DNA of 20,789 nt from Alistipes onderdonkii (GCA_963621925.1 CAVFGF010000020.1:1-20789); one strand, 5' to 3'. Numbered from the stretch's first letter, positions 1 through 20,789 are shown. Numbers and translations are program-made. Notes: a model not told the origin generated them from the letters alone.

Positions 1-55
1 ATCACTTACATACGCCCTCAGCAGCAGGTGCTTCGGGCTGGTTCTGAATAGTTAC
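1..55 (-). repeat. Window-truncated second copy of the MITE-like element (complete copy at 18068..18243), in inverted orientation
   Basis: Positions 1..55 match the reverse complement of 18068..18122 at 51/55 positions (mismatches at window positions 5, 8, 14, 27). Similarity stops exactly at the GTAAC terminus (pos 55) and runs off the left edge of the window. Confidence 0.85.
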
Positions 56-309
56 GCTTTTTCCTTCTCCAGAGCCTCCCGCACGGCACAGGCCAGCTGG
101 TCTCCGCAGGAGGTGGACTTGAAGCCACAGTGGATTCCCTTACATTTTTCCTCGATCTGCTCCACCGTCATGCCGTCCACCAGGCGGGAAACCGCCTGCA
201 GGTTGCCATTGCAGCCGCCGGTATAGACGACGTTCGTTACGACACCGTCGTTGATGTCGAACTGGATTTGCGTGGAACAGGTTCCTTTTGTCTTATATGT
301 GTAGTGCAT
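52..309 (-). CDS. Small TSCPD-domain protein (TIGR03905-like 4-Cys family), 85 aa
   Basis: ATG start preceded by AAAGGAGA. Motifs GGCNGN and TSCGDQLA are typical of the stand-alone TSCPD family. The stop codon TAA (52..54) lies inside the terminal GTAAC of the repeat at 1..55. Confidence 0.85.
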   Translation of the reverse strand: MHYTYKTKGTCSTQIQFDINDGVVTNVVYTGGCNGNLQAVSRLVDGMTVEQIEEKCKGIHCGFKSTSCGDQLACAVREALEKEKA

Positions 310-350
310 TTTCTTTGTCTCCTTTTATCGCTCACTTGATACAGATTCTC

Positions 351-379
351 ATTATAGCATATGGATGTAAGAACGGCAA
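351..379 (-). promoter_or_regulatory. Candidate sigma-A promoter of the TSCPD gene
   Basis: On the minus strand: TTGCCG (374..379), 17-nt spacer, TATAAT (351..356), about 40 nt upstream of the ATG at 309. Confidence 0.4.
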
Positions 380-395
380 TGTATCTAGGACGGAC

Positions 396-467
396 GACGC
401 CCACAAAGTTCTTTCGAGGTGTTCGGACGTTTCACGGACACCGTGCTGAAAGAAGTTTGTGGGCGTC
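396..467 (-). other. Long imperfect hairpin just downstream of the copA stop (no U-tract)
   Basis: Arms 396..415 and 448..467 pair at 19/20 positions. The apical stem 418..425 / 435..442 is 8 bp with one G-U pair. No T/A run follows on either strand. Confidence 0.6.
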
Positions 468-495
468 TGACTTTCACAGGGGCGACATCGGCGTT

Positions 496-3027
496 TTACT
501 GGATACCGGTTACTTTATAATCCTTGTCCTCAACAGCTTTCTTCAGCACATCGTCCGCCACCTCTGCGTTCAGCGTAACTACCGCGGTTCCTGCCTCATG
601 GCTTACCTCCGCTGCTTCTACGCCTGCGATGGCTTCCAGGGTTTTCTTTACTGTTGCCTCACAGTGTCCGCACATCATTCCTTCGATCTTCATCGTCTTT
701 GTCATCGTTGTTTCCTCCTTTTGGAAATCGGCTTTTGCCTTGATTTTTTTATCTTTGCTTGCGTCGTGCATTTTGAAAAGATTCAGACGCAGAGCATTCG
801 TTACCACACAGAAGCTGGAGAGGCTCATCGCCGCTGCACCGAACATCGGATTCAGCTTCCAGCCAAACAGCGGGATCCAGACTCCTGCTGCCAGCGGGAT
901 GCCGATAATGTTGTAGAAAAAGGCCCAGAACAGGTTTTCATGGATATTCCGCAAGGTCGCGCGGCTCAGGCGAATCGCTGCCGGCACGTCGCTTAGGCGG
1001 CTCTTCATCAGCACCACATCCGCGGCGTCGATGGCGATATCCGTACCGGCTCCGATGGCGATGCCCATATCCGCCCGCGTCAAGGCCGGAGCGTCGTTGA
1101 TGCCATCGCCTACCATCGCTACTTTACCCTTCTTTTTCAGGCTGCGAATGACGCTCTCCTTACCCTCCGGCAAAACACCGGCAATGACCTCGTCCACACC
1201 GGCCTGACGGCCGATGGCTTTGGCAGTGCGCTCATTGTCTCCGGTCAGCATCACTACGTGAATACCCATACCCTGCAGCTCGCGGACTGCCCGGGGGCTG
1301 TCCTCCTTGATGACATCGGCTACCGCAATAATACCGATGAGCTTGCCGTCTTTTGCGAAGAACAGCGGAGTCTTGCCCTCCTCCGCAAGGGTTTCCGCCT
1401 GCTTTCGGACAGTCTCTGTGATTTCCGCCGTCTCGCTGATATATTTCAGGTTGCCGCCGGTCAGGACTGCGCCGTCCAGCTTTCCGGTCAGGCCACCGCC
1501 CGGTACCGCCTGAAAGTCTGCCACTTCCAGAGAATCGTCTGCGCCGCGCTCCTTGCCGGTCTCCAGGATGGCTCTGGCCAGCGGATGCTCGCTCTTTTTC
1601 TCCAATGCATAAGCCAGCTTCAGAAGCTCTGCCTCCTCGACGCCCTCCGCCGGAAGGATGTCGGTGGTCTTCGGCTCGCCGCTGGTGATGGTTCCGGTCT
1701 TATCCAGGGCTACGATCTGGGTCTTCCCTGTAGCCTCCAGGGATGCTGCGGTCTTGAACATGATTCCGTTTTTCGCGCCCATGCCATTTCCTACCATGAT
1801 GGCTACGGGCGTCGCCAGACCCAGGGCGCAGGGGCAGCTGATAACCAGCACGGAGATACCGCGTGCCAGGGCAAAGCCTACGTTCTCGCCCGCCAGCAGC
1901 CACACGATGATGGTCACGACTGCGATGCTGATAACCGCCGGTACGAAGACGCCGGATACCCGATCCGCGATCTTCGCAATGGGCGCTTTCGTGGCCGCCG
2001 CGTCGCTGACCATCTGGATGATCTGGGACAATGTGGTATCCTCGCCCACGCGGGTGGCCTCGCAGCGGATGAAACCGGACTGGTTCAGGGTAGCCGCGGA
2101 GACCGCGTCGCCCACATTTTTATCCACCGGGATACTCTCGCCGGTCAGGGCGGACTCGTTCACTGCGCTATTACCCTCCAGAACGATACCGTCCACGGGT
2201 ATATTTTCACCGGGTCTGACGACGAAGATATCGCCCTTTCGAACCTGGCTGATGGGAACTTCTACTTCTGCGCCGTCCCGCACCAGAACCGCGGTCTTCG
2301 GAGCCAGCTTCATCAATCCCTTCAAAGCATCCGTCGTCTTGCCCTTGGAACGAGCCTCCAGCATCTTGCCCAGCGTAATGAGGGTCAGGATCATCGCGGC
2401 CGACTCAAAATAGAACTCATGCATATAGGCCATGACGGCATCCATATCGAGATTGACCTGGGCGACAGTCATCGCAAACAGCGCATAAGTGCTGTAGCCA
2501 AAGGATGCCGCCGATCCCAGAGCCACCAGGGTGTCCATATTCGGCGCTCTGTGCAACAACCCCTTGAAGCCATTGATAAAGAATTTCTGGTTGATGACCA
2601 TGACAATGACCGTCAGCAAAAGCTGCGCCAGTCCCATGGCCACATGATTTCCCTCCATGAAGCCCGGTACCGGCCAGTTCCACATCATATGGCCCATGGA
2701 TAGATACATCAGCGGCGCCAGGAAGATCAGCGACGCGATCAGTCTTCTTCGAATCTTCGGGGTCTCGGTGTCCTTCAGGAAATCGTCATCGGCTGCAGCG
2801 GGCGCTTTCGCACCGCCCTTCTCCGCGCCTTTTTCCGACGCTCCGTAGCCTGCGGCCTCCACCGCCGCGATGACGGCGGACGGTTCCGCAGTTCCTTCTA
2901 CGCCCATGGAGTTCGTTAAAAGGCTGACCGAGCAGGCGGTGACGCCCGGTACTTTATTCACCGCTTTTTCTACGCGGGCGCTGCAGGCTGCGCAGCTCAT
3001 GCCCGTTACGTTGTATTGCTTCATCAT
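496..3027 (-). CDS. copA: Copper-translocating P1B-type ATPase CopA with N-terminal and C-terminal heavy-metal-associated (HMA) domains, 843 aa
   Basis: N-terminal [14 protein letters not shown]. Transmembrane CPC motif [11 protein letters not shown]. Phosphorylation site DKTGTIT. Hinge GDGINDAP. C-terminal second [23 protein letters not shown] lies 6 nt upstream of the ATG. Confidence 0.97.
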
Positions 3028-3112
3028 CTATGTCTCCTCTTTTCTGCCGCCGTGATTTTCCTGCCTTTTTCCGGAAAATGGACGGACAGGCTTTTTCGTT
3101 CTTGTCTCCCGG

Positions 3113-3424
3113 TTACCGCATCAGCTTCTGCAGTACGGTTACCAGTTCGTCTATCGTCTCATCCTTGCCTTCCCGGATATCCTCCGCCACACAGGTGCGG
3201 ATGTGGTTGGCAAGCAGAACCTTATTGAAGCTGTTCAGCGCCGCGTTAATGGCTGACACCTGCACCAGGATATCCGTACAATAGCAATCAGTCTCCACCA
3301 TCCTGCGAACTCCCCGCACCTGCCCCTCGATCCGGCTCAGACGGTTCAGCAGATCCTTGTATTCCTTTTCCGTGCGCTCTTTTGTCTTATGGCCGCAGCA
3401 GCAACATTCTTTCTTTTCTTCCAT
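3113..3424 (-). CDS. csoR: CsoR-family copper-sensing transcriptional repressor, 103 aa
   Basis: DUF156/CsoR helical-bundle sequence LNRLSRIEGQVRGVRRM. C...H...C ligand pattern (DCYC ... HIRTC). N-terminal ECCCCGH cluster. Located immediately upstream of copA on the same strand. Confidence 0.93.
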   Translation of the reverse strand: MEEKKECCCCGHKTKERTEKEYKDLLNRLSRIEGQVRGVRRMVETDCYCTDILVQVSAINAALNSFNKVLLANHIRTCVAEDIREGKDETIDELVTVLQKLMR

Positions 3425-3456
3425 CGTTTTTCCTCTTCTTTCTGTGTCTCGCGCTT

Positions 3457-3485
3457 ATTATATACCCCCTTAGGGTATTTTGCAA
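3457..3485 (-). promoter_or_regulatory. csoR-copA promoter with an embedded CsoR-type operator
   Basis: Minus strand: TTGCAA (3480..3485), 17-nt spacer, TATAAT (3457..3462). The spacer holds the inverted repeat ATACCC-N5-GGGTAT (3462..3478), which resembles the known TACCC..GGGTA CsoR boxes. Confidence 0.65.
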
Positions 3486-3565
3486 GTCCAAATTTGGCGG
3501 ATATGCCACACCGACGAAATGCGAAGCATTTTGGAGGTTGGTTCTGAGCAGTTACCTATTTCGCA

Positions 3566-3597
3566 TAAAAAAAACAACCGTATGCTTTCATACGATT
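3566..3597 (-). terminator. Rho-independent terminator downstream of the SRP RNA
   Basis: Minus strand AATCGTATG-AAAG-CATACGGTT (9-bp stem, one G-U pair) followed by GTTTTTTTT. Confidence 0.7.
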
Positions 3598-3619
3598 GCT
3601 TTGTCTGTTCTTATTTTAA

Positions 3620-3890
3620 ATCCGCGCGTTCTGCTTTGAACCATGAAGCTGCACCGTTACCTCTGTAGCCGGCTCGGCTCAGGCGACCTCGCGGCACACA
3701 AGAGATTCTGCTTAGAGCTGCTCCATTCCTGACCTGACTCGATTCACAGATTCCTGTTGCGCAAGACCCAAGCGTCTATGCTGCTTGCAAAGGGCTGCAT
3801 ACAGTTCATAAAGTCCGAGGCAGAACATCACCCCTGCTGTAGCGGATTGCAGGTACAGGGAGCCGCTGATTCCCCGGCTGCGCGGAAGCT
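3620..3890 (-). ncRNA. ffs: Signal recognition particle RNA, large Bacillus type with Alu domain (~264 nt mature)
   Basis: The minus strand contains GTCAGGTCAGGAATGGAGCAGC (the conserved domain IV motif), GGGTCTTGCGCAA, GTGCCGCGAGGTCGCCTGAGCCGAGC and the Alu-domain stretch GCGGCTCCCTGTACCTGCAATCCGCT. The closing helix is CCGCGC (3880..3885) / GCGCGG (3622..3627). It sits directly downstream of tadA, as in B. subtilis (tadA-scr). Confidence 0.9.
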
Positions 3891-3930
3891 TTATGACTTT
3901 TTCTGGATCGTCTTTTGGGCGATCTTTTTC

Positions 3931-3959
3931 AGTATATCTTTAAACCTTACTTTTGTCAA
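3931..3959 (-). promoter_or_regulatory. Strong candidate promoter for the SRP RNA precursor, overlapping the tadA 3' end
   Basis: Minus strand TTGACA (3954..3959), 17-nt spacer, TATACT (3931..3936). It lies about 40 nt upstream of the first SRP helix. Confidence 0.6.
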
Positions 3960-4464
3960 CGATTTCCGAGGATTCTGACATCTCACTCGATGCTTTTTTC
4001 TGCTTTTGCTTCTCTGTCCGAAGCCTTCTGAAAAAATTACTCAGCATCGTGCTGCATTCCTCCTCCAGTACGCCCCGCTCCACGTCTACCTGATGGTTGA
4101 ATTCGGACATTTCCAGAAGATTCAGGATCGAGCCGGCGCAGCCTGCCTTCGGGTTCATGGCCCCGATGACCACCCGGCCCATTCTCGCCTGCACGATCGC
4201 ACCGGCGCACATCTGACAGGGCTCGAGGGTAATATACATCGTACAGTCCTCAAGCCTCCAGTCACCGGTCTTTTTGCTGGCCTTTCGGATGGCATTCAGC
4301 TCTGCATGGGACAGGGTGTTTTTATCGGTATTTCTCCGGTTATAGCCCCGGGCAATGATCCGGTCGTTCTGAACGATGACGCAGCCGATCGGCACCTCCA
4401 GAAGAGCCTCCGCCTTCTTCGCCTGCCGCAAAGCCTCCTTCATATATTTTTCATCTGCCGTCAT
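3940..4464 (-). CDS. tadA: tRNA-specific adenosine(34) deaminase, 174 aa
   Basis: CDA-fold zinc motifs HAELNAI and PCQMCAGAI. 4-nt ATGA overlap with the upstream rsmA. Confidence 0.93.
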   Translation of the reverse strand: MTADEKYMKEALRQAKKAEALLEVPIGCVIVQNDRIIARGYNRRNTDKNTLSHAELNAIRKASKKTGDWRLEDCTMYITLEPCQMCAGAIVQARMGRVVIGAMNPKAGCAGSILNLLEMSEFNHQVDVERGVLEEECSTMLSNFFRRLRTEKQKQKKASSEMSESSEIVDKSKV

Positions 4465-5366
4465 AGGGACTTTGCCTCTTTTCTTTCCGGCAGTTTTTCC
4501 AGCACCCGATTGGACAGCTCTGCAAACTGCTCCAGAGTCAGGGTCTCCCCGCGAACAGCCGGCGGAAGTCCCATCTCCTCCAGCACCTCTGTGGTCATTT
4601 CCTTGGGGATATGCAGCTCCGGCGCATTGCCGAGGCCGTTGACCAGGGTTTTTCTGCGTTGGTTGAAAGAGGCTCGGATGATCTGAAACATCAGCTTTTC
4701 ATCCTCTGCCTGCACCGGCACCTCGCTGTGACGGGTCAGGCGAATCACCGCCGAGCCTACCCGGGGTCTTGGCATAAAGCAGTTCGGCGGTACATTCGCC
4801 ACCAGCTCCGGCTTCGCGTAATACTGCACCGCCAGGGACAGGGCGCCGTAATCCTTGGAGCCCGGGCCGGTCTTCATCCGGTCAGCCACTTCTTTTTGCA
4901 CCATAATCGTAATGCTTTCCACCGGCACATGATTTTCGAAAAGACCCATGATAATCGGCGTCGTTATATAGTAAGGCAGATTTGCCACCACTTTGATGGG
5001 CTTTCCTGCGTTTTTCTCCTCGGCAAGTTTACATAAGTCTACCTTCAGGACATCCTCATGAATGACCGTCACATTGTCGTAGGCGCTTAAGGTATCCTCC
5101 AGAATCGGAATCAGCGCATCGTCGATCTCGATGGCCGCCACCTCTCTCGCGGACGCCGCCAGATACTGGGTCAGGGTACCGATACCCGGGCCGATCTCCA
5201 CGACAAAATCATCCTCGGTGATCTCGGCCGAGCGAATGATCTTGCCCAGCACATGCTCGTCGATCAGAAAGTTCTGGCCGTACTTTTTCTGGAATATAAA
5301 TTTATATTTATTTAAAATTTCGATGGTATTCTTGGGATTTCCCAGGGTGGGAACGGGTCTGCTCAT
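4461..5366 (-). CDS. rsmA: 16S rRNA (adenine1518/1519-N6)-dimethyltransferase, 301 aa
   Basis: KKYGQNFLIDEHVL and the SAM-binding motif VEIGPGIGTLT. KsgA-like length and C-terminal domain. Confidence 0.95.
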   Translation of the reverse strand: MSRPVPTLGNPKNTIEILNKYKFIFQKKYGQNFLIDEHVLGKIIRSAEITEDDFVVEIGPGIGTLTQYLAASAREVAAIEIDDALIPILEDTLSAYDNVTVIHEDVLKVDLCKLAEEKNAGKPIKVVANLPYYITTPIIMGLFENHVPVESITIMVQKEVADRMKTGPGSKDYGALSLAVQYYAKPELVANVPPNCFMPRPRVGSAVIRLTRHSEVPVQAEDEKLMFQIIRASFNQRRKTLVNGLGNAPELHIPKEMTTEVLEEMGLPPAVRGETLTLEQFAELSNRVLEKLPERKEAKSL

Positions 5367-5426
5367 ATAATTCTCCTCAAATAAATGGTTTTGCGAAGCC
5401 GATTTTGGGTTACAACTATCTGTCTT

Positions 5427-6200
5427 TTAAATCCGGCCTTCAAAATACATCTTCTTCGCATTCTGATCCGTCACCCGGATCACCTCATCGGTGTCCACGC
5501 CCTTCAGTTCCCCAATAGCCGCCGCGACATAAGGGAGATTCAGCGACGAATTCCGTTTTCCACGGTTAGGCTCCGGTGCCAGATACGGGCAGTCGGTCTC
5601 CAGAAGAATTCGCTCAAGGGGCAGCATTTTTACAACCTCCTTCAGCTTCTTCGCGTTCTTAAAGGTGACCACGCCGCCTATACCGATATAGTATCCCAGC
5701 TTCAGATATTCCTCGGCCATCTCCGGCGAATAGGAAAAGCAATGAATCACGCCGCGAAGCCGCTCATCCTGCGCTGCCTTGATCTCCTCCAGCGTATCCG
5801 CAGCCGCCTCCCGGCTGTGTACGATCATCGGAAGATTTGTCCGCTTCGCCAGCTCCATCTGAGCCCGAAACCATTTCTTCTGCAGGTCATGATTTTCCTT
5901 GTCCCAGTAATAATCCAGGCCAATCTCGCCCACGGCCACGGTCTTCGGATGCCGGCACTGCTCCTCCATCCAGGCAAAATTTTCCTCATTCAGTTCGCCC
6001 ACCTCGTCCGGGTGAACGCCCACCGCCGCGTACACGAACGGATACCGCTCCGCGAGCGCCAGGCTGCTCTTTACCGTCGAAAGGCTCGCACTCACATTTA
6101 CAATATACTCAATTCCTTCCCTCTGACATTGCTCCAGAACCGCCTCCCGATCCGCATCAAAGGCCTTATCATCATAATGGGCATGACTCTCAAATATCAT
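5427..6200 (-). CDS. tatD: TatD-family metal-dependent hydrolase (YabD-like), 257 aa
   Basis: SHAHYDD (HxH), VGEIGLDYY, VIHCFS and ETDCPYL motifs. AAGGAA lies upstream of the ATG. Confidence 0.92.
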   Translation of the reverse strand: MIFESHAHYDDKAFDADREAVLEQCQREGIEYIVNVSASLSTVKSSLALAERYPFVYAAVGVHPDEVGELNEENFAWMEEQCRHPKTVAVGEIGLDYYWDKENHDLQKKWFRAQMELAKRTNLPMIVHSREAAADTLEEIKAAQDERLRGVIHCFSYSPEMAEEYLKLGYYIGIGGVVTFKNAKKLKEVVKMLPLERILLETDCPYLAPEPNRGKRNSSLNLPYVAAAIGELKGVDTDEVIRVTDQNAKKMYFEGRI

Positions 6201-6237
6201 GGTATCGTTTCCTTCTATACTAATTAGGGAAACGCTG

Positions 6238-6266
6238 ATTAAATCAGTATTTCCTTAGACTATCAA
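6238..6266 (-). promoter_or_regulatory. Weak candidate tatD promoter overlapping a 13-bp palindrome
   Basis: Minus strand TTGATA (6261..6266), 17 nt, TTTAAT (6238..6243). The perfect palindrome CTGATTAAATCAG (6235..6247) covers the -10 hexamer. Confidence 0.3.
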
Positions 6267-6358
6267 TTCTGTTTAAGCATAGCATAAATGCGCGGATTTG
6301 TGAACCTCACATCCAAATTCCCCTTTTACCCGCTCCTCATTTTCCTTCTCAAAACTGC

Positions 6359-6414
6359 TTGACAACCCTCATTCCGAATAGTTATAATTATAACAATTTG
6401 AATTCTAACTATTT
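6359..6414 (+). promoter_or_regulatory. marR-reductase promoter with nested palindromic operator candidates
   Basis: TTGACA (6359..6364), 18 nt, TATAAT (6383..6388). A perfect 14-bp palindrome GTTATAATTATAAC (6381..6394) covers the -10. Outer inverted repeat AATAGTTA (6377..6384) / TAACTATT (6407..6414). Confidence 0.55.
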
Positions 6415-6432
6415 CATTCCGGAGGACAAGCT

Positions 6433-6873
6433 ATGGAAGCTTCCCTGCACTATCTAATCCTTGCAAATCACATGCAAGTACAGAAAGCTCTTTTAGAGCA
6501 GTTAAAAAATTCCGGCCTGACCATCGGCCAGCCCAAGGTACTGGATTATCTGAAGGACCACGACGGCAGCAGCCAGAAAAAGATTGCCCAGGGCTGCTTT
6601 CTGGAGGCAGGCTCTCTCACCTCCATCCTGAACCGAATGGAGGAAAAGCATCTCATCGAGCGGCGAATTCTGAACGGTAACCGCCGAACCTTCCATATCT
6701 TTATGACGGAGGAAGGCCGGAAAAGCCAACAGCTGGTGGCCGAAACCTTTTCCCGGATCGAAGAGCAGGCGCTCCGGGACATCCCGGCGGAAGAATACGC
6801 CGCATTCATGGAAACCTTTCAGAAAATCTATTACAATCTAAGCCAGTCGAAAGACGAAGGAGAAGAATCATGA
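6433..6873 (+). CDS. MarR-family transcriptional regulator, 146 aa
   Basis: Winged-helix region LTIGQPKVLDYL...SQKKIAQGCFLEAGSLTSILNRMEEKHLIERR. GGAGGA lies 6 nt upstream of the ATG. The stop overlaps the next start (ATGA at 6870..6873). Confidence 0.88.
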   Translation: MEASLHYLILANHMQVQKALLEQLKNSGLTIGQPKVLDYLKDHDGSSQKKIAQGCFLEAGSLTSILNRMEEKHLIERRILNGNRRTFHIFMTEEGRKSQQLVAETFSRIEEQALRDIPAEEYAAFMETFQKIYYNLSQSKDEGEES

Positions 6874-8816
6874 CAAGAAAATATCCGAATCTCTGCAAGC
6901 CCATCACCCTGGGGCGAGTTACCTTCAAAAACCGCATGTTTTCTGCACCCATGGGCGGAACCGATATCACCAACGACGGCTGCATCGGTCCCAAATCCAC
7001 GGCCTTCTACGAGCTTCGCGCCAAAGGCGGAGCCGCGGCCGTGACCGTCTCTGAATGTATGGTCCACCCGAAGACCGACGGAAGCCACGCCTATCATCTG
7101 GATCCCGCCATTCTGAATTCCCTGGCCTGCGCCACCTACACCGCCGACGCTATCCGGCGTCACGGCTGTATCCCGTCCATCGAGCTGTCCCATTCCGGTA
7201 TGTACGCCGGAACCTATATGACGGATAAGACCAAGCAGAAGACCATGTGCCAGTGGGGTCCCTCCGCCTGTGTGCGTCCCGACGGCGTGCAGGTGCAGGA
7301 GCTGACCCAGGAGCTCATCGACGACATTGTCGCTTCCTACGGACAGGCTGCCGCTATGGCCAAGCGCGCGGGCTTTGAGATGATTATGATCCACGGCGGA
7401 CACGGCTGGCTTATCAACCAGTTCCTGTCCCCCATGTTCAATCATCGGACAGACACTTACGGCGGAAGCCCAGAGAACCGCTGCCGTTTCGCCATCGAGG
7501 TTCTGAAGGCCGTAAGAGAGGCTGTCGGTCCGTTTTTCCCCATTGAATTCCGCATGAGCGGCGCCGAATACGTGGAAGAAGGCTATGACCTGGCCGGAGG
7601 CGTTCAGATCGCGCAGATCCTGGAGCCCTACGTGGATCTCCTGCATGTATCCGCCGGAACCTATCAGCGAACCTTCGGAGAGACCCATCCCTCTATGTTC
7701 AAGGAGCACGGCTGCAACGTCTATCTGGCTGCCGAGATCAAGAAGCATGTGAAGGTTCCTGTCGCTACCATCGGCGGTCTCAATGACCCGGCACAGATGG
7801 AAGAGATCATTGCTTCCGGTAAGGCAGACGTGGTGGAAATGGCTCGGGCCTTGCTTGCGGATCCCTATCTTCCTGAAAAAGTGACCCGGAACCGGGATGA
7901 TGCGATCGTTCGGTGTCTGCGCTGCTTCACCTGTATGGCAGAGCGGGCCGCTACTTCTACCAGACGCTGTACCGTCAATCCGCTCATCGGCCGTGAGCTG
8001 GAGGGCGACGTCATTTATCCGGCTCCCGTGAAGAAAAAAGTTCTGATCGCGGGCGGCGGCCCCGGCGGCCTGTACGCGGCCTATACCGCAGCCAGACGCG
8101 GCCATGAGATCATCCTCTGCGAAAAAGAAGCAGAGCTTGGCGGCATCCTGAAAAGCGAGCAGGCTCTCCCGTTCAAGTACGAGATGTACCAGCTCACCGG
8201 TGTCTATGAGAAAATGGCTCGGGACGCAGGCGCGGAAATCCGCCTGAATACCGAGGTCACTCCCGCCTACGTGGAGAAGGAAGCCCCGGACGCGCTGATT
8301 ATCGCAGTGGGATCCCGGCCCCTGATTCCGCCCATCAAGGGCATCGACGGAGACAATGTCATCGTCGTAAATAATTATTATAAAGAGACTGACAAGTGCA
8401 GTGATCACGTAGTCGTATTCGGCGGCGGACTGGCCGGATGCGAATGTGCTATCCACTTGGGCATGGAAGGAAAACACGTAGAGCTTGTGGAGATGCGGGA
8501 TACGCTCGCACCGGATGCGAATGTACGTCACCGTCCCCTCCTTTTAAAGGAGATCGACAAATACGTGACCGTCCACACCGGCCTTCGCGGCATCGAAGTG
8601 ACCGACAAGGGCGTTCTGTGCATGGATAAGGACGAGCATACCGTACTGGTTCCCGGAGAGACCGTCATCTGCGCCCTGGGTCAGCGCTCCCGAACCGATA
8701 TCGTAGAACAGCTCCGCGACAGCGCCCCGTCTGTCTCCGTCATCGGAGACGCGGAGAAGGTCGCAACGATTACGAACGCTGTATACCGCGGCTATCATGC
8801 GGCATTAGATTTATAA
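6870..8816 (+). CDS. Two-domain NADH:flavin oxidoreductase: OYE-like FMN domain + 4Fe-4S Cys cluster + FAD/NAD(P) domain. Belongs to the 2,4-dienoyl-CoA reductase / 2-enoate reductase / BaiCD-BaiH family. 648 aa
   Basis: HGGHGWLINQFLSP (OYE signature). CLRCFTCMAERAATSTRRCTVNP (Cys cluster). LIAGGGPGGLYAA and VVFGGGLAGCECA (two GxGxxG folds). AAGGAG lies 7 nt upstream. Confidence 0.9.
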   Translation: MTRKYPNLCKPITLGRVTFKNRMFSAPMGGTDITNDGCIGPKSTAFYELRAKGGAAAVTVSECMVHPKTDGSHAYHLDPAILNSLACATYTADAIRRHGCIPSIELSHSGMYAGTYMTDKTKQKTMCQWGPSACVRPDGVQVQELTQELIDDIVASYGQAAAMAKRAGFEMIMIHGGHGWLINQFLSPMFNHRTDTYGGSPENRCRFAIEVLKAVREAVGPFFPIEFRMSGAEYVEEGYDLAGGVQIAQILEPYVDLLHVSAGTYQRTFGETHPSMFKEHGCNVYLAAEIKKHVKVPVATIGGLNDPAQMEEIIASGKADVVEMARALLADPYLPEKVTRNRDDAIVRCLRCFTCMAERAATSTRRCTVNPLIGRELEGDVIYPAPVKKKVLIAGGGPGGLYAAYTAARRGHEIILCEKEAELGGILKSEQALPFKYEMYQLTGVYEKMARDAGAEIRLNTEVTPAYVEKEAPDALIIAVGSRPLIPPIKGIDGDNVIVVNNYYKETDKCSDHVVVFGGGLAGCECAIHLGMEGKHVELVEMRDTLAPDANVRHRPLLLKEIDKYVTVHTGLRGIEVTDKGVLCMDKDEHTVLVPGETVICALGQRSRTDIVEQLRDSAPSVSVIGDAEKVATITNAVYRGYHAALDL

Positions 8817-8836
8817 AAGCGTCATCCCTTTTAAAA

Positions 8837-8895
8837 TAAGAATGAGGATGCTGCCCGGCTTTTCTTTCCTGCGGCAGGATCCTCATTCTTTTGTC
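8837..8895. terminator. Bidirectional intrinsic terminator between convergent units
   Basis: Hairpin arms 8837..8854 and 8872..8890 (about 17 of 18 bp paired). T-run on the + strand (8888..8892), and an A/T-rich tract upstream gives a U-run for the minus-strand transcript. Confidence 0.75.
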
Positions 8896-8946
8896 TTCTC
8901 TGTTCTTTTATCTTTTGTATGTTTCATGTCTCTTGCCCTCTGTACT

Positions 8947-9132
8947 CTACAGAGTCAAATTCTCTACATTTACTCCCATAGAAGCAAGCATGGCCATCAG
9001 TGTTTTGATTTGATAATCCAATTCCTCATTTACAGTTTCTCCGTTCGCTTTTTTGATACGCTGTAAACTCGTGTATCTGTCAATCGTAACAGTGACCAAT
9101 TCCTTATCGCTCATTTCTTCCACTCTTTCCAC
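8947..9132 (-). CDS. Small hypothetical protein (61 aa from GTG at 9132, or 55 aa from ATG at 9114)
   Basis: Open frame with protein-like, helical-looking composition (SDKELVTVTIDRYTSLQRIKK...). I recognised no family. The RBS is weak and the start is uncertain. Confidence 0.45.
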   Translation of the reverse strand: MERVEEMSDKELVTVTIDRYTSLQRIKKANGETVNEELDYQIKTLMAMLASMGVNVENLTL

Positions 9133-9149
9133 CGCCTTTCTGTACTTAC

Positions 9150-9178
9150 AGTATAGCGGATTTATGTATTATTTACAA
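9150..9178 (-). promoter_or_regulatory. Candidate promoter for the small ORF at 8947..9132
   Basis: Minus strand TTGTAA (9173..9178), 17 nt, TATACT (9150..9155), immediately after the FHA gene stop. Confidence 0.4.
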
Positions 9179-9185
9179 GCTTCTT

Positions 9186-10163
9186 TTACCCTTCCACCAC
9201 ATACCGGACATCCGCAAATCCCACGGAATCGCCGGGCCGCAGGCGTGCTTTTTCATTGATTCCCAGACGTCCGCCGTTTAAGAATGTACCGTTTGTAGAA
9301 TTCAGATCCGTCAGGTAATAGCAGTCCTCCTCCCGGGAGATTTTGGCATGAATTCTGGAAATTCCGCGGGCCTTCAGCCAGCCGTCCACCGCATCCTTTT
9401 TTTTGCCAAGCAGGAAGCTCTCTTTGTTGATTCGAAGATCCGGCTGAGAAGTATTTTCACTGCGCAGAAACAGTCCCGGTTCTCGAAGCTTCGAAAGGCA
9501 GGCTGTCCCTCCCGGAGCTGCTTCGACCCATTCCGGGAAATTCTCTGCCAGGCGATCTACCTTTATTTCTTCCGCCTGCTTCTCCTTCTCGCACGCATCG
9601 TAGGAAAGCCCCGGTTCTTTTTCTGAGCGATTCTCCCCCCATTCCTCCAGAAGCCTTCGAATCGATGGATTTTCCTCTCCCGCCATCCGATAAAATTCAT
9701 AGCCTAAGGTCACCGCACCGGAGTCCTGCCGATCCAGATGATCGAGAAGATACTCCGCCAGACCCAGCCATCCGCCGGATGCTTCTGCTTCCTCAAAAGG
9801 ATAGAAGCAGACCCAGATCCTCCAGGTATCCGGATCGAGATAAATAAAATCCGGCTGCAGCAAGATCCGTCCGGTATCCAAAAGATACTCCTCCCCCATT
9901 TCCGCTGCTCTCTCGATTCCTTCCAGGAGCTTCTTCATCTCACCGAGACCGATGCGCTTTCGCTCCAGCACAAGCCGCAGGTTCTGCCTGGACGTAATTT
10001 CATAATAGAACGATGCATCCCTGTCAACTCTTGTCATACGACATTCCAGGAACCCCGGAATCCGGTTCTTTAAAAACATCTGTATCTGATAATTACTCTG
10101 AAACTCCTTTTCCTCCAGAACCAGATAATTGTGATCCAGCTCCCGTCTGTAGCTAACCTCCAT
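9186..10163 (-). CDS. FHA-domain protein with a ~200-aa N-terminal domain of unknown function (recalled as DUF6382-like), 325 aa. Last gene of the Tad operon
   Basis: The C-terminal FHA signature is LLGKKKD..., GISRIHAKI (R, SxxH), TDLNSTNGTFLNG (NGT) and LRPGDSVGFA. The ATG lies 4 nt downstream of the preceding stop codon. Confidence 0.85.
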   Translation of the reverse strand: MEVSYRRELDHNYLVLEEKEFQSNYQIQMFLKNRIPGFLECRMTRVDRDASFYYEITSRQNLRLVLERKRIGLGEMKKLLEGIERAAEMGEEYLLDTGRILLQPDFIYLDPDTWRIWVCFYPFEEAEASGGWLGLAEYLLDHLDRQDSGAVTLGYEFYRMAGEENPSIRRLLEEWGENRSEKEPGLSYDACEKEKQAEEIKVDRLAENFPEWVEAAPGGTACLSKLREPGLFLRSENTSQPDLRINKESFLLGKKKDAVDGWLKARGISRIHAKISREEDCYYLTDLNSTNGTFLNGGRLGINEKARLRPGDSVGFADVRYVVEG

Positions 10164-10167
10164 TCTC

Positions 10168-10590
10168 CTATTCCTTTCCCAAGATTAATTTTAGCTGTCG
10201 GCTTCTTCGAAGCGTACTTACCGGATTCTGCCTCGCGGCATACTCCTGTTCGCCGATTTCCAGGCCGCCCAGCAGAGGGCTGTATCCCTGATAGCTTACG
10301 GTAATTTTCCCTGCTGATACCTCGACGCTACTTTCCGTCACCTGCAAAAGATAGAGCCGCCCGTCTACGAGACCCGCCGCCTCCGTTCGAAGGGAACTCT
10401 CCAGATGCGCGTCCGTCTCATATTTCCTTGCCGCACCCTTCCCTGCCAGCTCTGCCGCACAGGAGGCCAGCACACTCCGGTCATGCCAATATAGCCCCAG
10501 ACACAGCATCACAAAGCAGATCAGGAGCAAAAAAGGCAACACAATAGAAGCCTCCACTGTTACGCTTCCCCTTTTCCAATTTTTTTTCAT
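10168..10590 (-). CDS. TadE-like pseudopilin, 140 aa
   Basis: The internal ATG at 10590 gives MKKNWKRG/SVTVEASIVLPFLLL, which is a TadE N-terminal motif with G-x4-E. It has an ATGA overlap with the peptidase stop. The longer track ORF (to 10956) overlaps the peptidase gene out of frame. Confidence 0.75.
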   Translation of the reverse strand: MKKNWKRGSVTVEASIVLPFLLLICFVMLCLGLYWHDRSVLASCAAELAGKGAARKYETDAHLESSLRTEAAGLVDGRLYLLQVTESSVEVSAGKITVSYQGYSPLLGGLEIGEQEYAARQNPVSTLRRSRQLKLILGKE

Positions 10591-11003
10591 AGTGCCATCC
10601 GTATTAGCTGTGCCAAAAATAAAAAAGGTACGAGGGGAACCCGATCTCGAAGATGAACTTTCCCGAGAAGCATCCCCATACTCAAAATCACTGCACATAC
10701 TCCAAATCCCATCCATAGTAATGCGAAATTGTCTGCTGCTCCGAGCAAAAGCCCCGTAGCGCAAAAGAGCCACCCATCTCCCGGCCCGATGGCGCCTCGG
10801 GAGAAAAAGGACACCAGCAGCAAGCCCACACCGATGCCTAAGTCTCCCGCCGCTTTCCAGGTTACAGCTCCGGATTCCCAGATATTTCCAATCGCACCCA
10901 TTGCCGCAGAAGCCACCAGGCTTATCATGCAAACCTCTCTTTTTTTCCAGTCCCATATACTATTGAGAAGCAGCAGTGCCGTCACATAATATTCTCTCCA
11001 CAT
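10587..11003 (-). CDS. A24-family Flp prepilin peptidase (TadV/CpaA-like), 138 aa
   Basis: Polytopic membrane protein with two Asp motifs (WDWKKREV and GPGDGW). GGAGG lies 8 nt upstream of the ATG. Confidence 0.85.
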   Translation of the reverse strand: MWREYYVTALLLLNSIWDWKKREVCMISLVASAAMGAIGNIWESGAVTWKAAGDLGIGVGLLLVSFFSRGAIGPGDGWLFCATGLLLGAADNFALLWMGFGVCAVILSMGMLLGKVHLRDRVPLVPFLFLAQLIRMAL

Positions 11004-11007
11004 TTTC

Positions 11008-11907
11008 TCAGCCTCCGCATATCGAACAGGGTGGCAGGATTGTTTCGGACAGCGGCACCGTATGAATTCCCCGAATCAATGCCGAACAATTCAGACTCTG
11101 ATGGTATCTCGTGCCATCCTCCGTCAAAAAGACCCGTTCCGTCCCTTCCTTCCAGCATTTCTCACAAGGGTAGTATTTTCCTCCGGATTCGTTGCGAAGT
11201 CCCGCTACTTTCGAAAGTTCGCTTTGGTGAATGGTGAGTTTCAGATAGCGACAGCTCAAATCCCGATGATAGACCGTCCCATAATCTGTCACATAGACCA
11301 CCTCATTTTTCTCATTCTCTCCGCCGGAGACGCGCCCTTGAAAGCCGGTCCATCCACGCACCACTCTTTTTTCCACAATCCGCACCGGGTGAAACCAGGT
11401 AAGTCCCGGCGGAAATACCGTCTCCGCTGAGGCCTCCAGCGTGATGAGCGACTCTTCCTCCTTCCAGCTGCTGCCAAGCATTGAAATGCCTGCTGTTCCT
11501 CCCTTCAGAATGGCTGTCGCTGCCCTTCCATCCAGGTAATTTTTCATTTTCTGCTGTCCATACAGCATCACTGCCACCGATGAGCCTGTGCTCCCTGCCG
11601 TCTCTGCATACTCCGCAGCCGCGGCCAGCTGCTTTCCGCTATCTGTGAGACTTCTCCCCATCTCTGTCTTTAGCTGCACCATCGCCAGCAGATATATAAA
11701 GGCTGTCACTGTCAGAAGAAACAGTGGAAAAACCAGGGCCGCCTCCACTGTGATACTTCCTTTTTCTTCGGAGATGCACCGTGATGTTCTCCCGCGTACA
11801 GAGCAAAAAACCGATTGGTTAGATAGCATAAGATCAGCAGTTCTGCCGTCATCCACTGCCTGGAGAGCTTTGAAATTTTTTAGACATGTTCCTTTACGAA
11901 AGAACAT
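11008..11907 (-). CDS. TadE-like pseudopilin with a C-terminal tandem His/Cys module, 299 aa
   Basis: Preferred start is the ATG at 11907 (or GTG at 11910), because AAAGGAGGTG lies 4-7 nt upstream and follows the previous stop codon. TadE motif EKG/SITVEAALVFPLFLL. The C-terminus has two copies of G-T-x-YH-x4-C ... PC-x2-C. Confidence 0.75.
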   Translation of the reverse strand: MFFRKGTCLKNFKALQAVDDGRTADLMLSNQSVFCSVRGRTSRCISEEKGSITVEAALVFPLFLLTVTAFIYLLAMVQLKTEMGRSLTDSGKQLAAAAEYAETAGSTGSSVAVMLYGQQKMKNYLDGRAATAILKGGTAGISMLGSSWKEEESLITLEASAETVFPPGLTWFHPVRIVEKRVVRGWTGFQGRVSGGENEKNEVVYVTDYGTVYHRDLSCRYLKLTIHQSELSKVAGLRNESGGKYYPCEKCWKEGTERVFLTEDGTRYHQSLNCSALIRGIHTVPLSETILPPCSICGG

Positions 11908-11926
11908 CACGGTACACCTCCTTTCT

Positions 11927-13321
11927 TTACCACTCATAGCAAAACTGACGTTCTGCCGTATATTCCTGCCCTTTCTCTGCGATTACCCGAATTTGAAAGG
12001 CATCGATACATTGATCGATATAAAACCATTGTCCTTCCGCTTCCCGAACTACCCCCTCTATGACATCCAGACTTCTCATGATACGATTTTCCCGACCGGT
12101 CAGGGTAAGAAGGATTCCCAGATAGTCCCGATACAAAAGTCCGCCGGCATCCTCTGAATCATCCAGCTCCGACCAACCACCCGACTCCAGAGCACCGGTC
12201 AAAGAGACTCTCCAGGTCGCCGCACTCTTTTGAAAAGCCACCCGTTTTCCGTTCAGCAAAAACCGCACATCCATCACACTTTCTGCAAAGGCCCAGGCCA
12301 AAAGCAATACCTGCTTTACTGCCTCCACCAGCCCCGGAATCATCGTTGCTCCCACGAGGGCTGCTGCCAGCGCTGCACACTCTGCCACCTTGCCGGAGTC
12401 CGACAAAAGATAGGCGTAATTTACACCCTCCCGAATCGCCAACAGACGGCCGCAGACAGCTTCCAGATTCTCAATATCCGTCTCCTTCCCAGCGATCAGA
12501 TACTCCAGCTGGTAATCGAGCCAGGGGCCACTTTCTTTTTCTCCTGTCAAAAAAGAAGAGGCATAGGTGAAATGCTCCAGAAGATAGGCCAGAAACCAGG
12601 CATCATTGACAAGTCCAGGCGTATTGCGTCCGCGAGAGCCCGCTCCCGCTGCAAGCGTTCTCTTCGACGGGCTTTCGGCGGTATCCGTCCGTTTTCCGGA
12701 TACCGCTCCCGGATCCTTCAAAACCAGCTGCAGAATACTGCTTTTTTTCAGACTTTCGGTATACTCCGCGGGATTTGGCGTCCCTGTTTCCTCTTCCTCT
12801 TCTCTGCGTCTTCTCAGCTCCTCCAGGTTCTGATTCTCACGACTGTCCGCCTCCCGGTAGCCGGCTTCCTGCTCTGCAGCCTGCTGCCCGTATTCCTCAT
12901 ATTCCTTCCATTTTTCCAGCAGATTCGCTCCCGTCTTTGCTTTCATAACCGAAACCGCCTGTTCATAATAAGCCGTTCCCCGTTCATCCGTCGCCCTGGC
13001 ATAATTCCAGGTTTCCAGAGCCTTTACCTGCCCGCTCCCCAGGTTCCGGTTCAGGAATTTTGTCGCCCTTTGCTCGAGATAATCTGTCTTTTCTGCCCCT
13101 CCGCCATAGCTCAAATCCAGATAAAAAAGCTCATATTGCTCCCAAAGCTTCACCTGATACTCCGAAAGTACCGAATATTCGCTCAGCTCCAGTGCCTCCT
13201 CGAACTGACTGCGAAAGAGTGCATATCCGGCTGACTGATACAAGGCCTGAAAGAAAAACAGTACCACGGAAAGCAGCAGACTCAGAAAAACCGTAACTTC
13301 TCCCCGTTTCTGCCTCCTCAT
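11927..13321 (-). CDS. Large pilin-like or assembly membrane protein (recalled as DUF5702-like), 464 aa
   Basis: N-terminus MRRQKRGEVTVFLSLLLSVVLFFF (basic leader, Gly, hydrophobic helix). Acidic coiled region (EELRRRREEEEE). Conserved-looking C-terminal region (DYQLEYLIAGK...). It sits between flp and tadE-like. Confidence 0.75.
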   Translation of the reverse strand: MRRQKRGEVTVFLSLLLSVVLFFFQALYQSAGYALFRSQFEEALELSEYSVLSEYQVKLWEQYELFYLDLSYGGGAEKTDYLEQRATKFLNRNLGSGQVKALETWNYARATDERGTAYYEQAVSVMKAKTGANLLEKWKEYEEYGQQAAEQEAGYREADSRENQNLEELRRRREEEEETGTPNPAEYTESLKKSSILQLVLKDPGAVSGKRTDTAESPSKRTLAAGAGSRGRNTPGLVNDAWFLAYLLEHFTYASSFLTGEKESGPWLDYQLEYLIAGKETDIENLEAVCGRLLAIREGVNYAYLLSDSGKVAECAALAAALVGATMIPGLVEAVKQVLLLAWAFAESVMDVRFLLNGKRVAFQKSAATWRVSLTGALESGGWSELDDSEDAGGLLYRDYLGILLTLTGRENRIMRSLDVIEGVVREAEGQWFYIDQCIDAFQIRVIAEKGQEYTAERQFCYEW

Positions 13322-13327
13322 TTCCGT

Positions 13328-13516
13328 TTATACCAGGCGACTCTGACTGGTAATCTTATCAAAGATTTCATTGACCAGAGAGGTCAGCTGACTCTTAAAG
13401 ATCAATACCAGCGCAATCAATACGACAAGAATCAGAATCATCTCTACCGTTCCGATACCTCTTTCATCCTCCAAAACACGCTTCCATACTTTTTTCCATC
13501 CATTCCATACATGCAT
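13328..13516 (-). CDS. flp: Flp-family type IVb(c) prepilin, 62 aa
   Basis: The leader ends ...EDERG/IGTVEMILILVVLIALVL, which fits the G/x4-E-[YM]-hydrophobic Flp motif. AGGAGG lies 9 nt upstream of the ATG, the strongest RBS in the operon. Confidence 0.8.
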   Translation of the reverse strand: MHVWNGWKKVWKRVLEDERGIGTVEMILILVVLIALVLIFKSQLTSLVNEIFDKITSQSRLV

Positions 13517-13536
13517 CTTTCTTTTCCTCCTATTTT

Positions 13537-14892
13537 TTATACCTGCATCGACATTCCGGCCGGGATCAGCACCAGAAGCATCACCACAACCAGCATCATA
13601 ACCATGGGAAATAAAAGCCTGGTCGAAGCTTTTTCTCCCTGTTCTCTGGCCAATTCCTTTCTCTGCTCAAAGGCCTCGGCCACCTCTGCCTCCAAAAGCA
13701 AACTCAAGCCCTTGTTTCCCTTCTTCAGATTCTGCTCCAGCAAAGCCGAAAGCTTCAGATAGCAGGGCAGGCGGCAGCGAATTCCGAAATTTTCATAGGC
13801 CCGCCCCTCCGAAACTCCGTTTTGGAGCTCCCGCCCGGTAAGAGCCATCTCCTCATAGACATAGCAATGCTTTCCGCCGGCCTCTTTTTTGCGTTCATAG
13901 TCTCTGACCATCGTCTCCCAGGCTGTCCGCACGGCACTGCCTGCGCCCATCAGCAGCACCAGCTTGCTGACCACCTGTGCATAATCCCGGCGAAGCTCCC
14001 ATTCCCGTTTTTCTATCTGCTTTTTGACCTCCTGATCCTTCGCGGTATACAAGGCCGCCAAAACAGCCAAGGTCAGCACCGGCACCAGCCATACCACAGA
14101 GCTTTTTTTCTCCTTCCAGCTTATCGGGATGCCGTCTACCTCCGTGGGGAGCGCTTTTCTCTCCTCCAGTCTGGAATCCGTCTGCATGGCCTGAATTGCT
14201 TCCAGAAGTGCTTCCTTCCATTGCTGCACAGGACTTAGAAGAGCCGGCAAAACCCGGGCATAGGCTGTATAGATACTTTTTTGGCCCTCACAGGTGAGAA
14301 TACCCCTCAATTCGACGATGGTTCCTTCCTCCGTTACCTTATCTGTCCGAATACTTCCGTCCAGATTCAGGACCTCGTAGGAATCCAGCTCCCACTCTAC
14401 GCTGATGTCTGTCCCGTCGATCTCCCGGATCAGATTCAAATCACTGCGAACCTCCTCCAGGGAAGCATTCTCCCCCAGAATATAGCCTTCCATCTTTTCG
14501 GTCTCTTCCTTCAGCAAAGCCTCTATCTCCTCACTTGTCAGGGCCCGGGGCTCCACCTCCAGCGTCATCTCTTCCCTTTCCTTTCCGGACTCCTGGGCCG
14601 GAATTACCAAAAGCTCCTCTGTATATTCTTTTTCCTTTCTCGGCAGAAAATATCCATCCTGTAAAAAGGACTCTGTCGCCTCGCTCACAGCCACCGCCCC
14701 TGTCAGAAGGATGCCGCCCGCCAGCACCAGCAAAAGAAGCTTTCGTTTTTCTTTGTAAAATATTTCCAGTTCCGCATCGATATTTCTTTCTGTATGCAGG
14801 ATCAGAAAGTTTTCAGCCACTGCCTTCTGCCCCGGATAGCCTTTTTTTCTTATACTCAATAATTTTCGGTTCATCCTCTCCAACAGTTTCAC
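13537..14892 (-). CDS. TadC-like T2SS-F-family platform protein with a large extracytoplasmic insert, 451 aa
   Basis: The C-terminal ~170 aa look T2SSF-like (…EAFEQRKELAREQGEKASTRLLFPMVMMLVVVML). The GTG start is 1 nt after the tadB-like stop, with GAGGTG upstream. TM helices lie near aa 52-70 and aa 264-283, with about 190 aa between them. Confidence 0.85.
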   Translation of the reverse strand: MKLLERMNRKLLSIRKKGYPGQKAVAENFLILHTERNIDAELEIFYKEKRKLLLLVLAGGILLTGAVAVSEATESFLQDGYFLPRKEKEYTEELLVIPAQESGKEREEMTLEVEPRALTSEEIEALLKEETEKMEGYILGENASLEEVRSDLNLIREIDGTDISVEWELDSYEVLNLDGSIRTDKVTEEGTIVELRGILTCEGQKSIYTAYARVLPALLSPVQQWKEALLEAIQAMQTDSRLEERKALPTEVDGIPISWKEKKSSVVWLVPVLTLAVLAALYTAKDQEVKKQIEKREWELRRDYAQVVSKLVLLMGAGSAVRTAWETMVRDYERKKEAGGKHCYVYEEMALTGRELQNGVSEGRAYENFGIRCRLPCYLKLSALLEQNLKKGNKGLSLLLEAEVAEAFEQRKELAREQGEKASTRLLFPMVMMLVVVMLLVLIPAGMSMQV

Positions 14893-14893
14893 G

Positions 14894-15631
14894 CTACACC
14901 TCGATTTCCAGCATTCGCTTTCCCAGATACCAGGCCGCCAGATATAAGCCCAGACATCCGGTCATCACACATACCCCTACCACATTTTTATAAACCGGAT
15001 TCATAAATCCCGGGCAGCCCATCCGCAGATACAGAACGATCCCGAAGGGAATCAGATTCATGATCCTCTGCTCATAACGCCTGGAAGCAAGAGCCGCAGC
15101 GATGGCTCGCTCGGTCTCCACTGTCTGCGCGATGGTCCGTGCCGTATCCTCCAAAATTCCGATGAGATCCCCGCCGTTTCGCTTGCCTACCACGAAGATC
15201 TCCGCAAAGGTTTCTGCTTCTGAAAGGCTGCTGCGTTCCGCAAAATCCTGTATCGCAGCCTCCAACGTCTGGTTGGAATCCATGCGCCTCTGCATCGCAG
15301 CCAGCTCCTGTACCATATCGCTACCCTCGTCATAAAGAAGACGCAGATCCTTCCCGGCTTCCCGCACGGCATTTTCTACCGAATATCCGGCGGCCAATGC
15401 AGCGGCCATCGCCTGCACCGCATCCTTGAACTGTCCCTTCAGGACTTCCTTTCGTTTCGCCTGCAGCACCTTTTTCTTTTCCCGAAAATACCAGTATGCT
15501 ACGAGCGGCCACAGCAACATCGCAAACAGCGAGTTGTAAAAACAAAAGGCGATGATACCCGTGACAGCGCCCGCCTCCAGCCCGTAGCGCAGATACTCCC
15601 TGCGGCTGAAACGATACACCCGATAATCCAT
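14894..15631 (-). CDS. TadB-like T2SS-F-family platform protein, 245 aa
   Basis: N-terminal TM helix, a helical cytoplasmic T2SSF-type domain and C-terminal TM helices. The ATG lies 3 nt after the cpaF stop. Confidence 0.85.
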   Translation of the reverse strand: MDYRVYRFSRREYLRYGLEAGAVTGIIAFCFYNSLFAMLLWPLVAYWYFREKKKVLQAKRKEVLKGQFKDAVQAMAAALAAGYSVENAVREAGKDLRLLYDEGSDMVQELAAMQRRMDSNQTLEAAIQDFAERSSLSEAETFAEIFVVGKRNGGDLIGILEDTARTIAQTVETERAIAAALASRRYEQRIMNLIPFGIVLYLRMGCPGFMNPVYKNVVGVCVMTGCLGLYLAAWYLGKRMLEIEV

Positions 15632-15634
15632 CTT

Positions 15635-16879
15635 CTATCCGCCTCCTATCCCGGCCGCCAGAAGCTTATCCCGATGCAGAAGCTCGCCTTTTTGAAGCAG
15701 TCTCCCTGTTACCTGCATATTTTTTTCCTGCCCCGGCTCCTCCTCAAAGGCAAAGAGACTCCGCAATCGAATTTCTCCCTCCTCAATGCCGTTTATCTCC
15801 ACGATCTCCAGCACCTTCCTGCTGCCGTCCCGGAGGCGGCCCAGGTGTACAATCAGATCCACACCGGAGGCGATCTGCCGTCTGATGGCCGCCAGCGGCA
15901 GGTCCATTCCCATCAGCACCATGGTTTCCAGACGGGACAGCATATCACCGGGGCTGTTGGCATGGCCCGTACTCAATGAGCCGTCATGCCCTGTATTCAT
16001 CGCCTGCAGCATATCTATGGCCTCCGCCCCGCGAATCTCCCCGACGATGATCCGATCCGGACGCATACGCAGGGAGGTCCGGATCAAATCCCGGATCGTA
16101 ATCTCCCGCTCCCCCTCCAGATTCGCATTTCTTGCCTCCAGCGTCACCAGATTCTCGACACGATCGAGCTGCAGCTCTGCATTATCCTCGATGGTGATCA
16201 CCCGCTCATCCGGCGGAATATACTCGGAAAGAGCATTGAGAACTGTCGTTTTCCCTGAGCCGGTTCCGCCGCTTACAAAGATGTTATATCCGGCCTTTAC
16301 AACCTTCTGTAAAAATACAGCCGCCTCCTCACTTAAGGCTCCCCATTCCAGCAGCTTCTGCATCCGCACCGGCTCCTTCGGAAATCGGCGAATCGTCACC
16401 ACCGGGCCGTTCAGAGCCACCGGATCGAGCACAATATTGACTCGGGAGCCGTCCGCCAGTCTGGCATCCGCAATGGGACTCGCCTTTGATACGCTCCGGT
16501 TACAGTAGCTGACGATCTGCTGCACCACATCCTCCAGCTTTTCTTTGGAAGAAAAACTCCGCTCCCACTTCCTCAGCTTTCCGTTTTTTTCGACAAAAAT
16601 ATCTCTTGGGCCGTTCACCATCACCTCCGTTACATCCGGATCCTCGATGAGCTCCTGCAGCATATCGAGACGCCGCATACCATGAAAAAGCTCCTTCCTG
16701 AGCCGCAGCTTCTCCTCCAGGAGCAGATAGGATTCCCGATTGAAGCGCAGGATCTCCCCGTCAATCAGCTCCTGCACCTCCTCATCCGACAGCTCCCTTG
16801 AGAGATCCAGCCGCTCCTGCACTCGTTTTCGAAGCCGTTCTGACAGCTCCTCCATATTCCTTCTCACGGTCCGCACCAC
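15635..16879 (-). CDS. cpaF: CpaF/TadA-type secretion ATPase, 414 aa
   Basis: Walker A VSGGTGSGKTT. Walker B/Asp box RIIVGEIRG. His box TGHDGSLSTGHAN. GTG start with GAGGG 6 nt upstream. Overlaps the previous gene by 16 nt. Confidence 0.95.
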   Translation of the reverse strand: MVRTVRRNMEELSERLRKRVQERLDLSRELSDEEVQELIDGEILRFNRESYLLLEEKLRLRKELFHGMRRLDMLQELIEDPDVTEVMVNGPRDIFVEKNGKLRKWERSFSSKEKLEDVVQQIVSYCNRSVSKASPIADARLADGSRVNIVLDPVALNGPVVTIRRFPKEPVRMQKLLEWGALSEEAAVFLQKVVKAGYNIFVSGGTGSGKTTVLNALSEYIPPDERVITIEDNAELQLDRVENLVTLEARNANLEGEREITIRDLIRTSLRMRPDRIIVGEIRGAEAIDMLQAMNTGHDGSLSTGHANSPGDMLSRLETMVLMGMDLPLAAIRRQIASGVDLIVHLGRLRDGSRKVLEIVEINGIEEGEIRLRSLFAFEEEPGQEKNMQVTGRLLQKGELLHRDKLLAAGIGGG

Positions 16880-17835
16880 CTTTTTCCCTCTGCCTTTGCC
16901 AATTGTTCAAGTCCGTCTGCCGCGGACAAATCCAGCTTCTGCGTCCGCTCCAATACGGCCTCGAGTCCCAGCTGCCGCATACTCTCCTCGTATTGCCTGA
17001 CCTTGGCTTCGGCTCTCTCATCCCGCGCAACAGGCATATAGATACTCTGACAATCCTCCAAAAGCTCATACCAGCCATCTGCTGCCTCGCTCAAATCCAG
17101 AAGCACCACCTCGTAGCGGCTCTCCTCTTCCAGAAGCGCCAGCAGCCTTTTCCAATCCTTTCGTGTCACGCTTTCATACTCAACGGGAGAGCGAAGCGGC
17201 GGAATATAATCCAGCTCTCCCATCGAACGAATCAGCCCCTCCAGCTTCCATCCGAAAGCCGGCTTCCCCTGCTTTACAAAATACAAAAGCTCCGACAGAC
17301 TCCAGCCCTCCTCCGAAGGATACAGACTTTCAAAGCCGGAATATGCCTCCAGATTCAGGTACAATGTTCTCTTTTTTTTCGCCAGCTCCTTCCCAAGCGT
17401 CAGTGCGAAATCCGTCTTACCGCTTCTTCCCACCGGCGAATAAAGACCGATGCGCTGCAATGCGCCGGTGCGCAGCACCGTACCGGAGGACACTTTCGCC
17501 TGCTCGGCATAGAAGTTCATCGCCTGCTGTAAAATCCGCGAACAGGACTGATACTTATAAAGCACCTCCCCTTCTCTCTCCGAACCGGAGCGATACTCTT
17601 CTTCCGCCAATAAAATGACACTTCCGTATTCTTCATTCTTCGGTAATTCCTCTGATAGTTCCTCTGACAGCAGCAGAATATCTATCGGATGCTCCTTCGT
17701 ATAGGCGGAAAGCTCCGCACAGTCGGTAAATCCATGGACTGACAGCATAGAAGCCTGCCTGCGGTTTGCGAATTCCGTAAATCGCAACACATACTCCCGT
17801 TCCCTGCTGCAGACCGCTATCTGCCTTTCTCTCAT
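16864..17835 (-). CDS. CpaE/TadZ-like protein: receiver-like N-domain plus ParA/MinD-like ATPase domain with a deviant P-loop, 323 aa
   Basis: P-loop-like IGLYSPVGRSGKTDFALTLG. N-terminal ~110 aa with receiver-like alternation (IAVCSRE...IDILLLSEE). Located directly upstream of cpaF. Confidence 0.8.
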   Translation of the reverse strand: MRERQIAVCSREREYVLRFTEFANRRQASMLSVHGFTDCAELSAYTKEHPIDILLLSEELSEELPKNEEYGSVILLAEEEYRSGSEREGEVLYKYQSCSRILQQAMNFYAEQAKVSSGTVLRTGALQRIGLYSPVGRSGKTDFALTLGKELAKKKRTLYLNLEAYSGFESLYPSEEGWSLSELLYFVKQGKPAFGWKLEGLIRSMGELDYIPPLRSPVEYESVTRKDWKRLLALLEEESRYEVVLLDLSEAADGWYELLEDCQSIYMPVARDERAEAKVRQYEESMRQLGLEAVLERTQKLDLSAADGLEQLAKAEGKRWCGP

Positions 17836-17838
17836 GTC

Positions 17839-17961
17839 CTAAATCCCGGAATACAGCAGCACACCGGTCGCAGCACTCAGACAAAGCTCCACCGCCAAAA
17901 ATGCTGCTGCAATCTCAAAAACCCGGGACCACTCCCCTTCTCTTTTCTCTGTTACTATCAA
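17839..17961 (-). CDS. Possible 40-aa membrane peptide, first cistron of the Tad operon (TTG start)
   Basis: The frame TTG ATA GTA ... ATT TAG encodes (M)IVTEKREGEWSRVFEIAAAFLAVELCLSAATGVLLYSGI. GGAAGGAGG lies 12 nt upstream. Its stop codon is 3 nt from the cpaE-like ATG, which has no well-spaced SD of its own. It is below the ORF-track size cut-off. Confidence 0.3.
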   Translation of the reverse strand: MIVTEKREGEWSRVFEIAAAFLAVELCLSAATGVLLYSGI

Positions 17962-18030
17962 ATTCTTACAGTTCCTCCTTCCGCTTCTTTTTCTTTCTGG
18001 AATTTTCGTTTGATCTAAACCTGAGACAGT

Positions 18031-18051
18031 ATCGGCAGTTCCTCTGCCGAT
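18031..18051. other. Perfect 8-bp stem-loop in the Tad operon leader region
   Basis: ATCGGCAG-TTCCT-CTGCCGAT. It lies between the MITE-like element and the first Tad cistron. Confidence 0.5.
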
Positions 18052-18067
18052 CTTTTGTAAGAAAATT

Positions 18068-18243
18068 GTAACTATTCAGAACCAGCCCGAAGCACTTGCT
18101 GCTGAGGGTGTATGAAAATGATTCAACAATGCAAAATCCCATCGGCGAAGCCGATTTTCATGGATTTTGCATCGTAACTGTTGCAAAGCATCCGTGAGGA
18201 ATTGCCAGTGGCAAGTCCTTAGGTGAAGGTACTGAACAGTTAC
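18068..18243 (+). mobile_element. 176-bp non-autonomous MITE-like element with terminal inverted repeats and an 8-bp target-site duplication
   Basis: The termini are GTAACTATTCAGAACC (18068..18083) and the reverse complement of 18228..18243, GTAACTGTTCAGTACC (14/16 match). Identical direct repeats AGAAAATT abut both ends (18060..18067 and 18244..18251). There is no conserved ORF and the interior is highly self-complementary. A second copy lies at 1..55. Confidence 0.7.
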
Positions 18244-18370
18244 AGAAAATTATGTAAACAAAGTATATCCCGCAGCCTCTCCTTTGTCTATTGGAAGATT
18301 TTCACAAAATTTTCCATGCAGTTCACCTCCTATATCGCTCCAATGCCGCAGAAAATAAGGATTTCTGATA

Positions 18371-18410
18371 TACAAAAAGAGCAGAAATATCCATAGAATA
18401 TTTCTGCTCT
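18371..18410 (-). terminator. metG rho-independent terminator
   Basis: Perfect 13-bp stem AGAGCAGAAATAT (18378..18390) / ATATTTCTGCTCT (18398..18410) with a 7-nt loop, followed on the minus strand by TTTTTGT. It lies about 35 nt after the metG stop. Confidence 0.8.
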
Positions 18411-18443
18411 TTCCATATTTTTACAATTTATAGCATCGGCGTA

Positions 18444-20408
18444 TTAACAGATCTCCGCGCCTGCCGGCATCTCCTTCTCCGGCGTCATCAGAGCCAGATT
18501 GCCCTCTGCGTCCTCGGCACAAAGAAGCATTCCCTCCGAAAGGATCCCTGCCAGCTTCGCAGGCTTCAGGTTTACGACCACCATAACCTTCTTGCCGACC
18601 ATCTCCTCCGGTGTATAATGCGCCTTGATTCCGGACACGATCTGCTTAACCTGACTTCCGATACGAACCTGTGAACACAGAAGCTTCTTCGACTTCTTGA
18701 CCGCCTCGCAGGCAATGATTTCGCCTACCTGGAACTGCAGCTTCTCGAAATCCTCAAAGGTAATCTCTGCCTTGGGCTCGATATCGATGACCTCAGCCGT
18801 CTCCTCCTTCGTTTCCTCCGGTTCAGCCTGCGCCTCGGCTCTCTTTGCCTCGACCTTCTCCAGAACCTCCTTGACATCCAGACGTGCAAACAGGATCTCC
18901 GGCTTGTCCGTTACCTTATTGCCGGACTGATAGAGGCCAAACATATTCATAACCTCCAGGGAACGCTTTCTGGCGCCCAGCTGTGCCAGGATCTTCTCGG
19001 CAGTCTCCGGCATGAACGGCTCTAAGAGGCTCGCTCCGATGCTGATGCTCTCCACCAGGTTGTAGAGCACCGTCGCCAGACGATCCTTCTTGCTCTCGTC
19101 CTTCGCCAGAGCCCAGGGCATCGTCTCGTCGATGTATTTATTGCAGCGCTTGAAGAGATTGAAGATCTCCGTGATAGCATCTGCCACCCGCAGCTCATCC
19201 ATTTTTGCCGTCGCCTTCTCTGCCGCCTGAACTGCCGTCTCCCGAAGCTCGCGGTCTACCGGCTCCAGTACGCCTGCGTTGTTTACGACACCGTCGAAGT
19301 ACTTATTGGACATGGATACGGTACGGTTTACCAGATTACCCAGGGTGTTTGCCAGATCGGAGTTCATTCGTTCCACCATCAGCTCCCAGCTAATCACACC
19401 GTCGTTGTCAAAGGGCATCTCATGCAATACGAAATAACGCACTGCGTCTACGCCAAACATCTCTACCAGCTCGTCCGCATACAGCACATTTCCCTTGGAC
19501 TTGCTCATCTTTCCGTCACCCTGCAAAAGCCACGGATGGCCGAATACCTGCTTCGGCAGCGGCAGATCGAGAGCCATCAGGAAGATCGGCCAATAGATCG
19601 TATGGAAACGGATGATATCCTTACCGATCAGGTGCAGATCCGCCGGCCAGTTCTTCTTGAATAAATCGCTCGATTCTCCGTCACACGCATAGCCGATGCC
19701 GGTAATATAGTTCGTCAGCGCATCCAGCCATACATAAACCACATGCTTCGGATCGAAGTCAACCGGAATTCCCCATTTAAAGGAGGTACGGGATACGCAC
19801 AGATCCTGCAGACCCGGAAGCAGGAAATTGTTCATCATCTCATTTTTTCTGGATACCGGCTGAATGAATTCCGGATGCTTGTTAATATGGTCGATCAAGC
19901 GATCCGCATATTTACTCATACGGAAGAAATAAGCCTCCTCCTTTGCCGGCTGCACCTCACGGCCGCAGTCCGGACACTTGCCGTCTACCAGCTGTGACTG
20001 GGTCCAGAAGGACTCACAGGGCGTACAATACATACCCTCGTAAGCGCCCTTATAGATATCTCCCTGATCATAGAGCTTCTTGAAAATCTTCTGTACCTGC
20101 TTCTCATGATAATCATCGGTGGTTCGGATAAATTTATCGTAGGAAGTGTTCATCAGATCCCAGATGCGCTTGATCTCGGTGGATACGTTGTCTACGAATT
20201 CCTTCGGCGTCACGCCTGCCTCCTCGGCCTTCAGCTCGATCTTCTGACCGTGCTCATCGGTACCGGTCTGGAAAAATACATCATATCCCTGAAATCTCCG
20301 ATAACGGGCAATGGCATCTGCCAATACAATTTCGTAGGTATTGCCGATATGGGGCTTACCGGAAGTATAGGCAATGGCCGTGGTCATATAAAATTTTTTC
20401 TTTTCCAT
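18444..20408 (-). CDS. metG: Methionine--tRNA ligase with a C-terminal tRNA-binding (Trbp111/EMAP-like) domain, 654 aa
   Basis: HIGH motif (KPHIGNTYE). KMSKS (DGKMSKSKGN). Zinc knuckle CTPCESF...CPDCGRE. C-terminal ITFEDFEKLQFQVGEIIACEAV...KPAKLAGILSEGMLLCA. AGAGGA lies 6 nt upstream of the ATG. Confidence 0.97.
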   Translation of the reverse strand: MEKKKFYMTTAIAYTSGKPHIGNTYEIVLADAIARYRRFQGYDVFFQTGTDEHGQKIELKAEEAGVTPKEFVDNVSTEIKRIWDLMNTSYDKFIRTTDDYHEKQVQKIFKKLYDQGDIYKGAYEGMYCTPCESFWTQSQLVDGKCPDCGREVQPAKEEAYFFRMSKYADRLIDHINKHPEFIQPVSRKNEMMNNFLLPGLQDLCVSRTSFKWGIPVDFDPKHVVYVWLDALTNYITGIGYACDGESSDLFKKNWPADLHLIGKDIIRFHTIYWPIFLMALDLPLPKQVFGHPWLLQGDGKMSKSKGNVLYADELVEMFGVDAVRYFVLHEMPFDNDGVISWELMVERMNSDLANTLGNLVNRTVSMSNKYFDGVVNNAGVLEPVDRELRETAVQAAEKATAKMDELRVADAITEIFNLFKRCNKYIDETMPWALAKDESKKDRLATVLYNLVESISIGASLLEPFMPETAEKILAQLGARKRSLEVMNMFGLYQSGNKVTDKPEILFARLDVKEVLEKVEAKRAEAQAEPEETKEETAEVIDIEPKAEITFEDFEKLQFQVGEIIACEAVKKSKKLLCSQVRIGSQVKQIVSGIKAHYTPEEMVGKKVMVVVNLKPAKLAGILSEGMLLCAEDAEGNLALMTPEKEMPAGAEIC

Positions 20409-20626
20409 CTTCTATCCTCTCTTTTCTTTAGCTCATGCACATATAAAAGAAGCGTAACACGGTCAAAAACTTTTGTCAAATCTGCTGTTCTTTCTTTTTT
20501 CTCTTACCTTTATTTTTTTAGGTTTCCGGTTTTTTGGTTTTTTCCATTATTTTGCTATTTTATACTTTTTTTGTTCTTTTATAAGAATTTTTTCACAAAA
20601 ATGTGCCTGCCAACGACATTTTTCTA

Positions 20627-20655
20627 TTGGAATCTCTTATCTTTTTTGCTATAAT
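20627..20655 (+). promoter_or_regulatory. Candidate abrB promoter
   Basis: TTGGAA (20627..20632), 17-nt spacer, TATAAT (20650..20655), about 40 nt upstream of the ATG. Confidence 0.6.
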
Positions 20656-20696
20656 ATTCAAATCGAGCATTACCATTAAATTAAGGAGGAGAAGCA

Positions 20697-20789
20697 ATGA
20701 AGAACACCGGAGTGGTCAGAAGACTGGATGAACTCGGACGTATCACGCTTCCAATGGAATTACGTAAAGTATTCGGAATTGAAGAACGC
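20697..20789 (+). CDS. abrB: AbrB/SpoVT-family transition-state regulator, 5' partial (first 31 codons, runs off the window)
   Basis: MKNTGVVRRLDELGRITLPMELRKVFGIEER matches the swapped-hairpin AbrB N-domain (MKSTGIVRKVDELGRVVIPIELRR in B. subtilis). AAGGAGG lies 7 nt upstream. It is divergent from metG, as in B. subtilis. Confidence 0.85.
   Translation, partial: MKNTGVVRRLDELGRITLPMELRKVFGIEER

Follow-up and report, generated by a model that had tools for sequence, protein, structure and literature searches.

A 176-bp element between metG and a Tad operon as a very probable MITE of the IS66 family (ISBst12 group)

Bacterial MITEs, among them Correia/NEMIS of Neisseria, RUP of Streptococcus pneumoniae and MITEAba12 of Acinetobacter, are small, non-coding, multi-copy elements that are bounded by terminal inverted repeats (TIRs) and a target duplication, usually lie between genes, are polymorphic among strains and are sometimes co-transcribed with their neighbours. 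The presumed parent of RUP is IS630, and the duplication made by these MITEs is TA or 9 bp. The element described here occupies 176 bp (18068-18243) between metG and a Tad operon in the window, that is, the whole 20,789-nucleotide stretch of DNA that was analysed (Table 1). It shares with Correia/NEMIS, RUP and MITEAba12 the small non-coding TIR form, the target duplication, the multiple copies, the mostly intergenic location and the strain polymorphism, but its duplication is 8 bp and its presumed parent is of the IS66/ISBst12 type. Unlike the other bacterial MITEs, it belongs to a modular family whose hosts are gut Clostridia and Negativicutes.

The IS66 family is marked by an 8-bp duplication together with ends that start GTAA (PMC11946415), and ISDge4 of Deinococcus geothermalis, a single-ORF member of its ISBst12 group, has the ends GTGACTACTCAGCA and GTAACTGCTCAGCA and an 8-bp direct repeat (PMC12898284). 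Both hallmarks are present in the 176-bp element, with its GTAACT... ends and its 8-bp duplication. ISDge4 and the ISGka4/ISGst1-type elements on plasmids pHTA426 and pGS18 likewise have GTAACT..TCAG repeats and duplicate 8 bp of their target; however, IS of this group are 1.6-1.8 kb long and encode a transposase, whereas the 176-bp element has no transposase gene and is not self-mobile, and beyond its first 16-18 nt its interior is unrelated to the end of any IS retrieved. Judged from sequence, the 176 bp are very probably a non-autonomous MITE that arose by deletion from a single-ORF IS of the IS66 family (ISBst12 group). The element would then be an ordinary type of mobile element derived, by its ends and its duplication, from a known IS family; the abundance of its relatives, their presence in phages and their activity within the species are worth recording and will not surprise a specialist.

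Architecture of the element and its presumed parent

The region reads AGAAAATT, GTAACTATTCAG ... CTGAACAGTTAC, AGAAAATT. The left terminus (18068-18079) is GTAACTATTCAG and the right terminus (18232-18243) is CTGAACAGTTAC, the reverse complement of which, GTAACTGTTCAG, agrees with the left at 11/12 positions, or at 14/16 when both are extended to 16-mers. Both outer ends have the form GTAACT(A/G)TTCAG, and the two flanking copies of AGAAAATT are identical (8/8). The preliminary description of this DNA had named these inverted and direct repeats as the marks of a MITE-like insertion, and they recur exactly as it gave them. With up to two mismatches allowed, the window has four occurrences of the terminal 15-mer GTAACTRTTCAGWAC where 0.03 would be expected, which excludes a chance origin; the fourth match is a fragment at 3541-3555.

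Table 1. Coordinates of the element, its relatives and the neighbouring features in the window
Feature	Position	Strand	Detail
176-bp MITE (very probable)	18068..18243	+	Non-autonomous, without conserved ORF; missing from L013-L018 and L023
Left terminal inverted repeat	18068..18083	+	GTAACTATTCAGAACC; 16/16 with the end of a 1714-bp IS66-family IS in L173-L177
Right terminal inverted repeat	18228..18243	-	GTAACTGTTCAGTACC; 15/16 with the TIR of a 1826-bp Lachnospiraceae IS
Target-site duplication, Tad-gene-proximal copy	18060..18067	.	AGAAAATT; single 8-mer in relatives
Target-site duplication, promoter-proximal copy	18244..18251	.	AGAAAATT
Internal two-tier hairpin	18129..18172	.	11-bp stem around 6-bp stem ATCGGC-GAA-GCCGAT; kept in 131/132-bp copies
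Nested 70-bp mini-element	18174..18243	+	Own termini GTAACTGTT...AACAGTTAC; solo in L013-L016
Second copy, same subfamily, cut by the window edge	1..55	-	131 bp on L001; empty sites in L178-L185
Target duplication of second copy	56..63	.	GAAAAAGC on minus strand
One-ended 64-bp fragment of 142-bp sister subfamily	3492..3555	-	Comparison with subfamily consensus
40-aa ORF, first called gene of Tad cluster	17839..17961	-	TTG start, AGGAGG ribosome-binding site
Predicted sigma-70-type Tad promoter	18262..18290	-	TAGACA-17-TATACT, 10/12 consensus match
Native leader hairpin	18031..18051	-	ATCGGCAG...CTGCCGAT; downstream of insertion, conserved in all relatives
metG terminator hairpin	18376..18412	-	Upstream of the promoter in the Tad sense

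The element is of a size within the MITE range and carries no transposase gene. Its sole ORF, 21 codons at 18112-18177, reads ATG TAA in the second copy and is so destroyed there, as had already been pointed out. The three pairings reported earlier are all perfect: 11 bp between 18129-18139 and 18162-18172, 6 bp between 18141-18146 and 18150-18155, and 9 bp between 18174-18182 and 18235-18243; folded as single-stranded DNA, the whole element has a z-score of -6.7. The 9-bp pairing is the terminal repeat of a nested 70-bp mini-element, and because this mini-element moves alone in related strains, the 176-bp element can be described as a 106-bp left part joined to a complete 70-bp mini-element.

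The preliminary description had proposed a search for a transposase gene flanked by the same termini, and such elements of IS66 type were found in Geobacillus, Bacillus and Lachnospiraceae. They include an IS66-like element of 1635 bp on the Geobacillus plasmid pHTA426 (ends GTAACTATTCAGCC... and GTATCTATTCAGCC..., duplication AACTCGTC), one of 1613 bp on pGS18 (ends GTAACTATTCAGCC, duplication AAAAGAAC) and one of 1630 bp on a Bacillus thuringiensis plasmid (ends GTAACTACTCAGCTT, duplication AATTTATC). The terminus of the pHTA426 element is identical to that of the 176-bp element at 12/12 positions, and its 485-aa protein matches the Pfam family DDE_Tnp_IS66 (PF03050, 1.9e-64) as well as zf-IS66. 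A profile built from these transposases recovered relatives on viral contigs, and nearly all of those with recognisable ends, L158 being the exception, have GTAACT..TCAG-type termini and a perfect 8-bp duplication. Further IS66-type elements with the same ends lie on L160-L163. The gut-derived IS copy on L162/L163 (GTAACTATTCAGAACCCCGCC; element at 2720-4432) is a pseudogene, its reading frame being interrupted by a TAA inside the conserved motif NSSNS(S)KPPSSDG. For its transposase, 6167 homologues were found at E <= 1e-30. The copy at 2642-4437 of L161 is also damaged, the N-terminal part being out of frame with the catalytic part.

Two homologues are intact. P0184, recorded at NCBI as "IS66 family transposase [Lachnospiraceae bacterium]", has 491 aa and lies in a 1826-bp IS with perfect 18-bp ends (GTAACTGTTCAGAACCCC) that was seen in three different contexts, one of which shows a duplication at 8/8 positions. 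The IS that contains P0104 is 1714 bp long and has the ends GTAACTATTCAGAACCC. The left end of the 176-bp element (GTAACTATTCAGAACC) matches the P0104 IS at 16/16 positions and its right end (GTAACTGTTCAGTACC) matches the P0184 IS at 15/16, the agreement of its ends with the latter IS being 15-16/16 overall. From these end matches, the termini appear to assign the 176-bp element to the ISBst12 group as its parent, and this assignment is well supported. Between contig L165 and contigs L167/L170, on which the 1826-bp IS occupies 1171-2996, the left flanks of that IS are identical, the right flanks differ and there is no duplication, a pattern that points either to a rearrangement mediated by the IS or to a chimeric assembly.

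A search of the window, of the fetched loci of this species and of MITE-bearing loci totalling about 1.2 Mb revealed no gene for an IS66-type transposase. Among the matches listed for a synthetic consensus IS66 protein there were just proteobacterial canonical IS66 elements, and none in the local loci. Pairs of termini 1.4-2.7 kb apart among the metagenome matches listed were considered as full-length parent IS and rejected, as they enclose ordinary genes or are chance partners. The ends to be looked for in an intact ISBst12-type partner IS are GTAACT(A/G)TTCAGAACC.

Could the parent instead be an IS of the IS6/IS26 family? Elements of that family also make duplications of 8 bp, and the inner terminus at 18174-18189 (GTAACTGTTGCAAAGC) resembles the IS6-family end GGTTCTGTTGCAAAGT; this terminus contains the 11-nt run CTGTTGCAAAG, which I take to be common to IS257/IS1216-type ends, the ends of the family presumably being of the type GG(C/T)(A/T)CTGTTGCAAA. 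However, this run is confined to the one inner terminus and absent from the wider family, whereas the outer ends, those that bound the duplication, are GTAACT(A/G)TTCAG and match the IS66-family elements tested over 12-18 nt; IS6-family ends begin with GG, not GTAA. An IS6/IS26 parent is therefore very unlikely. Two other identities were considered and rejected: the core sites do not fit an integron attC site, and REP/RAYT elements leave no target duplication.

With an IS66-type parent, the course of events would begin with an element that encodes nothing and is mobilised in trans. A DDE_Tnp_IS66 transposase would recognise the GTAACT(A/G)TTCAG termini and cut the two strands of an A+T-rich target, here presumably AGAAAATT, 8 bp apart, and repair of the staggered cuts would leave the flanking 8-bp duplication. 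I infer this mobilisation by an IS66-type enzyme, as I do the neutral-to-mild effect on the Tad operon that is discussed below. The single-ORF transposases of the IS66 family (ISBst12 group) have been little studied, and the MITE family may also supply natural substrates for them.

Empty sites and further copies in the species

Many contigs encode P0001, a homologue that is 98% identical to the first Tad protein of the window. Ten contigs were fetched, and the alignment of the metG-Tad spacer comprised six that span the insertion point (L013-L018) and L023 from a sister species. In all six contigs of near-identical strains (L013-L018), the spacer is 184 bp shorter than in the window (176 + 8), and one AATTTTCT marks the junction at the very point at which two copies of it enclose the element in the window; these contigs read ...TTTGT(C/T)TACA(C/T)AATTTTCTTACAAAAG... 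across the site. L023, at 79% protein identity, likewise lacks the element. Empty sites with a single target copy in relatives had been suggested earlier as something to look for, and they show that the 176 bp are a derived insertion, which arose with duplication of an 8-bp target, and not a conserved leader or RNA gene. As both close strains and the sister species have an unoccupied site, the insertion in this lineage is recent.

The same evidence bears on the idea of a structured RNA native to the metG-Tad spacer, whether an sRNA or a cis-regulatory leader, in which the pairing of the termini would be an RNA fold. Its secondary structure is predicted to be strong on both strands. Yet the orthologous spacer lacks the sequence in six close strains and the sister species, copies stand in unrelated contexts and in either orientation, the flanks are duplicated and there is no match in Rfam at gathering or E-value thresholds, so that this idea is extremely unlikely. 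The Rfam 15 search gave no match to the MITE in the window at the gathering score, nothing relevant for 17850-18450 at E up to 10 (the best E-values for the spacer, 0.17-0.45, being to unrelated miRNA and sRNA models) and nothing relevant for three other MITE-bearing loci.

A repeat finder reported inverted arms at 1-61 and 18062-18122 with 90% identity. The second copy at 1-55 that had been described before is indeed inverted and 93% identical (51/55), and its full length, seen elsewhere, is 131 bp, not 176. It is complete on contig L001 (MAG GCA_963639965.1), where 5014-5154 covers the insertion region, and relative to the 176-bp element it has lost an internal block of about 43 bp between two GT dinucleotides. 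Its empty site was found in eight loci. The second copy interrupts the final codon of a TSCPD gene of 85 aa. At this site the relatives have GAAAAAGCC TAA, followed 3 nt on by a convergent crp-like gene, and the window reads GAAAAAGC followed directly by GTAACT.... Because the MITE's own terminal G+TAA re-creates the alanine codon and the stop (GCC TAA becomes GCG TAA), the TSCPD protein is unaltered. The insertion separates the two convergent genes that were formerly 3 nt apart.

Relatives also carry copies that are missing from the window. A contig of 102 kb in which neither window site is occupied has a 132-bp copy in the gmk-holB spacer and a 70-bp mini-element within the Tad cluster. The solo mini-element lies at 17649-17718 in L013-L016 (8433-8502 in L015 and 8110-8179 in L016) and is 94.5% identical to 18174-18243 of the window, which itself is an empty site for it at about 10164-10180, the size difference of 77 being 69 + 8. 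In these relatives, the solo mini-element alters the C-terminus of a 127-aa Tad-cluster protein from LILGKE* to EIVTVAKHP* and adds about 70 nt ahead of an FHA-domain gene. Four copy sites are therefore known in the species, all in unrelated contexts (metG-Tad, TSCPD-crp, gmk-holB and inside the Tad cluster), and all four are polymorphic among near-identical strains, which makes them a handy strain marker. Because relatives carry copies that the window lacks, the MITE family is active within this species.

The preliminary description had also suggested counting further copies and inspecting their flanks; those found, at TSCPD-crp, at gmk-holB and inside the Tad cluster, each sit in a different context and so rule out a segmental duplication. 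The two window copies are inverted and 18 kb apart, as would be expected of remnants of a segmental duplication or inversion that bracket the 18-kb segment 56-18067. Nevertheless, similarity ends at the termini, with unrelated flanks beyond, each copy has its own, different 8-bp duplication, and relatives without both copies keep the same gene order; such an origin has next to no likelihood. A composite transposon or an 18-kb inversion was likewise rejected, given the unchanged gene order in strains without both copies. The reading of the 176 bp as a MITE is accordingly upheld by the empty sites, the copies, the target duplications and the transposase-bearing elements with the same ends. The observations that had been named as speaking against it did not turn up: the sequence is not conserved at orthologous sites, has no Rfam match and occurs in unrelated flanks with recurrent duplications.

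The one-ended fragment at 3492-3555 has its orthologue at 1524-1587 of L001. Its neighbours are, on one side, an SRP RNA gene (minus strand, 3622-3885; 172.7 bits in Rfam) and, on the other, the promoter/operator of a csoR-copA copper operon.

Position in the Tad leader

Pfam places metG at 18447-20408 and, below 17835, a Tad-like cluster with a T2SSE ATPase, T2SSF, TadE-like, DUF5702 and FHA proteins, both on the minus strand. Directly upstream of the first large Tad gene is the 40-aa ORF, known from gene calls on related contigs. The predicted Tad promoter is the sole promoter-like site in 17800-18470, and conservation of its hexamers extends to the relatives as well as to L023 (TGGACA...TATACT). 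Ten nucleotides separate its -10 box from the duplicated target, with the insertion downstream. From this spacing, the insertion point would be roughly at +5 to +12 of the presumed Tad transcript, with the promoter intact. Because the insertion lies so close behind the -10 box of the only predicted promoter, the Tad leader is probably lengthened by 184 nt, from about 110 to about 294 nt. The metG terminator was called by the scan on the plus strand; it is a near-perfect palindrome with T runs flanking it on both strands.

On the Tad-sense strand, the element has no predicted site that resembles a terminator or a promoter, and because of this it is most likely co-transcribed and of little or moderate consequence for the Tad operon. 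It would be transcribed as the first 184 nt or so of a longer 5' leader and fold as a self-contained hairpin closed by its termini: the predicted RNA fold of the leader has -93.5 kcal/mol and a z-score of -4.5, the element closes on itself via its termini, and the native leader hairpin (AUCGGCAG...CUGCCGAU) is unchanged with the insertion. On the suggestion in the preliminary description that the element may have rewired Tad transcription, the sequence speaks only in part. The element does lie behind the predicted promoter and ahead of the remaining leader, which leaves the promoter intact and would add a structured 5' segment.

The insertion might still be functionally consequential, in that the structured 5' block or displaced leader signals alter expression of the Tad pilus in this strain, whether by attenuation, by a change in mRNA stability or by a new outward promoter. 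Its place just behind the -10 box and upstream of both the conserved leader hairpin and the ribosome-binding site of the first ORF, its strong predicted fold and its polymorphism among strains are what one would expect in that case. Against it, neither a terminator nor a promoter is predicted inside on the Tad-sense strand, the element is predicted to fold alone and leave the native hairpin as it was, and a preference for A+T-rich targets by itself predicts MITEs in A+T-rich intergenic DNA. I consider a consequential insertion unlikely, though less so than any other alternative discussed here, and prefer read-through with little or modest effect. The strains with and without the element form a natural pair, with and without a structured 184-nt extension of the 5' leader, in which pilus expression could be tested.

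A wider family in gut bacteria and phages

A pattern scan of genomes found the same termini in Blautia, Lachnospira, a Lachnospiraceae MAG, Oscillospiraceae, Ruminococcus sp. CAG:382 and Selenomonadales, where they bound palindromic units of 33-142 bp, and a scan of metagenomes gave at least 120 matches, mostly on human-gut contigs. A form of 140-143 bp dominates among the metagenome matches listed, and 41 distinct copies of this 142-bp subfamily align with a mean column identity of 91%. The first 16-20 nt of its termini are identical to those of the 176-bp element and it makes the same 8-bp A+T-rich duplication, but its interior is unrelated; the interior of the 176-bp subfamily was seen, among the sequences compared here, in contigs of this species only. 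Size forms that share the same ends measure 27-33, 63, 70, 81, 104, 131, 142 and 176 bp. One-ended copies are common, the fragment at 3492-3555 of the window being one.

A census of target duplications covered, among the matches listed, 65 distinct two-terminus insertions from gut metagenomes, genomes and phage contigs. Their 8-bp flanks agree at 8/8 positions in 29 and at 7/8 in 20, so that 49/65 (75%) reach at least 7/8, against 1.2% of flanks that were randomly re-paired; about one quarter of these 65 members have no recognisable duplication. A+T make up 85.5% of the duplicated targets, with A prevailing towards the left and T towards the right, a pattern that AGAAAATT fits.

Copies of the 142-bp subfamily also occur on IMG/VR viral contigs (L025-L029), and three phage-contig copies have flanks that agree at 8/8, 8/8 and 7/8 positions. 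In the phage collection the 142-bp form matched just two unannotated faecal phage records, MT837934 and MT835491. Because the subfamily is found on viral contigs and faecal phages, it is plausible that phages have helped to spread it among Clostridia and Negativicutes. Perfect 8-bp duplications accompany 142-bp copies both on viral contigs and in uncultured human-faecal phages.

A BLAST search of a plasmid collection gave no real match to the 176-bp and 81-bp elements and none to the 142-bp form, and no annotated match appeared in the plasmid or phage collections. A literature search with the terminal sequence returned primers only. No published IS66-derived MITE or Lachnospiraceae MITE was found in a search whose coverage was incomplete and did not include ISfinder, and no published name was found for the 142-bp subfamily; the family is very abundant in gut bacteria, without a published description found. 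Looked up as exact proteins, neither metG of the window nor its first Tad gene had an entry, and csoR led to a short contig only. A previously unexplained palindromic block is now defined as a mobile element and given a parent family, and it can be masked or annotated in genomes of gut Firmicutes.

A broader proposal would unite all GTAACTRTTCAG-ended elements into one large, active and horizontally spreading gut MITE superfamily in human and animal gut, with hosts among Lachnospiraceae, Oscillospiraceae, Ruminococcus, Negativicutes and phage contigs, whose members have been co-opted as transcript modules (5'-leader hairpins, gene-end terminators and suppliers of stop codons), and of which the Tad insertion changes pilus expression. 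Taken as a whole, this is a speculative and improbable combination; if it were true, the insertion at about +5 of the Tad leader could lead to strain-level differences in adhesion.

In the alignment of the 41 copies of the 142-bp subfamily, columns of about 20-46 form a local hairpin (CCTCCAAAATGC / GCATTTTGGAGG). A paired change in its arms, C to T and G to A, is seen in three copies (L027, L056 and L132), whereas most copies instead carry GCATTTCGTCGG, which breaks the pairing. A 2071-bp segment with MITE-type termini on L112 (2987-5057) encloses a 409-aa Y-family-polymerase-like ORF and a 194-aa flavin-reductase-like ORF; it contains no transposase and has no target duplication, and may be a cargo-carrying derivative or two unrelated MITE ends. 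Finally, contigs L001 and L024 and many of L030-L149 end inside or beside a MITE copy, and because so many short-read contigs end in this way, the MITE family is a frequent cause of assembly breaks in gut metagenomes.
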